From Thermoproteota archaeon (GTDB lineage Archaea; Thermoproteota; Thermoprotei; Thermofilales; B9-G17): 64,000 nucleotides of DNA. Where the stretch lies: assembly GCA_029258885.1 (NCBI GenBank), contig JAPDJW010000010.1, forward strand, positions 1 through 64,000, in the 5' to 3' direction. Shown here piece by piece: positions 1 to 64,000 of this stretch. The notes beneath the pieces are model-generated. The model saw only the letters and a list, made by a program, of their open reading frames with translations. It made no database searches and had not been told where the DNA came from. The translations under genes and the position numbers were made by a program. Numbering within the stretch: the first letter of the stretch is position 1; every line of letters starts with the position of its first letter.

Positions 1-97
1 TCAAATTTTAATAGCTTTTCAATTTTCGATTAAATGAGAATAGAATTGAAAAAGAATTTAAATTTATAGATTAAATAAACGAATTTTAATTTTTTTC

Positions 98-2116
98 TTA
101 GTGATGTCCTCCGCTGCCTATGGGTAGTACTGTTACTTCTATGTGGCGGTGGTCAGCTTCTTTACCGTTGATATACAGTATTACTTCTATCTTCATCTTT
201 GAGGTCTTGTCGACCTGTGGTGCTGTTAGGCTGAACGATACTACTTCAACTGTTGAGGTCATCGTTCCTGTTATCGTCTTCTTGACTTCTCCATTCACCT
301 TAATCCTGATCTCATAGTCTACCTGTGCTAGGCTACTCGAAACTATCTGTACGGTTACCTGGAAGCTCTGGTTTGAGTTGACTACGGGTGGATAGCTTAC
401 CTGCCCTATCTCTAGCTCAGGCATCATCACGTGTACATTGAATGTCCTAGTTGTAGTCTTATTATCGTATGTGAGCACTATGGTGACTTTTACTACTCCC
501 GCTACTTCAGGAGCTGTTAGTGTCGCCAACACTTGCCTTAAACTATTACCTTCTATGGAGTCCTGCATCTCAAGAGCTAGCTCACCCTCAACTAGGATCT
601 TTACTGTAAAGGTTGTTGCATCGCTTCCCTCGTTTTCGACAACCATAGTTACTGTGAACGTTGAATTAGCTAGTACCGTCTTGTCGTAGCAGATCTCCCT
701 TATCTTAAGCCTGACATCTTCGCCCGTGGACTTTAGAATCTTAATATTAATTTTCTCGCTGTATACTATGGTATCGTTGTAGTATATGACTAGATACAGC
801 TTAAGCCCATGGCAGCAGGTCGCTTCAGGCGCTGTGAAGTTTAGTGTAACCGTACTGTTACCCCATGCTTCAAGCTCAAGCCCAGCGGATGCCAGTGTTT
901 CATTATCCTCAGTTACGAGTTTTACCGTCAAGTCTAGGCTTGAGTTAAAGTAGCTAACTACCCTGAAGCTTAGGGTTACGTTTGATCCCTCAACTACGGT
1001 GTGTGGATACGTTATGTCGGTGACATCTATTAGTGTCTCATTTCCAGCTAGCTTTCCTTTAAACTTATTCTTGAGCCTCTCAAGGTGCTCTTTAACCTGC
1101 TCCATCATCTCCTTGGTGTGGTTTGCCGATAGCCAAGGCTTATCTGGAATTAAACTCAATACCTTCTCCTTAACCTCAGTTAAGTGCTCTAACACTCTCT
1201 GTAGGTTACCTTTAACCATCTCCAACGCTGCGATAGCGACATCGCTGGCGTTAGTCTCCTTCAGGTGCTCAATTACCTCATCTATATGCTCTATAACCTT
1301 CTCGATATTCTCTATTCCATGCATAAGCTTCTCTTCAAGAAACTCCGTTAGGTTCTCAAATATCCTTATAGCTCCAGTTAAATTGCCAGCCGTAATCTGC
1401 TCCATTATTCTATCAGTGTAGTTATTAAGCATATAGCTATATTCTGTAATATTCTCCGAGAACTTCTCTACGTACTTGGCAACTATAGCCCTAACTCTAT
1501 TAGTTATGTTAAGCCTTATTCTCTCCCTAATCTCCTTAATCTTCTCCTCTATTTCCTCCTTAATTATCCCTGGATCGACATCTCCTCTCCTAATCCTCTC
1601 AATCTTCTCCTCAACGTAGGATAGTAGCTCAGTATCGTTTATTGAATCTGCTATCTCCCTTAACCTATCCAATATATCCGCAGTTATATTGGCTTTAGCC
1701 TTCTCCTTAGCCTCTTCAATCTTCTCCTCCACTATGGTTTTCAACTGGTTGCTAAGGTTCAGAAGCGTTAGGTATATTTCATAGCAGCTTGTCGTAATGT
1801 TCTCCAGGATATCTATGGCTTCATCGTATTCTCCGCTCATGTAGAGATTTACTGCCTCATTAATCATCAACCGCAGCTGCCCCAGTTTAGCCTCTATCTC
1901 GCCGGACACGTTCTGCGACAGAGACGACCTTATACTATAGAACGTCTCGTTAACGTAGGCTAATATTTGCTCGGCAGCATTGATTCTAACCTCAACGCTA
2001 GCTGCGTACTGATCCTTAGGTTGTGCTAGGGATATGCTTGGTATATATGCTATAGTTGAGATTATTACAAGTATTGCTAGCCCTAAAGCTCCAAACTCTA
2101 GACCTTTCGACTTCAT
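98..2116 (-). CDS. Secreted/surface protein: signal peptide, long alpha-helical region, about three C-terminal CARDB/Ig-like domains
   Basis: Track ORF 98..2233, but ATG at 2116 (MKSKGLEFGALGLAILV...) gives a signal peptide. Beta-rich repeats follow (YPHTVVEGSNVTL, YDKTVLANSTFTV, YPPVVNSNQSFQV). Many NxS/T sequons. Confidence 0.7.
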   Translation of the reverse strand: MKSKGLEFGALGLAILVIISTIAYIPSISLAQPKDQYAASVEVRINAAEQILAYVNETFYSIRSSLSQNVSGEIEAKLGQLRLMINEAVNLYMSGEYDEAIDILENITTSCYEIYLTLLNLSNQLKTIVEEKIEEAKEKAKANITADILDRLREIADSINDTELLSYVEEKIERIRRGDVDPGIIKEEIEEKIKEIRERIRLNITNRVRAIVAKYVEKFSENITEYSYMLNNYTDRIMEQITAGNLTGAIRIFENLTEFLEEKLMHGIENIEKVIEHIDEVIEHLKETNASDVAIAALEMVKGNLQRVLEHLTEVKEKVLSLIPDKPWLSANHTKEMMEQVKEHLERLKNKFKGKLAGNETLIDVTDITYPHTVVEGSNVTLSFRVVSYFNSSLDLTVKLVTEDNETLASAGLELEAWGNSTVTLNFTAPEATCCHGLKLYLVIYYNDTIVYSEKINIKILKSTGEDVRLKIREICYDKTVLANSTFTVTMVVENEGSDATTFTVKILVEGELALEMQDSIEGNSLRQVLATLTAPEVAGVVKVTIVLTYDNKTTTRTFNVHVMMPELEIGQVSYPPVVNSNQSFQVTVQIVSSSLAQVDYEIRIKVNGEVKKTITGTMTSTVEVVSFSLTAPQVDKTSKMKIEVILYINGKEADHRHIEVTVLPIGSGGHH

Positions 2117-2235
2117 CGCTTCAATCAATTTAATAGGGGGATTATAATAGTTATTTAACCGGTAAGTAGGGAAGGAAGTGGGAATAAAGCGGGAAAATGT
2201 AAGCAATATTAATGACATACAGGTATATCTCAACT

Positions 2236-3387
2236 ATGAGAGCAGTAATTATAGTGCTATTGATAATAGTTTCATCTTTTATAGCTGTCTTCTCGCAGCC
2301 AGTCTTCACCGAGGAGCAGATAGTGCTTGGAGTATATCTAAACGGAACGGTATCCGTCGTCCACTATATTCAAGTATCCGAAGATCAGGTTTTCATAGAT
2401 GTAAAGGCCTTAACCAAGCCGCTTGAACCCGTAATTGCTGCCGGTCAGTCCCTATATGATACAGAGGTAATAGAGGTTGATGGAACCTACTACATTAGAG
2501 TATATGCTCCAGATAAGGGAATCCTAACCATAAGCTACTTAACAAAGGACTTAGTTATTGAGGAAGGTCCAAGCCTCTATAAGTTATCCTTTAACTCAAC
2601 ATCGCCTGTTGTAGTTGTACTGGCCGAGGGGTTAGTGCCGTTTAAGGCTCCTAAGTCCGCGCTACTAAACATTACAGACGGAAAGTATATTGTATCCTTC
2701 CCGCAGGGGGCATATGAGCTACTGTACTACTGTATAGTTAAGCCACCAGTCTTCGTGGTTAAAGCAACTATTACTGACGTGGAGTATAAGGAGCAGGTGG
2801 GCTCAGGTGAAAACGTGGAGATTAAAGTATATGTACTGAATTCTGGAAATGGTACTGGAACAGTATTCGTTAAGTTGTTTAGGGATAATGTAGCGTTGGG
2901 TAGCGAGAGCGTAACCTTGGAGCCTAACGAAAGCAAGATGATATTGTTTAAGGTGAGTGCTCCATCCACGCTATTTAACGTAGAGAAGCTGAACCTAAGG
3001 ATCGAGTGTGGACACGACAGCGAGGTGGACGACACCAGATACATTACGATAAACGTGAATCCAGCAATAGGTTTCGAGATGCTAATACTGATAGTTGCAG
3101 TTATTCTAATTGCTACAGTCTCTGCACTACTCATTATAATGAGGAAGACCTCTAGGAAGCCGAGCGTATTAAGTGTTCCATTGACTGAACTAGACTATAT
3201 AATCGTGGATATGCTTAAGAAGGAGGACTACGTTCAAAGCAATCTAGTTAAAATTTTGAGGGAGAGGGGTGTTCCAACTTCAACAATATACAGGCACTTG
3301 GATAAGCTTGAAAAATACGGTATTATAAGGAGGGATAGGAGGGACGGTCTAGTAATAGTATCTTTAGTACAAGAGATAGAATTCTAA
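2236..3387 (+). CDS. Membrane-spanning protein with extracellular CARDB/Ig-like domain and C-terminal cytoplasmic winged-HTH (putative transcriptional regulator)
   Basis: Likely start MRAVIIVLL at 2236. Contains a CARDB-like segment (VYVLNSGNGTG...LEPNESK), a TM helix (MLILIVAVILIATVSALLIIM) and a wHTH (QSNLVKIL...TSTIYRHLDKLEKYGIIRR). Confidence 0.75.
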   Translation: MRAVIIVLLIIVSSFIAVFSQPVFTEEQIVLGVYLNGTVSVVHYIQVSEDQVFIDVKALTKPLEPVIAAGQSLYDTEVIEVDGTYYIRVYAPDKGILTISYLTKDLVIEEGPSLYKLSFNSTSPVVVVLAEGLVPFKAPKSALLNITDGKYIVSFPQGAYELLYYCIVKPPVFVVKATITDVEYKEQVGSGENVEIKVYVLNSGNGTGTVFVKLFRDNVALGSESVTLEPNESKMILFKVSAPSTLFNVEKLNLRIECGHDSEVDDTRYITINVNPAIGFEMLILIVAVILIATVSALLIIMRKTSRKPSVLSVPLTELDYIIVDMLKKEDYVQSNLVKILRERGVPTSTIYRHLDKLEKYGIIRRDRRDGLVIVSLVQEIEF

Positions 3388-3564
3388 ATATGCTTTGATA
3401 CAGCTCTCTTTAGCTTTCATTTCAACTACAGCTTTCAAATATTTCAAAATTATTACCATAAAAATAGACAGTTATAATATAAGAGTTTCGATTCAGTAAA
3501 GCCTTCTAATATAGTGGAAAGCTTCTCTAGAAATATTTAATTAACTTAAACTTTACATTTTATC

Positions 3565-5325
3565 GTGTTGCGTCGCCTACCTATAGCATTACTGCTATAT
3601 ATTTCCATTATTACAATCCTATCCTCACTAGACATACGTGCCTATGTTACGATTAGAAGGATCACCATATATCAGCCTCTAACCCTGAATTTCCCGCTAC
3701 CAGCTATAGTTATTCTGCTCCCCTTATCAATCATGTCTCTATATGCATTAAGTATACGTCAGAGAGTACTTTTCACAGTGCTTTTCATCCTAATACATGT
3801 ATCAGCATTTGTCTATAATGTTTACTGGATAGCTATACTGTTATCCATAGCTATTGTTATATTCCCTATTCTTAAGGATGTAGATATTCTCAGAGAGTTA
3901 ATTGTCTTATGTATATTTCTACATGGATTATTGTCGGCATATTCTCTTATAATGTACATAATTTATGGTGTAACTGATGGATCCATATATTCAAATGGGG
4001 GGTGGGCTCCGGCTATAGTCAGGATGTACCTATATTACTATCTACAGGGGGTTTACCTGCCATTAATGCTTATAATACCTTACCTTACGCTTACCTCTAT
4101 TTACATGTATTATAATAATTATAAGGATTTATTACAGATTAAGGGGCTTCATATTAAATTATCGAAGAAGAAGTTTTTCTCTCTAATTCCTTTCGCATTT
4201 ACCGAAAAAATTTTAGGTAATAATAGAAATGTAAATTTGGTGCTTTATCTATCAATATTAATTTCGCTGGTATCGTCTATTTATCCGATACTTCCTACAA
4301 TAAATCCTGGATTCAATCCCGTAGGAGTGGATGTGAAATATTTCTATAAGCCATGGATTGAGAAGGTCCTATCAGGAGATCCCCTTATTATGTCTTTTAG
4401 GGTGGCTGAGGGTTCAAGGCCCCTCTATATGCTCATTCTATACCTTCTGATAAACATGGGTTTCAGTGTGGAGGAGGTATTAAACTGCATTATTATCCCT
4501 CTCCTACCTATGCTGGTGTTTTCGGTCTACTATATGGTCTACAGGATTAGTGGCAGAAAGGATTTAGCAGCATTATCCAGCTTCTTTACAGCCACAGGCT
4601 ATCAGGTTACTGTCGGAATATACTCGGCTTTCCACGCAAGCATCCTGGCATTATCTCTAATGTATGTGTTTCTAGGCATAGTTATTGATGGATGGCGTAG
4701 CAAGCGTGAAAAGATGCTGGCCCTCCTGATAGTGTTTGTAGCCAATTTAATTCATCCATGGACTGTCGTCCACTCCTTTGCTGTAGCATTCATCTACCTA
4801 GTGTTGCTTTTCCTCTATAACATGAAGTACAGGGACATGCTATATAGGTTGCTGCTATCTATAGTGCCTCTAGCTCTATCTGAGCTAATTAAGGCGTATT
4901 TTAAAAGCTACGGTGTTATAGGTGCTTCATATAGTGTGATTAGAGGTGGCGACATAAGTTTAGATAATGTCTGGAGGTTTGTCGGGGAAATGCATTACGC
5001 TACAACCCGGCTTTATGGCGGCTTTATAGATTTCCCGCTCCTAATTTTAGTCTTCATCTGTATACCGTTTATAGTCTTCTTTAAGCGGACTGGAATATTC
5101 TCCTATTCATGGCTTGCCTCAGCCATAGTTCTCATGTTTTCGAACAGTGTTGCCCAGACTAGGATATATTTTAATATCCCGATAGGTTTGCTCTCGGCTC
5201 AGTCTGTCATAATCCTCAGCAATATTTTATACCTGAAAAAGAGGATGTTTCTCCTATCAATTATGCTTATATCGCTTGAGTACCTATTTAGGTGTCTAGC
5301 TAACCTAGGGTATCTTACATGGTAA
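3565..5325 (+). CDS. Polytopic membrane protein in glycosylation locus (GT-C-like, unassigned)
   Basis: 586 aa with many hydrophobic helices and a GVDVKYFY loop resembling a GT-C first luminal loop; overlaps the start of the GT2 gene. Confidence 0.55.
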   Translation: MLRRLPIALLLYISIITILSSLDIRAYVTIRRITIYQPLTLNFPLPAIVILLPLSIMSLYALSIRQRVLFTVLFILIHVSAFVYNVYWIAILLSIAIVIFPILKDVDILRELIVLCIFLHGLLSAYSLIMYIIYGVTDGSIYSNGGWAPAIVRMYLYYYLQGVYLPLMLIIPYLTLTSIYMYYNNYKDLLQIKGLHIKLSKKKFFSLIPFAFTEKILGNNRNVNLVLYLSILISLVSSIYPILPTINPGFNPVGVDVKYFYKPWIEKVLSGDPLIMSFRVAEGSRPLYMLILYLLINMGFSVEEVLNCIIIPLLPMLVFSVYYMVYRISGRKDLAALSSFFTATGYQVTVGIYSAFHASILALSLMYVFLGIVIDGWRSKREKMLALLIVFVANLIHPWTVVHSFAVAFIYLVLLFLYNMKYRDMLYRLLLSIVPLALSELIKAYFKSYGVIGASYSVIRGGDISLDNVWRFVGEMHYATTRLYGGFIDFPLLILVFICIPFIVFFKRTGIFSYSWLASAIVLMFSNSVAQTRIYFNIPIGLLSAQSVIILSNILYLKKRMFLLSIMLISLEYLFRCLANLGYLTW

Positions 5326-6032
5326 TCCAAAAGATTTCAGTGATACTTCCAGCCTATAATTTAGGCAGTATTATTCAGGCAAATATATCTAAGGTCATCA
5401 GCTACTTGAATCGTTTAAAGCTTAGATACGAGGTTATAGTCGTTGACGACTGTAGCATGGATGATACCTATTTAAAGGCAAAGCAGCTTGAGAAAGTTTA
5501 TGGAGATAGGCTTAGGGTCATAAGAAACTCGGTAAATATAGGTAAGGGCTACTCGATGTACATAGGCTTTAATCACTGTAGTGGTAATGTCGTAATTCTA
5601 CTGGATGCAGATCTAGATATACCTCCGCAGCAGATAGGCTATATGCTAAGATTCATTAATAGGGCTGATATAGTTATAACCGATAAATGGCATAGGGAAT
5701 CTAGAGTTGATGCAAGGCTTATCAGAAAGATGCTGAGCAGAATCTTTAACTTATACGTTAAGCTATTTACAGGCCTAAATATATCTGATACTCAAACTGG
5801 GGCGAAGGCTTTTAAAAGAATAGTACTAGAGAAATCTTTAAGATACGTTGCAACCAAAAGGTACTGTTTCGACGTTGAACTACTATTAGTGGCTAAGAAG
5901 CTTGGATTTAACATTGTGAGTGTTCCATCGATATCGGTGATTAAATTGAGATCTCCCTTTAAGGTTCGAGATGCATTCATGATGCTACTAGACCTACTAT
6001 TCATAACTTTTAGACATAGAATTCTGCATTAG
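5319..6032 (+). CDS. GT2 glycosyltransferase (dolichol-phosphate mannosyltransferase-like)
   Basis: Motifs ISVILPAYN, VVDDCSMD, GKG, LDADLD, DTQTGAKAF, FDVELL. Confidence 0.9.
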   Translation: MVIQKISVILPAYNLGSIIQANISKVISYLNRLKLRYEVIVVDDCSMDDTYLKAKQLEKVYGDRLRVIRNSVNIGKGYSMYIGFNHCSGNVVILLDADLDIPPQQIGYMLRFINRADIVITDKWHRESRVDARLIRKMLSRIFNLYVKLFTGLNISDTQTGAKAFKRIVLEKSLRYVATKRYCFDVELLLVAKKLGFNIVSVPSISVIKLRSPFKVRDAFMMLLDLLFITFRHRILH

Positions 6033-7135
6033 GATGTTACGTCAAGTAAAAGCCTATTCCAGGTACGAATAACCTCTTTCCAAGACCATTTCTCCGTATA
6101 GGCCTGTGCTCTACGTGAAATCTTATCCCTTAATTCATGGTTCCGTAGTAGAAGCATGATTGTATTAGCTAGACCATTTATATCACCCATATCAACGAGC
6201 AGCGCGCCAGTATCATTAGCTAAATCCACTAATCCACGTGTCCTATAGGCTATAACAGGCGTTCCGCAGATAGTTGCATCTAAGCCAGCTATACCGTACC
6301 CCTCGCCGTAGCTCGTATATATGAAGAGCCAGCTACTAGATAACAGTTCTATCTTCTCCTCCTCGGAAATCCTTCCTTTAATTTCAACAACTCCATCCAA
6401 GCCAAGCCTTAGCGCCATCTGTTTAAGCTTCCTCAAATATTTCGGCCACCCTCTTCCAGCAATAACGTGCTTATACCCTTCCACCTTTAAGGAGACCAGG
6501 CGTGCAGCAAGTATCTGATCCTCAATACGTTTATATGGAACTACTCTACCGATATAGCATGTCTGCGGATTCTCCGCCTTATCGATGACTTTAGGCTTAC
6601 GTATGGATGGAGCAGGCTTAACTATAGAAACCCTATTCCCATCAACTATTCCCTCAATAGATCTCCTAGAGCTCTCCGAAACAGTTACAACTACACGAGC
6701 CTTCCTATATGGACTGAGCAGTAGTGGTTCAAGCATGTATCCTGCTAAGGCTATGGGTGGAGGTGTATGGTAAAACCATGCTTTCCCAGCAAGCTGGTGG
6801 ATAAACATTATTATTGTCTCACGCACGTATAATGGAGTTAGAAACGGAATAGTGTTTACCTCATCCACTACAACATCCACCTTACCTTTAAAATACTTAA
6901 GGTATTTCATGTATGCCTTCGAGTACACCGTAAACTTATTGCCGCATCTAACGACTGTGTACCCAGAAATATTTTCCACTGTAGGTAGCCCTGGAACGCT
7001 GCTTGTTAAGAGGAATACTTCATGGCCGAGCTTAGAGAGTCCACTTAAAAGCATGTGCGTATATATCTCTGCGCCCCCAGCCTCAGGGTTCCTAATACAT
7101 CTCCAGTTTAGGCAGAGTATCCTTAAACTCTCCAC
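6029..7135 (-). CDS. GT4 glycosyltransferase
   Basis: Motifs NPEAGGAE, YIGRVVPYKR, EGYGIAGLDA, G.PVIA. Confidence 0.9.
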   Translation of the reverse strand: MESLRILCLNWRCIRNPEAGGAEIYTHMLLSGLSKLGHEVFLLTSSVPGLPTVENISGYTVVRCGNKFTVYSKAYMKYLKYFKGKVDVVVDEVNTIPFLTPLYVRETIIMFIHQLAGKAWFYHTPPPIALAGYMLEPLLLSPYRKARVVVTVSESSRRSIEGIVDGNRVSIVKPAPSIRKPKVIDKAENPQTCYIGRVVPYKRIEDQILAARLVSLKVEGYKHVIAGRGWPKYLRKLKQMALRLGLDGVVEIKGRISEEEKIELLSSSWLFIYTSYGEGYGIAGLDATICGTPVIAYRTRGLVDLANDTGALLVDMGDINGLANTIMLLLRNHELRDKISRRAQAYTEKWSWKEVIRTWNRLLLDVTS

Positions 7136-7190
7136 GCTCTAGTCCTCCATTAAATTTATAATTTAAAATTAATTCATTAAAATTGCTCCT

Positions 7191-8318
7191 GTGGTACATA
7201 TGAATATAGTTATTATATGCAATGGATGGCCGGGCGATATTCTTGGAGGCGGAGAAAACCATATAATAAATGTCTCTAAGTACTGGAGTAAAAGGGCTAG
7301 AGTTTACCTACTTGCACCATTTTTCGCTGGAAGGATAATTGGGGATGAAAAACTGAATCTTATCCTATATCCTGATATCCTTTATGAATACAGTGAGCCG
7401 CCAATACTCTACCTCAGATATATCTACAGGATTTTATCCTCCCTCAAAACTATTTTTAAATATAACATTAAAGCCGACTACGTGATTTCGACAACAAATC
7501 ACCTATACGATATTATACCTGCATTAATCTACAGCTTTATTAAACGTTCAAAGCTAGTGTTCTACGTCCATTCCCTAATAAACATCAGGCTCAGGCATGG
7601 AATATTAGATTTCCTGAGAAGCCTCGTAGCGTATATTACTCAAATACTCGGATTATTTCTGGGGGAACTATATTCACACAGAATCTTCGTTATAAATCCA
7701 CTAATTAAAAGGATTATACATAAGAAATCATACCTTACATGGAATGGAGTAGATCCCATTGATAGGTTTGGAGCCCTGGAAAAGGTGTGGGATTTCTGCT
7801 ATATTGGGAGACTTGATAAAACAAAAGGTATTGAAACACTACTGGAGGCTTGGAAGATAGCTAATATGAAAGGATTAAAAATGAAGCTAGTACTTGTCGG
7901 CGGAGGGGGGCTGTATAAGTTAATTAACGCCTTAATAAGAAGTGGAAACATTAGGCATGTATGTTTAGTTGGACCACTATATGGACGCAGGAAGTATAGG
8001 GTATTGCGTCAAAGCAGGTTCTTAGTAAATTTAAGCGAGAGTGAAACATTTTCAACCGTCATATTAGAGGCGCTAGCTCTAGGAGTTCCTGTCATAGCTA
8101 GAAATTTGCCTATACTTAAGGCCATATACGGCGACATGCTTATCTATGTAGACGATATATCGCCCGAGGGACTAGCTAAGTATTTAATGGAGAAGATTAG
8201 GGAATATGAGAGTATAGCTGAAAAGGTTTCAAGCAGCTCCAGTTTACTAGCCCGAAGATACAGTTGGGAGAAAATCGCCTCATACGAATTAAAGGTGATA
8301 GTAGGTGGAGAAAACTAA
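7191..8318 (+). CDS. GT4 glycosyltransferase
   Basis: Motifs GGGENH, YIGRLDKTKG, ETFSTVILEALALGVPVIA; alternative start MNIVII at 7200. Confidence 0.9.
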   Translation: MVHMNIVIICNGWPGDILGGGENHIINVSKYWSKRARVYLLAPFFAGRIIGDEKLNLILYPDILYEYSEPPILYLRYIYRILSSLKTIFKYNIKADYVISTTNHLYDIIPALIYSFIKRSKLVFYVHSLINIRLRHGILDFLRSLVAYITQILGLFLGELYSHRIFVINPLIKRIIHKKSYLTWNGVDPIDRFGALEKVWDFCYIGRLDKTKGIETLLEAWKIANMKGLKMKLVLVGGGGLYKLINALIRSGNIRHVCLVGPLYGRRKYRVLRQSRFLVNLSESETFSTVILEALALGVPVIARNLPILKAIYGDMLIYVDDISPEGLAKYLMEKIREYESIAEKVSSSSSLLARRYSWEKIASYELKVIVGGEN

Positions 8319-10335
8319 AGTAATAATACTACTACTTTTAACCATATCGTATTCACTTTCGCCCTTAATACCTATTTGCATTATAAGGACAATATTTTTG
8401 ATAGCTGGTTTCTTTCTAGTTGGTTTTCTAACAGTCCTACTTTTATTAGATAGAATTAACGTTTCAAGCTTCACTGAAGTATACGTTTTATCGTACGCAT
8501 TTGGAGTATTAATAGTCGAGTCCATGATTCTTATACTAGGTTTCCTTAAACTCCTCCACGTAGCTGTGCCGGTAATATCGCTGATCTCGGCTGTACTGCT
8601 CTTTATATTAAGAAACAGGGAATTTAATCTGCCTTCAGTAGGCAGAAGAGATTTGACCATAATCCTCTATTCTCTAGCTATATTTGTAGTAAATACCTTA
8701 ACACTGAACCACAACATAGTACATTTACCCGATGAATACCAGTATATCTATGTTGCAAGAAATATGATTACCAGCAGCATACTATGTATGAACAACTACC
8801 CAATAACGCCACCTTGGCCTATAATTAGGCCAGCATACCATTTAGTTAACGTATATATTTTAACTTACAACGATATATGCTTCTATCCCAGCCAAATATA
8901 CTCAACATTCATACATTCAATGATTGTTCCAGCAACTTATATCCTAGTATCACAGCTAGGCTACGGCAACCCAGCCTTAGCTAGCCTGTTCATAGGCGTA
9001 AACCCGATAATGATATGGCACAGCAGGAAGGTACTTTCAGACATAACGTATACATTCTACTTTATAATAACGCTATATTTCTTCCTAAAAATATTCAATA
9101 AAGACATGAATAAAAATGCACTAACATTCTTCTTCACATTCTACACACTCGCCTTCTTCACGAAAATAAGCTTAGTTCTAGCGATACCCCCATTTATCTA
9201 CTACTCCATAATAAAGTCATATAAGAAGTACCTTACAAAAAACGTATTATTCTTCGTTATACCCTTAATCGTACTAAGTGAACTATACCTATCAGTTATC
9301 GCCACGCCACGAAATCCTACGGAAGCACCAGCATCTACCCCATCATGGAGTAAATCTATGCTGATGCAATTCCTCGAACCATTTACATACTCACTAGATG
9401 AATGGCACTATTTTCTATTTGAGGACTGGGGTAGAGCTCATGGAACATTCGTATTCCCATACTATTATTCGCATGCAGTGGCACTATTGATACTAGCTGG
9501 ATTCATAAGGTTCATCGTAAAGATGGATAAAAATAGATTCTTCATAGTTTTCTTAACTGGAATGTTCATCTGGTACTTCTCAACGAGATTTGGAATAGGA
9601 GAGGCCAGAATGGTTTTCCCGATATACCCGATATTGATGATGTTTGCGTCTTCAATGCTAAGCCCTATTAAAGGCAAATATGTATTTGCTCTCCTATTGC
9701 TGGCGCCCTTTATGCTACCTTATCCAGGTGAATCGGAAAATGTCTTTATTATTCAAGGCATCTCGCAAGATTGTATTATGATATCCAAAATACTGGGGCT
9801 AATTACTCTCATTTTAATAATTCTAAACTCATATCTTCATAAGGTAATAAAGATAGTCTTCTCTAACAAAATTTCATTGACATATTCATTAAATATAGTC
9901 TACTGCATCATACTAGTAGTCATAGCTATATCCTCATTACATACCGCCAACTGTATACTATTTAAGCAGCTGTTCCCTGAAAACTCGCCTATTCTAGATA
10001 CGGGAATACCGGATGTCGCTACGTATCTTATGAATAGTAATTTAACGAAAGGTGTTATTACAAACGTATTCTTTGAGCTACCCTACTACATGAACTATAC
10101 AGAAATATATAGAATACCTAGAAATGAAACCATATTCAAAGAAATGTTAAAAAATGGAACAATTAAAGTGATTGTTCTCTCTAAGTATAAGTACTATAAT
10201 TATAGGTTACTTCTCATATATAACTACCTCGAAAATTATATCTATAAAAACAGAGGCTTCTTTGAATTAGTATATAGTGATGATGGTAGAAAGACGCTCG
10301 TATATGTCGTTAGATATTCCGATTCTAAAAATTAA
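8305..10335 (+). CDS. GT-C superfamily membrane glycosyltransferase (PMT/ArnT-like, GT39-like)
   Basis: 676 aa, multiple TM helices, PDEYQY luminal motif, LSDI..TF, FTK and E.RM..PIYP segments typical of ArnT/PMT-like proteins. Confidence 0.7.
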   Translation: MEKTKVIILLLLTISYSLSPLIPICIIRTIFLIAGFFLVGFLTVLLLLDRINVSSFTEVYVLSYAFGVLIVESMILILGFLKLLHVAVPVISLISAVLLFILRNREFNLPSVGRRDLTIILYSLAIFVVNTLTLNHNIVHLPDEYQYIYVARNMITSSILCMNNYPITPPWPIIRPAYHLVNVYILTYNDICFYPSQIYSTFIHSMIVPATYILVSQLGYGNPALASLFIGVNPIMIWHSRKVLSDITYTFYFIITLYFFLKIFNKDMNKNALTFFFTFYTLAFFTKISLVLAIPPFIYYSIIKSYKKYLTKNVLFFVIPLIVLSELYLSVIATPRNPTEAPASTPSWSKSMLMQFLEPFTYSLDEWHYFLFEDWGRAHGTFVFPYYYSHAVALLILAGFIRFIVKMDKNRFFIVFLTGMFIWYFSTRFGIGEARMVFPIYPILMMFASSMLSPIKGKYVFALLLLAPFMLPYPGESENVFIIQGISQDCIMISKILGLITLILIILNSYLHKVIKIVFSNKISLTYSLNIVYCIILVVIAISSLHTANCILFKQLFPENSPILDTGIPDVATYLMNSNLTKGVITNVFFELPYYMNYTEIYRIPRNETIFKEMLKNGTIKVIVLSKYKYYNYRLLLIYNYLENYIYKNRGFFELVYSDDGRKTLVYVVRYSDSKN

Positions 10336-10664
10336 TAATCTACTATAATTGTCCGAATTTCAGTTAATTTATATATATATATAGCATAAATACCGGTTTT
10401 CTGTTTTATTCTTTAAAGCTTAGTCTACTTTAGTAATGCTGTTAAAGCATGTAAAAGTCTGATGATCCTATTGTGGAATATTGAAAATCAAATAGCATAT
10501 ATAGAAAAGCTATTTTACAAGTTTATGTATAGTGGTACTTCAGCATACATGTATCATTAGTTGTTCGAAGAATTAGAGTTGAAAAACATACGTATATTAG
10601 TAGAATTCATATTTATTTAATTAGGGAAACATTTTTATAGTTAAAAGATTTAAATAAAAACACT

Positions 10665-11138
10665 GTGGAGGTGGAGTGTTTGAAAAAGGTATTTGTATTG
10701 TTATTGATAACATTTGCCCTAATAGCTTTAGTACCTGCTATAAAGCTTACGGCACAGACAAAGCCCATAGTAATAGTAAGCGTTCAAACACAGGATCTAA
10801 ACGGTAATCCGAAGGATACATTTGCTCGTGGCGATACGGTGGTTGTAAGCGTTAAAATTAGATCACAAGTAGAATATTACTACGGCTCCGTAACGTACTT
10901 GTTAATTATAGAAGATCAAGCGCCGGACTACACAATACCTGGATTAGGCTTCATAATGGATACAATTGATCCAGGTGCAGAGAAAAGCGTGGGGTGCGGT
11001 TTCAGGCTTCCATACGATACACCAACTGGAACACACACAATATACGTATTCATTTGGAATGGATGGCCTTCAGTAATGGGCCCAGACTGGGCGGAACTAG
11101 CTGATCCTGCTAGTGTTACGATAACAGTTACGGGGTGA
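10665..11138 (+). CDS. Secreted protein with single MG2/Ig-like domain
   Basis: Signal peptide; motifs F.RGDTVVV and FRLPYDTPTGTHTIYV. Confidence 0.65.
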   Translation: MEVECLKKVFVLLLITFALIALVPAIKLTAQTKPIVIVSVQTQDLNGNPKDTFARGDTVVVSVKIRSQVEYYYGSVTYLLIIEDQAPDYTIPGLGFIMDTIDPGAEKSVGCGFRLPYDTPTGTHTIYVFIWNGWPSVMGPDWAELADPASVTITVTG

Positions 11139-11143
11139 TGTAG

Positions 11144-11656
11144 ATGAGGAGGCTTCTTCTTATACTCCTGGCTTTCTTATCACTAATTTCAATTGCAGCG
11201 GTAATGGCTGGGACTGTAAGTGTAACTGCTACCACCGATAGAAAGATCTACTATAGGGGCGAAACTGTCTTCATAACTGCGTGCGTATACGAGGACGGGA
11301 ACCCCGTATCGGGGGCAACAGTAGCGGTTGAGGTCAGGGACCCAGGCAATAACGTAGTCTATACCTTCTCTAAGACAACTGGCGCTGATGGCTGTGCCAC
11401 GTTCTGGTTTACGCTAGATAAGAACGCTAAGCCAGGTATCTACAAGCTATATGCGACAACAGACTACGGCGGGGGTGCATCAACAGAAGAGCCCTCAATG
11501 TTTGTAGTCAATCCAACACCCGTAGGCGGTGAAGCACTACCAGTGGATAAGCTAGCACTCATACTGAATACAGTCTATACATACAGCGACATAATAGTGC
11601 TAGCTGCATTAATAGCTATAGTTTCAATAGCTGTAGCCAGAAAAATCGAGAAGTAA
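11144..11656 (+). CDS. Surface protein with MG2-like domain and C-terminal PVGG-TM-basic tail
   Basis: Signal peptide; TDRKIYYRGETV...VRDPGNNVV...TGADG...GIYKL; C-terminus PTPVGGEALPVDKL, then a TM helix and RKIEK. Confidence 0.7.
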   Translation: MRRLLLILLAFLSLISIAAVMAGTVSVTATTDRKIYYRGETVFITACVYEDGNPVSGATVAVEVRDPGNNVVYTFSKTTGADGCATFWFTLDKNAKPGIYKLYATTDYGGGASTEEPSMFVVNPTPVGGEALPVDKLALILNTVYTYSDIIVLAALIAIVSIAVARKIEK

Positions 11657-11786
11657 TTTTTCCCAGATACCTACTTTTCTTTATTTAATTAAGCTACCAA
11701 CAAATTAAAGAACAGGAATCCCCCTTTAAGGTATGCATGAGTAAGCTTTAAATATGTTCTATACTTCATTTACGTCAAGTGGTAAC

Positions 11787-13337
11787 ATGAAAAGCAAGAT
11801 TATAGTCCTTACTCTAATTGTGTTGCTGCTATCGCTATTCGCTCCAAGCTTTAAGGGTAATCCACTTTCTGTAAAGACTAATAAACAATACTATAAGCCT
11901 GGCGAGCTAGTGATAGTTTCGATTAAAGGAAAGCCGAATACTTCTTACGGAATTGATATAAAAGATCCTAATGACCGGATTATGTTTGCATATAGTGTAG
12001 TGACCGACAGTAACGGTGAGGGGAGCTGTAAGTATAGGCTTGATCATCAAGCCTGTATAGGTCAATGGACCGTGACCGTTGCTGGAGGAAAAGAATATGC
12101 TCAAACAACATTCAGAGTAAAGAAAGGTAGTAGTATAACTATTACCTTGAGTTCGAATACTATAGCGCTGGGTGAAACGGTAACTATTAGTGGTAAAATT
12201 ACGCCAAGTGTCTCTACAACGGTAACTATTGAGTATAGGGAGAAGGGCGGGTCATGGTTTATTTTGAAAACTGTAACAGCAACCAATGGACGCTACTCAT
12301 ACAAGTGGAAGCCTGATAAGGGAGGTGAGTACGAGCTTAGGGCATCTTGGCCCGGCAACGATGAGTGTTTTGGAGCGGTAAGCTCCATTGTAACGCTGAT
12401 AGTCTCAACTAAGAGAAGGTCCTCGATATCTATTCAGCTTTCAGAGGAGCAGATAGATTTAGGCGAAAACATAACTATTACAGGCTCGCTAAACCCAGCT
12501 TTAGCTGGCGTTACGATAACTATAAACTACATAAAGCCAAATGGAGATGTGGTAACGAGAACAGTAGTTACCGATTCTAATGGTAAGTTCAAGGACGTGT
12601 TTACGCCAGATGTTTCCGGTATATGGAAGGTTTATGCTTCATGGGAGGGTAATGCAGACTATATGGGGGCTAAAAGCAGTAAATTAACATTTAAGGTGAG
12701 GGGAGTACTTGAAATAGAGATACTTGTAAATCCGACTGTGACGAGAGTAAATTCAACGGTCTTCATATATGGTGAAGTTACTCCGGTAATTGAGGGATTA
12801 CCTGCATACTTTGAAATAAGCACTGATGGAGTCTCATGGGATACGTTAGGCTTTACATACGTTAATAGGAATGGCAGCGTCTCTATGCTCTGGACCCCAA
12901 GCTTGGAGGGGAGCTACTATATTAGAATTAGAATACCTGCAACAGCTAACTTCACCGAAGCTATCTCAAGTGTTGTCATGGTTAACGTAAGGAAGCAGAT
13001 AAAAAGCGTAGAGGAATACGAGGAGGAGTTAAACAAGACAAAGGCCATGCTATCTAAGATGGAGGAGCAGTTAAACGAGTATATGAGTAAGCTTTCGAAC
13101 CTCAACATGACGGTAGCTCAACTTCAGGAGTTGTTAGGAAATGTAACTAAGGCACTTAATGAAGCTAAGGCGTCCTTAACAGAAACGCAGGAGAAGTTGA
13201 TGAATGCAGAGGAGCGTATTCGTAGCTTAACATCTATGCAGTACCTGTGGCTGTTGATAGGCCTAATAATAGGATTAATAATAGGTATAATTATATCAAG
13301 GTTTATGTCGAAAAAGCGCTATCTAGGGAGAAAATGA
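11787..13337 (+). CDS. Surface protein: MG2-like domain, about three Ig-like domains, coiled-coil stalk, C-terminal TM anchor
   Basis: Likely start MKSKIIV at 11787. TNKQYYKPGELV; repeated G..ITI.G...P and Y.L.ASW.G units; heptad stretch EELNKTKAMLSKMEEQL; TM WLLIGLIIGLIIGIII followed by KKR. Confidence 0.75.
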   Translation: MKSKIIVLTLIVLLLSLFAPSFKGNPLSVKTNKQYYKPGELVIVSIKGKPNTSYGIDIKDPNDRIMFAYSVVTDSNGEGSCKYRLDHQACIGQWTVTVAGGKEYAQTTFRVKKGSSITITLSSNTIALGETVTISGKITPSVSTTVTIEYREKGGSWFILKTVTATNGRYSYKWKPDKGGEYELRASWPGNDECFGAVSSIVTLIVSTKRRSSISIQLSEEQIDLGENITITGSLNPALAGVTITINYIKPNGDVVTRTVVTDSNGKFKDVFTPDVSGIWKVYASWEGNADYMGAKSSKLTFKVRGVLEIEILVNPTVTRVNSTVFIYGEVTPVIEGLPAYFEISTDGVSWDTLGFTYVNRNGSVSMLWTPSLEGSYYIRIRIPATANFTEAISSVVMVNVRKQIKSVEEYEEELNKTKAMLSKMEEQLNEYMSKLSNLNMTVAQLQELLGNVTKALNEAKASLTETQEKLMNAEERIRSLTSMQYLWLLIGLIIGLIIGIIISRFMSKKRYLGRK

Positions 13338-13732
13338 GTAGAATTTTAGTAAACCTAATAGCTATAATCGCCGTAACGACAGTATTTACGTTCCTATTAA
13401 ATAGGATTGTTGACTACTACACAGGCCCTAAGTTAGTAATGGAAGTACATTTTAACGAGGAATACTATAAGCCAGGTGATCTAATAATAATAGACGTTTA
13501 CGTTTATAGCAAGGAATTCCTGTGGGGGAGAACGCCGCTGAGGGGAGCTGTAGTAGCTATTCAGATAGTGGATCCAAGAGGTAATACAGTTTTCGTTTTC
13601 CGCAATATTACCGATAGCCTAGGTAGGACGGAATTTAAGGTTAGGGCCGATAAACACTGGGTTAGTGGTGAATACACGGTATACATAGTTACTCCCGGAT
13701 ACATGACTATTAAGAAGTTTAAGGTGGAATAA
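13334..13732 (+). CDS. Membrane-anchored MG2-like domain protein
   Basis: ATG at 13334 overlaps the upstream TGA (ATGA coupling). N-terminal TM; YYKPGDLI...VDPRGNTV...TDSLG...GEYTV. Confidence 0.7.
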   Translation: MSRILVNLIAIIAVTTVFTFLLNRIVDYYTGPKLVMEVHFNEEYYKPGDLIIIDVYVYSKEFLWGRTPLRGAVVAIQIVDPRGNTVFVFRNITDSLGRTEFKVRADKHWVSGEYTVYIVTPGYMTIKKFKVE

Positions 13733-14076
13733 TGCCACGCTATATAATAAATATTAGAGATATTATGTTGATTATCGGCGGTATCCTAAACATTATAGTC
13801 GGTATTTTTTATGGAACAGCGGTTACCTCAATTTTAGAGGGTATATCTGCTGGAAGCTGTTTCAACGGAGCATACCTATTTAAAAGTGATATGAGGAAGT
13901 ATGGTATTATCGCCTTAATAGCCTCGATCATTATTTCAATAGCAATTATTCCAAACGTACTTACCGAATTCGAGGGCTTGGCAATGGAATTGGTTTCAAT
14001 AATATTAAAATCCCTTGCAGTAATTCCTGGAGAAATTAAAATAATAGAAGTTGAGGTAATTACAGAGGAAGAGTAA
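13732..14076 (+). CDS. Small polytopic membrane protein, hypothetical
   Basis: 114 aa, 3-4 hydrophobic segments; translationally coupled (TAATG) to the upstream gene. Confidence 0.55.
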   Translation: MPRYIINIRDIMLIIGGILNIIVGIFYGTAVTSILEGISAGSCFNGAYLFKSDMRKYGIIALIASIIISIAIIPNVLTEFEGLAMELVSIILKSLAVIPGEIKIIEVEVITEEE

Positions 14077-14225
14077 TTATATATCAGATATCCGCTTAAC
14101 CATCACGTACGATAGAACAATATAAGCTAAAAATCGATTGTAATTGTTCGAAAATTATCACGTTTAAAATAGTAATATTTAAATAAGTTCCACGCAATTT
14201 ATATTGAACAAAAGAGGATGAGCTA

Positions 14226-15449
14226 ATGAAGGCCGTCATACTCGCTGCTGGCAAGGGTTCTAGGCTTAATCCTCTAACAAAAACCAGACCCAAACATATT
14301 CTGCCTGTTGCGGGGAAGCCTGTTATCGTTCATGTTGTCGAGAATTTAAGTAAATTAGGTATTAGGGACATAGGTATCGTTGTTCATCACTATAGGGAGA
14401 TGATCGAGTCTTTGCTGGGGGATGGAAGCCGATTAAATGTTAATATTACCTATATTTACCAGGAGGTATTAAACGGTACCGCGACTGCAGTTGAAATAGC
14501 TGAGGATTTCGTTAGAGGGGATGATTTTATACTAGTTTACGGCGACGTCCTGTTCGAACCACGCATCGTTGAGAATGCATTAAAGGTATTTAGAAGTGGT
14601 GTTGATGGAGTTGTAATAGGAGTTGAAGTGGATAACCCATGGGAGTTCGGAGTCTTCATAGTGCAGGATGGATGTCTGAAGGGGGTTATTGAGAAGCCGC
14701 CTAAGGGCACGGAACCATCTAATTTGATAAATTCAGGCATATATGTGCTTAAGCCTACAGTTTTTGATTATGTTAAGAGGGTAGGTTTTTCTGAGCGTAA
14801 GGAGCGTGAATTTACTGATGCAATAATGATGATGTGTAATGATTGCAGGGTAGCTATTGTAAACGGTGGTTCGGGATGGTGGTTTGACGTAGGTAGGCCG
14901 TGGGATTTAATTGATGCTAATAAATACTACATGAATAAGCTTATTAAGCATAATATTAAGGGTAAATTAAATCCAGGGGTAACTATTGAGGGAGAAGTTT
15001 ATATTGATAAGGGTACGGTCGTTAGGAGTGGGGCTGTAATAGTTGGTCCAGCATACATAGGTAAAAACTGTACTATTGGTTATAGCGTTGTTATAGGTCC
15101 ATATACCTATATAGGAGATAATGTTACTATAGGACCCTTAAGTTACATAGAGAATTCAATAATACTGGGTAATGCTACTATCTCAAGCCATTGTGCTATT
15201 TTCGAGAGCATAATCGGTGAATATTGTTATCTTGAAAGTGGAGTAAAGATACCATGCTACAGTTTAAGCGGTGAGAACATTAAGGTTCTTATTAAGAATA
15301 AAAAAGTTGATTCGGGTAGAAAGAAGCTTGGAGCAATTATCGGTGATGAGGTTAAAATTGGTGCAAACGTTTCATTTGCGCCTGGAATTACAGTGAAATC
15401 TAAAAGTATTATTAAGGCTGGAAGTAGAGTTGATAAAGACATACTATAG
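14226..15449 (+). CDS. Bifunctional sugar-1-phosphate nucleotidylyltransferase/acetyltransferase (archaeal GlmU-like)
   Basis: LAAGKGSRL..LT..RPK, YGD, EKP, DVGRPWD, hexapeptide LbH repeats, GRKKLGAIIGD. Confidence 0.9.
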   Translation: MKAVILAAGKGSRLNPLTKTRPKHILPVAGKPVIVHVVENLSKLGIRDIGIVVHHYREMIESLLGDGSRLNVNITYIYQEVLNGTATAVEIAEDFVRGDDFILVYGDVLFEPRIVENALKVFRSGVDGVVIGVEVDNPWEFGVFIVQDGCLKGVIEKPPKGTEPSNLINSGIYVLKPTVFDYVKRVGFSERKEREFTDAIMMMCNDCRVAIVNGGSGWWFDVGRPWDLIDANKYYMNKLIKHNIKGKLNPGVTIEGEVYIDKGTVVRSGAVIVGPAYIGKNCTIGYSVVIGPYTYIGDNVTIGPLSYIENSIILGNATISSHCAIFESIIGEYCYLESGVKIPCYSLSGENIKVLIKNKKVDSGRKKLGAIIGDEVKIGANVSFAPGITVKSKSIIKAGSRVDKDIL

Positions 15450-15543
15450 TTACTAAACTTTGATAATATTTTGATGCTTTCTCTAATAATTAGTAAAGTT
15501 TATATAGATTACGCATTTTTATTCTACCCTGGAGGGTTGATGT

Positions 15544-15846
15544 ATGCATAAAGATCAAGCAGTAGGGGGATTATTGCTAATAGGGTCCATAGTAGTATCC
15601 CTACTCTACATATACGGCGTCTTCTTCACAGACTATGCATTGCTTCTACTGAAACTAACAGCTTCAGTAGCTGTGCTTGGGGTACTATTCATTTTAGCAT
15701 GGATCGGATATACTTTAGCTACAACTCCTCCTCCACCGCCTATCGAGGAAATCGAGAAAGAGCTTGAGGAAGAGTTAAAGAAGCTTGAGGAGGAAGGCGA
15801 AGAGGAGACGAAGGCTAAGAAAGAGGAGGAAGGGAAGAAGGAGTAG
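15544..15846 (+). CDS. Small conserved-type archaeal membrane protein (2 TM, Pro stretch, acidic/coiled C-terminus)
   Basis: Two TM helices, then TTPPPPPIEEIEKELEEELKK; upstream GGAGGG SD. Confidence 0.7.
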   Translation: MHKDQAVGGLLLIGSIVVSLLYIYGVFFTDYALLLLKLTASVAVLGVLFILAWIGYTLATTPPPPPIEEIEKELEEELKKLEEEGEEETKAKKEEEGKKE

Positions 15847-15862
15847 AGTAATTGATGGTTGA

Positions 15863-15937
15863 ATGCTAAAAATTGATTTACATGTCCATAGCGAATATAG
15901 CGATGGAGATTCTATCGATAAAATTCTACGCTCTTGA
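15863..15937 (+). pseudogene. 5' stub of a PHP-domain phosphoesterase
   Basis: My translation: MLKIDLHVHSEYSDGDSIDKILRS*. DLHxHSxxSDG is the PHP N-terminal metal motif; the ORF stops after 24 codons. Confidence 0.7.
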
Positions 15938-16056
15938 TTCTCTGTCGCATGGTTCTTTTAACTTCTACTTTCACGTCTTCTACACAAGCTATGTAACAGA
16001 GAAATAAGAGCGTTCTTTGAATAGGAGTGAGTACTCTATGAAGGAGGGAGTAATAT

Positions 16057-16383
16057 TTGAGTATAATAGTAAAAGATTATCGTGGTATTGGGATAGTTAT
16101 TCTTCAAACTCTCTACCTTCATGTAAAGGAAAGGCATAGAGATCTCTTAAGGAAATTAAATATACAGAACATGAACCAATTCATCGATATTGTTAGGAGA
16201 GTTCCTACAAACCCTAGTGAGGTCTATATTAATGATGAAGGTTCTGTTTATTACCTATTGAGAATTAATGATCTTTACTTGAATGTAATTGTTGTTGAAG
16301 ATATTGTTAGAATAGTATATTTATTAAGTATGGATAGCTATCATAGAATGAGGCGTAGAAGATGGCGTATCAAGATTTATTAA
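16057..16383 (+). CDS. Putative BECR/RelE-like nuclease toxin (possibly decaying)
   Basis: 108 aa with H...RH, NPSEVY, YY...LNVIVV..VR.VY pattern; lies upstream of a DUF2283-like gene. Confidence 0.5.
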   Translation: MSIIVKDYRGIGIVILQTLYLHVKERHRDLLRKLNIQNMNQFIDIVRRVPTNPSEVYINDEGSVYYLLRINDLYLNVIVVEDIVRIVYLLSMDSYHRMRRRRWRIKIY

Positions 16384-16641
16384 GTATTGATCTTAGGAGG
16401 ATCGTTAAGAGCATAATTAACTATGTATCTAGAGAAATGCCAAACCTAACAATGTGAGAGAGTATTAGAGGTGTCGTTAGAGCCTGACCTTGACTTACTG
16501 TACGTTAGATTTAATGAGGGGAGAGACTATGCTTATGGAGAATACATAGGTAATTACATTCATGCATTCATTCGGGATAATAGAGTAGTTGCTATTGAAA
16601 TAACTCCCTTCTCAAAATTTATTAAGGAGTTTAAAATCTAA
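16362..16641 (+). pseudogene. Frameshifted DUF2283-like antitoxin
   Basis: Frame 1: MAYQDLLSIDLRRIVKSIINYVSREMPNLTM* (16362..16457). A shifted frame continues ERVLEVSLEPDLDLLYVRF...VVAIEITPFSKFIKEFKI* (to 16641). DLLYVRF/VVAIEI match the DUF2283 pattern. Confidence 0.65.
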
Positions 16642-17005
16642 ACCTCCTCCACAACATCTTGATAGATGTTTATACAACACTCTAAGGCTTCTAAGATATA
16701 ACCATAAACCACTCCTAACAACCCTTGTTAGACTTGGTGAAGACATTAAACGAACCCTCCACAATACGTCGACTTCAATATTTTAACCTAATGAGTCGAA
16801 CAGTATACTCTTTCACAACGAGTAGATTGTTTTCTACAGGGATCATGCACACTATGCGGAAAACGTTGGCGCCTGTTTTTCACTAATTAATGCTTCCTCA
16901 AGCGTAGACGACATTCTCAGAAGCATTGGGGGGCACCAGCTGGTAGCTCAATTAAATTTATGGGTAAAATTAAGTTAATTATGAAGGTTTTAAAGAAATA
17001 GCAGG

Positions 17006-18325
17006 TTATCTTCGTTTAAGCCTCATCAGCTTTCTCTGTAGGTTTGAAAGTGTTTCAAGCGAGAATATCCTGGCGGTTATGACTATTATTAGGAATGATA
17101 TAGCTATGGATGTAGCTAAATATATCGGTGTCTCTAGTGGTAGGCTGCTTACTACTGCCTGCTTTATCATTATTATGGGCTGAGTTAGGGGTAGCGCATA
17201 GAATATTGTCCTTGTTAGGTAGTCAAACTTACTTATATCCATGAAGGCTATAAAGTATCCTGGAACAAAAATGCCCATCGATAGAGGTCCAGTGATTGTC
17301 CCAGCTATCCTAACGTCGCTACTTAACGCTCCAATCACTAATCCTAGAGTTGCCGTAAAGAATATCGTCGCAATCATGCTCACCAGAATGTATACTAAGT
17401 CTATTGTTGATATGAGGACGTTCATGCTCACCATCCCCATCTGTGTTCCAGGCGATGACATAATTTGCATATATGCGATAAAGCCAGCTACGTTTAACGC
17501 AGAGCCTATAACAGATACCGCGAACGATCCCAATAGCTTAGCTAAAAGTATCTGTGTCCTAGATATCGGGAACGTCAATAGCGTCTCAAGCGTCTTCTCC
17601 TCGTTTTCAACAGCCATTGATGTAGCTGACATCTGCATAACCGATACCGTAACTATCATAAGTATTATCGGTATGAAAAAGGATGCAAAACCGAGTGACG
17701 TAAGCACGGCACTTGGTTCACCGAATATTACTATGTTTTTGCTAGCGATATAGCTTGAAGAATAGCTTAAGCTTGGGTTAGTAACTAGGCTTAACGTAAT
17801 GTTAGTACCCTCCAGATATCTTTCGCCAAGATATCTATCGATTAGCCCAGTAATCCTATAGCTCTTAAATCCACCGAAGAAGGATATCTCCCTAACGATC
17901 ATAACTATACCTAGAGTAACCTTCTCCTTCTTCGCAACTTTTTCGCTGAAGTCGGGCGGTATAACTAGAACCATCCCGATATTTTCCAGTCCATTCTCCT
18001 CAACAGCTTCTATAATCCTTCTAACGAATGATTCCTCAATAGGCTTAAACTCCAGGTTCGGTATGCTCAACTCGTGGATAACAATTTTAAATTGATCCTT
18101 GTTCTCGTTAAAGTATTCAAGCATCCTATATGCTTCGTCCCCCTCGTCAAGAACCACTACTCCTACGTGTACGTACTCGCGCATAGCCTCCTCAACGGCT
18201 TGCTTCATTGGAATCGATATGACTAAGCCCATAATAGGCAGTATGATGGCTGAAATTATGAATGGTATCCATATCCTAGGATCCCTCATTAAATCCTTAA
18301 ACTCCTTAACTATAAGCGCCTTCAC
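17006..18325 (-). CDS. ABC-2 type transporter permease (NatB-like)
   Basis: KEFKDLMRD, large extracellular loop, ENEEKTLETLLTFPISR..ILLAK. Confidence 0.9.
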   Translation of the reverse strand: MKALIVKEFKDLMRDPRIWIPFIISAIILPIMGLVISIPMKQAVEEAMREYVHVGVVVLDEGDEAYRMLEYFNENKDQFKIVIHELSIPNLEFKPIEESFVRRIIEAVEENGLENIGMVLVIPPDFSEKVAKKEKVTLGIVMIVREISFFGGFKSYRITGLIDRYLGERYLEGTNITLSLVTNPSLSYSSSYIASKNIVIFGEPSAVLTSLGFASFFIPIILMIVTVSVMQMSATSMAVENEEKTLETLLTFPISRTQILLAKLLGSFAVSVIGSALNVAGFIAYMQIMSSPGTQMGMVSMNVLISTIDLVYILVSMIATIFFTATLGLVIGALSSDVRIAGTITGPLSMGIFVPGYFIAFMDISKFDYLTRTIFYALPLTQPIIMIKQAVVSSLPLETPIYLATSIAISFLIIVITARIFSLETLSNLQRKLMRLKRR

Positions 18326-19062
18326 TCCTCCTCACCCCTCACAAGCATAACGAATAACTCCTCAAGATTCTTAGCACCGTGCTCTTGAAGAAGGTCAGAA
18401 ACATATCCTTCAGCAATAATCCTACCCTTATCGATTAACGCAACCCTATCGCATACCCCTTCAACCTCAAGCATATTATGACTGGACATCAGTATGGTCG
18501 TGCCGTATTCCCTGGAGAAGTTCTTAATAGTCTCCCTAACCTCTCTAGCGAAAATAACGTCCAATCCAACTGTCGGTTCATCGAGAACTGCAAGCTTAGG
18601 CTTAATCATTAAAGCCCTAGCAACCTGAACCCTCCTCTTCATACCCTTACTATAAGTCTTCATCTTATCGTGTATCTTATCGCCGAGGTCGGCAAGCTTT
18701 ATACCAAGCTCTAAAGCCTCCTCAAACCTGCTCTTATCATTCGGGAAATATATCTCCGCAACCATCTTCAGAAACTCGTACCCGGTTATATTCCTATAAG
18801 TCCCTGCATCCTCCGGCAGATAGGCGATCTTCTTCCTAAGATCAATATCAACTGTTTCAACATCCCTCCCAAGCACCTTAACCAGGCCGGAAGTTGGTGC
18901 AATTAAACCTACAATAATTCTGAAGGTGGTGGTCTTCCCTGCACCGTTAGGTCCAATTAAGCCGTATATCTCGCCTTCATCAACGTTAAACGATATACCC
19001 TTTAAAGCCTGAAACTTACCAAAATACTTAACCAAGTTAGCAACTTCAACAGCGTAGCTCAT
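18322..19062 (-). CDS. ABC transporter ATP-binding protein
   Basis: Walker A GPNGAGKTT, signature YSKGMK, LDEPT; likely start MSYAVEV at 19062 behind a GAGGTGA SD. Confidence 0.93.
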   Translation of the reverse strand: MSYAVEVANLVKYFGKFQALKGISFNVDEGEIYGLIGPNGAGKTTTFRIIVGLIAPTSGLVKVLGRDVETVDIDLRKKIAYLPEDAGTYRNITGYEFLKMVAEIYFPNDKSRFEEALELGIKLADLGDKIHDKMKTYSKGMKRRVQVARALMIKPKLAVLDEPTVGLDVIFAREVRETIKNFSREYGTTILMSSHNMLEVEGVCDRVALIDKGRIIAEGYVSDLLQEHGAKNLEELFVMLVRGEEE

Positions 19063-19319
19063 CGACTTCACCTCACGATTTATCAAGCCTAAAACGAAAT
19101 TCAGATAATAAAAGATTTCCATAATCAATAAAAACAGACAAGAAGTATACATTAAAGATGGAGGCATTAAATAAACTTCAGATTAAAAACTATAAATCTT
19201 TTCCACAAAATCTCTTATCCCAATTTTAACATCGCCGACTCTAAAGGAATCGATGAAGTCAAACAGCAGTACTTTAAACAAGGTAGCGGGTATAAGTCCA
19301 TGGGAATAGATAGCTTCCG

Positions 19320-19712
19320 GTGTTTACTTTGTCTATAGAAGGAGTAAGGCTATTCAAGACTCGAGCATTAAACGCCTACGAGAGGGCTACCGACGCTCTC
19401 GAGGCAGGAGACTATGACTGGGCAATATTTCTACTCGAACAGGCTTTTCAGCTCTTAATAAGGTATATACTTGCCTTAAAGCTTGGATACTTCCCTAGAG
19501 CATATAGTATCTCAAGGCTATTAGAGGAGGCTGAAGAGGTAAGCAATGAGTTCTCAGATTTCCTGGCTAGGTATAGGAGTCAAATAGCAGTCCTGGAGGA
19601 CGCTTACATAGCCTCAAGGTATTATCCTAGAAGGTATAGGGAGGAGGATGTGAGGGATAAGCTGGAGATATTTAAGGAATTGCTTGAGTTGGTTGAGAGG
19701 CATGAGGAATAG
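19320..19712 (+). CDS. HEPN domain protein (COG2250 type)
   Basis: A...L..GDYDWA.F..EQA.QL, YIASRY. Confidence 0.85.
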   Translation: MFTLSIEGVRLFKTRALNAYERATDALEAGDYDWAIFLLEQAFQLLIRYILALKLGYFPRAYSISRLLEEAEEVSNEFSDFLARYRSQIAVLEDAYIASRYYPRRYREEDVRDKLEIFKELLELVERHEE

Positions 19713-20067
19713 GTTTAGAGCAGCAAAGCTGGCTAAGAAGGCATATATGAGGAGGAAGAAGTACTTTGATAACTGGAGGTATTATGCTAAAGTTATTAAG
19801 GATCTTGCTATTAAGGAGCTTGGCGAAGTAAAGGTTATAGTCTTTGGAAGCGTAGTTAAGGGGGATTATCATCCAGCACTATCGGATATAGACGTCCTTA
19901 TAGTGTCGCCGAATATGCCTGAAAGCAACCTTGAGAGGGCTAAAATAAAGGTAAGGATACTTGATAGGATAGGAAAATGGAATCCATTCGAAATACATCT
20001 TGTAAACCCTAAAGAATATGAATGGTATAGAAAATTCATACTACTGGATAAGTACGTTGAGGTCTAG
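19702..20067 (+). CDS. Minimal nucleotidyltransferase (MNT)
   Basis: VFGSVVKGDYHPALSDIDVL and FEIHLV; overlaps the HEPN gene end. Confidence 0.88.
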   Translation: MRNRFRAAKLAKKAYMRRKKYFDNWRYYAKVIKDLAIKELGEVKVIVFGSVVKGDYHPALSDIDVLIVSPNMPESNLERAKIKVRILDRIGKWNPFEIHLVNPKEYEWYRKFILLDKYVEV

Positions 20068-20666
20068 CCTTCCAGGAGCTTTAAATATTTCTTAAGTATC
20101 CTAACCTCTCTACCGCATTTACTACATTTAAAGACTACTGCCTCGGAATCCTCGCCTACCTTCTCCCTCAATCTTCTACCACAGTAACATACGAACCCCC
20201 TTAATTTAGCCGGATTACCATACACGAGTCCATGTGGAGGAACATCCTTAGTAACCACGGCTCCAGCGCCAACCATAGCATACTCTCCTATGGTCACCCC
20301 ACATACTATGGTGGCATTAGCACCTATACTAGCACCCCTTTTAACCCTTGTCTCGACGAGCTCCCAATCCTCCGCAAATGAGCGTGGATAGAGGTCGTTC
20401 GTAAAGACCGCGTAGGGGCCTATGAAGGCGTCATCCTCTATAGTAACCCCCCTGTATACCGATACACCATTCTGTATCTTAACGTTATTACCGATCCTTA
20501 CCCCAACATCTATGTAGCAGTCCTTACCAATGTTACAGTTCCTGCCTATAACAGCGCCACTACGAACATGGACGAAGTGCCATATACGAGTACCCTCACC
20601 AATTTCAGCGCCATCTTCAACAATAGCTGTAGGATGAACGAAATACTTCTTAGTCAAAACCAGCAC
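20064..20666 (-). CDS. Hexapeptide-repeat sugar N-acetyltransferase (WbpD/WlbB-like) with C-terminal Zn ribbon
   Basis: HPTAIVE..A.IGEGTRIWHF, FTNDLYPRS, LbH repeats, CYCG...CSKCG. Confidence 0.85.
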   Translation of the reverse strand: MLVLTKKYFVHPTAIVEDGAEIGEGTRIWHFVHVRSGAVIGRNCNIGKDCYIDVGVRIGNNVKIQNGVSVYRGVTIEDDAFIGPYAVFTNDLYPRSFAEDWELVETRVKRGASIGANATIVCGVTIGEYAMVGAGAVVTKDVPPHGLVYGNPAKLRGFVCYCGRRLREKVGEDSEAVVFKCSKCGREVRILKKYLKLLEG

Positions 20667-20774
20667 CCAAATAAAAGAACCCTAATCTCTTAAATAACTT
20701 TCCCAGTTCAAGAGAAAATTAGTAAACAAATATTCTAGCGGGCTATCAGTAAAGGAGTATAGCTAGTCCTTAAT

Positions 20775-21299
20775 CTATATTTCAAGCTGGTTTTTCCATA
20801 TTCCACTATATTCGCTTTCTCCCTCACATCTAATGAATATTATCTGCCCTATTTTCAGTCCTGGATACAGTTTAATAACCTGCCTACTTGCATTATAGAT
20901 TTCGAATATCTGTCTATTATTTACGCCTGGTTGAACTAGGTTGGCTGAAACATAGATCATTAATCCCATTCTAGCGAACCTAGATCTCCCAATTAATAGT
21001 CCAGCAATATCGTTTGGAAGCCTTATTATTTCCTCGGTAATACCAAGTACAAGCTCGCTGGGCTTAAGGGGATAGAATTCATCAATAACTCTGCTCTTAG
21101 TATATTCCCTTATAATATTTGGATCATTGTTTACCTCAGCTAAATCAATATCGTATACATCCTCCCTGAAAATCCTTATAACCCTACCGAGAGTCAGGTC
21201 ATAGGACACGGGGCCCAAGTTCTTCTCATTAAATGGCTCTATAACTATTCTACCCTTCCTTATCTCATCTAAAATAACGTCCCTAGTTAATATCATCAA
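20775..21299 (-). CDS. dcd: dCTP deaminase
   Basis: GPVSYDLTLG, GRSRFARMGL, VQPG, IGQIIF. Confidence 0.85.
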   Translation of the reverse strand: MMILTRDVILDEIRKGRIVIEPFNEKNLGPVSYDLTLGRVIRIFREDVYDIDLAEVNNDPNIIREYTKSRVIDEFYPLKPSELVLGITEEIIRLPNDIAGLLIGRSRFARMGLMIYVSANLVQPGVNNRQIFEIYNASRQVIKLYPGLKIGQIIFIRCEGESEYSGIWKNQLEI

Positions 21300-21327
21300 A
21301 AGAGAAATATGTAAGTGGAATAAAAAT

Positions 21328-22173
21328 CTATTCCTCTATTTCCGAAGCATGCCCCTTAAAATACCATGTAGGCATGATTCTGCGCCATATTTCCTTAACT
21401 TTCCTAACGTCCTCCTTAATTCTTTCGTCCTCGAGTTCATGCATCCTCTTACGGTTCGATTCTAGGATAAAATCTAGAAGAGTTGAATCGTAGTATTTCT
21501 TAAGCAGTATTGTATTGGGTATAAGGCAGTGTCCCCCTATAAAGTCTGGATAAAGTATTGGTCTATCACCTAGAACTCTATGTACCTCAGATATGAATTC
21601 AGCTATATCGGTAATAGAGGCGTTAAACTTTAGTGCTGTTCTATGGATTTCATGCCAAATAGCTATCATGGCTGCACGATAAACTGTTTCCCATATCTTA
21701 GCCAATTCGAGGCTCTCAGGATTGGATGCAACCTTAACCTTAAATCCAAGCTGCTTCAAGTGTTTCCTAACCTCATCTATATGGCTTTCATCAGTTAAGG
21801 CTATCCACTTAGGCCAAAACATTAAGTGCTGCTTAATATATGGGTGCTTACCCCTAACAGGCGAGTACGCTACTATAGTATTCGATGAATTCTCCTGTAT
21901 AAGCCTAGTAGTTCCCGGAGCTACTGTTGAATGTATTATGACAAGCCTAGGCTTAAACCTATTAATATAGCTTAAAACTATTTTCGCAAAATTCTCTCTA
22001 TCCTTACAGGGGAGGGCTATGTGTAGGGCATCGAGGTTCTCGGGTATTTCATCAATCTTATTCGCAGACTTACTGATATCGATATCGTAGCCGTAAACCT
22101 CAAATCCTCTCTCTAAGGCTATCTCGTAAATCGGTCTGCCCACTTCCCCTAAGCCAATAACAGCGATCCTCAT
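21328..22173 (-). CDS. UDP-glucose/GDP-mannose dehydrogenase family protein (short form)
   Basis: GLGEVG, HSTVAPGTT, ELAKIWE, FIGGHCL; no C-terminal UDP-binding domain is apparent. Confidence 0.8.
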   Translation of the reverse strand: MRIAVIGLGEVGRPIYEIALERGFEVYGYDIDISKSANKIDEIPENLDALHIALPCKDRENFAKIVLSYINRFKPRLVIIHSTVAPGTTRLIQENSSNTIVAYSPVRGKHPYIKQHLMFWPKWIALTDESHIDEVRKHLKQLGFKVKVASNPESLELAKIWETVYRAAMIAIWHEIHRTALKFNASITDIAEFISEVHRVLGDRPILYPDFIGGHCLIPNTILLKKYYDSTLLDFILESNRKRMHELEDERIKEDVRKVKEIWRRIMPTWYFKGHASEIEE

Positions 22174-22247
22174 AAAGCTATACACCGCCAGCCGAACTAG
22201 AAATATATTAATATACTAATATAAAGAAATTTCTAGATGATATATTA

Positions 22248-22296
22248 GTGATGAATGCACGTCAGGATGACGCATGATTGAATTGGTCTTTACTGA
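22248..22296 (+). ncRNA. Box C/D methylation guide sRNA
   Basis: C GTGATGA (22248), 12-nt guide ATGCACGTCAGG, D' ATGA, spacer CGC, C' ATGATTG, 12-nt guide AATTGGTCTTTA, D CTGA (22293); intergenic. Confidence 0.8.
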
Positions 22297-22314
22297 CGTA
22301 TACTAGACATCTAG

Positions 22315-22722
22315 GTGGTTCAGGTGGCGAGAATACATTTTCGCGGAAAAATGGGAGCCGTTGGTTTCCTACTTATAATGCTATTCGCCCCCGGATCGAT
22401 AATACTTCCAGCAATGTACGTTCCGAGAAACCCAACGCTACCGACAATTATAGCAGCGATAGTCTTTGCAGCTTCACCATGGATTGCATTTATTTTCTTT
22501 AGACTGGGCATAGCCCTAATCTTAATCTCCCTACCCCTCTTCATGGTATTAGCGGAACCTTTAATGGATCCCTTAACAGCGGTAGCTACAATAGTCCCAT
22601 TTTTCCTACTCGCTATATTACCCCTGTATTCCTACTACAGGTACTATAAATACTCCGGCATACTAACGGATCCCATAGTGTACCTCAGGTATCGCGACGT
22701 AATAGCAGTGTACCTAAAATAA
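22315..22722 (+). CDS. Small polytopic membrane protein, hypothetical
   Basis: 135 aa, about four hydrophobic helices; start uncertain; 3' end overlaps the convergent gene. Confidence 0.45.
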   Translation: MVQVARIHFRGKMGAVGFLLIMLFAPGSIILPAMYVPRNPTLPTIIAAIVFAASPWIAFIFFRLGIALILISLPLFMVLAEPLMDPLTAVATIVPFFLLAILPLYSYYRYYKYSGILTDPIVYLRYRDVIAVYLK

Positions 22723-24963
22723 TGACTCTATATATTTCTTAACGATCTTAATTCCCTCTTTATAGACCTTATCCATATGCCTACTGTCCGCTACCTGCCG
22801 TAGAAACAGCAGTGACTGTAACGTACTGTAAATACCGTACCTGGTACTCTCATCGGTCAGGGGATGCGAAGATATTATTGAGTAATGCTTACTACCGATA
22901 ATTCCGGCCGTGGACGCGTTCCCGGCAAGACTGATTATCTCTTCCCTTGAAATAGGCCTAAAGGCAGTAGGTCCAACCACAGGGATCTTCCTCTCAATGG
23001 GCGGTACAGGGGGTGGAGGAGCCTTAGGCGCAGGTCTTGCCTCCTCTGCAGAGGGTGGTGGAGGAAGCTCAGGCGGTGGTATTTTTCCAGGGATTCCAGG
23101 TTTAGGTCTTCTAACCTTCTTCAATAAAGCTAGACCTACAACCGATGCACCAGCTATCCCTACGACTGCTAGAATCAAAATAATGTTATACGTTCTCTCC
23201 CATACAGCCCTTAATGTTATAGGCTTATCTACGGTGAAGCTTACCTCAACTTTCTCCACAAGCTGTCCAGTATCCTCAAAGATCCATCCCTTAAACCTAT
23301 ACCCTGTAAACGGAGTATCCTGAATAGATTCATCCTCAATCTTCACGGTAACTGTGGTTCCCTCATCATACCATCCATCGGGTGATGAAGGAGTTAGGAT
23401 AGCATTCGAGTGATCAGTCTTAACGGATACTAGGTATTGATGCCTCCAAACAACGTTTACAGTTATGGGTTTATTAACCTGTACTGTTATTGTTGGATTA
23501 CTTGATGAAATATCCCCACTCCACTCCTTAAACACATACCTCTCTCCACTGGAAACATTTATAATATCGTGGATTACGCGGAGTTCAGCTGTATCTCCAT
23601 CATTATACCATCCACCACCGCTTGTCGCACCTATCTGCCCGCCTATAGGGTCAACAACCTTAACTAAATACTGCTTAACGTAGATTAGCGTTAACTCCAT
23701 CGGCCTATCAACCACTATTACTCGGCTTGAAGTATTAACTCCATCACTCCATCTAACAAATACTATACGTGAACTACCATCTAACTGCTTTACCTCAGGA
23801 GCCTCAATAGAAATGCTTGTGTTAGGGCTGAACAGGAACGTTCCCGGTATTTCATAGCTTGAACCCTGTATAGTAACGTTAATAATAACTGGAATGTTTA
23901 CAGATAAGTTTATCTCAATGTAGGGTCCAGCATATGTGAAGATTATCTTGGAATCCCTGCAGGTGAACGTCTTATTCATAGAGCACATGTATACGTACCC
24001 ATTGATCCCAACCTTATCCTTCACTGCTAGGCTATGCCATACTCCTCCAGGTAGGCTTATCTTAACGAAGCTCCCCGGGGAAACGGATGTCTTCTTTAAT
24101 CCATCAACATATAGATCCACTAATGTCCCTGATGGAAGACCTGATACTGAAACATAAACGTATATGCTTGAATTTATCTTAAAGCTGGCGGCTGTAGGAT
24201 TATACCAGATGACCTTGTCTTGATAGCTTAACGAGGGACTAGGCGATGCACAGCATATGCCTCTCTCACAGAAGACTGTAAATGCAACGAGATTTCTATC
24301 GCTTAAACTTAATACTGGATTCTGAAATACAAGCACGGCTTTCTCCACATCACAGTAGGGCGAGTAGTTCAATTCAGTTCTAACTACTGTATAGAAATAG
24401 TCTGTTCCGACATCCTCATTTAAAACCGTCAGCCTAGTGGAAGGTATACCAGTGATGTTTGATATAAGCTTAACTTGCTCCATGAGGTAGCTACTTGGAT
24501 TCTTATCATAGCAGTTTGACTTAAAGTAGTCCCATGGAGTATAGTAGGGGGAATACTTCACCATTATAATGGATGTATAGTTGCTGTATACGTCTACCTC
24601 AACGTCTATATCGAAGACAAGCCTAGCTGCGTACGTTGCATATCCCTCCGCCACCTCGGATCCGGCGTAGGCTTCAACAACGACTTTCCTTGGACCTGGG
24701 GGACAGCCTACGGTTCCTTTCAGCTGATAAGTGACCCCGCCCATAACATTGCCTTCAGCTAAAATAACCGTCACATCAGGCTTAATTAAAATAACTCTAA
24801 CATAAGCATCAACGCTAACAACAAAATATATCGATGCACTCTCACCTATATAGTACTCGTTCTTATCGGTCCATACGCTAACGGTAAGCGTCTGAGCACT
24901 AAGTAGAGGAAATTGGGCAAAGATGAGGAGGAAGATTACAGACAACACAATTTCCTTCCTCAT
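22714..24963 (-). CDS. Surface protein: MG2-like N-domain, Ig-like and InlB B-repeat-like domains, TM, Pro-rich cytoplasmic tail
   Basis: Signal peptide; TDKNEYYIGE; repeats GGGWYNDGDTA, F..WSGD, DGWYDEGTTV, FKGW; TM IILILAVVGIAGASVVGLALL; then KKVRR and PPPELPPPP. Confidence 0.75.
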   Translation of the reverse strand: MRKEIVLSVIFLLIFAQFPLLSAQTLTVSVWTDKNEYYIGESASIYFVVSVDAYVRVILIKPDVTVILAEGNVMGGVTYQLKGTVGCPPGPRKVVVEAYAGSEVAEGYATYAARLVFDIDVEVDVYSNYTSIIMVKYSPYYTPWDYFKSNCYDKNPSSYLMEQVKLISNITGIPSTRLTVLNEDVGTDYFYTVVRTELNYSPYCDVEKAVLVFQNPVLSLSDRNLVAFTVFCERGICCASPSPSLSYQDKVIWYNPTAASFKINSSIYVYVSVSGLPSGTLVDLYVDGLKKTSVSPGSFVKISLPGGVWHSLAVKDKVGINGYVYMCSMNKTFTCRDSKIIFTYAGPYIEINLSVNIPVIINVTIQGSSYEIPGTFLFSPNTSISIEAPEVKQLDGSSRIVFVRWSDGVNTSSRVIVVDRPMELTLIYVKQYLVKVVDPIGGQIGATSGGGWYNDGDTAELRVIHDIINVSSGERYVFKEWSGDISSSNPTITVQVNKPITVNVVWRHQYLVSVKTDHSNAILTPSSPDGWYDEGTTVTVKIEDESIQDTPFTGYRFKGWIFEDTGQLVEKVEVSFTVDKPITLRAVWERTYNIILILAVVGIAGASVVGLALLKKVRRPKPGIPGKIPPPELPPPPSAEEARPAPKAPPPPVPPIERKIPVVGPTAFRPISREEIISLAGNASTAGIIGSKHYSIISSHPLTDESTRYGIYSTLQSLLFLRQVADSRHMDKVYKEGIKIVKKYIESLF

Positions 24964-24972
24964 AGTAACACC

Positions 24973-25926
24973 CTAAAATAAAAGTGTTAAAAGATACCTG
25001 AACGTCCACTCAACATCGCGATCCTTTATTCCGAGAACATTCCCCTTTTTCTCGAATTTCCTGGGGAGAACATCCGTTAGCTGCCATTTTAGCGAGCGTA
25101 AAACATGATGGTAGGGTATAGAGGGGCCGTAGGGCTTCACGAAAACGTCGTCAATAAATAAGGTGATTGTTCCGATTACAGACTTACATACGTGAAGCCA
25201 TGCTCTTGCCGGTTTATCGACAAACTTCTCGGGTATAACGTAATTGGGGGGTAGAGGCGGTGCTATAGATCCTCCCAAAACATCAGCAGAGTAGTCTAGG
25301 CTATCCATCACCAAATTAATGTTTTCCACAAAGTACTCGAGTGAAAGCATTTTATGAGCTGCAGGATAATTAATGCCTGGATAATCAATCACCCCTGCAC
25401 ATATAGGCTTAAACTCAACATAGGATAGTGGAAACCTTAGGGTAACGTTATTAAGGATCATAGGTTCAGCGCTGGGTAACAAGGTCCAATCAATCATATT
25501 CATAGATGAGGATATGTTATTAAACCATTCAAAACACATATTCCTTATAGAGTTCAAGTAATCTATTGAAAGCCTCCACTTATCCGGGTTTATCTTCTTA
25601 TAAATTTTTTCAGCAAGTTTAACCTTAAGGACAGTTCTCAACAGCAATCCTAGGGCTGACGTGGAGGCGAGCGTATTTAATGCTCTCTTATACCATTCAG
25701 CCATTATCGAGTATTCGTCATACATTAAGCTGCACTTAAGCTTCTTAAGGGACTTAATGATAGCGTCGGATATAATCATTCTATTCACTAGAATTCCAGG
25801 CTTAAGGTTAACATCAACCCCGTTTCTCTCAAATATCCTACTTAATATAGCATAAAGCTCATCTAATGAGGCTTTCCTCTCTCTACATGCATAAGCTAGA
25901 GTGGAAGTTATGCGATCAAACCTCAC
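24973..25926 (-). CDS. Hypothetical soluble protein, unassigned
   Basis: 317-aa ORF with GGGGGTAGGCGTGAG SD-like upstream; ends 10 nt before the next gene. Confidence 0.6.
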   Translation of the reverse strand: MRFDRITSTLAYACRERKASLDELYAILSRIFERNGVDVNLKPGILVNRMIISDAIIKSLKKLKCSLMYDEYSIMAEWYKRALNTLASTSALGLLLRTVLKVKLAEKIYKKINPDKWRLSIDYLNSIRNMCFEWFNNISSSMNMIDWTLLPSAEPMILNNVTLRFPLSYVEFKPICAGVIDYPGINYPAAHKMLSLEYFVENINLVMDSLDYSADVLGGSIAPPLPPNYVIPEKFVDKPARAWLHVCKSVIGTITLFIDDVFVKPYGPSIPYHHVLRSLKWQLTDVLPRKFEKKGNVLGIKDRDVEWTFRYLLTLLF

Positions 25927-26095
25927 GCCTACCCCCTAGCTTAACGCATGACTGCTACGATTAAATATTTGGCTTGTTACATCTATTAGTCTTTTTGCAC
26001 ATTTAACATTATTAGTTAGCACATAAATGCATCACATTTTAAATTGAAAATAAATTATATATGTTATCACAATATAGTATATCTAATGGTTAAAT

Positions 26096-26896
26096 ATGAG
26101 TAGTTATGAAATTGGAAGAATAGTACACTTACCTGGAAGAAGTATCTATGGATTTTTCGTAACATTAAGTTCCCATACTTTAGAAGAGCCAGGAATCCTA
26201 GTCAAACTTGGAAAGGTGTTTTCCGACGCTAAACTATCCATAGTCCACCTAGAAATTCCGAGGCCTATAGAGAATAACCCTATCTCTATGATGTTTTTCA
26301 TAGACTTTACTGGAAGAGAGGATGAAGTTAATGCCATCCTTAACTTAATAAAAAAGTTTGAGTTTGTTGAGCACGTAGAGCTCGTAGAGCCCCAATTTAA
26401 TGGGTTAATAGTAGATACAATACTATTCCCATTAACCCTTTTTAGTGAAAGAGTCATCATGTTTCGTCTACCAGCTATTAAAGCACTTATTCTAGGCTTA
26501 AAGGAAAGGATAGGTGAGGCATATAGCTCGCTACTATATCAGATTGGCGTTGAAATAGGTGAAAGAGTATTTGAAAGCCACTTAAAGCTTACCGGAACTA
26601 GGGATACCGATATGCTAACTAAGACTTGCCAGGCATTATTTCAAGTAGTTGGATACGGTGTTTTAAAGTTCATAGAATTAGATGTCGAGAATAAGAGATC
26701 TAGAGTTAGAGTATGGAACTCATTCGAGTGTGAGCTATATGACGAGTCTACTCAGCCAAGAGGATACATGATTTCCGGAATGTTGGCTGGATGGCATATG
26801 GGGCTCTTCAAGACGAAGTTTCTATCATCTAAGGAGAAGAAGTGCATTGCTATGGGTGATCCCTATTGTGAATTTACAATAGAGGCTTACCTATAA
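26096..26896 (+). CDS. ACT-like + V4R domain protein
   Basis: N-terminal PGILVKL..VF; V4R LYQIG.EIG, GYG, NSFEC, GMLAG, E.KCIAMGDPYCEF. Confidence 0.85.
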   Translation: MSSYEIGRIVHLPGRSIYGFFVTLSSHTLEEPGILVKLGKVFSDAKLSIVHLEIPRPIENNPISMMFFIDFTGREDEVNAILNLIKKFEFVEHVELVEPQFNGLIVDTILFPLTLFSERVIMFRLPAIKALILGLKERIGEAYSSLLYQIGVEIGERVFESHLKLTGTRDTDMLTKTCQALFQVVGYGVLKFIELDVENKRSRVRVWNSFECELYDESTQPRGYMISGMLAGWHMGLFKTKFLSSKEKKCIAMGDPYCEFTIEAYL

Positions 26897-27028
26897 AGTT
26901 TTTATTAGCGTAATCCGCTTCTTAGGACATGTTATTACCAATAAGACTTTAGCTAAAAATATTTGGTCTCTTTATGCTAGAATAAAAAATATAATTTTCT
27001 TAAAGTTAATAATAGTTTGGGGATACAT

Positions 27029-28690
27029 ATGATTAGGGGAAAGCTATTAGCTGTGGTCGCTATAATAGTAATAATAGTAGCAATCGTGGCGGCATATGCG
27101 GTTTTAAATCTCATGCCACAGGCATGTGAACTCGAGCTTGTCAGCTATAAGTTTACCGCGTATAGCTCTGGATGGAGGTTTGAGAGGGCTATCGAAGTTA
27201 CGCTGAAGAACGTGGGGGAGAATAATGCCACTATTAGTTCAATTAAAGTTAATGACAAGGATGTATATACTTGGAATCCTAGATGGATAGTAATTCATCC
27301 AGGCGAGATAAAGACCATATATATCTTCTATCCATGGAAGGGGGAGGAATGTAATATTAAAATTGAGACAAACGTTGGGGTTTTAGAGTTTAAGGATAAA
27401 TCTCCGAGCTTCAAGGGGTATGATGTTTACATATCTAACCCATATAGCTTTAAAATAGATGAAATATACAGCATAAATCTCCACTTCGCTGACGGCGAGT
27501 GTAAAGCGAATGAAATAAAGGTAGTTGATGAAAACGGAAATGAGGTATTGAGTCAGGTATGGGGAATACTAAAGTATGATAGCGGCTACATAAAGACAGC
27601 TACAGTAAGCTTCAAAATAGAGATCGAAGCCTATGGGGCAAGACAGTATAGCATACTAATAGGCGAGCAGCCGACAGCTACTGGAGGTAAAATCGACATA
27701 TACGTTGAAAGAGTTGAGGGATCATATACTATCGTCGATAACGGTGCATTGAGAATAAGGTTTAATGAAACAGGCAGATGGCATGGATGCATAGACTATT
27801 TTGGAAGCAAAGACGTAAACTTTGCGAAAATATTCTACTCTACGGGACCACCAGAAGGCCTAGCCTTCTACCACGGCCTACTCGACTCAATGCTCGACTC
27901 CGAGGGGAAAATGTACGCCGTGATACAGAAGACGGATATATACATAGAGTCCGAGGGACCACTACTCTATGTCTATGCGAGGAAATGGAAGCTAAAGCTA
28001 CTTGGCTATGCATACGAGTTCTACGCAGTACCGAAGGGCAAAAGCTACATAGTCTACAAGTTTGCTATAGACGTTAGCAGAGAGTTTGGAGTCGGACCAG
28101 GAGCTGGGAAGCCTGCACCCAGCGAGCCCGACTATAGATACTATAACCCGCATGGCGCCGGAGGCATGTCTATACCGCATTTATCAGTAGTAACGGGCGT
28201 TGCCGGTCTCGATGCACCATACTTCCTGCTAGATACCGGCGATATTTACGATCCACTTTACCCCGGAATAGATGTATGGGTTATGCATCCGGTAGCCGCC
28301 TGTAGAGACTACGACCTAGGAGTTGGAATATCTATTCTATGCAATGACCCAACTCATCCAATATGGTACTGGCACATAACTACACAGAAATTCCCATGGT
28401 TCGAATGGGGTGCATCAGCTGAAAGTTTAAGGGATGATCCAGCAGGCGACCTATCCTTTATCTCAGGAATAGACATCAATATGCTGTGCTACCACGGCCA
28501 GGATCCAAGCCGTGAACCCTACGCCCTCGAGACGGAGGTCATACCTAGAGGAGGAGTACTATTTAGGGAGGGATACTATAGCTGGGTCTTTGTAGTAAGA
28601 GCAATGATACATGAGGACGTATTATCAACACTAAAAACTATGAAGGACATGTACCTAGGACTGGAGGTCTCCGTAAACTATAGATCTTAA
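27029..28690 (+). CDS. Membrane-anchored extracellular protein (Ig-like domain plus beta-sandwich, possibly carbohydrate-related)
   Basis: N-terminal TM; IEVTLKNVGENNATISSIKVND; EIKVVDENGNEVLSQV; VDNGALRIRF. Confidence 0.55.
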   Translation: MIRGKLLAVVAIIVIIVAIVAAYAVLNLMPQACELELVSYKFTAYSSGWRFERAIEVTLKNVGENNATISSIKVNDKDVYTWNPRWIVIHPGEIKTIYIFYPWKGEECNIKIETNVGVLEFKDKSPSFKGYDVYISNPYSFKIDEIYSINLHFADGECKANEIKVVDENGNEVLSQVWGILKYDSGYIKTATVSFKIEIEAYGARQYSILIGEQPTATGGKIDIYVERVEGSYTIVDNGALRIRFNETGRWHGCIDYFGSKDVNFAKIFYSTGPPEGLAFYHGLLDSMLDSEGKMYAVIQKTDIYIESEGPLLYVYARKWKLKLLGYAYEFYAVPKGKSYIVYKFAIDVSREFGVGPGAGKPAPSEPDYRYYNPHGAGGMSIPHLSVVTGVAGLDAPYFLLDTGDIYDPLYPGIDVWVMHPVAACRDYDLGVGISILCNDPTHPIWYWHITTQKFPWFEWGASAESLRDDPAGDLSFISGIDINMLCYHGQDPSREPYALETEVIPRGGVLFREGYYSWVFVVRAMIHEDVLSTLKTMKDMYLGLEVSVNYRS

Positions 28691-28716
28691 ATCAATCTCA
28701 TCTATCTTTATGAAAT

Positions 28717-29610
28717 TTAAAAATCAATAAACGCTTCAGCGCCCATATCCGGCTGCTCGGTTACATCAGAGAAGACTCTATTGCACTCCTCCATAAGTAT
28801 GCTAAACTCGTATGCCCTAGTATTCATATAATAGACAAGTATCTCCCTCAGCTTCCTTGCCTGTGGTTCATAGTAGGCTAAATTCTCCCTCCTAACCTCC
28901 CTATAGCGCCGCTTCCCGGGAATTAAAAGCAGCTTATCAATAAGCGATCTTTCAACCTTATACTCCTTAATTGTAAACAGAAAATTCCATGTAGCTTTAT
29001 CTAAATCACTTGAGAGAACCTTATCAATAAGATACCCTACCGGATCCTCCTTACGCCCACCAAATACCGCGCGGAAAGCATCATATACATTCGTAGTCTC
29101 ATTTATACCCATCTTATATATCTTCTTACTTAGAATGCCATATTGCTGCATATAGAAGTTTCTAAGCTTAACTATAGCTAAGGTATCCTTCTTAAAAACC
29201 ATTCCACGCTTAGACGGATACAGGTTAATTATACCATTAGAAAGCATAGCATATATTGTAGATGCAAACATTAGATTAGTAGTATCAGACTTCAAATCCG
29301 CAAACAAATCCCTATAAAATATGTATACAAGAACAGCTGGAGTAAGCCACGTCCGAACACCAGGAGGCAGACTATAGCTGGGGTACCTAGCATATACGGT
29401 AGATCTAGCTGTTGAAGGCGTAGGTGGAGGGGGTGGCGGGGGCTCACTATATCCACCTACCCTACTGGGCTGGGGCGGTGGAGGCGGCGGTGGCGGGGGG
29501 ATACTAGCAGACGTATCAGATATCCTCCTACCACATTTACTACAGAATACAGACCCCGGAGGGTTTTCAGCCCCACAGTAAGGGCAGAACACGTACCTAA
29601 CTATACCCAT
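28717..29610 (-). CDS. Zinc-ribbon + polyproline protein
   Basis: CPYCG...FCSKCG followed by PPPPPPPPP and PPPPPPPTP, then an unassigned helical domain. Confidence 0.75.
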   Translation of the reverse strand: MGIVRYVFCPYCGAENPPGSVFCSKCGRRISDTSASIPPPPPPPPPQPSRVGGYSEPPPPPPPTPSTARSTVYARYPSYSLPPGVRTWLTPAVLVYIFYRDLFADLKSDTTNLMFASTIYAMLSNGIINLYPSKRGMVFKKDTLAIVKLRNFYMQQYGILSKKIYKMGINETTNVYDAFRAVFGGRKEDPVGYLIDKVLSSDLDKATWNFLFTIKEYKVERSLIDKLLLIPGKRRYREVRRENLAYYEPQARKLREILVYYMNTRAYEFSILMEECNRVFSDVTEQPDMGAEAFIDF

Positions 29611-29931
29611 ATAATATACACCAATAAATTAATAATATATGTCAGTAATAAATTTTTATAAACAATGTAGAGGCGTTAAAATCGACAATATTTTTACATA
29701 TATTTAACCAGGATGTTTAAATTAGGTAAAATTTAATGTATCCATACTAGACAAAAACATTCAGATACGATATGCATAGAAAAACTATTCATAAATACTG
29801 AATTTAGGGAAACATTCGATTCCATGCATATCTAGGTTCTTTTGATGTTAACGTATTATTATCAGATAGCTTTATGTGTCCAGTTAGGCTAACTCAGCTT
29901 ATAAACGGTTATATTTCAGCAGAATATATAG

Positions 29932-30753
29932 TTGTACATGTGTGATATCTGCGAGAAGCATAGGAAGGGCGTGAAGTGGTATCTTGATCCCGAGGTATAT
30001 AGGGATGAACTTGTTACCGAGGATCCTAAGCGAAGGGAGGTAGTTGAGAAGATTACTGGCTACAACCTGGAGTACTACATATACAATACTTCTAAGATGG
30101 CTAGAATAGTAAGCAAGATGCCTCAGCCGTTTAAATCTATATTTAAGGCTGTTGCAAACAGGAAGGCCTATGAGCTACACGCTGGACAAGTTGTTCCACT
30201 AGAGGATGCCCTGAAGATAGTTGATCTAGCCCATAATCACGTACTCATACCGTGCTACTGTAGGTATCTGCTTGGAGCTGAAACAGAGTTAACGTGTCTA
30301 AACTTCGGTTTAGTTAGGGATCTATGGCCTAAGTATAAGCCCAACGACCCTATAAGGGAGATTAATAAGGAGGAGGCTAAGGAGCTATTAAGGGAGTGGG
30401 ATGAGAAGGGCTATATTCACGGCGTCTTCTGGGCTAAGATCCCCTACGTTATTGCGATATGTAACTGTGAGAAGAAGTATTGTACAGCGTTAAGGAATAG
30501 GCTCCTATTTGGAATAGAGAACTCGTACAAGAAGTCCCACTATATAGCTGTAGTAAACCACGAGCTCTGCGACCTATGTGGAGGCAGGCCTAAATGTATC
30601 TCAAGATGCCAGTTCGGCGCTATAAAGATCAGGGATGGAAAGCTGTACATAGATGAAGACCTATGCTTCGGCTGTGGTCTCTGCAGGAGTGTTTGTGATA
30701 GGGGTGCATTAAGCCTAGTATCAAGGGAGGAGGCGGGTGTTAACGTTTGGTGA
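29932..30753 (+). CDS. 4Fe-4S dicluster domain protein
   Basis: IPCYCR, ICNCEKKYC, CDLC...C..RCQF, CFGCGLCRSVC. Confidence 0.85.
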   Translation: MYMCDICEKHRKGVKWYLDPEVYRDELVTEDPKRREVVEKITGYNLEYYIYNTSKMARIVSKMPQPFKSIFKAVANRKAYELHAGQVVPLEDALKIVDLAHNHVLIPCYCRYLLGAETELTCLNFGLVRDLWPKYKPNDPIREINKEEAKELLREWDEKGYIHGVFWAKIPYVIAICNCEKKYCTALRNRLLFGIENSYKKSHYIAVVNHELCDLCGGRPKCISRCQFGAIKIRDGKLYIDEDLCFGCGLCRSVCDRGALSLVSREEAGVNVW

Positions 30754-30974
30754 AGATAAAGTTTAATAAAGGGAAGTGTATAAATCCTGAGGAGTGCATG
30801 AAGTGTATTTCCGTATGTCATGTTGGCGCACTAATTCTTGCTCCAGCAAATAAGCCAGGTAATCCCGGTATTCCTCCCAAGAGGTATATTATAGACCTGC
30901 TCTACGATGTGGCCTGTGATAAATGTATGAGATGTGTTGAAGTATGTCCTAGGTCGGCTATAGAGATAATCTAG
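30747..30974 (+). CDS. Ferredoxin (2x4Fe-4S)
   Basis: CINPEECMKCISVC and CDKCMRCVEVCP. Confidence 0.85.
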   Translation: MVKIKFNKGKCINPEECMKCISVCHVGALILAPANKPGNPGIPPKRYIIDLLYDVACDKCMRCVEVCPRSAIEII

Positions 30975-30978
30975 GTGA

Positions 30979-31296
30979 GTGTGGATGGGCTTTAGGATTA
31001 AGGTTATTGTTGAGAAGGTGGATGGATACTGTGCGCTTGGATATAAGGTTGGTGATTCATTCGTTATAGAAAGATACTATATACTACCGGGCAACGTGAA
31101 AATATGTATCCACGCTTTCTCGGCAATGTTAACTCTGCTATCAGCCTTCATTCACGGGGTAGATGCAGATAAATTGGGTATAGGTAAAGATAAGGATGTA
31201 GGTTTCCTCCAATGTCCAGATCCCGGGAAACCGTACACCTGTGGAGGTACTGTGCTCTTCAAGCTTATAAGGGAGAGAATTGAGGATAGCGTATGA
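30979..31296 (+). CDS. TIGR04076-family protein
   Basis: KVDGYCALGYKVGD.F, ICIHAF, QCPDPG....GGTVLF. Confidence 0.8.
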   Translation: MWMGFRIKVIVEKVDGYCALGYKVGDSFVIERYYILPGNVKICIHAFSAMLTLLSAFIHGVDADKLGIGKDKDVGFLQCPDPGKPYTCGGTVLFKLIRERIEDSV

Positions 31297-31760
31297 TAAG
31301 ATTGACATGGATCGATATCGAGAAAGCCATAGATAATGCATATAGATACTTCAAAAGTCGTGGAATAGATGTAGTGGTTGGAATATTAAGAGGAGGTGTA
31401 GTTCCAGCAATAATGCTATCTAAACGTCTAAACGTCGATCTATACGTCTTAGGCGTGAGGAGATATAGTGATTTGAAGCCTCCTCAAGTTATTAGCGATC
31501 CCGGAGTTATAACCTGTAAATGTATCGGCGATGTTAAGGATAAAACAGTATTACTAGTTGATGATTTTGCGAATACGGGTATTACTTTAAAGCTGGCCAG
31601 TAAGATTCTTTACGAGAGTAGAGTAGCTAAAGTTTACACCTACGTGGTTGTTAAGAGGGGTTTTGCTTGGGTAGATTACTACTCATTTAAATTCGATGAA
31701 TGCGTGATTTTCCCGTGGGAATATCTGGCTATACGTGAACACAAAGATAATATATCTTAG
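31293..31760 (+). CDS. Purine-type phosphoribosyltransferase
   Basis: VGILRGGVVPA, PRPP loop VLLVDDFANTGITL, VDYY, FPWE. Confidence 0.88.
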   Translation: MIRLTWIDIEKAIDNAYRYFKSRGIDVVVGILRGGVVPAIMLSKRLNVDLYVLGVRRYSDLKPPQVISDPGVITCKCIGDVKDKTVLLVDDFANTGITLKLASKILYESRVAKVYTYVVVKRGFAWVDYYSFKFDECVIFPWEYLAIREHKDNIS

Positions 31761-31796
31761 CGTCAATAAGTAACTTGAAGCTGGAAAGCTCCTAGG

Positions 31797-32342
31797 GTGG
31801 TTAAAATTAGCCTCCGAGACATAACAGTTAAGGAAGCAATGACTAGGAGAGTTATAACTATCCACCCCGATGCTACAGTGGATAGAGCTGCTAAGAAAAT
31901 GACGAGAGCTAGAGTTGGAACATTAATTGTTATGGAGAATGGGAAGCCTATTGGAATACTGACCGACTCAGACATACTGAGGAAGGTTGTTGCGAAAAAC
32001 CTTAAACCATCTGAGGTTCGTGTTAAGGATATTATGTCTTCCCCCATTATAACGGTTAGTCCTAGCGATACTCTCGAAGAGGCTAAAAATAAGATGATGA
32101 TCTATAAGGTTAGAAGGCTGCCCGTGGTTGAGGGAGGGGAGCTTAGAGGTATAATAACTGCAACCGATATAATGAGGATTCATCCAGAAATAGTCATGCT
32201 TATGAGATCCGAGAAACCTACTGTAGCGGGAGAGCCTGCATTCGGTATGTGCGAGAGATGCTACAATTACTCCGAGGATTTAAGATACGTTAATGGAAGA
32301 TGGCTTTGCCTGCAGTGTAGGGAAGAGCTAGGCTATAAGTAG
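31797..32342 (+). CDS. CBS-pair protein with C-terminal Zn ribbon
   Basis: Two CBS repeats; CERC...LCLQC. Confidence 0.9.
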   Translation: MVKISLRDITVKEAMTRRVITIHPDATVDRAAKKMTRARVGTLIVMENGKPIGILTDSDILRKVVAKNLKPSEVRVKDIMSSPIITVSPSDTLEEAKNKMMIYKVRRLPVVEGGELRGIITATDIMRIHPEIVMLMRSEKPTVAGEPAFGMCERCYNYSEDLRYVNGRWLCLQCREELGYK

Positions 32343-32464
32343 CTCTACTTTACGGGGTTTTGATGGATTATCTAGTTTAATAAGTTGATACGAGACATCT
32401 TATCCGTTACATGCTTATTTTAAATATAAAATACTTATTGATTGATGCTTCTTAATAATATACG

Positions 32465-33265
32465 ATGAAGAAGTACATTAGATATGAATTAGATAGATTA
32501 ATCTATATGCCGGGGAGGACCATATACGGTGTATACATACAACTTAATCCCAGAGTTTTATTTGAGGTTGGAATAATCAGGGAGATATCGGATATCATAG
32601 CTAGTAGGGGTATTCCAATAATTCATCTACTTCTTTCAGTACCTAATATGGCTTTATCGATGGAGCCTATCAATTTAACTGTTTTTATAGATTTGACTGG
32701 CAGGGAAAATTTAATTAATGATCTTATTAACGAGTTTAGGGTTTTAGATTACGTAGAGAAGGTTAGGACTATAAAGCCTATTAGGAATGGTTTAGCTGTT
32801 GAGGACGTATTTTTCCCCGTTACAGTGCTTGGAGAAAGAGCAGTAATTCTGAGGAAGCCTGGTATAGATGCTTTTATAAATGGTCTTAGAAGGGAGCTGG
32901 GGGAGGCTTATGAATCAATATTGTACCATATAGGCTTTGAGCTTGGATCGGAGTTCTATAAGAGTCATATAAAGCTAGCTGGTGGCGATAAAGATCTTGT
33001 AGTAAAGATAGCATGTGAGCTATTTAGGATAGCTGGATTCGGAATAATAGAAGTTACTAAGTTTAATTACGATGAGATGTATGGGGAACTCATAGTTAGG
33101 GATAATTTTGAGTGTAAGAGCGTTGGATCATCAAATTCACCATCAGGTTTCTTCGTAGGCGGTATACTGGCTGGATGGATAAGCGAATACTTCGGTAGGG
33201 AGATTAGGGTTAGAGAGGTAGAATGTATAGCTAAGGGTGATGAATATTGTAGATATATTTTTTGA
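32465..33265 (+). CDS. ACT-like + V4R domain protein (paralog of 26096..26896)
   Basis: Shared PGRTIYG start; LYHIGFELG, GFG, NFEC, GILAG, EVECIAKGDEYC. Confidence 0.85.
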   Translation: MKKYIRYELDRLIYMPGRTIYGVYIQLNPRVLFEVGIIREISDIIASRGIPIIHLLLSVPNMALSMEPINLTVFIDLTGRENLINDLINEFRVLDYVEKVRTIKPIRNGLAVEDVFFPVTVLGERAVILRKPGIDAFINGLRRELGEAYESILYHIGFELGSEFYKSHIKLAGGDKDLVVKIACELFRIAGFGIIEVTKFNYDEMYGELIVRDNFECKSVGSSNSPSGFFVGGILAGWISEYFGREIRVREVECIAKGDEYCRYIF

Positions 33266-33277
33266 GAAAATTTAGCG

Positions 33278-34756
33278 TTATTCGGGATATAGGATAGATA
33301 GCATCCACTCAACTTTAGGATATATTCTCCTTAAAACTTCTCTTGGAATAAATGCTAGAACTATATCGCTTAGTTCACTTTTGCTAATTACATTAGTTCT
33401 GGTGTATACTAGCACCGTAGCTACTAATATAGCTGATACCGAAATTACCCAGTGGACGTTAATAAGGGAAAAAATTAAGCCTAAGATCGTTGGAGTTGCT
33501 ATAATTACTAGAAGCTCTCTAAAATTAGCTTTAAACCCTACTTTATGGGCTATCATTATAGAGGCTATGAGCCCGGATAAAGATCCGATGGTATAGCTTA
33601 TAGCTGCTCCTAAACCCTTAAGTATAGGTGTAAACTGATAATATAGTATAATTCTCGGAATATTCTGAAATACGCCTATCAAAAATACGTACATATAGAT
33701 TCCGTAGGCATAAACTAACGTACTTATACCTGAGGAAAACGCAACTGGAAGTATTCCTAGGGCAAGCACAGTAAATATATCCTTAGCTTCCAGATACTCC
33801 CTACCTAGGATGCTGAGAGGAAGCCATGAATAAAGTATAGCTAAAACTGTTGCAGGAGCTGAAACAGCTAGAGATAGCTTTATCGTCTTCCACGCTAGCC
33901 TTTTTCTCCCATCCTTCATCCCGCTTAATAGTGGAAGCATTAATGCATTAAAACTAACGGGAATAGCAAGGACACCATTAACTATAGCGAAGACTGCATA
34001 ATAATGTCCCGTCTCTACGGCACCAATTTTACTAAACACCGTGAGAACGCCTAGCCAGTTGCCTATAGAGGTAATCACTTGAGGAAGCCAGAAGGCTATT
34101 CCAGCCTTAGCAGTTTCAATGAATGCACCACAGTCAAAGATAGGCTTTATCCTGATGAGTTTAAAAGAGTACATAAGCATTGAGACTAGAGATACGGTGT
34201 TTGCTATACATGTAGCGAGAATTACGCCTAGCCAACCATAATCAGCCTTAATTAGAGCTACTCCCAGAATAAGCCTTAGAATACTAGTAGCTAATGATAC
34301 TATGAATAGGATTTCCGTTTTAGCAAATACTATGAACACTGTATCGAAAGCTATGGATAATGTCAGAAACATCAATATACCTGCGTATATTAGTTGTTCC
34401 CCTGTCAATCTAAATAAAGGTATATTATTGATAGCCAATGCTACAAGAAGTGCTAGTAAGAGTGATCTTGTAGCTAAGGAATAATTAAACGCAGTTGAAA
34501 AGTATCTTGAAACCATGTTAATATCTCTTGATCCGAGGCCTATGCCCATGAATCGCCTAACTCCAGTAAATATTCCAAGCGATATTATTCCTGCAAGCAT
34601 AGCTGCTAGACCTGATATAGCACTCGCTATTCCAAGTATCTCAGATCCACCTATGATAGACACTATAACCCAGAATACAAAGCCTATCATCTGCCCTATT
34701 AAGAGACGAAGGTAAAGGAATGTACCACCTCTGACAATTTTCCTAAAGCTCATCAT
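33278..34756 (-). CDS. Oligosaccharide flippase (MOP/Wzx family)
   Basis: About 12-14 TM helices; G.YYA...I...V..IP.SFN.L.LP.LS pattern. Confidence 0.82.
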   Translation of the reverse strand: MMSFRKIVRGGTFLYLRLLIGQMIGFVFWVIVSIIGGSEILGIASAISGLAAMLAGIISLGIFTGVRRFMGIGLGSRDINMVSRYFSTAFNYSLATRSLLLALLVALAINNIPLFRLTGEQLIYAGILMFLTLSIAFDTVFIVFAKTEILFIVSLATSILRLILGVALIKADYGWLGVILATCIANTVSLVSMLMYSFKLIRIKPIFDCGAFIETAKAGIAFWLPQVITSIGNWLGVLTVFSKIGAVETGHYYAVFAIVNGVLAIPVSFNALMLPLLSGMKDGRKRLAWKTIKLSLAVSAPATVLAILYSWLPLSILGREYLEAKDIFTVLALGILPVAFSSGISTLVYAYGIYMYVFLIGVFQNIPRIILYYQFTPILKGLGAAISYTIGSLSGLIASIMIAHKVGFKANFRELLVIIATPTILGLIFSLINVHWVISVSAILVATVLVYTRTNVISKSELSDIVLAFIPREVLRRIYPKVEWMLSILYPE

Positions 34757-34923
34757 CCCACGGGCTTCTTTAGCTGAGCTTTAATAATTTATTTAATCAC
34801 TTAAATTATTAACGAACAGTAGCTCTATGATATGGAGTTAGCAACATAATAGTTCATCTATTTAGCTAAGTTTTTAAACACCCTAATTTAATAAGTATTA
34901 TACAGAGTGGCAAGGGATGATGT

Positions 34924-36273
34924 ATGAAGATTTCTATAAGAACACTTAAAATTGCTTCAGTAGCTATCGCAACCATTGGAATAATCGTCGCCTATCTCCT
35001 TGCAAGAACTACCTCTGCCCCGCTGATGTCCATAATTGAACTAAGGGGAAATTACGCCATAAACTATGCTACAATAAGAATTAGAGGAGTTGTTTCAGAT
35101 TATCCATACATCGATAACTCGACCGGCCGCCTCTACATCTCCTTCGAGGTAAATGATGGAACTGATACCATTAGCGTTAGAGTATACTCGCCTACATCGA
35201 TTAAGCTGGTAAATCTGGGTCTCCTACCCTTTTTAGGGGATGAGGTGGAGATAGAGGGTCAGGTTAGAGTTAAGGAGGACTACGTGTATATGGTTCTCCA
35301 GGATGTAAGGGGATTAAAAATACTTGGGACGCCGCAGTTCGAAGGAAACGTATCTTCGTTATCCATATGGGATAACTATAAATACTTAGGCGCTGAAGGC
35401 TATGTAAGCGGTTTAAGAACAGTTTCATCCGGATATCTATTCGATATAAAGACCTCTGGAGGGTCAATAACCGTTTTAGTCCCGTACGGTCTAATGTACG
35501 TTGAGCCGGAGCTATACCTCAACTTCACTAAGAATATAGCTGATGGAAGGAGGGTATACATTAGGGGAATAGTATACCTGTATAGGGGTACACAACCCGA
35601 ATTTGTCGTAAAGACGCTTAAGGATGTATTCTTCCTAAAGGAGAAGGGGGCAGTTACAGAGCTTCTGAAGCTCGGCGACTTTATATCAAATATAGGTAAA
35701 TATAAGGATAATATTGTCGGTGTTGAGGCGCGGCTAAACAGAATATTCTACCACAGCGATACGAGAAGCTATACCGTAGAGTTCACCGATCCCAGCAACC
35801 TCAATATTAAATTCAACATGAGCGTCTCATCATCCTCCATCCTATATAAATCGCTCAATGGACTCTACTCGCTTACAGGAACCCTTCTAAACCTATCAGT
35901 ATATGTATCGGGATCGCTGGCCGTTGATGTTAGGAAGATATCGGTCATAGAGTATCCGGTCAACAGTATGGAGGAGCTTAAGCAGGCTAAAGTCGATATA
36001 GGCGATATAGGCGAAGACGACAGAGGGGTAATATATGCGGTCGTTGGAACGGTTACGTCAGACCCCAGCATAGTTGGATCAAGCCTAAAGTTTAAGCTTA
36101 AGGACAATACGGGCGCGATAGACGTATTCATACCTGGAGGAAAATACATGAAGAATTGGGAGAGCCTAATAAGGAGCGGCGCAAAGCTGGTAGTAGTGGG
36201 ATACGTGGACATATACAGGGGCGCCCTAGAGATAGTCGTATACGATTTCGACGGTGTAGCGGAGGATCCCTAG
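34924..36273 (+). CDS. Membrane-anchored multi-OB-fold (nucleic-acid-binding type) protein
   Basis: N-terminal TM, then 3-4 OB-like repeats (IRGVV...FEVNDGTDTISVRVY...GDEVEIEGQV; KLKDNTGAIDVF...VVGYVDIYRGALEI); five NxS/T sequons. Confidence 0.75.
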   Translation: MKISIRTLKIASVAIATIGIIVAYLLARTTSAPLMSIIELRGNYAINYATIRIRGVVSDYPYIDNSTGRLYISFEVNDGTDTISVRVYSPTSIKLVNLGLLPFLGDEVEIEGQVRVKEDYVYMVLQDVRGLKILGTPQFEGNVSSLSIWDNYKYLGAEGYVSGLRTVSSGYLFDIKTSGGSITVLVPYGLMYVEPELYLNFTKNIADGRRVYIRGIVYLYRGTQPEFVVKTLKDVFFLKEKGAVTELLKLGDFISNIGKYKDNIVGVEARLNRIFYHSDTRSYTVEFTDPSNLNIKFNMSVSSSSILYKSLNGLYSLTGTLLNLSVYVSGSLAVDVRKISVIEYPVNSMEELKQAKVDIGDIGEDDRGVIYAVVGTVTSDPSIVGSSLKFKLKDNTGAIDVFIPGGKYMKNWESLIRSGAKLVVVGYVDIYRGALEIVVYDFDGVAEDP

Positions 36274-36283
36274 GTGATGGACC

Positions 36284-37600
36284 ATGATAGATTTCATAAC
36301 AGTCCTATACTACAGCGTCCTCGGGACAATAGTTGGAGTAGCATTATCCTGGCTGCCGGGCTTCCATATATACAACGTCATAGCGGTATTATTTATAGTA
36401 ATGGGCTTCGAATCCTTTATTCCAGCCGAGTTCATACCATTCTTCATGTTAAGTGCGATAATAGCCTTCTCCTTCGTAAACCTCCTACCAGCAATATTCC
36501 TAAGCGTAGCAGACGACACCCTAATATTCCTCCTATTCCCGTCCCAAAGAGCCCTACTGCTGGGAAAGGGATATAGGGCGATGCTTCTATCCCTACTAGG
36601 TGCGCTTGGAGGCGCTATGCTACTCTTCGCTTTAAGCCCAGTATTGGCGATAATACTCCCCATAGTCTACAACCTAACCTCAAACTACATACACGTATTC
36701 ATAGCAGCACTAATACTCTTCATGTTCATGTCTGAGTGGCACAGATACGGGGAGAAGGTGGGTAGCCCACTTTCAAGGCTACTTGATGCGTGGAAGCAAT
36801 CCTTCGCCGGACTATTCGTATTCTTCGCCTCGGGAATACTCGGATTCATAGCTATGCGTAGACCCATAGTACCCCCCGATAGAGCATACCTAAACCTCAT
36901 GCCCCTCTTCATAGGAGCATTCGGCATGGCATGGGTAGTATTCAACCTAATATCAAACGTACAGATACCCAAGCAGGAAATAATGGATAAGGTGGAGATC
37001 AGCCTACCAAATTACCTGAGGGGGCTTGTATCCGGAGTATTCGGGGGAATAATAGCAGCTCTATATCCTCTCATAACTGGAGGAATGGGGGCACTAGTTG
37101 CAGGCCACCTAGTCAATCCAACCAGTGAGGACGAATTCCTGATATCTCAGGGCGCCAATAGAGTAGTGTACTATGTTGGAGCATACTTCCTCCTATTCAT
37201 GCCAACCTTCAGAATTATAAGGGGGACTGGAGCCTGGATAACCGCTGGAATATACATACCAAAGCTCTATGAGGAGTACGTTTTAGCGTTAGGTATACTC
37301 CTATTTGTATCCGGAATATCGTTCCTAGCAACCCTGCTAATAGGTAGAGTGTACGTGAGCCTAGTGACTAGGATAAGCTACAAGAAGCTCTCCCTCATAA
37401 CTATGGCGATGCTAGTGATAATAACCTACGTAGGAACGGGATTAATGGGTATATTCTACATGACTATAGCCACTTTCCTAGGACTAGTAGCTGGCCTATA
37501 CAATACCAGGAGGTCGTATCCACTCGGCCTCCTCCTATTTCCAGTACTCCTAAGCATGACCGGGACAGCGGATATACTGTGTGAAATACTCGGAATATAG
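36284..37600 (+). CDS. TctA-family (tripartite tricarboxylate transporter-like) permease
   Basis: LPGFHIYN, LPAIFLSV.DD...LFP.Q..LL.GKG.RA.LLS..G; about 12 TM helices. Confidence 0.78.
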   Translation: MIDFITVLYYSVLGTIVGVALSWLPGFHIYNVIAVLFIVMGFESFIPAEFIPFFMLSAIIAFSFVNLLPAIFLSVADDTLIFLLFPSQRALLLGKGYRAMLLSLLGALGGAMLLFALSPVLAIILPIVYNLTSNYIHVFIAALILFMFMSEWHRYGEKVGSPLSRLLDAWKQSFAGLFVFFASGILGFIAMRRPIVPPDRAYLNLMPLFIGAFGMAWVVFNLISNVQIPKQEIMDKVEISLPNYLRGLVSGVFGGIIAALYPLITGGMGALVAGHLVNPTSEDEFLISQGANRVVYYVGAYFLLFMPTFRIIRGTGAWITAGIYIPKLYEEYVLALGILLFVSGISFLATLLIGRVYVSLVTRISYKKLSLITMAMLVIITYVGTGLMGIFYMTIATFLGLVAGLYNTRRSYPLGLLLFPVLLSMTGTADILCEILGI

Positions 37601-37608
37601 GTGGTTAA

Positions 37609-38643
37609 ATGAGGGGCTTCACCCACTTCCTCTCCGGCCTATCTATAGCAACGTTCTTTAAAAGCCTACTGAAGGATGCATTAAACGGAGGACTATGGAT
37701 GCTCGTACCGGCTGCATTCGCCTACCTTCCCGACTTCCTGGACTTCAAGATATACAAGCACTTCGAGAAGTGGGACTACATAATTAAGCCGAAATATGAC
37801 GACATGAATCCCCAGGAGATAGCTGAAACAATAGCTAAGGCGATAGATGAAGCATACGAGACAGGCAAGGACGTTAGGTTAAAGTGTTTTACAGCTAGAG
37901 CACCCGGAGACGTATACAGAAAATACAGCGTAAGGTTTAGGTCGGATAAGAATGAGATAGAGGTAGTTGTAGGCCCACTCGTTACTCCATCGGGCACAGA
38001 GGTGGAGGGCACAGAGCCTCCACCCGATAAAAGGGTGGGAATAGCTAAAACTAAGCACCCGTTTTCTAAAAAGTATCCCAGGCCATTCGAGGTCAAGGGC
38101 TTCCATGGACCATCCTACCAGTTCATTAGGGAGGGCGATGTTGTTGAAGTAAACTTCCTCCCATGGCATAGGGAGTGGGCTCACAGCTTCATAACTGGAA
38201 TAATATTCGGTGCAGTACTATACCTAATAACAGCTTTCGTCATAAGGCTGGATTTTGCGCTTGATTTAACTATAGCATCTATACTCGGCTTCTGGGCTCA
38301 TATAATAGAGGATCACATGGGCATGATGGGCGGAAACCTATTCTGGCCGATAACTAGGAAGCGTACGCCTGGCTTCGCCTTGAGCGAGTCAGGCTCAATG
38401 TTCATGAACATGGGTACGGCATGGTTCTTCATAACATTAATGCTCTACAATTTCAATCAGGCGGCAACAATAAAGTACATACCGCTAGACCCTATGAGAT
38501 ACTACGTAATCGTAACGATACTGCCAACGGCAATACTCTACGCTATAGGCGTAATCTACCATCGAGAGGTTGTATTAAAGAAGTGGGCTGAAGCAGAGCA
38601 GAGGGAGGAAATAGAGGAGGTCTCGGAGTTCAGGGAAGGATAG
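37609..38643 (+). CDS. Membrane metal-dependent hydrolase (YdjM/DUF457-like) with large soluble insertion
   Basis: MRGFTH, LPDFLD, HREWAHS, HIIED, LFWP. Confidence 0.82.
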   Translation: MRGFTHFLSGLSIATFFKSLLKDALNGGLWMLVPAAFAYLPDFLDFKIYKHFEKWDYIIKPKYDDMNPQEIAETIAKAIDEAYETGKDVRLKCFTARAPGDVYRKYSVRFRSDKNEIEVVVGPLVTPSGTEVEGTEPPPDKRVGIAKTKHPFSKKYPRPFEVKGFHGPSYQFIREGDVVEVNFLPWHREWAHSFITGIIFGAVLYLITAFVIRLDFALDLTIASILGFWAHIIEDHMGMMGGNLFWPITRKRTPGFALSESGSMFMNMGTAWFFITLMLYNFNQAATIKYIPLDPMRYYVIVTILPTAILYAIGVIYHREVVLKKWAEAEQREEIEEVSEFREG

Positions 38644-39585
38644 CTAAATTCTTTTCCTCGAATAATAGCTGAAGGCTTTTTTAAGATTTCTCAGCAACGA
38701 ATAGGCGTAAACCCATCTTCTCAGGAAATAGTAGGGCAGTATACCTAGGCTCCTAGCCTTTAACGCTACACCAAATACTCCAAGAGGCAGTAGGAATCTA
38801 AATATCACGTAGAGCCAGGCGTATCTTCCAAGAACTCTATATATAATCGGTTTAAAGTGGTAGGCCCGCCACACTATAGGCGTATTTCTATATTTTGCAA
38901 TTAGGTAAGCGTATCCCCTACCCCATCCCTTCTGCTCCCTTATTAAATCCCTAAGTCTCGATCTATGAATCGAAACCGTGCCCCTAACGTCAACGACGCC
39001 TATTCTAAATCCTTTTAATCTAGCTCTAAAGCCGAAGTCTACGTCATCGCAGCCGAACTCGGGATACGTCCAAAACTTTACCTGATCCCATACTTTACGC
39101 TTAAATGATATGAAGTCTCCAGCTGCAAACCACCTATCCTCACGCATTTTCTTAGAGTAAGCCTTACCGTGCATCCTCAGAAATATCTCGTATCTAAACA
39201 GCTTAGGGATATTCATTGAGAGTAGTCGCTGATAGTCGCTTGCAACATCAATAATATCGTAGCTTTCCATAGCCTTAACTATCTCCACGAAATGGTCTCT
39301 ACCAACTATACAGTCGGCGTCAACGAAGCATATCACATCCCCCCTAGCGTTGCTTATCCCTATGTTGCGGGCTATGCCTATGCCTCTGCCCTCATCGTAA
39401 ACGACCCTAATGTATTTAGAGTATTTCTTCAGAATATATGGAGTGTTATCGGTAGAATGCGCATCAACTACAACGATCTCTCTATCCCATCCCTCAGGAA
39501 CACGACTCTTAACTATAGACCTAAGACACGTCTCTAACGTATCTCCATTATTCTTACTTAACACAATAACCGAGAGTACGGGCAT
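38644..39585 (-). CDS. GT2 glycosyltransferase
   Basis: Likely start MPVLSVIV at 39585; VVDAHSTD, ARNIG, FVDAD, DDVDF. Confidence 0.9.
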   Translation of the reverse strand: MPVLSVIVLSKNNGDTLETCLRSIVKSRVPEGWDREIVVVDAHSTDNTPYILKKYSKYIRVVYDEGRGIGIARNIGISNARGDVICFVDADCIVGRDHFVEIVKAMESYDIIDVASDYQRLLSMNIPKLFRYEIFLRMHGKAYSKKMREDRWFAAGDFISFKRKVWDQVKFWTYPEFGCDDVDFGFRARLKGFRIGVVDVRGTVSIHRSRLRDLIREQKGWGRGYAYLIAKYRNTPIVWRAYHFKPIIYRVLGRYAWLYVIFRFLLPLGVFGVALKARSLGILPYYFLRRWVYAYSLLRNLKKAFSYYSRKRI

Positions 39586-39773
39586 CAATACATCCCTTAG
39601 TTTAAACATATTCATTAAGTTTTTATTAAATAATATTTGCCTTAAATATCCAATAGCTAGCGGCTATTTATTCTAAATGCTCTTATCCGGTTTAACATAC
39701 GGTGAGGCAATTGAAGTTAAGAGAGAAAGCTTAAAAGGTAACTAAAAACTTAATTAAGCGTATTCTAGGTAGG

Positions 39774-41228
39774 ATGGTCTTCATGGAGAAGAGGGTCTGT
39801 GTAGTAGGCTTAGATGGGGCTAATTTACCGCTTTTTCGCCACTACTTTCAGAATAAAGTGCCTAATATGATTCTTACCAATATGAGGACAATACTGCCAC
39901 CCTATACTCCAGCAGCGTGGACGTCGCTGTTAACCGGGGTGGAACCGGATAATCATGGAATATATGGATTTTTAAAGCTGAGTAGAAGAGGAAGAATTCC
40001 AAGAATTGTATATAATACGTCATTCGACGTTAAGTTTCCCCGTATATTCGAAATATTATCCGCATATAATCTAAAGTCGGTAGTTATTAATGCTCCACTT
40101 ACGTATCCAATCCGTGGCCTAATAAGACCCAAGAACTATGTGGTGGTATCGGACTGGGCTTGCCCCAAGCTATACTTATGGCCTCCAAGACTCAACCTGC
40201 GTTACAAAGAATACCTTGTACCACCTCCCCATGAGTGGTGGGCAGGAGCTTCTGTGGAGGAGTACGTTAAGACAATACAGGATTATACTAGAAACAGGCT
40301 CACAATATACTATGATATGCTTGAGGAAATTGATTGGACGCTCTTCTTCATCATATTTAGTGAAACAGACTGGCTTCTCCACAGGCTTCCACAGATTTTG
40401 AGGGGGCACGCTACAAACGCCGTAAGGAATCTCTTTGCAGAAATTGCTAGATTTATAGCACGTGCATGCACAATATCTGACCTAACTATCGTAGTTAGTG
40501 ATCATGGATTTCGTAGGAAAAAATGGGCAGTTAACGTGAATAGATATTTAGAAAAATATGGAATGCTTAAATTTACTATAAGCCCATCCCATAAGCGCGT
40601 AAGATATTCGATGTCAGCTAAAAATATGCTTAAATTTTCAATACTTACATTAGCTGACGTAGCAAGCAAATGTATAAACCTAGAAAAACTGCTGAGAATA
40701 AATGCTTTAAGGCGGAAAATTAGACTTGAAGTGGATCTCACTAAATCGAAGGCATTAATGCTTGAATGCGACGGTTGGGGGGTATATGCTTTAAATAAAA
40801 ATGAAATCGGTAAATTACGCGATATCCTAAGTTCAATTCCTGGAGTAATTAAAGTATATTCAAAAGAGGAAATATTCAGGGGTCCATATATAGATGAATT
40901 TCCCGACTTCGTTATAATACCTCATAAAGAAATCGAATTTCGTGTATCACCTGCTCGACCCTATCTTTCTAGGATAGAGGAAGGTGGACACGATTTTTAC
41001 GGAATTTTCGGCATATATGGTGATGAGGTTCAATCTAAGGGAGCGTTGCCGCACGAAGTATCTATCCTAGACATTACGCCGACTATACTTTATTATCTCA
41101 ATCTTCCGGTGACGAAAGAGATGAAAAATAAGATCATAAAATCGATATTCACCTTTAGGAGAAAGGTAGAGGTTTCAGAAAAGATCAAGCTTTTACATAA
41201 GCTAGCTAGATATAAATCCTTCAAATAA
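39774..41228 (+). CDS. Alkaline phosphatase superfamily (nucleotide pyrophosphatase/phosphodiesterase-like) protein
   Basis: GLDGA, PPYT..AWTSLLTG, HG.YGF, D...H, VSDHGF, GGH...G.F, DITPTIL. Confidence 0.85.
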   Translation: MVFMEKRVCVVGLDGANLPLFRHYFQNKVPNMILTNMRTILPPYTPAAWTSLLTGVEPDNHGIYGFLKLSRRGRIPRIVYNTSFDVKFPRIFEILSAYNLKSVVINAPLTYPIRGLIRPKNYVVVSDWACPKLYLWPPRLNLRYKEYLVPPPHEWWAGASVEEYVKTIQDYTRNRLTIYYDMLEEIDWTLFFIIFSETDWLLHRLPQILRGHATNAVRNLFAEIARFIARACTISDLTIVVSDHGFRRKKWAVNVNRYLEKYGMLKFTISPSHKRVRYSMSAKNMLKFSILTLADVASKCINLEKLLRINALRRKIRLEVDLTKSKALMLECDGWGVYALNKNEIGKLRDILSSIPGVIKVYSKEEIFRGPYIDEFPDFVIIPHKEIEFRVSPARPYLSRIEEGGHDFYGIFGIYGDEVQSKGALPHEVSILDITPTILYYLNLPVTKEMKNKIIKSIFTFRRKVEVSEKIKLLHKLARYKSFK

Positions 41229-41369
41229 GAGGTAATAGGCTCTAGGAAATATCGCCAGAGACTGAAATGAGAGTATCTAACGAAGATCATCGAGGGGAAT
41301 TTGGGAATAGCGCTTATAGTTAGGTTGCTTAGAGGCCTTTAATTTAAATACGTAAATAAAAATAATGTA

Positions 41370-44300
41370 TTGATGAGGATTCAGGATACAGGGGAAATCC
41401 TCCGTAAGCTTGGGTATGATTACTATACATGTACTGAGCCTGAGGTTAAGCCTGAGTTAGTTGATGTAAGGTTTATTGATATATTGCCTGAGCTTGCCGA
41501 GGGTTCCGGGCACTCCAGGTTTGTATCTGGGAAGAAGCTGTATAAGCATCAGTATGAGGCATTTAAACACCTGAGCAATGGATACAATATCGTGCTTAAA
41601 TCCGGTACGGGTTCAGGCAAGACTGAGGCATGGCTTCTATACGTTTTCAAATATAGGGTTCCGGCTCTAGCGGTTTATCCAACTCTAGCCCTAGCTAATG
41701 ATCAGATTAAAAGGATTAAGGATTACTGTCAGACTCTAGGATATAGGGTTGAGCAGATCGACGCTAAAACGAAGGAGGCTCTATGGAGGAGCGGATTGAG
41801 GACGGGCGATATAAGGAGGAAGCTTAGGGACGCAGATATAGTGATAACTAACCCAGCCTTCCTAATGATGGAGCTTAAAAGGTGGGCTATGAACCCTAGA
41901 AACATGCTCCTAGACGCCTTTCTAGGCAAGGTAAAGCTGATAGTATTCGATGAATTCGACTTCTACGGGCCGAGGGAGATAGCTCTACTTATGGCCATGA
42001 TGTCCATATTAAGGGAGATCTCGGAGTCGAACTTCCAGATAGCCGTGATGACGGCCACGTTAGGCAATCCAGAGGAGCTTGCAGAGTATCTTAAATCAGT
42101 TAACGATAGGGATACTGCTATAGTTGAGGGTAGGCCATTTAAAGTTCAGAATAGAACATACATAGTCTTAGGCAAAAACCTCCAGGCCGTATGGAGGCAT
42201 ATATCCAAGCATAGGGACGCCATATTAAGGGGGAACGTTGGAGAAGACGTTAAAAGGGCGCTTGAGGACTACGAGCACTTCAAAAACAACGTATTTAAGG
42301 TACTTGAAGTCGCTGAAGCCCTAGGTTTAGACGTGCCTAAAATAGAGTTTGACATCAGCGAAATACTCTCGAAATATGTTGAAGACGATGGAGTAACCCT
42401 AGTATTCACGAGGAGCATAGCTACGGCTGAACAGTATGCAAGGAGGCTTAAGTCGACGATAGGGGATAAAGGCGAGCTAGTGGCCTCGCATCATCACCTT
42501 ATCTCTAAGGCCTTTAGGGAGGAGATAGAGCGTAAGGCTAGAGCAGGGGAGATGAAGGTAATATTCTCTCCGAGAACTCTCTCACAGGGGATAGATATAG
42601 GAACAATCATCAGGATAGTACATTTAGGATTGCCTGAGGACGTAAGGGAGTTTCACCAGAGGGAGGGCAGGAAGGGTAGAAGGGAGGAAATACCGTTTAC
42701 CGAATCTATAATAATACCGTTCTCCAAGTGGGATAGGGAGCTACTATCTAGGGGACTGGATGCATTCATAGAATGGCTTAACCTACCGCTAGAACACGTC
42801 ATAGTGAACACAGACAATAAATACATGATGCTGTTTAAGGCGCTATTCCACGTAGTTTCCTCGAGACACAGCAGGAGAGGAGTAAGCGAGGAGGAGTACA
42901 AGTTTCTAAAGTCGCTAGGGCTCGTGGAGGGCCCATACCTCTCAAGTAGGGGGAAGAGGACCTGGATAAACATGAACTTCTACGAATATTCGCCGCCATA
43001 CGGTATCAAGAGGGTAAGAATAAGGGCTGGCGAGGAGGAGTACCTAGAGGATATCTCACACTGCGATCTAGTTGAAAAGTTTCAGATAGGATGCTTCGAC
43101 TACACTTCAGATTCCATAGTTACTAGACATAGACTAGGCGGGAGAAGCGGTAGAACCGTGATAGCTGTAGAGGTTGAGCCAATATCGTACGGATTAATAT
43201 GGAAACATGAGGCACTGGCTGAGGCGTTCGGGGAATACGAGAAGATAAAGCGTAAATGGGGTGAAGAGCCTTCAATACTATCGGACTACAACCTGGGTAG
43301 GCTGTATAGTGAAGTTTTATGTACAGTTAGACCTCCTACCTCCGGCTTCGGGAAGCTATACAAGTTCCCCTCAAGGGTAACGTGGTACGTGGTTGAGCGT
43401 AAGAGCAGAATAGTTAGGGCGGATAGCAGAACCATAGCCTATAGGGAGAGGAGGCCCATAGAGGTTCCAACGCCGACATACGGGATGTACACCGATTATA
43501 CCTATGGCATTACTATGGAGCTGAGCCCGGATGAGGATTTAACGTGGCTTAGAATTGGGCTTGCATATCTCATGGTAATTCTCAGGAGGGTGTACAACAT
43601 ACCTCTGGAGACGATAATGTATGACGTAGTTAAGATAGGTGAAATGAAGCTAATGAATCTACATGAGCCGGAGAGCGCTGGACTACTTGAGAAGATTGAC
43701 TGGAGCGAGGTAGCTAGAGTTGTTGAGAAATATGAGCCAACGCCACTGGATGAAATCCTCCTTCAGGCCGCCGACGATATAGCTCACCTAGATTTCGTAG
43801 ATTTCGGCTTAAGGTGGGATATAGCGAAGAAGTTTACGTTAAGAGCATTAAACTACCTTATTCTAAGGCAGAAGATAGCCGTAAAGGTTAAGGATAAGGT
43901 GGTGTATCTCCCAAAGCCGTCTAAAGCCCTAAAGGTTTTCTCGATAGATGCTATAAGCCTACCAGTATATGAGGAGGGAAACGTAGCCATCTACGTGCTC
44001 GGAGTATTCGATGGAGACCAGGAAGTCGTTAGGAGCGGATTAAAGGAGTGGTATATTATCAGCAAGGATAGGGAGGCTGTTGAGAGGAAAATAATGGATC
44101 TAATAAACGAGGACTTTAAAGCTATAGTATTCAACTATTCTGGCTTCATTAACGCCCTTAATTCTATGGGGCTGAAGCACCTGCTAATAACGTTCGAGGG
44201 ATTAAGAAGCATGAATAAGGTAGTGGATCTCCAGGAGCCAGCCGTTAAATACTTCGGTAGCGATCAGGTGGCGCTTGAAACCATAGGATCAGCACTAGGT

Positions 44301-44501
44301 GTAGTTAAGGAAGCTTATCTTACAGATTTAAAACTCTACTACGATGAATTCCTATCTAAAATTAAGGGACTACCCTACAGCAGATGGTGGAACTACTCTA
44401 AGCTACTTAAAAAGTATGCAGAGAAACACCTAGCTAACAGGTTAAGGACATTATACATACTATATCTATTACTTAGGGAAGAGAAAGTTTTACATACATA
44501 A
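41370..44501 (+). CDS. SF2 DEAD/DEAH helicase (Hrq1/MrfA/SftH-like) with DUF1998-like region and degenerate C-terminal RNase H-like domain
   Basis: Motifs GTGSGKT, YPTLALANDQ, DEFD, TATL, VFTRS, QGIDIG, QREGRKGRR; extended C-terminus. Confidence 0.85.
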   Translation: MMRIQDTGEILRKLGYDYYTCTEPEVKPELVDVRFIDILPELAEGSGHSRFVSGKKLYKHQYEAFKHLSNGYNIVLKSGTGSGKTEAWLLYVFKYRVPALAVYPTLALANDQIKRIKDYCQTLGYRVEQIDAKTKEALWRSGLRTGDIRRKLRDADIVITNPAFLMMELKRWAMNPRNMLLDAFLGKVKLIVFDEFDFYGPREIALLMAMMSILREISESNFQIAVMTATLGNPEELAEYLKSVNDRDTAIVEGRPFKVQNRTYIVLGKNLQAVWRHISKHRDAILRGNVGEDVKRALEDYEHFKNNVFKVLEVAEALGLDVPKIEFDISEILSKYVEDDGVTLVFTRSIATAEQYARRLKSTIGDKGELVASHHHLISKAFREEIERKARAGEMKVIFSPRTLSQGIDIGTIIRIVHLGLPEDVREFHQREGRKGRREEIPFTESIIIPFSKWDRELLSRGLDAFIEWLNLPLEHVIVNTDNKYMMLFKALFHVVSSRHSRRGVSEEEYKFLKSLGLVEGPYLSSRGKRTWINMNFYEYSPPYGIKRVRIRAGEEEYLEDISHCDLVEKFQIGCFDYTSDSIVTRHRLGGRSGRTVIAVEVEPISYGLIWKHEALAEAFGEYEKIKRKWGEEPSILSDYNLGRLYSEVLCTVRPPTSGFGKLYKFPSRVTWYVVERKSRIVRADSRTIAYRERRPIEVPTPTYGMYTDYTYGITMELSPDEDLTWLRIGLAYLMVILRRVYNIPLETIMYDVVKIGEMKLMNLHEPESAGLLEKIDWSEVARVVEKYEPTPLDEILLQAADDIAHLDFVDFGLRWDIAKKFTLRALNYLILRQKIAVKVKDKVVYLPKPSKALKVFSIDAISLPVYEEGNVAIYVLGVFDGDQEVVRSGLKEWYIISKDREAVERKIMDLINEDFKAIVFNYSGFINALNSMGLKHLLITFEGLRSMNKVVDLQEPAVKYFGSDQVALETIGSALGVVKEAYLTDLKLYYDEFLSKIKGLPYSRWWNYSKLLKKYAEKHLANRLRTLYILYLLLREEKVLHT

Positions 44502-44595
44502 ACGTCCAGTGTATCGATAGTTTATTAATGCAAACCATATAATAGTTGAAAGCTGTGAAAAATATATAAAAGCAGATCTTCACATAATTAATTGA

Positions 44596-44787
44596 GTGAT
44601 AGACATGCCCAAGCCCGTAGTAGATAAGAATAAGTGTACTGGATGCGGAACCTGCGCCGAAATATGTCCAATGCAGGTATTCGATATAGTGAATGGTAAG
44701 GCTGAGCCAGTTAGAGCCGACCAGTGCGTTGGATGCAGAGCATGTGAAATGCAGTGTCCAGCAGGCGCAATAACTGTAGAAGAATAA
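44596..44787 (+). CDS. Ferredoxin (2x4Fe-4S)
   Basis: CTGCGTCAEICP and CVGCRACEMQCP. Confidence 0.92.
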   Translation: MIDMPKPVVDKNKCTGCGTCAEICPMQVFDIVNGKAEPVRADQCVGCRACEMQCPAGAITVEE

Positions 44788-44791
44788 ACTA

Positions 44792-46084
44792 CTATTTTTC
44801 TACTTTCGCTATTCTTAAAACCCACTTCCAAAATGGTACTACATGTATCCGCCTACCATTATATTCCACTTCCTCTTCCTGATTCCACGTTACTATTTTT
44901 AGATCCTTACAGCTAAGTAGCTTAGATGCCTCTATCAAGGGTTTTACTTCTCTTTTAAAATTGTCACTTGTCAACTCATATGTCACCTGAATAAGATGCT
45001 TTACTTGATAATTCTCAGCTATTATAAAGTCTACCTCGCTTCCTCTCCTATTGCGCCAATAAAATATGTGGATGTTCGGATCGTAACCTCCTTTAACTAG
45101 TTCTAGAAAAACAGCGTTCTCTAGTAGTTTCTCATAGTTTCTCCTACCTACCGTATACCTGTAAAGGCCGTTATCAACTAGATATACTTTCGGTATTGTA
45201 AGCTCTAACTTCCTTAAACTTACGTCGGTTAGAGTAGTTATCTTCCTTAAAAAGAATGTCAACTGTATATCTTCAAGCATTCTCTGAAAACTATATAGTG
45301 TTCTCTTAGACACTCTTATGCCTAGTGATTTAAGAGTTTTGAATATCTTATTAATCGAGAACTGCGATGCGAATGAGGATAATGTAGATTTTATGAAGAA
45401 CTTTAATGCATACCTATTCTTAACCCCGTATCTATCCACTATATCCCTATAGATTACTAAATCTAAATAATCCCTATAGAAGGGCCTTGGTAGGACATTA
45501 TTCAAAACAATATCCGGAAAAAGCCCTTTCTCCATATAACTGTAAATAACACTTCTTATTTCTCCCTCCTCATATGATGAATAGTATTTCTTAATCTTTA
45601 TTTTCTTAAATATTAAAGCTTCAATGAAGGAAAGCGGATAAACTTTTATCACGAGTGCTCTACCACGTAATTGAGTAGCTATTTCTCTCGATAGTAGCTT
45701 CGAGGAAGAGCCCGTTATAAAAATATAATATCTCTTTTTCTCATAAAGGGTATAAACTACTCTATTCCATTTATCTAGAGCTTGAATTTCATCGAAAAAT
45801 AAGTATTGAGGGAGCCTGCCGTAAATTTCCTTATGTACTATAGGGAGACTAAGGGGATCGTCCATCTCAAAATAGTCTTCAAAGTTCACGAACAGATAGT
45901 CCTCCTCATTAATCATCCTGACGTTTTTAATAAAGTGATATAGGAGGTACGTCTTGCCAGCTCTCCTAGGCCCTATAACAGATACTATGAAGTTTTTTGT
46001 TTCAGCTATATCTATTAAACGCCTCTTAACTTCTACGTTTTTAATATCCTCCTTCTTATCCAATAGGTACGTCTTAATGTTCAT
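44792..46084 (-). CDS. AAA_14 ATPase with DUF4143-like wHTH and PD-(D/E)xK-like C-terminus
   Basis: GPRRAGKT, FFDEIQ, ITGSSS, LRGR, KVYLVDNG, EVDF...LIQV. Confidence 0.88.
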   Translation of the reverse strand: MNIKTYLLDKKEDIKNVEVKRRLIDIAETKNFIVSVIGPRRAGKTYLLYHFIKNVRMINEEDYLFVNFEDYFEMDDPLSLPIVHKEIYGRLPQYLFFDEIQALDKWNRVVYTLYEKKRYYIFITGSSSKLLSREIATQLRGRALVIKVYPLSFIEALIFKKIKIKKYYSSYEEGEIRSVIYSYMEKGLFPDIVLNNVLPRPFYRDYLDLVIYRDIVDRYGVKNRYALKFFIKSTLSSFASQFSINKIFKTLKSLGIRVSKRTLYSFQRMLEDIQLTFFLRKITTLTDVSLRKLELTIPKVYLVDNGLYRYTVGRRNYEKLLENAVFLELVKGGYDPNIHIFYWRNRRGSEVDFIIAENYQVKHLIQVTYELTSDNFKREVKPLIEASKLLSCKDLKIVTWNQEEEVEYNGRRIHVVPFWKWVLRIAKVEK

Positions 46085-46149
46085 CCTTATCCCTATAGGG
46101 AGAAACTTTTACATAAATCTTTCCCCCTATAGAGCACCATTTTACTAGG

Positions 46150-46773
46150 TTAATAATGTTTCAAGTATTGCTTAGAGACGCCTATAGCTGTTTTTACAGC
46201 CCTTAATATCAGCTTTAAATCCATGCTAGGTGTTTCAGGCTTACCCACTACCTGCTGCGGAACATAGGGGACATGAATGAACCCAGCAATAGTGTTTAGT
46301 CCATTCCTAGAAATATAATCTAATGATGTATAGAAGGTACAGTTGCAGACGAATGTCCCAGCGGTATACGAGAGTACAGAGGGAATCTTCGATTTCCTCA
46401 TTCTTTCAAATATTTTCCTCGTAGGTAAGGTTGAGAAATAGGCCGCTGGACCCTCGGGGTTAATCGTCTCGTCTCTAGGCTTAAATCCATCATTATCCTT
46501 TATCTTCGCATCCATTAAATTCACGGCGACTCTTTCGATCCTTATAGAGCTAGCTCCCGGAGCCAAGCCGGTATGAACCACTATCTGAGGCCTAACTTCA
46601 TCAATTAATTTCGGTACAAGGGACATTACTTTTCTAAAAAAGACTGGCAGAACGTATCCATATATCTTCACGCCATACACAGTTTTACCATTAAGCCCCC
46701 TCACTATATCCTCAGTTGGATTATACTTCTCCCTACCCCAAGGCTCAAAGCCCGTAACTAACGCTTTAATCAT
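46150..46773 (-). CDS. pcp: Pyroglutamyl-peptidase I
   Basis: LVTGFEP, IERVAVN, AYFSTLP, AGTFVCN, GFIHVP. Confidence 0.95.
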   Translation of the reverse strand: MIKALVTGFEPWGREKYNPTEDIVRGLNGKTVYGVKIYGYVLPVFFRKVMSLVPKLIDEVRPQIVVHTGLAPGASSIRIERVAVNLMDAKIKDNDGFKPRDETINPEGPAAYFSTLPTRKIFERMRKSKIPSVLSYTAGTFVCNCTFYTSLDYISRNGLNTIAGFIHVPYVPQQVVGKPETPSMDLKLILRAVKTAIGVSKQYLKHY

Positions 46774-46879
46774 GGAACTCTATTTAGCCTTTCAATAATA
46801 TAAATCTAGTATTTAAAAAGCATAAAACTGCTGTAACAGTGCCTTAGGCTAATTCGTAGGATAGTTTTACGCTATCGTA

Positions 46880-47010
46880 ACTGTTTTGCATGATTTGGGC
46901 GGGGCTTGCTCATTGGAGGCTGCGGCGTTTTTCTGGCTTTGTGCCGGGCTTGGGCGTAGAGCATCACCGTTTATCCCCTCGTCTCTCAAGCCCCTCAACC
47001 CTTGATATCC
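46880..47010 (-). other. GC-rich intergenic island; possible IS200/IS605 (tnpB) right-end remnant or structured ncRNA
   Basis: Abrupt GC-rich patch in AT-rich intergenic DNA; minus strand contains AAGCCCCGCCC, which resembles IS605-type right ends (from recollection). Confidence 0.3.
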
Positions 47011-47647
47011 AGGGAATAACCAAAGGAATCCAAAATATCCTAATGTTTTGATGCTGCAAAATTAATGATATTATAAAGGATCCAGCTATTGGATTCTATT
47101 TATTTTCAGTTATAGCATTTAATATAGCTTATTTAATTAGGTACTTGGATGTTTTCAGAAAAGTAATTTTTGTAAGAAAATTAGGTTTTTAGTTTCTAAA
47201 GTTAGCGTATTATACAGGTTTAATCTCGACCACGATTCTCCTTCTATACACAGGAAGATACATGAAAAGTTTTCTCCAATTAAAGTTATATGTACAGAAG
47301 TAGAAGGTTTATCGCATAGGGTAATCGTTTACTTGGCAGTCATTAATAATAAGGTAATATATGACGAATACAATTTACTGTCTTTATGCTAGGTTTTTCT
47401 CCTATAATATGGAGGAACTGGGCGAATTCCGGATTAAAATGAGGGGTAGTGTTTTTATGTCTCTTAATGGTCTAATGATTTTCCCATATATTTTGCTCTG
47501 GATGAGTTGCGTTTTTATGAAGATATGCTGACATATGAGAGTTGCATTTTTATGAAGGAAAATTGATGAGAAATACGAGAGTTGCAACTTTAAATTTAAA
47601 TATTCGACTAGCTTAAAAAAATTAGGCTGACCTAATAATGGTGACAT

Positions 47648-47875
47648 ATGATAACTCGGTCTTTAGCCACCCTAAGAGGCTGTGGCATAGTGACAAAGAT
47701 AGACGGAAGCTCGGAGGAACTCAGACATCTAATCTCCCTCGGCTTTGCACCAAGAAGAAAAGTTAGGGTTCATATCAACGATAGCGTCATAGTCGTAGAG
47801 GTCGATAACTCGATACTTGTGATGGATCATCAACTAGCGTCGAAGATCATAATAGGCGACCAATATGAGGATTAA
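47648..47875 (+). CDS. feoA: Ferrous iron transport protein A
   Basis: L.SLGFAP...V; overlaps the feoB start. Confidence 0.88.
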   Translation: MITRSLATLRGCGIVTKIDGSSEELRHLISLGFAPRRKVRVHINDSVIVVEVDNSILVMDHQLASKIIIGDQYED

Positions 47876-49781
47876 AGTAGCGCTAGTCGGTCACCCTAAC
47901 GTAGGCAAGTCCGTGATCTTTAACAACTTAACTGGTTTAAAGGCTATAGTATCTAATTACCCAGGCACTACTGTCGAAATATATGAAGGAAAGACGAGGT
48001 GGAAAGACTTTATTATCGAGCTAATAGATACACCTGGCACTTACTCCTTAGTTCCGACCACTCAGGCCGAGGAAGTAACTTGTAGAGTGATCCTCGAGGA
48101 AAGACCTGATGTAATAGTTCATGTTGTAGATGCTACTAGTATAAGACGTCATTTATATCTAACGCTAGAACTCTTAGAGGTAGGAGCGCCAGTCGTGCTA
48201 GTAGTGAATCAGATTGACAGAGCTGAAGCTTTAGGAGTTAAAATTCGGAAAGAAGAATTAAGCCGCCTATTAAATATCCCTGTTGTCATGTGTATAGCCA
48301 CTAAAAGAGTAGGCATGATAACTCTCTTAGACAAGATCATAGAAGCTTACAAAAGGAGATCAATAGCTTATCCCAGATATCCCAAGATAATTGAGGGATA
48401 TTTGGGTCTTATTGAGAAAATGCTTAAAGAAGAGCTTCCTCCAGACTTAAAACGCTTCAGCAGATTTATAGCGATACATGTAATTTTAGGAAATAAAATA
48501 TTCAATAGATTAGCCCGCGCTATACCTGAGCACTTAAAGATAGAGTTTCCTAAGTACAGCAGACAGATCATCTTAGAACGAGCAAGAATAGCAGATGAAG
48601 TTTATAAGGAGGCTGTTAGCATAAGGGAAACGAAGCACCTCAAGCTAAGCAGAATTGACTATATATCAGTAAACCCGATTTTTGGGGTAACCATTATAGC
48701 TGGACTCACACTAGCTGTGACATATAGTTTACTTGGGCTAATACATGAGATAGGACACAGGATCCCAAGTATGCTTTACTATAATCTTTACGAGCCATTT
48801 ATTAGAAGCCTTATTGAGAGCGTAGTTCCTCAAGGCTTGCTTCATGATATACTTATCGGAGAGAAAGCTGGTATCTATGGTTCATTAGGTTTGCTAACTA
48901 CAGGCGTGTTCTTCGTATTCTTTATGATACTTCCAACGATTTTTGTCCTCTATTTATTTTTAGGAATGCTTGAGGATCTAGGATTCTTACCAAGAGTGGC
49001 AATTAGCTTTCACAGACCATTACGTAAAGTAGGATTATCAGGAGATGCTACAATGCCCTTAGTAATAGGTACTGGTTGTAGCATTGTAGGGGTATTATCG
49101 ACACGTATACTCAGAAGCGATAAAGAGAGATTTATCTCCTCCTTGCTACAGGTCTTAGGGATACCGTGCATGGCCCAGCAAGTGATGATATGGTATATTC
49201 TTGGAAAACATGGTGTACTGTACATCTTTGCTCTTTATCTCTTATTACTTTTCACTATAGTGACTCTAGGCGCAATCCTAAATAAGATTATACCGGGGGA
49301 GATGGGCATCTTATTACTAGAACTACCTCCATGGAGAAAGCCTCAGCTAAGGAATTTATTAAAGAAAACATATGTTAGAATGTTATCTTTCTTAAAGACG
49401 GGCGTGCCCCTAGTTTTCCTAGGAATTTTCCTCGTAAATCTTGCTTACTATACAGGTGCGATAGCCATGATAGCAGAATTCTTCAGCCCAATAATGTCAG
49501 GCTTATTTAGGCTACCTAGCGAGACCTGTATCGCGTTGGTAGTAAGCGTTCTAAGGAAGGATGTTGCAGTTGGTATACTAGGAAGATATAAGCTGACAGC
49601 ACTTCAAAAGTTAACAGCAGTGGCTATAATAACTCTTAGCTTCCCATGTGTGGGATCCCTCGCCATAACGCTATCAGAATTCGGTGTAAGACGAACGCTG
49701 AAAATTATAGCTATAATGTTCGTGACCTCACTGGTAGTAGGTTCCTTCCTAGGATTTCTATCATCACTGTTTGCTGTCTAA
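47865..49781 (+). CDS. feoB: Ferrous iron transport protein B
   Basis: GHPNVGKS, NYPGTTVE, DTPGTY, NQID, gate motifs G.GCS and ELPPWR.P. Confidence 0.95.
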   Translation: MRIKVALVGHPNVGKSVIFNNLTGLKAIVSNYPGTTVEIYEGKTRWKDFIIELIDTPGTYSLVPTTQAEEVTCRVILEERPDVIVHVVDATSIRRHLYLTLELLEVGAPVVLVVNQIDRAEALGVKIRKEELSRLLNIPVVMCIATKRVGMITLLDKIIEAYKRRSIAYPRYPKIIEGYLGLIEKMLKEELPPDLKRFSRFIAIHVILGNKIFNRLARAIPEHLKIEFPKYSRQIILERARIADEVYKEAVSIRETKHLKLSRIDYISVNPIFGVTIIAGLTLAVTYSLLGLIHEIGHRIPSMLYYNLYEPFIRSLIESVVPQGLLHDILIGEKAGIYGSLGLLTTGVFFVFFMILPTIFVLYLFLGMLEDLGFLPRVAISFHRPLRKVGLSGDATMPLVIGTGCSIVGVLSTRILRSDKERFISSLLQVLGIPCMAQQVMIWYILGKHGVLYIFALYLLLLFTIVTLGAILNKIIPGEMGILLLELPPWRKPQLRNLLKKTYVRMLSFLKTGVPLVFLGIFLVNLAYYTGAIAMIAEFFSPIMSGLFRLPSETCIALVVSVLRKDVAVGILGRYKLTALQKLTAVAIITLSFPCVGSLAITLSEFGVRRTLKIIAIMFVTSLVVGSFLGFLSSLFAV

Positions 49782-50051
49782 AATGAACTAATCACAACTA
49801 GTGAAGTTAGTCAGGTGAACTATATAGGCATGCATTATATCATCATAAGTTCGCTATTCATCAATCATTTTAATACCATTCTTCATGGCTTAAGCTTTTT
49901 AAGCTTGGCCTTTAATGGGACAACCATCAGGTAAATATATATAAACAATCCGATGCGCAAGTCCTATATCAACACGTGATGAATCATTTAACCTAAAACA
50001 AGAGCATAATTTTAATTAGCACTCACATACATTAGCATTAGAGGTGCTTTA

Positions 50052-50465
50052 ATGAAAATACCCGAATGCATTAAGGAGGTATTTAGGAGATGGAATATTA
50101 GATATGCTATACTATTTGGTTCATATGCTGAGGGCGTAACAACCCCAATGAGCGACGTCGATATAGCTGTAAAGGCAGGGAGACGTTTAAGTTTCTCAGA
50201 AATAGGGCTCATGATATCGGAACTTGAGGAATGCCTTAATAAAACAGTCGACCTAGTAATTCTCGACATTGCCCCTCCAGCTATAACATGGGAAGCTCTC
50301 GTTAAAGGAACGCCCATCTACTTTAGGGGATCCAAGGAGAAACGTAAATACTTCTGGGATAAATCCGAAATTATAGATAAGATAGCAGATCTTGAACCTC
50401 TCCTAAAACTAATTTACGGTGAAGCCCGCCTTGCCATTTCCAGGATTGCAAGCAAGAGTAGCTAG
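50052..50465 (+). CDS. mntA: MntA-type nucleotidyltransferase antitoxin
   Basis: LFGSYAEG..TPMSDVDIAV, VDLVIL. Confidence 0.88.
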   Translation: MKIPECIKEVFRRWNIRYAILFGSYAEGVTTPMSDVDIAVKAGRRLSFSEIGLMISELEECLNKTVDLVILDIAPPAITWEALVKGTPIYFRGSKEKRKYFWDKSEIIDKIADLEPLLKLIYGEARLAISRIASKSS

Positions 50466-50856
50466 AGCGAGATACGCTCTAGAGAGATTAAGGAGAATAG
50501 CTACAGTACCCTACAAACAATATAGTAGAGATAGAGACCTCATGGATATCGCTGAACGCAATATGCAAGTACTTCTAGAAGCCATACTGGATACCGCAGG
50601 TTTCATAGTTGCTCGAAGAGGACTTGGAAGCCCCACAAGCTACAGAGAAGTAGTAGATCTGCTTATATCAGCAAAAATTATTCCCAACCATCTCATAGAT
50701 CTCGCTAAATCAATACCGGGTATGAGAAACATTTTAGTACATGGCTATGCCGAGGTAAGGCATGATCTCATATATAATTCCATTAGAAAGGAGCTTAGCA
50801 TGCTTGCCCAGCTTTTAGAATTACTCATAAATGAAGCTGAGGCTTTAGATCCATAG
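50419..50856 (+). CDS. hepT: HepT-type (DUF86) HEPN RNase toxin
   Basis: GMRNILVHGY (RX4H followed by Tyr). Confidence 0.88.
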   Translation: MKPALPFPGLQARVARARYALERLRRIATVPYKQYSRDRDLMDIAERNMQVLLEAILDTAGFIVARRGLGSPTSYREVVDLLISAKIIPNHLIDLAKSIPGMRNILVHGYAEVRHDLIYNSIRKELSMLAQLLELLINEAEALDP

Positions 50857-51089
50857 TTAGGGATTATTAATCTAGCAATACTTCTCAAACCTGAGTTTTA
50901 ATTTTAAACCTCTACTCAACCCACATAATATTACTTCATAAATTAAACAAAACTCTCAACTTATTTCTGCATGTTAAAACTTACAGCTCTCCATTATGTC
51001 TACGGCCTTAAAATATAGTAGGAGAGATAAGGTCGGTTAACCACAAAGAATAAATATACTTATAGACAAATTTAAGGAGAGGCCTTTAA

Positions 51090-53069
51090 ATGCGTATTAG
51101 AATTTTAATCCTGGTAGCGATACTTCTGCTAGTTCTTCCTGCGGTAACTGTTATCTCAAAGCCTGTAGTAGAATGGACGAGAACATATAAATGTAATGAA
51201 GGATATTTATTGAAATTCTCCTCAATTGCTATAACAAGCAAACACATATACATAATTGGGACGTTAAAAGACTCAGCGACTGGAAAATATAATATGTACC
51301 TAATTGTAACTGATCATCAAGGTAACCTAAGGAATAAAATAAAAATAGGCATAGAGGGGGCTCGTGGATACGATGTAAAGGCGGAGGAAATAGATGGAGA
51401 CGAATATGTCTATATAGCAGGATACCACTATACGGGAGGGAAATATTCACAGTTAGTAATTGCATATAAAAACTTAGGAGTATTGTGGATAAGGAAATGG
51501 TATAAACCAACAGGAGCATATGAATCCGCATTCGGTATGGTAATTCATGGAGATAAAATATATGTAGTGGGTGAAAGATACGAGTCCCAATACAGGGCGG
51601 TGCTAACTTGCCTAAGGAAAAGCGATGGTAAAATACTATGGATGAAGGATTGGACGAAGGATAAAGGAGTATTTTTCTGGATGAGCAGGATAACTATGTA
51701 CAATAATGAAATATATCTTTTTGGAGGATTAGAAAAGGTGGATAGACTAGCACTTGTAGTACTTAAGTATAGTCTCGATGGAGATCTATTATCGGTAAAT
51801 GAGTATGATTCAGGGGAGAAAAGTGGAACATACGTTAGGGGCGTAGCTATATATAATGATAACATCTACGTGGCTGGAGAGGTATGGAAGAATTTTGAAA
51901 ACACAGCGGTTCTATGGAAGTTTGATACAAATCTAAACAAGATATGGGAGGGAACGTACGGAGAAACGGGAGCATTTAATTGGTTTACGGATATTGTGAT
52001 ATTTAAAGAACACATATACGCGATAAGGAATGTAGAGCACTGGAAAGCTGACGAGTCAAAAATAATAGTTTCGAAGTTCGATTTGAATGGAAACCAGAAG
52101 TGGATGAAAGAATACCATGGAAGCGTAGTACTGGGATTTAGACTTGAGGTGTATGGGAATAGAATATACCTATGCGGTGTCGAAGGACCATCTCTTAAAA
52201 ATACGTTAGACATGGAGTTATTGCTGATGAGTATAGGCGATTACTTTAATCTAAAGGTAGAGACTCTTAAACCGGATTGTTGGATAGCCGTGGATGGGGA
52301 TAGAAAGCCGGGTCCGGTAGCGGAATACGAGCTATTAATAGGGGAGCATGAATTACAGGTAGCATCGGAAGTTGTTGAGGATGGAGTAAAATACGTTTTT
52401 AAGGAGTGGAGCGATGGAGCGACGGAAAATCCGAGGACTATAGATTTAGTTCAGGACATGGAGCTTGGGACAATATATGATCTACAGTATATGGTAGAGG
52501 TTGAAACAGAGTATAGTACTGCGAGTGGTGGAGGATGGTATAATGAGGGAGAAACAGCGACTATAAGTATAGCTGAAACCCAAGTTGAGCATGGAAATGG
52601 CACGAGGAGAGTATTTGAGGGATGGAGCTCTGATGGAGCAATAGTATCAACCCAAGGAACGTACAGCTTTACGGTAACGGAGCCACGACTATATATGGCG
52701 GAGTGGAAGACGCAATACTATGTAACGGCAGCAACACAGTATTCAACGGCATCAGGTGAAGGATGGTACGATAAAGATAGTGTGGCAGTAGTAGCTGTAG
52801 CTCAAACGGTAATTCAGGGAATACCATATAACAAGGTATTCAAGGGATGGAGGGATGAAACAGGAGCAATAGTATCAACTCAGCAAACGTACAGCGTAGT
52901 TGTAGATAAACCTAAAACGTTAACAGCAGTATGGGAGGAAGAATTAAACATAATGGTTATAGGAGCAGTAGGTATAGGAGTGCTGGCATTAGCCATAATA
53001 GTTGTCCTGCTTAAAAGGAGAAAGCCAAGTCCACCAACCTATCCTCCACCTCCCCCACCTCCACCCTAA
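51090..53069 (+). CDS. Surface protein: beta-propeller, InlB B-repeat-like domains, TM, polyproline tail
   Basis: Signal peptide; repeated IYVAG/LWK.D..GN..W blades; GGGWYNEGETA, FEGWSSDG, GEGWYDKDS; TM; KRRKPSPPTYPPPPPPPP. Confidence 0.8.
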   Translation: MRIRILILVAILLLVLPAVTVISKPVVEWTRTYKCNEGYLLKFSSIAITSKHIYIIGTLKDSATGKYNMYLIVTDHQGNLRNKIKIGIEGARGYDVKAEEIDGDEYVYIAGYHYTGGKYSQLVIAYKNLGVLWIRKWYKPTGAYESAFGMVIHGDKIYVVGERYESQYRAVLTCLRKSDGKILWMKDWTKDKGVFFWMSRITMYNNEIYLFGGLEKVDRLALVVLKYSLDGDLLSVNEYDSGEKSGTYVRGVAIYNDNIYVAGEVWKNFENTAVLWKFDTNLNKIWEGTYGETGAFNWFTDIVIFKEHIYAIRNVEHWKADESKIIVSKFDLNGNQKWMKEYHGSVVLGFRLEVYGNRIYLCGVEGPSLKNTLDMELLLMSIGDYFNLKVETLKPDCWIAVDGDRKPGPVAEYELLIGEHELQVASEVVEDGVKYVFKEWSDGATENPRTIDLVQDMELGTIYDLQYMVEVETEYSTASGGGWYNEGETATISIAETQVEHGNGTRRVFEGWSSDGAIVSTQGTYSFTVTEPRLYMAEWKTQYYVTAATQYSTASGEGWYDKDSVAVVAVAQTVIQGIPYNKVFKGWRDETGAIVSTQQTYSVVVDKPKTLTAVWEEELNIMVIGAVGIGVLALAIIVVLLKRRKPSPPTYPPPPPPPP

Positions 53070-53196
53070 AATAAATCCTTTTTATTTAATATCATTAATC
53101 CTAGGCTAAAGTATTAAATTATAAATCTGTTGTTTTCCAATTTTAGCTGATAGAATACCTTAACATATTTAAGGTATTAAGCGAAGATACAATGCA

Positions 53197-53373
53197 ATGA
53201 AGACTAATGTATCTACAGGAAAAAGATACGTCTGCCTTAAGGTTATTATTCTAATACTGTTCGTTATCCTAGCTATCATAGGATTAGAGAAGGACTATAA
53301 ACTAGTTAGATCCTTTGTCCAAATAATATGCAGAGCATGTATAGGTCTTATACAAGCCATACTGTACATATAG
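53197..53373 (+). CDS. Small membrane protein with CXXC motif (CD1871A-like), below the ORF-track cutoff
   Basis: My translation: MKTNVSTGKRYVCLKVIILILFVILAIIGLEKDYKLVRSFVQIICRACIGLIQAILYI*. It ends 10 nt before the 4Fe-4S membrane protein gene. Confidence 0.75.
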   Translation: MKTNVSTGKRYVCLKVIILILFVILAIIGLEKDYKLVRSFVQIICRACIGLIQAILYI

Positions 53374-53382
53374 TGGTGAGGC

Positions 53383-54171
53383 ATGAAGAAAGTTAATATA
53401 AATAATCGGCGGCTGAGAAGCATAGTTCAGTTCCTAAGCTTTGTAATACATAACCTAGGATTCAACATGGCTTTAAAGACTGGTATCATAACTCCCGCCC
53501 TATATTGCTATGGCTGTCCACTAGCGTTCTTCGCCTGCCCCTTCGGAACTTTACAGCACTTCATATCATTATCGAGATTCTCGCCCTACTTAGCAGGTTC
53601 AATAGGAGCATACTCCATGTTTGCTGGAAGGTTCTACTGTGGATGGATCTGTCCCTTCGGGGCATTCCAAGACCTAGTTAGAGGAGTCGGCAAAAGGATA
53701 GGAATAAAAGGGTTTAAGGTTAGATACCTCATATTACCTCCGCTTATCGTCTTAGCGTTAGCCCTGCTTCTAGCCTATATTTACGAGGACACCGTATTCT
53801 GTAGAGCCTGTCCGTCTGGAACGCTCTTTGCAACTATACCCTATCATCTCCTAAATCCAGGTGAAAATCCATCAGTCTACTTCTACTTACATGTATTATC
53901 GCTAGCGACAGTAGTGATTCTAACGTTATCCATCGATAGATTCTGGTGTAGATACCTATGTCCAATAGGAATAATATACGGACTATTCAATAAACTCAGC
54001 CTAATTAAGGTTAAGGTAGATGAAAACCTATGTAGCAGATGCGGCATATGTCTAAAATCATGTCCTATGGGAATATCCTCGATAAAGGATATAGGTTCCT
54101 CTCCGGGATGTATACTCTGCCTCGAATGTATGAGAAAATGTCCCACAAAGGCCATTAAGCTGAGATTGTAG
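53383..54171 (+). CDS. Membrane 4Fe-4S binding protein (NapH/MauN-like)
   Basis: CYGCP...CPFG, GRFYCGWICPFG, FCRACPSG, RFWCRYLCPIG, CSRCGICLKSCP, CILCLECMRKCP. Confidence 0.9.
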   Translation: MKKVNINNRRLRSIVQFLSFVIHNLGFNMALKTGIITPALYCYGCPLAFFACPFGTLQHFISLSRFSPYLAGSIGAYSMFAGRFYCGWICPFGAFQDLVRGVGKRIGIKGFKVRYLILPPLIVLALALLLAYIYEDTVFCRACPSGTLFATIPYHLLNPGENPSVYFYLHVLSLATVVILTLSIDRFWCRYLCPIGIIYGLFNKLSLIKVKVDENLCSRCGICLKSCPMGISSIKDIGSSPGCILCLECMRKCPTKAIKLRL

Positions 54172-54269
54172 CATTCGATGTCGCATAGGATATTTTAGCA
54201 TCAAGAGGCGTTATTTCATTAACATGAACTTATAAGTCTCTGAGGCGTCAATATATCGGTGTATGATGT

Positions 54270-55634
54270 ATGTCTAGTGATATTATTGGAAGATTGGAGG
54301 CATTTATTCTGGATAAGATATCGGAGACTAGGATGCCTAGCGTAGCTATAGCTCTAGTTAAAGGCTCTGAGATAATATACTCTAGGGGGTTCGGCTTCAG
54401 GGACGTTAATTTAGGTCTGCCCTCAACACCGAACACGCTATATGGAATAGGTTCCGTAACGAAATCCTTTACAGCGCTGGCAATAATGCAGCTTGAGGAA
54501 GAGGATAGATTAAGCGTGGACGATCCAGTCGAGAAATACTTGCCAGTAAAGCTTAGGGTATTCGGTGAACCAGTTAAAATACATCACCTCCTTACACATT
54601 CATCTGGAATACCTGCACTCGCCTATGCTGAAGCCTTTATAAGGGGGTTCCTAGGCGATTCAGAGTCCTGGCTCCCGTTATCTAGGCCTGAGGATATAAC
54701 GATATTCATTAGGGATGCCGAGGATTGGGCCGTAGCAAGGCCCGGAGAAAGGTTCTTCTACCTTAATGAAGGCTACGTACTGCTTGGACGGATAATATCT
54801 AAGGTAACTGGAGTGAAGTACGAGGACTACGTAAGAGAAAAAATCCTAAAGCCGCTCGATATGAATAGAACATTCTTTGAAAGAGAAAAGGTGGAAAGCG
54901 ACCCCGATAAAGCGACACCATACGTCATAGAGGATGATAAGCTTATTCCAAGCCGATACCCATATGGAATAACATCGGATGGAGGGCTGATAAGCAACGT
55001 AATAGACCTATCGAAATACATAATCATGTACCTAAACAGAGGCGTATACAAGGATAACAGGGTAATCAGCGGTGAATACGTAGAGCGGATGGAGAGGCCC
55101 TACATAGAAGTGCCATTCAAGATATTTGGAGGGGAAAGCTATGGATACGGATGGATGATAACACCAGACTTCCACGGGAGAAAGCTGATTTCACATGGAG
55201 GATCAGTACTCGTCTATACAGCCTACGTAGGATACGTACCTGAGGATAAGATAGGCGTAGCAGTACTTGCGAATGGAAGCGGATACCCTTTATCCTACAT
55301 AGGGCTATACGCACTAACCCTAATGCTTGGACGTAAACCCGAGGAACTACCATTCATAAGGAGAGAGGAGATGCTGAAGAAGCTTGAGGGAACATACCAA
55401 GCATATAAGGGAACGATAAAAGCAGAAATAAAGAGGAGGGATGGATATCTCGTACTCGACTTCAAGGGCAAATACATGAGACACGATATACCATTATTCC
55501 CGGAAAAAATCGAGGATGAGACGGCAATATTCTACACAATAACAGGCGTAAGAAAAACACTAGCGGAATTCCACATTAGGAAGGACAAGATAGAACTATT
55601 GTACGAGCGATACAAACTTGTTAAAAACATTTAA
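54270..55634 (+). CDS. Serine hydrolase, beta-lactamase/S12 family (Pab87-like peptidase)
   Basis: SxxK (SVTK), YxN (YLN), HGG, C-terminal YQAYKG domain. Confidence 0.9.
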   Translation: MSSDIIGRLEAFILDKISETRMPSVAIALVKGSEIIYSRGFGFRDVNLGLPSTPNTLYGIGSVTKSFTALAIMQLEEEDRLSVDDPVEKYLPVKLRVFGEPVKIHHLLTHSSGIPALAYAEAFIRGFLGDSESWLPLSRPEDITIFIRDAEDWAVARPGERFFYLNEGYVLLGRIISKVTGVKYEDYVREKILKPLDMNRTFFEREKVESDPDKATPYVIEDDKLIPSRYPYGITSDGGLISNVIDLSKYIIMYLNRGVYKDNRVISGEYVERMERPYIEVPFKIFGGESYGYGWMITPDFHGRKLISHGGSVLVYTAYVGYVPEDKIGVAVLANGSGYPLSYIGLYALTLMLGRKPEELPFIRREEMLKKLEGTYQAYKGTIKAEIKRRDGYLVLDFKGKYMRHDIPLFPEKIEDETAIFYTITGVRKTLAEFHIRKDKIELLYERYKLVKNI

Positions 55635-55675
55635 GAAACAGAAACATATTTTCAACTAGTATCATTAATGTTTTC

Positions 55676-55723
55676 ATGATGATGCCCCTACTATCCGAAA
55701 GATGACGAAAAGTCCCAACGCTG
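55676..55723 (+). ncRNA. Box C/D methylation guide sRNA
   Basis: C ATGATGA, guide TGCCCTACTAT, D' CCGA, spacer AAG, C' ATGACGA, guide AAAGTCCCAACG, D CTGA; intergenic. Confidence 0.8.
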
Positions 55724-55812
55724 ATTCATACCGCCTTAATTAATTTAGAATAGGCCACTCCACTGGATCTTAGGCAGAGAAACGTATATATTATTCAAGA
55801 TATCTTGATATC

Positions 55813-56223
55813 TTGATGTCTAAGAAATCAATTTTTCTTAGAGGAATAGATGAGGATGTATATAGGGAAGTAAAGTTAAGAGCTGTTCTTCTCGGCGTAT
55901 CTGTATCTGAAATAGTTAATGCTGCATTAAGGGAGTGGCTTAAGAAACCCGTTATCGTGAAAGAAAAGAAGGATCCCTCCCGTGAAATAGCGGATTCCCT
56001 CGTGGAAAAGTACCTTAAAGAAGGTAAAAGAGGATATATCATAGTAATTGATGACGGAGCAAGAAGCCTTATATGTAGTAGCATAGAGGAAGCTATTGAA
56101 AAACTAAGGAATCTTTACGAAAAGGAGAAATTTTCAAAAGCCTTAATTAGGAAAATAGAGCCTAGAAAGGTCGAGTTCCTAGAAATAGGGGGAAGCCTCC
56201 TTGAAATTAAGAGAGGCTTATGA
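55813..56223 (+). CDS. Ribbon-helix-helix domain protein with DUF5678-like C-domain
   Basis: KSIFLRGIDEDVYREVK..A...GVSVSEIVNAALREWL; C-domain Y..G.YI.I.DG. Confidence 0.7.
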   Translation: MMSKKSIFLRGIDEDVYREVKLRAVLLGVSVSEIVNAALREWLKKPVIVKEKKDPSREIADSLVEKYLKEGKRGYIIVIDDGARSLICSSIEEAIEKLRNLYEKEKFSKALIRKIEPRKVEFLEIGGSLLEIKRGL

Positions 56224-56593
56224 TACATCGCTTCACCCCGCCTTTCCGAGAATAAGGGCAAAATTAATCAATCCCGTTTCCGGAGAGTTCGTAGAAACTG
56301 ATCTCTATATAGATACAGGATTTGAGGGAACAATTATCCTTACAAATAACGTAAGGGAAAATTTAAAGCTGGATTTAGCTATTCTCGACGAAGATATATA
56401 TGCATTTCATGCAGGCTACTTTCCATTAAGGATAATACCAGTAATAGTAATTCTTGAGATCGATAAAGTGTATAGGAGAATGATTAAGGCATACATACAT
56501 CCGTTTTCAAAGAGGAATCTCGTTGGGAGGGAGGTCATAAATAACCTAAATATGTGCTTAAGAGGACCTGAGAAAATACTGGAAATTTTCTAG
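56201..56593 (+). CDS. Clan AA (retropepsin-like) aspartic protease
   Basis: LYIDTGFEG catalytic motif and LVGREVI flap-like motif; overlaps the upstream gene. Confidence 0.85.
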   Translation: MKLREAYDTSLHPAFPRIRAKLINPVSGEFVETDLYIDTGFEGTIILTNNVRENLKLDLAILDEDIYAFHAGYFPLRIIPVIVILEIDKVYRRMIKAYIHPFSKRNLVGREVINNLNMCLRGPEKILEIF

Positions 56594-56706
56594 TAAGTAT
56601 GCGTCAGATAGCAGTATACGACATACGTGGAGTATTAGCTTACATCAAGTTTTCGAATATTTTCAACTTACCTCGCTGACTATTTTATTCGAATCTCAAA
56701 CCTTCA

Positions 56707-56739
56707 ATTTAGGCTCAACCTACGATTTAGGCTCAACCT
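56707..56739. repeat. Direct repeat ATTTAGGCTCAACCT x2 (18-bp period)
   Basis: Copies at 56707..56721 and 56725..56739, at the 3' end of the pseudogene. Confidence 0.85.
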
Positions 56740-57870
56740 CTAGGACGTTTTCCTCTAGTACAGCGAGTATTTTTCTTGCTTGCTAAATCGTGTAAGCCTA
56801 TCCTCAATTTGTCTTATCTCGGATCTAGGAACATAGTTTTTCCATTTAACCTCAGCAACCACCATGATCCTATTAAACGATTGAAGCGCAACATCTATGT
56901 CATAGTCCCGTTCAACGATTAGTCTTTTCCTCATGCCGAATAGCTTTGAAAATAGGTTTCTGAAAAACTGTTCAACATGAAGTGGAGTCTACTTGAAAAT
57001 ACGTTTCTAACATCCTCCACAGGGACTTCTAGTTCAGAGAATCCGTACTTGCTATCTAGATAAAAGTATAAATCTATGAGGGGTGATACGTGCCAGTAGT
57101 ATCTATATTTTCTATTGAATACGCTATTCTCTCAAGTAGACCTATATTACAGAGGTTGTAGGTAACTTTGGATAATACTTGAATCATCCTTCTCGATGAG
57201 CTTTCTCGAATAAAGGAAGGATGATATCTCGGTTGACTTCACCTTACCGCATGCTACAGCATTCAATATAGCGGCATAAGTCTTCCTTAACTCCCGTTCT
57301 TCCTCTCTAAATACTTCGCCTATCAGCCTCTCAATGGTATTTTTCTCTTCAACAAGAATTCTCGGTATTTCATCGTACACTCTACCCTTAATTATTGGAA
57401 TAATCCAAGGCTCTCTAATATAGACCGCAGAGTTGATGATTTCCTTCCCCCTTAATCTGTCTTTCAAAAACATAATAGCATCCCTTTCATCGATAATGTT
57501 CATTCTCAACTCCTCAAATAAGCCAAGTATAGGTGAACTCTCGCCCAATATTTTCCTAGAAAGCCATAGAGTAGATGTAATTAAAACTAAATCATGCCCA
57601 TAGGCTTGAAGGAAGTCGAGAAAATCTTCAGACAACCTATGAAACTCATCAATAACAACACGCCTCTCCTCTTCTCTTAACAGAAAATCCTTAAGGTAGT
57701 CATAGCTAATTTCTTTCATAGATGATAGCTCAATGATGCCCCCCATCCCATTTAACGTGAAAATAAGTATCCCAGCGAGTAAAATTTCTCACAAAAGCTT
57801 TTGCCACCTTGCGCCTACCATAAACTAAAATCCTATTATCAGCCCTTTTCCACGCCACAAATCAATAATA
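56720..57870 (-). pseudogene. Multiply frameshifted archaeal AAA ATPase-wHTH-PD-(D/E)xK nuclease gene
   Basis: Pieces in different frames: ILVYGRRKV(AK) (broken Walker A), VVIDEFHRL, YWHVSPLIDLYFYL, DIDVA...AEVKW, ...VLEVEPKS*. Boundaries approximate. Confidence 0.8.
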
Positions 57871-58066
57871 TATCTAATAAGTATATTCATAAGAAGTATA
57901 TTTCTAAATATACAATATAAAATTTATCTCCTAAATGTATAAAGATTATGATTTTTCTCCGCTATGTTAACCGTATTTCCAATATTTATCTACTATCTAT
58001 TAGCGGTTATATTTTGTAAGAATATAATGGTTAACAATCTACAATCTAATGTAACATCCTCATATA

Positions 58067-58275
58067 CAAAGATTTAGATATAAAGGAGCTATCATCTATG
58101 AGAGAGGATCTCTCATATCCCAGCCAAAGATATCCAATGCCTTGTATTTTCGCTGCATTTCTAGGTTAGCAATATATTCCTTGCTAGGCGTCTGATAATT
58201 AACAACACCGCTATATCCAGAAGGAATGTATATACTAGAAAGTGAACTAAGTTCAAAGATTTAGATATAAAGGAG
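58067..58275. repeat. Exact 22-bp direct repeat CAAAGATTTAGATATAAAGGAG
   Basis: Copies at 58067..58088 (intergenic) and 58254..58275 (inside the permease 3' end). Confidence 0.8.
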
Positions 58276-59615
58276 AGTTCCGCTGGACCAATTATTAACA
58301 GTATCATAATTAACGGAGATAATACTTCTGTTACAAACACCTTATACAACTTCTCAGTCTTCTTAGCTTTCGAAATAAACAATACATCTGATAACAAACT
58401 GAGAAGAGCTATACTTGGCAGTATTATGAGCGAACCAGCTAGTGCTAAGAACAGCTTGTAGAGTGGAGTGACAAAATACAGCGCTAATGGAACACTGAGG
58501 GCGGTTGCTACCATAGCCTCAAATAGCAGTGAATATAGCATAGAGGACACAGCTACAGACTCCAACAAGCTTCCCAAACTCACTCCAGCAAACTTATATA
58601 TCCACAACCTATCGACTATCATAGGCACTAAAACAGAGTTTACTTTTTTCACTGAAACCCATGGGGCCGCGAGAATAGCAAATAATATGAGCTTTTCACT
58701 TAACCCAAAGGCTATGGTTGGAACGGCTACTATGATGAGCGTTGAGACTAAGTCTTCAAGAAGGAACCTAAATAAACCTCCTTCTGCAACTAGCGCTACA
58801 TAACTCTCAGAAGCCATAATCCTCTTGACGCCTCCCAAAAACCTTAGCTTACTATATATCTCTAGAAAAATTCCCTCTTTCTCGAGATTAGGCCTACTTA
58901 GAGCTATAAAAAGTTTCTCGTAGTCGATGTATCTAGGTATGATAACTTTAGCAAGGTAACTAATTCCTACTAATGTCATCACCGCTAGCCCATTAGCTTC
59001 AAGAATTGTGAGAGTAGAACCATTTACTATAATGTTAGACAATAAATCCCATAGGGAAAAGTCAAAGACTCCATATCCATAGTGGAAGGCTAGTACCATT
59101 AGGCATGCAAGTATCTTAAGAGACAAGATCCTGAGCGGATGCACCACATTAAGCAGTGATATAAGTATCATTAAGATTAATACTAGTAGTTTAAGGCAGA
59201 GAAGGAAAATTCCTCCTAACACGGTTCTAGTAATATCCTGTACAAATAGTGAAGCTACAACAAAGAAATTGGTGAAAGTATAAAGCCCCAAAACAACGAG
59301 TTTAAGTAGCATTATATCGTATATCATACCTCTATCATTAATTATCTCTAACAGGTACATTTCTGGCTCAGAGAATACTACTTTAAGCATCCCCCTCCCA
59401 CCACATAGCACTATTGACATCACCAGAATAGCCATTACCGCAGAGAAGTGTTCTATGTTTAAGCTTACACTATTACACATATACACACTTAGGAGGAGAG
59501 TTAAAGTGGCATAGGCGTAAAAGTGTATTTTATCCTTTCTCGGTAGCCACACACCATTCCTATATTCAAAGAAGCAGTACAGTAGGTACATTTTAACGAG
59601 GGCTTTAGCCTTCAT
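58161..59615 (-). CDS. Putative ABC exporter permease
   Basis: About 12 TM helices; overlaps the ABC ATPase stop. Confidence 0.7.
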   Translation of the reverse strand: MKAKALVKMYLLYCFFEYRNGVWLPRKDKIHFYAYATLTLLLSVYMCNSVSLNIEHFSAVMAILVMSIVLCGGRGMLKVVFSEPEMYLLEIINDRGMIYDIMLLKLVVLGLYTFTNFFVVASLFVQDITRTVLGGIFLLCLKLLVLILMILISLLNVVHPLRILSLKILACLMVLAFHYGYGVFDFSLWDLLSNIIVNGSTLTILEANGLAVMTLVGISYLAKVIIPRYIDYEKLFIALSRPNLEKEGIFLEIYSKLRFLGGVKRIMASESYVALVAEGGLFRFLLEDLVSTLIIVAVPTIAFGLSEKLILFAILAAPWVSVKKVNSVLVPMIVDRLWIYKFAGVSLGSLLESVAVSSMLYSLLFEAMVATALSVPLALYFVTPLYKLFLALAGSLIILPSIALLSLLSDVLFISKAKKTEKLYKVFVTEVLSPLIMILLIIGPAELSFISKSLNLVHFLVYTFLLDIAVLLIIRRLARNILLT

Positions 59616-60303
59616 GGATGTACACCATAAGGTCGTTTAGCTTCACACTTATTTCATCTCTCCTATATATCCTAGAGATCTTGCCCCTATCAAGTATTAT
59701 TACCCTGTCATAGAGGTCTAAGGTATCCTTTACAATATGTGTAGCTAACAATACTGCATTACCGTTCGCTGATTTTTCCTCCAGTATTCTCTTCAACGAC
59801 TCAATGGATGAAGCATCAAGCCCCTCAAACGGCTCATCTAGTACTATCAACCTTGACTTCTTCGCTAAAACCGTTGCTAAAGCTAACTTTTTCCTAGTTC
59901 CCTTAGAGTAAGTGTATATTGGTCTATCTATATATGGATCAAGCCCAAACATGTATCCAAGACGCATGACATCCTCGGTCTTTATTCTTAATAGCGATGC
60001 CACAACATCTATGAAGTCTTTTCCAGTTAAGTAGGAAGGCATGTTAGGATTTTCAGGGAGATATGATATCATATATAAATCAGCTTCACTGAGATCTTCA
60101 AGGCTCTTCCCAAATACTTTTACACTACCTTTTGTTGGTTTCAATAAGCCAACAACAACTTTAAGCAACGTAGTTTTCCCAGAACCATTTGCTCCTATCA
60201 CTCCAACTATCTCGCCCTGATACACTTTAAAGCTGATATTTTTTAATGCCACTATTTGAGCAAACCTCTTCGAGAGATTGGAGATTTCTAGGACTACTTT
60301 CAT
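59605..60303 (-). CDS. ABC transporter ATP-binding protein
   Basis: GANGSGKTT, YSKGTR, LDEPF, H-loop ATH. Confidence 0.93.
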   Translation of the reverse strand: MKVVLEISNLSKRFAQIVALKNISFKVYQGEIVGVIGANGSGKTTLLKVVVGLLKPTKGSVKVFGKSLEDLSEADLYMISYLPENPNMPSYLTGKDFIDVVASLLRIKTEDVMRLGYMFGLDPYIDRPIYTYSKGTRKKLALATVLAKKSRLIVLDEPFEGLDASSIESLKRILEEKSANGNAVLLATHIVKDTLDLYDRVIILDRGKISRIYRRDEISVKLNDLMVYIHEG

Positions 60304-60462
60304 TTCCCTTTAATAATAACTTTAATTATAGTTATAAATAATTTGGTTGGATATTTTACTGTAAAAGACGAGGTATAATTAAGTCAGCTGAAGAGTATTA
60401 CTGAGAAGTTTAGAATAAATGTTTAGGAGGATTTTAAATAGCCTTTGTACTATTGTTTAACT

Positions 60463-61239
60463 GGTGCTGACAACTTAAGTTTATTGGGAGGATCCGTAGC
60501 CTATAATGTATGGGCAACAAGCAACACAAGCTCTTTAGGAGACTACGGACCCCATTATGGATAATGCTCTACGCAATATATCTTTATCTCTCAGGACTAA
60601 GCCTAAGGCAAGTAGAGCGAACACTAAAGACAGCGGGAATAGATAGGAGCAGGGAAGCAGTTAGAAAATGGATACATAGGTTCGGAAGCCTAAGCCTGAA
60701 GCTACTTACACCGAAAGCTAGCAGAAGAATAGCCGTAGTCGATGAAACATGTATTAGGCTAGGACGGCAGAAAGCCTGGCTCTGGATTGCAGTAGACCCC
60801 TATAATAGGGCGTTCCTAGCCTTCCAGATAACTCCAGTACGCAACGTATGGACTGCATACAGCTTCCTAAGGAGGCTTAGGCGTAGACACGGCGTCAGGA
60901 TAGTCATTACGGATGGCGCTACCTGGTATCCCTCTGCAGCGTGTTGGGCTAGGCTTAGGCACGTAGTGCTTTCAGGCGGTATGAGGAGCTATGCTGAACG
61001 CCTCATTGAATGTTTGAAGGATAGGATGAAGGGCTTTGACGTTTGTTTCCCGCGTTTAAGCCTTAAGCGTTTTACTAGTGCTATTTCCTGGATTGGTGCC
61101 TGGCTTGCCTTCTACAATTACGTTAGAACTCATTTAAGCTTAGGTTTTCCGCCTTTAGGCTTAAAGCCGCTGGATGAGTTTGCTAGATTATGCTGGCTCG
61201 TATGTGAGGTGATGCATATTGCATAAAGTTGTCAGCACC
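60463..61239 (+). mobile_element. IS6-family insertion sequence (777 bp)
   Basis: Perfect 14-bp terminal IRs GGTGCTGACAACTT (60463..60476 and 61226..61239) enclosing the transposase; no target-site duplication seen. Confidence 0.92.
60510..61226 (+). CDS. IS6-family DDE transposase
   Basis: HTH GLSLRQV; D (VDET), D (ITDG), E (AER) triad; YN..R.H.SL. Confidence 0.92.
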   Translation: MGNKQHKLFRRLRTPLWIMLYAIYLYLSGLSLRQVERTLKTAGIDRSREAVRKWIHRFGSLSLKLLTPKASRRIAVVDETCIRLGRQKAWLWIAVDPYNRAFLAFQITPVRNVWTAYSFLRRLRRRHGVRIVITDGATWYPSAACWARLRHVVLSGGMRSYAERLIECLKDRMKGFDVCFPRLSLKRFTSAISWIGAWLAFYNYVRTHLSLGFPPLGLKPLDEFARLCWLVCEVMHIA

Positions 61240-61288
61240 AATTCTACTTACAAAAGACTTAATTTGATCTTATACCATATCTAAATTA

Positions 61289-61345
61289 GTGATGAACCTT
61301 GTAAGGGCGTAGCCGCTGGGCGATGAAGTACGCTGGAACTACTGA
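61289..61345 (+). ncRNA. Probable box C/D sRNA (degenerate D')
   Basis: C GTGATGA (61289), C'-like GCGATGA (61320), D CTGA (61342); 57 nt GC-rich patch; D' box not canonical. Confidence 0.5.
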
Positions 61346-61705
61346 TCCAGCTATAACGAAACCGAGGATTTAAAATACCTGAGGAATTTAGGGAGACTTA
61401 AAGAAGGAGCATGAGAACTTCTAACATCATAGTGCATGAAGAATCTAAAGGCTTCCCTAAGCATACTTCTAGCTCGCTCATGAGTTTATTTGAAATCAGG
61501 AGGATTTCAAGAAGCTAAAGCTTCTTTATGCTTGTTAAAGATATTTATTTTACAAGTGAAAGTATATCATCATCAAGAACATATTCGCTTAAACCGTTGG
61601 CATCCGTTGCTTCCTTGATCTTCACTTTCAGGGCTAGGTATAAGTTATTGAAGATGCAGGTTGTTACGAAAACTTATATAAATCTTTTTTAAGCAAATAA
61701 TTGCG

Positions 61706-61754
61706 GTGATGATTGAACTCCCCGCCTGATAATGATGAGGTTTCTGGTCGCTGA
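61706..61754 (+). ncRNA. Box C/D methylation guide sRNA
   Basis: C GTGATGA, guide TTGAACTCCCCGC, D' CTGA, spacer TA, C' ATGATGA, guide GGTTTCTGGTCG, D CTGA; all four boxes are consensus. Confidence 0.88.
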
Positions 61755-61769
61755 GAAAAATTCAGCGAC

Positions 61770-61812
61770 GTTCACACTATAAAAATAAGCTATCACAAAG
61801 ATTCGGCGGGTA
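61770..61812 (+). repeat. Left copy of 43-bp inverted repeat flanking the recombinase; contains TATA box
   Basis: GTTCACACTATAAAAATAAGCTATCACAAAGATTCGGCGGGTA; 38/43 identical to the reverse complement of 63135..63177. Confidence 0.9.
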
Positions 61813-61813
61813 C

Positions 61814-63016
61814 TTGTTGGATAGACGCCACACAACGATCCAGCGAGGCCCAGAAACAATACTAGAAAACTGGTATAGGCCAATTAAGCTCAAGACAGGG
61901 AAGATAAAGGAACTACCTCCTCCACCCGATGGTTCTAAGGAGTTTGCAGTCAAGTTCCTTGAATGGTTAAAGAGTAGAAGAGATTACTCTCCAAACTCTC
62001 TACACAGGTACCTAATAGCCCTTAGGAAGATCCTCTCTTGGCTAAATATACATGGAAAGTCCCTTGAGGAGATGACTTATGAGGACTACCTCAGAATGTA
62101 CTCCGATCTTAACGAACAAAAACTCCCCGAGAACGTTAAACTGATTCTGAAGTACCTATACGAGCTCACAGACGATGAAAAGTACCTGAAACTCTACAAC
62201 AAGATCCGGGTCAAGGAGAAGAAACAGAGAATGATTGATGTCCTCAACGAGGATCAAGTTCAGAGACTAATCGAGGCCTGTGGTAAAATCGATTTCGAGC
62301 TGAAAGTCCTAGTCGAAGTAGTCTACGAGGCTGGGGCTAGAGTAGGCGAAATCTTATCCCTGAAAAGAAAGGATATCGAGTTTGACGAGCATGGTGCTAA
62401 GATATACATAAGGAGGAGTAAGAGCGAGTTTAGAGTAGTAAGAGTAGTTCTCTATGCCACTGACTTACTAAAACTATGCGAGGGAAAAGATCCTGAAGAC
62501 TACATCTTCAGCTATGAATACAATAGATACTTAAAAAAGTTGACAAGAGCTTGGGCATTAGCAGAACTCCCACCTATCAAGAGAAAGTTCCATGTTCTAA
62601 GGCACAGCAGAGCTACCGAGCTATTAAGAAAACGCATATTCACGGAGCAGGAGATGATGAGGTGGTTCGGGTGGAAGACTAGGAAGATGATAGACGTGTA
62701 CAGCCACATCACCATGGAGGACGTGGAGGAGCGCTACCTATCACTCTACAACAGCAGTGAGCGTAAGGATTTAAGGCTGAGGAAAATCTGTACCCGCTGC
62801 GGTTTATCGATCAATGACAACTTCAATTTCTGTCCACGATGTGGCCAACCCCTGTCCTCAGAGGCCTCCCTAGAGAGGCTTTTGGAAGCTCATAAGAAGG
62901 AGAGCGAGGTGGAGGAGGCGAAGATATTACTCGACAAACTGCTCGACTTAGTGATGAGGAATCCAGAGCTTGTAAGAAATCTTCTCTCAGGAGACCTGCG
63001 GCAAGGTAAAGCTTAA
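61814..63016 (+). CDS. Tyrosine recombinase/integrase with C-terminal Zn ribbon (SNJ2-like architecture)
   Basis: R (GARVGE), K (RSKS), HxxR (HVLRHS), W (FGW), Y (VYSH); CTRCG...FCPRCG. Confidence 0.93.
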   Translation: MLDRRHTTIQRGPETILENWYRPIKLKTGKIKELPPPPDGSKEFAVKFLEWLKSRRDYSPNSLHRYLIALRKILSWLNIHGKSLEEMTYEDYLRMYSDLNEQKLPENVKLILKYLYELTDDEKYLKLYNKIRVKEKKQRMIDVLNEDQVQRLIEACGKIDFELKVLVEVVYEAGARVGEILSLKRKDIEFDEHGAKIYIRRSKSEFRVVRVVLYATDLLKLCEGKDPEDYIFSYEYNRYLKKLTRAWALAELPPIKRKFHVLRHSRATELLRKRIFTEQEMMRWFGWKTRKMIDVYSHITMEDVEERYLSLYNSSERKDLRLRKICTRCGLSINDNFNFCPRCGQPLSSEASLERLLEAHKKESEVEEAKILLDKLLDLVMRNPELVRNLLSGDLRQGKA

Positions 63017-63134
63017 CCCTATACTTGGAATCTCTCAACAGGGCTTCAATAACGTAACTCTTACCCAGCAATATACGTAGCCTATCGATTATACGCTTTA
63101 CACAGTCTATCTCCTCCGAATTTACTGTCACCAC
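62823..63134 (-). CDS. Short ORF behind the right inverted repeat, antisense to the integrase 3' end (coding status uncertain)
   Basis: GTG start immediately follows the right repeat, mirroring the integrase start; 194 nt overlap with the integrase. Confidence 0.3.
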   Translation of the reverse strand: MVTVNSEEIDCVKRIIDRLRILLGKSYVIEALLRDSKYRVKLYLAAGLLREDFLQALDSSSLSRAVCRVISSPPPPRSPSYELPKASLGRPLRTGVGHIVDRN

Positions 63135-63177
63135 TACCCGCTAAATCTTTGGGATACCTTATTTTTATAGTGTAAAC
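63135..63177 (-). repeat. Right copy of 43-bp inverted repeat; contains TATA box
   Basis: Minus strand GTTTACACTATAAAAATAAGGTATCCCAAAGATTTAGCGGGTA. Confidence 0.9.
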
Positions 63178-63316
63178 CACTGAGTCATGATCTTTATGCC
63201 CCTTACACTCTCAATTTCACATAAGTTGCTCTCTAAGTGCTTCTCTCCTATAATTTTATGCCCTCTTTCCACCTTACACCTAGGTACATCAGATCTCTAT
63301 GGTTTTTAATGTAGGC

Positions 63317-64000
63317 TTAATAAAGAACGGTTATATCTTCAGGAATACCAACGTTCTCATCGCTTGCAACTATCTGAGCATATCTATAACTAAGCCTTAG
63401 ATCTATTGGCATTCGTGTTCGTGGAGCATCAAGCATGTAAGGATAGAGTTTCGTTAACCAAAGTATGTCCCTTAGATCATTTTTTGTGAGGTCTGAGTCT
63501 TTGGGATACTCTAATGATACTTGTATGGGTCTAATTGCATGTCCGGGTACAGCGTATGGAGGTCTATGTGGGTAGTATCGCCATTTACCTGTAGTGTATA
63601 ATTGAGCTATTCTCCCAGGTTCTAGAAACCAGTATACTCCCACCTCAGGCCAAGCCCTACTAGCCTTTTCAATATTCATATATAGCCGCAATGGTGATGT
63701 CTGTTGTACTCTTACTATCTTTACATCATTAGATCCTTTATTTACTAAGACTTCGTATAGTAGTCTATGAAATCTTTTTGAATACAGGTCGGTTAGGTGT
63801 ACAACGACATTTTTACCCTTAACTTCTTTAGCTATAGAAAGAACTAATTGTATAAACTTATCCTCGCTTCCCTTATCACCTATGCTTAACATGCCTTTAG
63901 TTTCTTCATATATAAACAGTAACTTTCCATATACACTACTCTCATATTCACCCCAATTATTATACATTTGAAGTACAGCAATACCCGCTCTATATCTACC
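63317..64000 (-). CDS. Prokaryotic Argonaute, C-terminal PIWI domain (5'-truncated by window edge; probably non-catalytic)
   Basis: Frame is open to the window end (GRYRAGIAVLQMYNNWG...). PIWI-order motifs: VVHLTD, VQQTSPLRLY, PEVGVY, LYTTG, RPIQV, DILWLTKL, RMPIDL. Confidence 0.8.
   Translation of the reverse strand, partial: GRYRAGIAVLQMYNNWGEYESSVYGKLLFIYEETKGMLSIGDKGSEDKFIQLVLSIAKEVKGKNVVVHLTDLYSKRFHRLLYEVLVNKGSNDVKIVRVQQTSPLRLYMNIEKASRAWPEVGVYWFLEPGRIAQLYTTGKWRYYPHRPPYAVPGHAIRPIQVSLEYPKDSDLTKNDLRDILWLTKLYPYMLDAPRTRMPIDLRLSYRYAQIVASDENVGIPEDITVLY

Follow-up and report, generated by a model that had tools for sequence, protein, structure and literature searches.

An OB-fold, TctA-like and YdjM-like gene trio as a candidate nucleic-acid uptake machine in archaea

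Three co-oriented genes at positions 34924-38643 (+) of a stretch of 64,000 nucleotides of DNA from a heat-loving archaeon of the Thermoproteota (hereafter the window) may well encode a single nucleic-acid uptake machine, a variant of the OB-fold and TctA-like transformation system of methanogens. We see the case for this reading as evenly balanced. Nucleic-acid uptake, which the first-pass annotation of the window had proposed for the trio, is its best-supported function, by analogy with the genetics of a related methanogen pair; this published pair, however, probably belongs to a sister lineage of the genes discussed here. The matter deserves attention. The methanogen pair is the only genetic handle on the passage of DNA across the archaeal membrane, and the present locus represents a distinct branch, in which a conserved and uncharacterised membrane enzyme always stands beside the OB and TctA-like pair, in many bacteria too.

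The trio is tightly packed. Gene 1 (34924..36273, +) codes for a 449-aa protein, N-terminally anchored and made of four tandem OB folds; gene 2 (36284..37600, +) for a divergent polytopic membrane protein of the TctA family (438 aa), which we term 'type 1' TctA-like; and gene 3 (37609..38643, +) for a YdjM/DUF457-type membrane protein (344 aa) with invariant histidines and aspartates and an acidic C-terminal tail. The coordinates of the open reading frames leave intergenic gaps of 10 and 8 nt, in keeping with the three-gene operon first proposed. A putative TATA-box-like element, tttaataa (34887..34894, +), can be read in the sequence some 30 nt 5' of the start codon of gene 1; it might be an archaeal promoter, in which case the leader would be very short. 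Shine-Dalgarno-like motifs precede both internal genes: GGTGAT (36273..36278, +), which overlaps the stop codon of gene 1 and lies 5 nt 5' of the ATG of gene 2, and GGTGGT (37600..37605, +), 3 nt 5' of the ATG of gene 3. Shine-Dalgarno sequences before internal genes are typical of archaeal operons. We count these signals in favour of the trio acting as one uptake machine. The neighbours of the trio in the window, an NPP-type phosphodiesterase, a 1043-aa DEAD/DEAH helicase and an upstream gene of 492 aa with no assigned function, have no linkage to it in other genomes.

The product of gene 1 carries one hydrophobic helix (residues 8-26, within a transmembrane part of about residues 5-29), with K2, R6 and K9 in front of it. 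In a Pfam profile search it matches the OB-fold family PF01336 over three stretches (E 7e-16) and PF13742 as well (E 2e-5). Its AlphaFold2 model (pLDDT 93.4, pTM 0.76) is made of the transmembrane helix and four OB folds, placed at about residues 45-135, 139-237, 244-343 and 365-447. The first-pass annotation had seen the same anchor with its basic residues and three to four folds of the nucleic-acid-binding type, a description which both the Pfam families and the structural comparisons uphold. The top Foldseek matches of the model in the PDB are all tandem-OB DNA binders, p204 HIN (3e-15), Teb1, LEF-3, RADX, RPA and CST; it must be said that a resemblance between OB folds is unspecific, and that DNA happens to be the ligand of most PDB structures with several of them. 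A match to PF13567 (DUF4131), the N-terminal domain of ComEC, was not found for gene 1 in the Pfam scan. A Thermococcus relative reaches 20.5 bits against this profile, below the cut-off of 31.6, and PF13567 figures among the precomputed database domains of two OB relatives.

Which side of the membrane the OB folds occupy is suggested by their glycosylation sequons. Gene 1, which has no cysteine, displays the five N-x-S/T sequons noticed at the outset (N65, N142, N200, N298 and N323), where its composition would lead one to expect 2.8; for this protein alone the difference is not significant, and only the family-wide count is informative. In the archaeal OB ectodomains of the family 80 sequons are found where 37.8 would be expected, while the bacterial OB homologues show no excess (23 versus 28.7). 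This excess, restricted to archaea, fits an extracellular, N-glycosylated OB array. From charge distribution and sequon counts, it is thus most likely that the OB array of gene 1 sits outside the cell, where the first-pass annotation had placed it.

Gene 3 is a YdjM/DUF457-type protein, as recognised from its H, D, HRxxxHS and HxxxD signature: it scores 48.6 bits against PF04307 (cut-off 29), and H6, D42, D45, H187-R-x-x-x-H192-S and H231-x-x-x-D235 are invariant in an alignment of 35 homologues. It shares both the Pfam family and the positions of the conserved His and Asp residues with the YdjM/YbcI-type DUF457 proteins of the E. coli inner membrane (about 170-200 aa), but differs from them in its acidic C-terminal tail and in being split by a soluble domain. 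This insertion, first estimated at about 130 aa, measures 138 aa (residues 48-185; 37750..38163, +). It consists of one helix followed by a beta-rich domain of some 10 strands and is common to all members of its subfamily, as witnessed by the alignment and the secondary structure of the AlphaFold2 model (pLDDT 89.7, pTM 0.85). A profile search of the PDB found no solved relative of the protein by sequence, and the model has no Foldseek match at E<=0.001; a VIA-wide fold search yielded generic helical hairpins alone (Z<8), and the structural neighbours of the insertion in the Atlas are members of the same family only. Clearly set apart, the insertion-bearing subfamily numbers just 252 clusters among 1.84 billion representatives, and the genome also has two ordinary short YdjM/DUF457 copies.

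In gene 3, lysines and arginines flanking the membrane segments average 13.1 on the side of the metal site and 2.4 on the opposite side (35 sequences), and the insertion shows no enrichment in sequons (4 observed, 4.9 expected). Both the metal site and the insertion are accordingly predicted to face the cytoplasm. In the longer forms of the protein, present in Thermococcus and most Desulfurococcales relatives, the insertion (about 240-260 aa) comprises a PF01336 OB fold (28-29 bits, cut-off 27), which suggests that the putative hydrolase deals with a ligand similar in kind to that of the OB array. Metal-dependent hydrolase activity is a prediction, and this holds for the founding members of YdjM/DUF457 as well: a literature search found no characterised member of the family. 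An article seemingly reporting that DUF457 forms a membrane pore was set aside, as it actually concerns DUF4579.

The function itself is borrowed from methanogens. In Methanococcus maripaludis JJ, in-frame deletion of either of the adjacent genes MMJJ_13020, coding for an OB-fold protein with one transmembrane helix, and MMJJ_13030, coding for a TctA-like protein, abolishes natural transformation, which is restored by complementation; deletion of the TctA-like gene of Methanoculleus thermophilus likewise abolishes transformation (Fonseca et al., 2023; PMC10133366). The defect could be indirect. The methanogen pair and that of the window have these features in common: the gene of an N-terminally anchored PF01336 OB protein lies directly upstream of that of a PF01970 permease, TctB and TctC are missing, and the archaeal host is devoid of ComEC. 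The uptake reading is favoured by this identity of the two Pfam families, of architecture and of gene order. There is a difference, though. OB and TctA-like pairs fall into two paralogous lineages, both present in genomes of the class Thermococci, where their TctA-like members are 24-30% identical to each other, and the YdjM-like gene goes with only one of them. The permease of the window belongs to this type 1 lineage (some 440 aa long, its C-terminus extended, always followed by the inserted YdjM-like gene), which is carried also by Thermococcus species such as T. onnurineus and T. gammatolerans, whereas the last 8 residues of MMJJ_13030 (...TILYFLKI, deduced from a published primer) resemble the ends found in the shorter lineage, type 2, where no YdjM partner exists. 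The published genetics therefore probably concern a paralogue of the sister lineage, so that the transfer of function relies here on shared family and architecture instead of orthology. This split warns against applying the methanogen result uncritically to every archaeal 'TctA-like' gene. That OB and TctA-like pairs take up nucleic acid is essentially a published idea; what is new here is the division into two lineages, the predicted topology with OB folds outside and hydrolase inside, and the OB fold within the insertion of many archaeal relatives of gene 3.

How might such a machine operate? Anchored by its N-terminal helix, the gene 1 protein would expose its four OB folds, in glycosylated form, on the outer side of the membrane, and these would retain extracellular DNA, probably single-stranded. 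The TctA-like protein, working without TctB or TctC, would then provide either the path through the membrane or the coupling to energy, as the genetics of the related pair would suggest. Adjoining this permease, the YdjM-like protein, with its His/Asp metal site, soluble domain and acidic tail on the cytoplasmic face, would receive the incoming strand and cut or trim it. The processing of imported DNA or RNA, part of the original proposal, would on this prediction take place inside. Two further steps are inferences: that the OB array takes over from the solute receptor, and that DNA passes through a pore in the permease.

It is at the permease that this reading meets its most serious competitor. 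Gene 2 matches the TctA family PF01970 almost from end to end (profile positions 1-419 of 423; E 3e-31, 109 bits, cut-off 28.9), and a crude hydropathy scan finds 11 hydrophobic segments, which agrees with the family proposed in the first-pass annotation and approximately with its count of about 12 transmembrane segments. The only biochemically known function of this family is carriage of small carboxylates, as in the Salmonella citrate transporter TctABC of the TTT family (PMC10133366), and this weakens the uptake reading. The trio might then take up a small solute: the TctA-like protein would be a secondary transporter of some small anion, the OB array would stand in the place of TctC, binding the solute or concentrating it at the surface, and the YdjM-like protein would hydrolyse the import, be it a nucleotide, a short oligonucleotide, a phosphoester or a carboxylate. 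The cytoplasmic metal site predicted for gene 3 would suit hydrolysis after import, and a secondary transporter accords with a cassette without a motor: no ATPase or translocase is encoded there, another point that weakens the uptake of nucleic acids, as do the rarity of the cassette in the host phylum (5/301 genomes) and the coexistence of ComEC in two of the three trio-bearing bacterial genomes examined, which also speaks for a small solute. We consider this alternative unlikely, without being far-fetched. Unlike a genuine TctABC system, gene 2 has OB-fold and YdjM-like proteins as partners, and the lack of TctB and TctC, first noticed in the window, extends to the whole of a 99.9%-complete genome, where neither PF07331 (TctB; controls positive in E. 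coli, C. glutamicum and H. volcanii) nor PF03401 (TctC; controls positive in four genomes) found a match. The permease is divergent, its score placing it far from the core of the profile, and no NCBIfam transporter model matched it; a profile search found no relative of the TctA-like family among PDB entries. It has 44-50% identity with proteins of Desulfurococcales, Geoarchaeota and Thermococcus and 33-41% with bacterial ones, and 60 positions are invariant in an alignment of 10 archaeal and bacterial sequences. Furthermore, four to nine tandem OB folds would make an odd receptor for a small solute, and, to judge from the genetics of the related pair, what is taken up would be DNA of kilobase length.

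Another possibility is that the trio builds, anchors or maintains a component of the cell surface, for example for type IV-like pili or the S-layer, with the YdjM-like protein acting on a substrate that is in the membrane or linked to lipid; the loss of transformation in methanogens would then be an indirect effect. The methanogen screen did yield many genes of surface biogenesis, including pilus genes, an archaeosortase and an M50 peptidase (PMC10133366). No substrate is known for the YdjM family, whose site lies at the membrane surface. OB folds are also able to bind ligands other than nucleic acids. We give this role in the envelope little chance: the families matched by the OB domains are specifically those that bind nucleic acids, the trio occurs in archaea as well as in bacteria of many phyla, organisms with largely dissimilar envelopes, and no gene of envelope biogenesis is consistently linked to it.

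Coming back to nucleic-acid uptake, comparison with ComEC is instructive. Both systems would join an OB fold facing outwards to a polytopic membrane part and a hydrolase that depends on metal, which here are divided among three proteins. The membrane part of the trio, however, has a TctA fold, and its hydrolase is of the DUF457 type instead of the metallo-beta-lactamase type. The nuclease of ComEC acts outside the cell, while the metal site of the trio is predicted to be cytoplasmic, so that any processing would occur inside. A search of the 99.9%-complete genome for the ComEC competence domain PF03772, positive in 10 control bacteria, found none, and this absence, together with that of TctB and TctC, favours the uptake reading. 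The first-pass annotation had proposed a route independent of ComEC; the trio is not simply a substitute for ComEC, since the two coexist in the bacteria just mentioned. Tentatively, and with more doubt than confidence, one might go further and see in the trio a second, ComEC-independent, import machine, spread over archaea and about ten bacterial phyla, in which a TctA fold, otherwise known only from the transport of small carboxylates, conducts DNA captured outside by tethered OB folds and a DUF457 metallohydrolase, often with an OB fold of its own, processes it inside. If the trio does import nucleic acid, the missing component of archaeal competence, that which processes DNA on the cytoplasmic side, would be named, the DUF457/YdjM family would receive its first function, and one could tell from gene content which uncultured hyperthermophiles are likely to be competent or to scavenge DNA.

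There remains the conservation of the trio, a check that the first-pass annotation had itself named. Of 86 loci retrieved via the TctA-like gene, 71 have an OB homologue immediately upstream of it and 55 a YdjM-like homologue immediately downstream, most misses being due to contig ends. Order and orientation are kept in Desulfurococcales, Geoarchaeota, Thermococcus and about ten bacterial phyla, a point in favour of the uptake reading. All six Thermoproteota genomes that hold any one of the genes hold all three. The linkage of the three genes is far beyond chance, and the idea that they are unrelated neighbours has a practically nil probability, ruled out as it is by this perfect co-occurrence and by dozens of archaeal and bacterial loci in which the genes keep one order on one strand, overlapping or only a few bases apart. 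No conserved fourth partner came to light in these surroundings, which gave only antisense shadow open reading frames and, in Chloroflexota, generic histidine kinases; a search of plasmids for TctA-like genes returned just two distant cyanobacterial ones, with uninformative neighbours. Within the host phylum the surroundings of the cassette differ each time: the trio moves as a unit between unrelated contexts.

The cassette at window 34924-38643, all on the plus strand, comprises three open reading frames of 449, 438 and 344 aa: an OB-fold protein (gene 1, 34924-36273), a TctA-like permease (gene 2, 36284-37600) and a YdjM-like protein (gene 3, 37609-38643). The gaps are of 10 and 8 nt, confirming the tight clustering described in the first-pass annotation. 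A TATA-like tttaataa, read from the sequence, lies about 30 nt upstream of the gene 1 ATG, with GGTGAT ahead of the gene 2 start codon and GGTGGT ahead of that of gene 3, which would fit the usual appearance of an archaeal operon. The gene 3 stop abuts that of a convergent GT2 glycosyltransferase gene. Divergent from gene 1 is a 492-aa frame without Pfam match (33278-34756, minus strand), which does not accompany the trio in five further genomes from this phylum. Just downstream are a PF01663 type I phosphodiesterase/nucleotide pyrophosphatase (39774-41228) and a 1043-aa DEAD/DEAH helicase (41370-44501), both on the plus strand, which, though nucleic-acid-related, show no conservation with the trio elsewhere.

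Of 31 genomes from the window's order, three alone have gene 1, and those three also have genes 2 and 3, adjacent and in the same gene order. In G009, a relative from this order, a 253-aa opposite-strand gene (L103:13334-14095, minus strand) separates the TctA-like from the YdjM-like gene, breaking the otherwise tight cassette. The permease occurs in 5 of 301 sampled genomes of the phylum (4 of 129 genera); the five other carriers all have the three genes together (5/5), and the flanking genes of the window accompany them in none (0/5). Scanning species-representative genomes with the permease alignment gave 80 loci, from Desulfurococcales, a Geoarchaeota MAG and Thermococcus on the archaeal side and, under bacterial labels, from WOR-3/Hydrothermales, Chloroflexota, Verrucomicrobiota, Kiritimatiellota, Lentisphaerota, Muiribacteriota, Spirochaetota, Auribacterota, Chlamydiota and one proteobacterial MAG. 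In 71 of 86 loci the gene immediately preceding the permease encodes an OB homologue, and in 55 of the 86 the one immediately following it is YdjM-like. Loci lacking such neighbours are mostly contig ends, while WOR-3 and most Anaerolineae have the OB/permease pair only, without the YdjM-like gene. Conservation of the trio in archaea, Thermococcus included, is borne out, and it extends to many bacteria. Clustering all flanking ORFs revealed no fourth recurrent family, and the picture is that of a self-contained, laterally mobile three-gene cassette.

Gene 2 matches the whole PF01970 profile, but with 109 bits only, and no NCBIfam model. The lack of a TctB or TctC partner, first noticed in the window, holds for the entire genome (99.9% complete), where we found no second TctA copy, TctB, TctC or ComEC competence domain, the named control genomes giving the expected positives. 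In a quick permease tree (SH-aLRT support only), archaeal sequences form one group adjoining thermophilic WOR-3 bacteria, with Thermococcus nested among Desulfurococcales and the window's copy on a long branch beside that of Geoarchaeota. This terminal branch measures 1.07 against a median of 0.11, yet all family-invariant residues are kept.

Residues 8-26 of gene 1 form its only hydrophobic helix, preceded by K2, R6 and K9, and the protein matches PF01336 (E 7e-16) as well as PF13742. Its AlphaFold2 model, built from a 36-sequence alignment, is confident and shows one membrane helix followed by four OB folds (pLDDT 93.4, pTM 0.76). The top PDB matches of this model are all tandem-OB DNA-binding proteins: p204 HIN (3e-15), Teb1, LEF-3, RADX, RPA, CST and the Oxytricha telomere protein; OB arrays would be expected to give such matches, which do not prove the ligand. 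The five sequons counted earlier in gene 1 are real, but a weak signal on their own (2.8 expected). The family speaks more clearly: 80 sequons against 37.8 expected in the ectodomains of 13 archaeal homologues, and 23 against 28.7 in 23 bacterial ones. Taken with the positive charges preceding the helix, this contrast speaks for an OB array that is extracellular and N-glycosylated in archaea, as had been proposed. In Thermococcus loci carrying the window's permease lineage, the main OB gene is closely preceded by a gene for another OB-fold protein, of about 470 aa (L014:2489-3919, minus strand; L026:2557-3963; L033:2528-3934), and the main OB protein there has 640-990 aa, against 449 in the window.

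The assignment of gene 3 to the YdjM/DUF457 type was likewise upheld: it matches PF04307, and in an alignment of 35 archaeal and bacterial homologues H6, P41, D42, D45, K47, W186, H187, H192, H231, D235 and a G-x-M-G motif are invariant, while every member has the soluble insertion (residues 48-185). The confident AlphaFold2 model (pLDDT 89.7, pTM 0.85) has six membrane helices, the insertion consisting of one helix and a beta-rich domain. Sequence and fold searches with gene 3 returned no solved relative, and the only ESM Atlas structures that the insertion resembles are from its own family. This inserted subfamily is small (252 clusters among 1.84 billion representatives, at E<=1e-3); two further YdjM paralogues, of the ordinary short kind, are encoded elsewhere in the window's genome (C10:22643-23116 and C1:530057-530506, open frames of 170-182 aa). 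In Thermococcus and most Desulfurococcales the protein reaches 440-466 aa, with some 100 extra residues inside the insertion that score as a PF01336 OB fold (28.1 and 29.3 bits, cut-off 27), a module missing from the window and Geoarchaeota proteins. All subfamily members have a strongly acidic C-terminal tail (window 38560-38643; alignment A2, the 35 homologues), ending in GG[LI] in most archaea and reading DDADDEW... in many bacteria, which recalls the acidic partner-binding tails of single-strand-binding proteins.

The model places the metal-ligand residues on the same side of the membrane as the C-terminal tail, the loop that follows helix 4 and the two ends of the insertion. Membrane-flanking Lys and Arg average 13.1 on this side and 2.4 on the other over the 35 homologues, and the archaeal insertion is not enriched in sequons (4 against 4.9 expected). 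By the positive-inside rule, the catalytic site and the insertion are consistently predicted to face the cytoplasm. Gene 3 would differ in this from ComEC, in which the nuclease domain acts on the outside.

The proposal that such a trio takes up nucleic acids has a direct precedent, its core idea being already published for a related pair. In a transposon-mutant screen of Methanococcus maripaludis JJ, MMJJ_13020 (OB fold, one TM helix) and the adjacent MMJJ_13030 (TctA-like, 11 TM) each proved essential for natural transformation, with complementation; deleting the TctA-like gene of Methanoculleus thermophilus also abolishes transformation, and the protein was proposed as the archaeal DNA transporter (Fonseca et al., 2023; PMC10133366). 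Our literature search found no later paper on this proposal. In the class containing Thermococcus, 66 of 81 genomes have a TctA-like gene, of two kinds. Type 1 (about 445 aa, 45-48% identical to the window's protein) occurs in 21 genomes; type 2 (369-404 aa, 24-30% identical) is in most, often beside type 1, and a fully supported long branch separates them. Seven of ten fetched type 2 loci have an N-anchored OB-profile protein immediately before the permease and two have one slightly further upstream, L094 showing none; scored directly against PF01336, one such protein reaches 63 bits and those of Thermococcus about 20. None of the ten has a YdjM-like gene within 5 kb of the permease. Judged by terminal residues only, MMJJ_13030, which ends in ...TILYFLKI (read from the published complementation primers), is like type 2 (PVILYYLL, PVLLTYL) and unlike the extended type 1 end (...LLSMTGTADILCEILGI). 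This faintly suggests that the methanogen genetics concern the sister lineage, so that the window's trio would inherit the function by family and architecture, not by orthology.

The trio itself is confirmed, and its interpretation as an uptake system is partly supported. The analysis establishes the parts, their linkage and the predicted topology, while ligand, direction and chemistry are inferred in the following scheme: outside the cell the OB array would capture DNA, the TctA-like protein would provide the membrane step, and the YdjM-like enzyme, which in many relatives carries an OB fold itself, would take over and process the strand inside. Against this mechanism, the TctA fold is to our knowledge known for small anions only, the cassette encodes no motor, ComEC is also present in two of the three bacterial trio carriers examined, and the methanogen phenotype could be indirect. 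The rival readings are an importer of small anions or nucleotides whose hydrolase acts in the cytoplasm, to be weighed against the transformation phenotype of the related pair, and a role in surface biogenesis. Type 1, with its obligatory YdjM-like partner predicted to face inward, is a variant of an already known kind of system and a good experimental target.

As for type 2, the pair adjoins, or lies within about 3 kb of, a DNA primase large-subunit gene (PF04104) in five of the ten loci (L096:8343-9575, L098:6063-7607, L099:3384-4763, L100 and L101), from at least two divergent groups. The Thermococcus type 2 pair has KaiC-like ATPase genes upstream.

Follow-up and report, generated by a model that had tools for sequence, protein, structure and literature searches.

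What is a tyrosine recombinase gene doing between two inverted copies of one short sequence? Such a layout is found close to the right end of the window analyzed here, a stretch of 64,000 nucleotides from the genome of a Thermoproteota archaeon of the order Thermofilales (GenBank assembly GCA_029258885.1, contig JAPDJW010000010.1, positions 1 to 64,000). The original prediction, made from the sequence of this window, offered two readings of the 1.4-kb stretch, namely, a cassette that inverts itself and a new mobile element bounded by terminal inverted repeats (TIR). The analysis described below leads away from both. We consider it likely that the 1.4-kb stretch is the integrase/accessory module of an island that targets a box C/D sRNA gene, with the two inverted arms serving as co-regulated twin promoters.

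The inverted arms and their position

A repeat search of the window identified an inverted pair of 48 nt, at 61770-61817 and 63130-63177, that is 85% complementary and has 1312 nt between its arms. The two arms are identical at 41/48 positions and, in local alignment over the 43-bp core (61770..61812 vs 63135..63177), at 38/43, which is the figure given in the original prediction. A 25-nt arm probe, with at most three mismatches allowed, hit two sites in the window, namely, the two arms (0.00 expected from 100 shuffles), and a search of the whole 2.1-Mb source genome (26 contigs, 99.9% complete) detected no further copies, so that the pair in the window is the sole one. Neither arm is abutted by a direct repeat, in agreement with the original observation that there is no target site duplication (TSD).

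Both arms have the layout of a promoter. The left arm (61770..61817, plus strand) comprises the predicted integrase promoter, with a TATA box at ~61779-61786, and a conserved block that extends to the TTG start codon; the right arm (63130..63177, minus strand) comprises a predicted promoter and the conserved block ahead of a small open reading frame (ORF), and belongs to what is referred to below as the left-arm type. The TATA boxes that the original prediction placed ahead of TTG 61814 and GTG 63134 are present in both arms, at an equal distance of ~35 nt before the start codon. The interval from the TATA box to the start codon contains, in each arm, a conserved 20-nt block of the type GTATC-N-AAAGA-N5-GCGGG; archaeal repressors typically act in this part of a promoter. 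The proposal that the arms are two inward-facing promoters holds because of comparative evidence, that is, the recurrence of the arm motif as a pair in five elements and the conservation of the antisense small ORF. From their sequence position and conservation, we infer that the arms function as promoters/operators. Abutting the right arm is a degenerate half-site, ACCACTGA (63176..63183, plus strand; a weak sequence reading), at the place that is occupied, next to other arms, by half-sites of the GTCGCTGA type.

The proposed target: a box C/D sRNA gene

Upstream of the left arm lies a box C/D sRNA gene (61706..61754, plus strand), in which the C box (61706-61712), the D' box (61726-61729), the C' box (61733-61738), the D guide (61739-61750, plus strand) and the D box (61751-61754, plus strand) are all readable. 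In addition to these four boxes, the gene has two guides of ~12 nt that can pair with rRNA: for each guide, there is an 11-nt complementary stretch within the 23S rRNA gene (C3:69313-72455), the one for the first guide being exact and located at C3:70008 and the one for the second guide at 70189, 181 nt away. The Rfam model snoPyro_CD matches the sRNA with 30.4 bits (E = 0.0034), under the gathering score. Thus, the upstream C/D sRNA of the original prediction is borne out by the boxes, both 23S guide matches and the sub-threshold Rfam score. The same sRNA, with an identical 15-mer end, is present in 29 of the 41 genomes of the order. The DNA on the 3' side of the D box is genome-specific and unrelated, unless the sRNA is followed by an integrase module or by what remains of one, and unoccupied sRNA genes were found in other genera only.

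The last 15 nt of the sRNA (61740-61754, plus strand) form the putative attachment core. The homology between elements begins at the sRNA D guide, 30 nt to the left of the left arm. Between the D guide and the first codon of the integrase, loci L022 and L006 hardly differ from the window, even though their integrases are only 84% and 76% identical, respectively, to that of the window. The sRNA end is also part of a perfect 8-7-8 dyad (61747..61769, not assigned to a strand) that consists of GTCGCTGA, a 7-nt spacer and TCAGCGAC; the left half coincides with the sRNA end (on the D box), and the right half is element sequence. The two halves are putative core-type binding sites of the integrase. 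L022 and L006 contain almost the same dyad, and in L016 it is flipped.

A probable island bounded by direct repeats

The sRNA tail is covered by one copy of a 21-nt direct repeat (attL; 61741..61761, plus strand), the partner of which (attR) is located past the window, at C7 70415-70435, and matches at 19/21 positions; none of the 2000 shuffles of the 9.4 kb downstream gave an equal match. These repeats probably delimit an island of ~8.7 kb (C7 ~61740 to 70435), the right flank of which continues into housekeeping genes. Given that attL and attR differ at 2 of the 21 positions, the insertion may be old or inactive. The attR repeat is preceded by a second dyad-like site, and when attR is joined to attL, as in attP, four GTCGCTGA-type half-sites follow each other at 7-nt spacing.

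The arrangement of attL and attR, with one repeat inside the 3' end of the RNA gene, is shared by a second element, on G008 C17, where the sRNA gene, at 13792, is intact, the partner repeat is located 17.6 kb away, at 31410, and the integrase gene is found immediately within the right end. The right-end structure, with a P arm before the repeat, recurs at G008 C17:31410 and in G041 C24, and G042 C10 contains an attP-like junction in which both arms are ~70 nt apart. Decayed remnants, consisting of att and the first integrase codons, are present in several other genomes.

The site is polymorphic between strains: in two other samples, contigs match the left flank and continue through the sRNA, diverge one base past the D box, and enter another occupant rather than the right flank. 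Neither a clean empty site nor an excised circle was recovered by synteny, metagenome pattern scan or IMG/VR search. The flank proteins and flank DNA of the window and G008 C17 elements have no counterparts beside the sRNA in 30 other genomes, and flank synteny is not conserved between genera; the metagenome pattern scan for an empty site returned an unrelated contig only, and the right-flank protein lookup returned the occupied arrangement only. In IMG/VR, there was no free viral or plasmid form, as judged by the att pattern and by close integrases. GC content does not distinguish the island.

Integrase, convergent small gene and cargo

The integrase gene (61814..63016, plus strand; TTG start) encodes a protein of 400 aa that consists of a SAM-like N-terminal domain, the catalytic domain, a C-terminal Cys4 zinc ribbon and a helical tail; in the profile search, the catalytic domain matched Phage_integrase with E = 3e-19, and the N-terminal SAM-like domain and the C-terminal zinc ribbon were recognized as well. 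The catalytic R-K-HxxR-W-Y set, which the original prediction had described as intact, is indeed so: all six residues (R176, K203, H260, R263, W287, and Y296), together with the four cysteines, are invariant in 26 homologues, and the protein has the complete R-K-H-R-[H/W]-Y set of the integrases of RNA-gene-targeting integrative elements. In locus L066 (~90-130), a 69%-identical integrase is preceded by another upstream dyad (GACGAA, spacer, TTCGTC type), without the sRNA core, which suggests a target-specificity switch inside this integrase family.

The small ORF (62823..63134, minus strand; GTG start, 103 aa) is convergent with the integrase gene. Its conserved core spans approximately the first 55 codons, from 63134 to ~62970, and the remainder runs antisense over the 3' end of the integrase gene. 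A core of ~50 residues is common to 9 loci, among which the nucleotide differences at codon positions 1, 2, and 3 number 488, 232, and 628. Because of this conservation and of the coding-type pattern across codon positions, the antisense ORF that was noted earlier from GTG 63134 can be considered a real, codon-constrained gene. The predicted structure of the product contains four helices (pLDDT 82.7). No family match was found in Pfam, PADLOC, NCBIfam, PHROG or Atlas, and the four-helix model produced no PDB match at E ≤ 0.001. The small protein is probably a regulator or a directionality factor. A ribbon-helix-helix fold, which was considered as a candidate, is unsupported by the all-helical model. 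The helical tail of the integrase (LLDKLLDLVMRNPELVRNLL, 62940-63016) resembles, by eye, the core of the small ORF (63020-63090), the common pattern being LL-x-D-P/S-x-x-R-x-L; mimicry or a shared interaction motif would be a possible explanation of this likeness.

The first cargo gene of the island encodes the Argonaute neighbor named in the original prediction, which turns out to be a short pAgo (450 aa; minus strand). The 3' part of this gene lies in the window (63317..64000), and the gene extends to position 64669 of the contig. The protein matches the PADLOC pAgo model PDLC02436 with E = 1.5e-39, over positions 32-447 of 460, and has no Pfam match. The pAgo gene (L025 5318-6670, minus strand) is followed by same-strand ORFs of 180, 98, and 432 aa that match no family, apart from a weak AAA/GajA-like match; together, these genes are a candidate short-pAgo defense operon carried as island cargo. 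Elsewhere, the cargo consists of Eco57I-type restriction-modification (RM) genes, ThiF/HNH genes or SLFN/methylase genes, and, by tblastx, the elements have nothing in common beyond att, the integrase and the small ORF; in other words, a constant att-integrase module is associated with variable cargo. No plasmid or virus hallmark genes were detected in the island cargo.

The arms in related elements

Examination of related elements suggests how the likeness between the two arms in the window came about. The original prediction had proposed searching homologous integrases for flanking inverted repeats. Such repeats do exist: in the window, L022, G008-C17 (the same as L092), L065, and L094/L095, which count as five independent elements, arms with the same motif form an inverted pair around the integrase gene and the small ORF. 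The integrases of the other four are 54-84% identical to that of the window, but the close match between the arms does not extend to the relatives. In L022, G008-C17, and L065, the arms of a pair are identical at 32-36/48 positions (67-75%) vs 41/48 in the window, and no right arm is detectable in G008 C23, although the module there is intact.

The right arm of the window matches the left arms of other elements at 39-42/48 positions and their right arms at 31-37/48 positions. This state is shared by L093 (79% identical), in which the right arm (~1290-1340) is likewise of the left-arm type. The right arms of the window and L093 carry CTATAAAAA and CAAAGAT, and right arms elsewhere carry CTATTTAAA and GAAAGAGG. 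The arm sequences suggest that conversion has taken place between the two arms of this sub-lineage. Because the right arms of the window and L093 are of the left-arm type, the high identity of the arms can be attributed to lineage-specific homogenization. The evidence thus points to an exchange of arm sequence in the window lineage that a pure operator model does not require.

Proposed mechanism and alternative explanations

According to the reading that we favor, the module is located at the left end of the ~8.7-kb island, which would be set in the 3' end of the 23S-targeting box C/D sRNA gene. The recombination site of the integrase would be based on the 15 nt at the sRNA end (D guide and D box), with the enzyme presumably binding GTCGCTGA-type half-sites and exchanging strands inside the 15-21-nt identity segment. 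Integration would leave a complete sRNA gene at attL and duplicate the sRNA tail at attR. The position of the crossover within the GTTTCTG stretch is hinted at by L094, given that this locus retains only the first 8 nt of the core. The island would use the sRNA tail in the way others use tRNA genes. The arms would be matched promoter/operator arms rather than recombination sites; one arm would drive the integrase and the other one the convergent small helical protein, such that a single factor could switch the integrase and its partner gene together. The two transcripts are predicted to converge and overlap.

The arms could be viewed, instead, as the sites that the integrase recombines, which would flip the integrase gene together with the small ORF and change which neighbor, the sRNA or the pAgo unit, reads into the segment. 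This self-inverting switch, the principal claim of the original prediction, is compatible with several observations: the window arms are inverted and unusually alike (38/43), each abuts a GTCGCTGA-like half-site, and the right arms of the window and L093 are of the left-arm type, as after an exchange of arms. Inversion of DNA between inverted sites is, moreover, within the capability of tyrosine recombinases (PMC8371274). Nevertheless, the arm pairs elsewhere are only 67-75% alike and G008 C23 is without a right arm; unmatched arms in relatives argue against inversion sites, which would be kept matched. Tyrosine recombinases require matching overlap regions, whereas the spacers next to the left and right arms bear no relation to each other. 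The gene order is constant: in each of the five loci with the att core and both genes, it is the integrase, never the small ORF, that adjoins the core. A 3.7-kb contig from another sample spans the right arm in the reference orientation, and no strand-changing (inverted) joint at the arms was found in the Logan contigs of four metagenome runs, a contig-level check that can miss minor forms. Furthermore, a TATA box and a start codon would accompany each gene in either orientation, so that inversion would be without obvious output. The switch is unsupported and, in our assessment, very unlikely.

The original prediction alternatively considered a 1.4-kb TIR-bounded transposon with the tyrosine recombinase acting as the transposase. 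Inverted repeats do lie at both ends of the recombinase gene, and the integrase homologues are found in differing gene neighborhoods, many of them on metagenome contigs of 1.4-1.7 kb. However, there is one copy in the 99.9% complete genome, the depth of the module in the source run equals that of the flanks (16), no TSD is present, and the homology does not stop at the left arm but reaches the sRNA core, 30 nt past it. The short metagenome contigs were examined as possible IS-like units, and this candidate was rejected: the two contigs that were inspected do not end in the arms. The mobility is accounted for by the direct repeats, which are 8.7 and 17.6 kb apart. No copies with exact arm ends and a TSD were found, and neither were several copies per genome or population; this explanation is unsupported, and we regard it as extremely unlikely.

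A further possibility is that the arms and the adjacent half-sites are accessory integrase-binding or recombination sites, at which the att cassette or the whole element body is flipped. Relative to the integrase gene, the ~52-bp att cassette, which contains the core identical to the sRNA end, has one orientation in the window, L022, and L006 and the opposite one in G008-C17 and L065 (L057 (G008 C17) 18520-18700 and L065 2380-2460; cf. window 61739-61812). In the elements with the flipped cassette, the integrase is located at attR, not at attL, and the types of the flanking arms are the same in both groups. The attP-like junction in G042 C10, with the arms ~70 nt apart, is also consistent with such rearrangement. 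These differences, however, lie between distant elements and not within one population, homologous recombination or independent rearrangement would give the same outcome, and conservation of the P-arm half-sites does not extend to L065 and L088. We consider this explanation to be unlikely. Its stronger form, in which the arms are true substrates of the integrase and inversion of the att cassette or element body is coupled to the expression of the integrase and its partner, appears unlikely as well, and slightly more so; if true, it would describe an integration-plus-inversion system on a C/D sRNA gene and would explain why the integrase is found at attL or at attR.

Relationships with known systems

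The closest known systems are archaeal integrative elements with non-partitioning (pNOB8-type or Xer-like) tyrosine integrases, which target the 3' part of tRNA genes (PMC8371274). The island in the window resembles these elements in that the integrase gene is beside the att site, the direct repeats cover the 3' end of a small stable RNA, the RNA gene remains intact, the cargo is variable, and decayed and tandem remnants are present at the site. The differences are that the target here is a box C/D methylation-guide sRNA gene, that a Cys4 zinc ribbon is present at the C-terminus of the integrase, and that a convergent small ORF shares the promoter/operator arm of the integrase. Targets of the sRNA, snoRNA or non-coding RNA kind are absent from the text of the 2021 review of archaeal tyrosine recombinases (PMC8371274), and a full-text literature search found no paper that links a box C/D sRNA to an integrase.

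Integration into small RNA genes is known for bacterial phages and islands, which use ssrA/tmRNA and the ffs 4.5S RNA gene (PMC12540744). In these cases, as in the island described here, the attB site is part of a gene for a small non-coding RNA, and the gene is restored by an identity segment; unlike the bacterial cases, the host is an archaeon, the RNA belongs to another class, and the identity extends over ~15-21 nt that cover the guide and the D box.

Among invertible switches, the familiar examples are fimS with FimB/FimE and the Bacteroides invertons. In the invertible region of phiCh1, inversion is driven by the recombinase Int1 (cited in PMC8371274). Inverted repeats that flank a segment with, or beside, a tyrosine recombinase gene are common to these switches and the window. 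Here, in contrast, one orientation was seen in the contigs, the arms diverge between relatives, each arm would be, as its sequence suggests, the promoter of its own gene, and there are separate att sites in the form of direct repeats. Inversions in Thermococcales that are driven by the pTN3 integrase, an SSV-type Int, involve identical segments of at least 104 bp (PMC5495485). This is another case of an archaeal integrase tied to inversions between repeats and might explain the flipped att cassette; unlike the SSV-type enzyme with its identical segments of at least 104 bp, the system in the window is known from sequence alone.

Should the favored reading be correct, archaeal mobile islands would insert not only into tRNA genes but also into genes for box C/D guide RNAs. 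For hyperthermophilic Thermoprotei, this would define a compact and recognizable module, in which a zinc-ribbon integrase and a small convergent gene, with their twin promoter arms, are combined with a 15-nt core from the sRNA. The module would ferry defense cargo, such as short pAgo and RM systems, between genomes; it is also a possible thermostable tool for site-specific integration. The striking inverted repeat around the recombinase gene would then be a case in which shared promoters provide a better explanation than a switch.

Additional features of the flanks and the right end

An IS-type DDE transposase gene (60510-61226), with DDE_Tnp_IS240 and IS66-like matches, separates the sRNA from the host ABC transporter genes. 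In each of the four metagenome runs, contig depth over 60510-61226 is higher than in the flanks by a factor of 5-10, and the assembly breaks there, so that this is a multi-copy IS.

Just inside the right end of the island, there is a fragment of a proteasome subunit gene (C7 69906-70214; L025 11907-12215) that corresponds to profile positions 108-188 of 189. A contig from run X3 has 12 nt in place of C7 69350-70372. Directly to the right of attR (C7 70441-71134; L025 12442-13135, minus strand), a gene for a ribbon-helix-helix protein of 87 aa overlaps an ORF of 147 aa without an assigned family, a pair that looks like a toxin-antitoxin-type module.

Follow-up and report, generated by a model that had tools for sequence, protein, structure and literature searches.

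A split, inactive archaeal Argonaute of an uncharacterised lineage, with a putative membrane effector and a SiAgo-like design

Introduction

What does an Argonaute that appears to have lost its catalytic residues do in an archaeal genome, and with which partners does it act? The question was raised by an open reading frame (ORF) at the end of the stretch of DNA analysed here (the window; 64,000 nucleotides, positions 1–64000 of contig C7, which totals 71166 bp), from a 2.1-Mb metagenome-assembled genome (MAG) of 26 contigs derived from a hydrothermal-vent metagenome. A preliminary description of the window had read this frame as an unannotated, non-catalytic prokaryotic Argonaute (pAgo) in a mobile island, and had placed its effector genes upstream, beyond the window. 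Prokaryotic immunity includes a rapidly expanding class of inactive Argonautes that recruit a killer protein distinct from themselves, of which the SiAgo system is, to our knowledge, the only archaeal example to have been studied.

The SiAgo operon of S. islandicus consists of M164_1612 (SiAga2, a toxin with two transmembrane (TM) helices), M164_1613 (SiAga1) and M164_1614 (SiAgo) (bioRxiv 10.1101/2021.12.09.471704), and none of the three proteins is dispensable (Zeng et al., bioRxiv 10.1101/2021.12.09.471704). SiAgo-Aga1 binds its target via a 5'-phosphorylated RNA guide, which licenses SiAga2 to depolarise the membrane. Structures of the system have been published (8ZNJ, 9LGW; PMC11788926). 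Beyond depolarising the membrane, an effector of the Aga2 type is marked by a soluble domain that has a basic lipid-binding pocket.

Results

The pAgo gene and the ORFs upstream of it

The window holds the C-terminal half of the pAgo gene, which is open at the window edge; as had been anticipated, the ORF continues beyond it, on C7 as far as a GTG at 64669. Three ORFs of 180, 98 and 432 aa lie upstream on the same strand and belong to two genes, here called B and A. Coordinates above 64000 continue the window numbering on C7, and positions in locus L003 equal the C7 coordinate minus 63000. The parts of the cassette are as follows.

63317–64000, minus strand: C-terminal 227 codons of pAgo, mostly PIWI; the sole cassette part inside the window
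C7:63317–64669, minus strand: full pAgo gene, 450 aa, as an ORF on the contig
C7:64644–65186, minus strand: C-terminal ORF of gene B, 180 aa, overlapping the pAgo start
C7:65218, minus strand: +1 frameshift (extra T) in gene B, from comparison with relatives
C7:65215–65592, minus strand: N-terminal part of gene B, including the 98-aa ORF at 65215–65511
C7:65617–65751, minus strand: 45 conserved codons of gene A, stranded downstream of the premature TAA
C7:65752–65754, minus strand: premature TAA in gene A, from comparison with relatives
C7:65752–67050, minus strand: truncated ORF of gene A, 432 codons, likely start ATG at 67035

Upstream of gene A, a stretch of about 1.6 kb (C7:67051–68700; L003 4051–5700) carried no ORF of 70 aa or more, tRNA or Rfam match, and its GC content (0.44) was above that of the operon. 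Near the contig end, an overlapping pair on the minus strand (C7:70441–71134; L003 7441–8134) resembled a toxin-antitoxin-type module, comprising an 87-aa CopG/RHH protein (E 3e-7) and a 147-aa protein that matched no known family. No tRNA or Rfam family was found anywhere in C7:63001–71166.

A short Argonaute of MID and PIWI domains

All of the PIWI motifs listed in the preliminary description were found in the translated minus-strand ORF (GIAVLQMYNNWG, VVVH, PLRLY, PEVGVY, LYTTG, RPIQV, DILWLTKL and RMPIDL), and PIWI matches were returned by both HMM and structure searches (PADLOC, Foldseek, VIA). The PADLOC pAgo model PDLC02436 matched residues 34–439 of the 450-aa protein (E 1.5e-39), phmmer with the pAgo returned CpAgo (E 7e-10), CbAgo (E 1e-6) and then SPARTA Argonautes, and a profile of the family matched SPARTA, CbAgo, CpAgo and SPARSA at E 3e-14 to 2e-6. 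An AF2 model of the pAgo (pLDDT 73, pTM 0.74) matched the short pAgos of SPARSA, SPARDA and SPARTA in Foldseek (E 1e-19 to 1e-16) and essentially every Argonaute in VIA, with Z scores of 24–27 over residues 1–449 (AfAgo 26.5, SiAgo 25.0). The predicted structure establishes a MID-PIWI protein; clade placement is not given by structure. The protein aligns to residues ~310–750 of long Argonautes and is a short form, made up of the MID and PIWI domains alone.

The Pfam Piwi model matched neither the window fragment nor the full protein. Because this model misses the family, relatives of the pAgo at NCBI have been deposited as 'hypothetical protein', and the lesson for annotation is that the Piwi model of Pfam is blind to the clade.

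Loss of the catalytic tetrad and retention of a MID motif

The catalytic positions were read against DEDD/DEDH long pAgos in three alignments (HMMER to CpAgo, a 93-sequence MAFFT alignment and L-INS-i). Three of the four tetrad positions were placed, the other being the Glu-finger. The first catalytic Asp is S214 in the pAgo and S, A, N, H or V across the clade. HRDG corresponds to H291-L292-T293-D294, in which the catalytic Asp has become Thr (T293) and D294 is aligned with the Gly, while Y-A-D/H corresponds to L426-S427-Y428, placing Tyr (Y428) at the fourth position. The readings HLTD and LSY that had been proposed from the window for these two sites thus hold in alignments with DEDX long pAgos. 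The positions of S214, T293 and Y428 are non-acidic in every clade member, and the full gene lacks a DEDX tetrad, in agreement with the proposed non-catalytic pAgo. Since three of the four tetrad positions have been lost clade-wide, the sequence evidence, within its limits, rules out slicing.

Four residues that were assigned by motif position to the pocket for the guide 5' end in the MID domain (Y141, K145, Q156 and K192) were invariant in a 16-sequence alignment of the family. This invariant Y-K-Q-K motif points to putative binding of a 5'-phosphorylated guide.

Gene B has the predicted fold of an Argonaute N-terminal half

By sequence, gene B (~311 aa) belonged to no named family: nothing significant was found in Pfam, nothing in PADLOC, and no matches to the PDB were obtained with either the single sequence or a profile. 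Its AF2 model (pLDDT 84; beta-rich in the middle, at about residues 136–235, conceivably a PAZ remnant) resembled long Argonautes in their N-terminal halves, and it also matched AfAgo-N, SiAga1 and the APAZ domains of SPARSA, SPARTA and SPARDA. The top VIA match was SiAga1 (8znj_B; Z 16.0, rmsd 3.1 over 208 residues), KmAgo residues 1–313 and the APAZ domains scored Z 14.4 and 12–13.5, respectively, and AfAgo-N (8olj) was matched in Foldseek at E 2e-7. The gene B product is, by its predicted structure, an Argonaute N-L1-L2 fold (an Aga1/APAZ-like subunit).

A complex model of pAgo and B scored 0.79, a value reached by 58 of 80 solved complexes and by 2 of 110 mismatched pairs; the three controls scored 0.01 at best. 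Contact agreement between runs was at least 86% and partner pLDDT at least 86. The model supports predicted binding of B by pAgo, and part of its score may stem from the likeness of the pair to solved Ago-APAZ and SiAgo-Aga1 complexes. The predicted contacts join the pAgo N-terminus (residues 2–9) and PIWI residues 323–350 and 374–377 to the first (3–13) and last (301–309) strands of B. In the published SiAgo-Aga1 interface, SiAgo T6, 322–328, 343–347 and 387 contact Aga1 E4, N6 and E13 (PMC11788926), and the predicted contacts fall in the same regions. Independent support for the pairing comes from a natural fusion of the Rosetta-stone kind: P0034 (708 aa), which nests inside the pAgo clade, matches the B profile at residues 15–278 (E 1.3e-13) and the pAgo profile at residues 367–691.

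The junction between genes A and B is unusual. At C7:65592–65620 (L003 2592–2620), conserved B coding sequence follows directly after the TGA of gene A in the same frame (…ISR, stop, CIITSEIYSSNLYKN…), and no ATG, GTG or TTG stands ahead of ~30 conserved codons. The same feature was seen in L006 (about 7050–7080) and L007; in L004, A and B are in different frames and a GTG is present. Gene B could use a non-canonical start (ATT/ATC), or the TGA could be read through to yield an A-B fusion.

Gene A encodes a putative membrane protein

Gene A (~466 aa) has two adjacent hydrophobic C-terminal helices that are predicted to be TM helices. The five intact copies that were aligned (L004, L006, L008, L009 and L010) all had a helical N-terminal part of ~370 aa, the two hydrophobic helices and a basic tail of ~45 aa; two adjacent hydrophobic helices were also present in L022 and L014, and a single broad hydrophobic stretch in L023. 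Searches of Pfam, PADLOC and the PDB (by sequence and profile) gave no recognisable family for gene A, and the ESM Atlas gave no usable match (best score 0.78, below the lead threshold). A partial match to the PADLOC GajA model was weak (E 4e-4) and was taken as chance. Gene A follows the pAgo in its distribution, being found in the few metagenomic lineages that carry it. Its likeness to SiAga2 resides in its position, its size and its two TM helices.

The three-gene order recurs in a small clade of its own

The effector genes that had been predicted to lie upstream of the window correspond to the N-L1-L2 gene B and the two-TM gene A, which are on the same strand and nearly abut the pAgo gene. 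In a Desulfurococcales MAG with a 78% identical pAgo, the operon consists of a 466-aa A, a 311-aa B and the pAgo. The same nearly abutting order was found in L006/L007 (69% pAgo identity), L010 (61%), L008 (40%) and L009 (38%), as well as in L022 and L023 of the wider clade. The A-B-pAgo order recurs in eight loci (L004, L006, L008, L009, L010, L014, L022 and L023), and in distant loci the profiles of A and B matched at E 4e-23 to 2e-16 and E 1e-23 to 4e-21, respectively.

An exhaustive HMMER search of 1.84 billion representatives returned 16 sequences at E ≤ 1e-30, with the next at 2.7e-21. In a tree of 93 pAgo representatives, from which SiAgo was left out, the family formed one clade (SH-aLRT 99, or 98 with P0032) set apart from the other 75 short, long and fused pAgos. 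This clade is small and well supported. Few examples of the family exist (20 clusters among 5.8 billion), and it is known almost solely from metagenomes. Besides this genome, two GTDB species genomes carry it, one of Desulfurococcales and one of Bathyarchaeia, and it was found in none of 119 other genomes of the class (72 of them of high quality).

Two loci of the clade have other neighbours. In L026 (149–5129), the gene ahead of the fused 708-aa P0034 encodes a protein of 943 aa in which Ras/Roc GTPase and Schlafen AlbA_2 domains are combined; this protein may be an alternative effector for the same sensor clade. A variant cassette in L021 (2024–6329) comprises a 231-aa B homologue and a 442-aa pAgo, with a 205-aa AAA_15/SMC_N fragment and a 475-aa protein (without TM helices or similarity to gene A) upstream and a 641-aa AAA_15 ATPase downstream.

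Both accessory genes are interrupted in this genome

Gene B is split into the 98-aa and 180-aa ORFs by a single extra T at C7:65218 (TATTATTAAAG). In gene A, the TAA replaces a Tyr codon of the relatives inside the second TM helix, and the 45 codons behind the stop are conserved. The pAgo ORF is intact. A sister contig from another sample (L014), 99.5% identical over ~4.2 kb, has TAC and no extra T, such that A and B are both intact; it otherwise differs by 21 substitutions and one single-base indel downstream of pAgo. Between the two copies, all four substitutions in pAgo are non-synonymous, with the derived state split between copies, and six of seven in gene A are synonymous; in both genes the substitutions are too few to judge selection. 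In one metatranscriptome run, contigs covered three pieces of the operon at a depth of 2–3, derived from a relative population and with DNA carry-over possible; this coverage is not taken as evidence of transcription.

The lesions could be sequencing or assembly errors of the MAG, the cassette of the real organism being intact. The MAG, in 26 contigs, was assembled from a hydrothermal-vent metagenome, and populations with intact alleles, 99.5% identical, coexist in related samples; intact alleles were present in Logan contigs of two other studies. However, an independent Logan assembly, a 10-kb contig at depth 16 from the likely source run, is identical over L003 1600–4100 with both lesions included (the lesions were checked on contigs, and this confirming run may be the MAG's own source), and neither lesion lies within a long homopolymer. 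We regard an error as quite improbable, and the lesions look real.

If the lesions are real, the cassette might still be working. The N domain of the split B and an L1/L2 part starting from a GTG 29 nt downstream would reassemble on pAgo, and the truncated A, with TM1 and half of TM2, would still be an effector, or a milder one. The break in B falls exactly in a disordered linker of the model (residues 118–132, with pLDDT < 50 at 118–125 and 130–132), the 180-aa ORF has its own GTG after the stop, the pAgo frame is uninterrupted and conservation persists in both fragments. Yet two independent disabling changes have accumulated within ~4.2 kb that otherwise differs from the sister by 21 substitutions, every relative has B in one frame and A at full length, and losing half of the TM hairpin together with the basic tail is unlikely to be neutral. 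A functional split cassette is, in our judgement, unlikely. With two lesions that hit both accessory genes and spare the sensor, loss of function fits best, and the local cassette is probably no longer working.

The cassette lies in a mobile setting

The preliminary description had placed the pAgo in a mobile island, and the surroundings of the cassette bear this out: a tyrosine integrase and an insertion sequence (IS) lie directly downstream, homology is limited to the cassette, and the family is absent from the 119 other genomes of the class. The downstream features are as follows.

60459–61243, plus strand: IS element with a DDE transposase (ORF 60510–61226) and 18-nt terminal inverted repeats
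61770–61817, no strand: left arm of a 48-nt inverted repeat that brackets the recombinase gene
61814–63016, plus strand: tyrosine recombinase (Phage_integrase, E 3e-19), running convergently with pAgo
63130–63177, no strand: right arm of this 48-nt repeat, separated by 140 nt from the stop codon of pAgo

The arms of the 48-nt repeat are 85% complementary, and the adjacency of pAgo and integrase is retained in a sister metagenome contig. The sister contig L014 ends exactly at the right repeat (C7:63144), as would follow from breakage of assemblies at the repeat or from inversion of the segment. Homology to relatives with 68–78% identity stops exactly at the cassette borders, and the cassettes of these relatives are surrounded by further genes of defence or toxin-antitoxin type (McrBC, PIN, an OLD-family ATPase and a methyltransferase). 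The GC content of the operon (35–38% vs 40–45% in the flanks) is suggestive and not decisive. Direct repeats resembling att sites were sought around the cassette and none was convincing.

Two further Argonautes in the same genome

A second pAgo system is found at C4:172806–174155 (L019 5762–9621, minus strand). Its 465-aa short pAgo is of the SPARSA type (PADLOC pAgo, E 1e-100; GsSir2/Ago 8in8_C, E 7.5e-35) and has R, T and K at the tetrad positions. A 356-aa protein with a faint match to the APAZ part of TIR-APAZ lies directly upstream, together with a 472-aa protein that has two C-terminal hydrophobic helices. This cassette is laid out as TM protein, APAZ-like protein and short pAgo, without sequence similarity to the C7 cassette, and neighbours a type II methyltransferase and an LmuA-like protein.

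A third pAgo (C1:560926–562059; L020 5876–7078, minus strand; 400 aa, MID-PIWI) is closest to CbAgo (E 1.4e-21), and its DEDH tetrad is apparently intact (GLD, a Glu-finger candidate, HRDG and YAH). A truncated yet possibly catalytic Argonaute of this kind is unusual. A 136-aa zinc-ribbon-like ORF lies upstream of it.

Discussion

Relation to known split and short Argonaute systems

The C7 operon has the architecture of the SiAgo type (a 2xTM gene, an N-L1-L2 gene and an inactive short pAgo), although the three genes are not all intact in this genome. Both systems are archaeal, lie in mobile or variable regions and place a TM effector (putative in C7), an N-L1-L2 partner and a ~450-aa MID-PIWI pAgo in the same order; both tetrads are dead, with Thr at the third position. 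Gene A, like SiAga2, has two C-terminal TM helices (predicted here), SiAga1 is the best structural match of gene B, and the predicted interface occupies the same regions. In sequence, however, no relation was detectable beyond the general pAgo fold. SiAgo (8znj_A) was not matched at E ≤ 1 by the protein or by the family profile although the chain is present in the database, where it was matched by another pAgo of the same genome; the same profile matched SPARTA, SPARSA and long-A Argonautes at E 1e-14 to 1e-6. Membership of the SiAgo sequence clade was therefore rejected, the profile missing 8znj_A and the family forming its own clade. Further differences are the MID pocket (H-K-Q-K in SiAgo, Y-K-Q-K here) and the length of gene B (about 311 aa vs 237 for SiAga1). 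No HTH gene was seen beside the C7 operon. The link to SiAgo is one of architecture and fold. Of the new archaeal pAgo system that had been suggested from the window, what stands is a new lineage or variant; the kind of system as a whole is not new, its design being that of the published SiAgo system.

AfAgo (fAfAgo) of Archaeoglobus fulgidus is likewise a MID-PIWI protein with a separately encoded N-L1-L2 partner, AfAgo-N (PMC10954474). It is split, truncated and inactive, and forms a heterodimer with this upstream-encoded partner; in contrast to the C7 cassette, we found no report of a membrane effector gene, and AfAgo has been assigned to the long-B lineage and is absent among the PDB sequence matches of the family profile at E ≤ 1. 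SPARSA, SPARTA and SPARDA supply the best Foldseek matches of the pAgo, their partner APAZ domains resemble gene B (Z 12–13.5), and the logic of a sensor plus an effector in abortive infection may be shared by analogy. Their effector (SIR2, TIR or DREN nuclease) is fused to APAZ, whereas in C7 no effector domain is joined to the APAZ-like gene B, and the putative effector role falls to a membrane protein encoded on its own. BPAM, a long-B pAgo with the trans-membrane protein bAgaM (PMC10620215), is a further case of an inactive Argonaute with a membrane partner, bAgaM being the proposed effector of abortive infection, but its pAgo is full length, bacterial and without a split N-L1-L2 partner.

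A probable sensor subunit of a proposed membrane-targeting cassette

Taken together, we consider it probable that the pAgo is the sensor subunit of a three-gene abortive-infection cassette of the SiAgo type that is, in this genome, most likely dead. The folds, the tetrad loss, the conserved operon, the predicted pAgo-B interface and the natural B-pAgo fusion were observed or computed here; the nature of the guide, the activation of gene A and membrane toxicity we infer by analogy. The A-B-pAgo order equals that of Aga2-Aga1-Ago, so the most likely mechanism here is that of SiAgo. Together, the dead MID-PIWI pAgo and the N-L1-L2 gene B would restore a bilobed Argonaute that lacks PAZ. This pair would hold a 5'-phosphorylated guide in the Y-K-Q-K MID pocket and bind complementary invader nucleic acid, and target binding would activate gene A, anchored by its C-terminal two-TM hairpin. 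Activated gene A would then damage the membrane, and the infected cell would be stopped.

A different role is conceivable, in which guide-directed binding by the pAgo, with B, would in itself be enough to silence or block the DNA or RNA of an invader, with no killing effector involved, as proposed for RsAgo; gene A would then act otherwise or play no part in defence. The pAgo is the sole intact gene of the three in this genome, and the clade neighbour is exchangeable (the 943-aa Roc/Schlafen protein in L026 and the AAA_15 ATPase in L021). Against this, A and pAgo closely track each other in distribution, their ORFs abut or overlap across 38–80% identity, SiAgo requires all three of its proteins, and exchangeable neighbours are the usual pattern for the effector modules of inactive pAgos (PMC10620215). 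We consider a binder of this kind very improbable.

The sensor of a SiAgo-type cassette could also have a separate history. Tentatively, and with more doubt than confidence, the clade may be an Argonaute lineage in its own right, distinct from the long-A, long-B, canonical short, SiAgo-like and PIWI-RE groups; it would have arisen by the splitting of a long inactive Argonaute, with the fused P0034 surviving, and would use exchangeable effectors, including a gene A with a killing mechanism unrelated to that of SiAga2. If so, it would be a second, convergent origin of the design of a split Argonaute with a membrane effector in archaea, and this genome would be a natural case of loss of the toxic arm with the sensor kept.

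In sum, these archaeal Argonautes, split and inactive, make up an uncharacterised lineage that has a putative membrane effector and is SiAgo-like in design. It extends the same three-part design to a sequence-unrelated lineage of hyperthermophile and sediment archaea (Desulfurococcales, Bathyarchaeia), in which the partner and putative effector proteins are presently annotated as hypothetical and missed by Pfam. The natural fusion and the effector-swapped variants may aid in working out how target binding is signalled to the effector, and nature has here supplied two almost identical cassettes for comparison, of which one is intact and the other is disrupted in both accessory genes.
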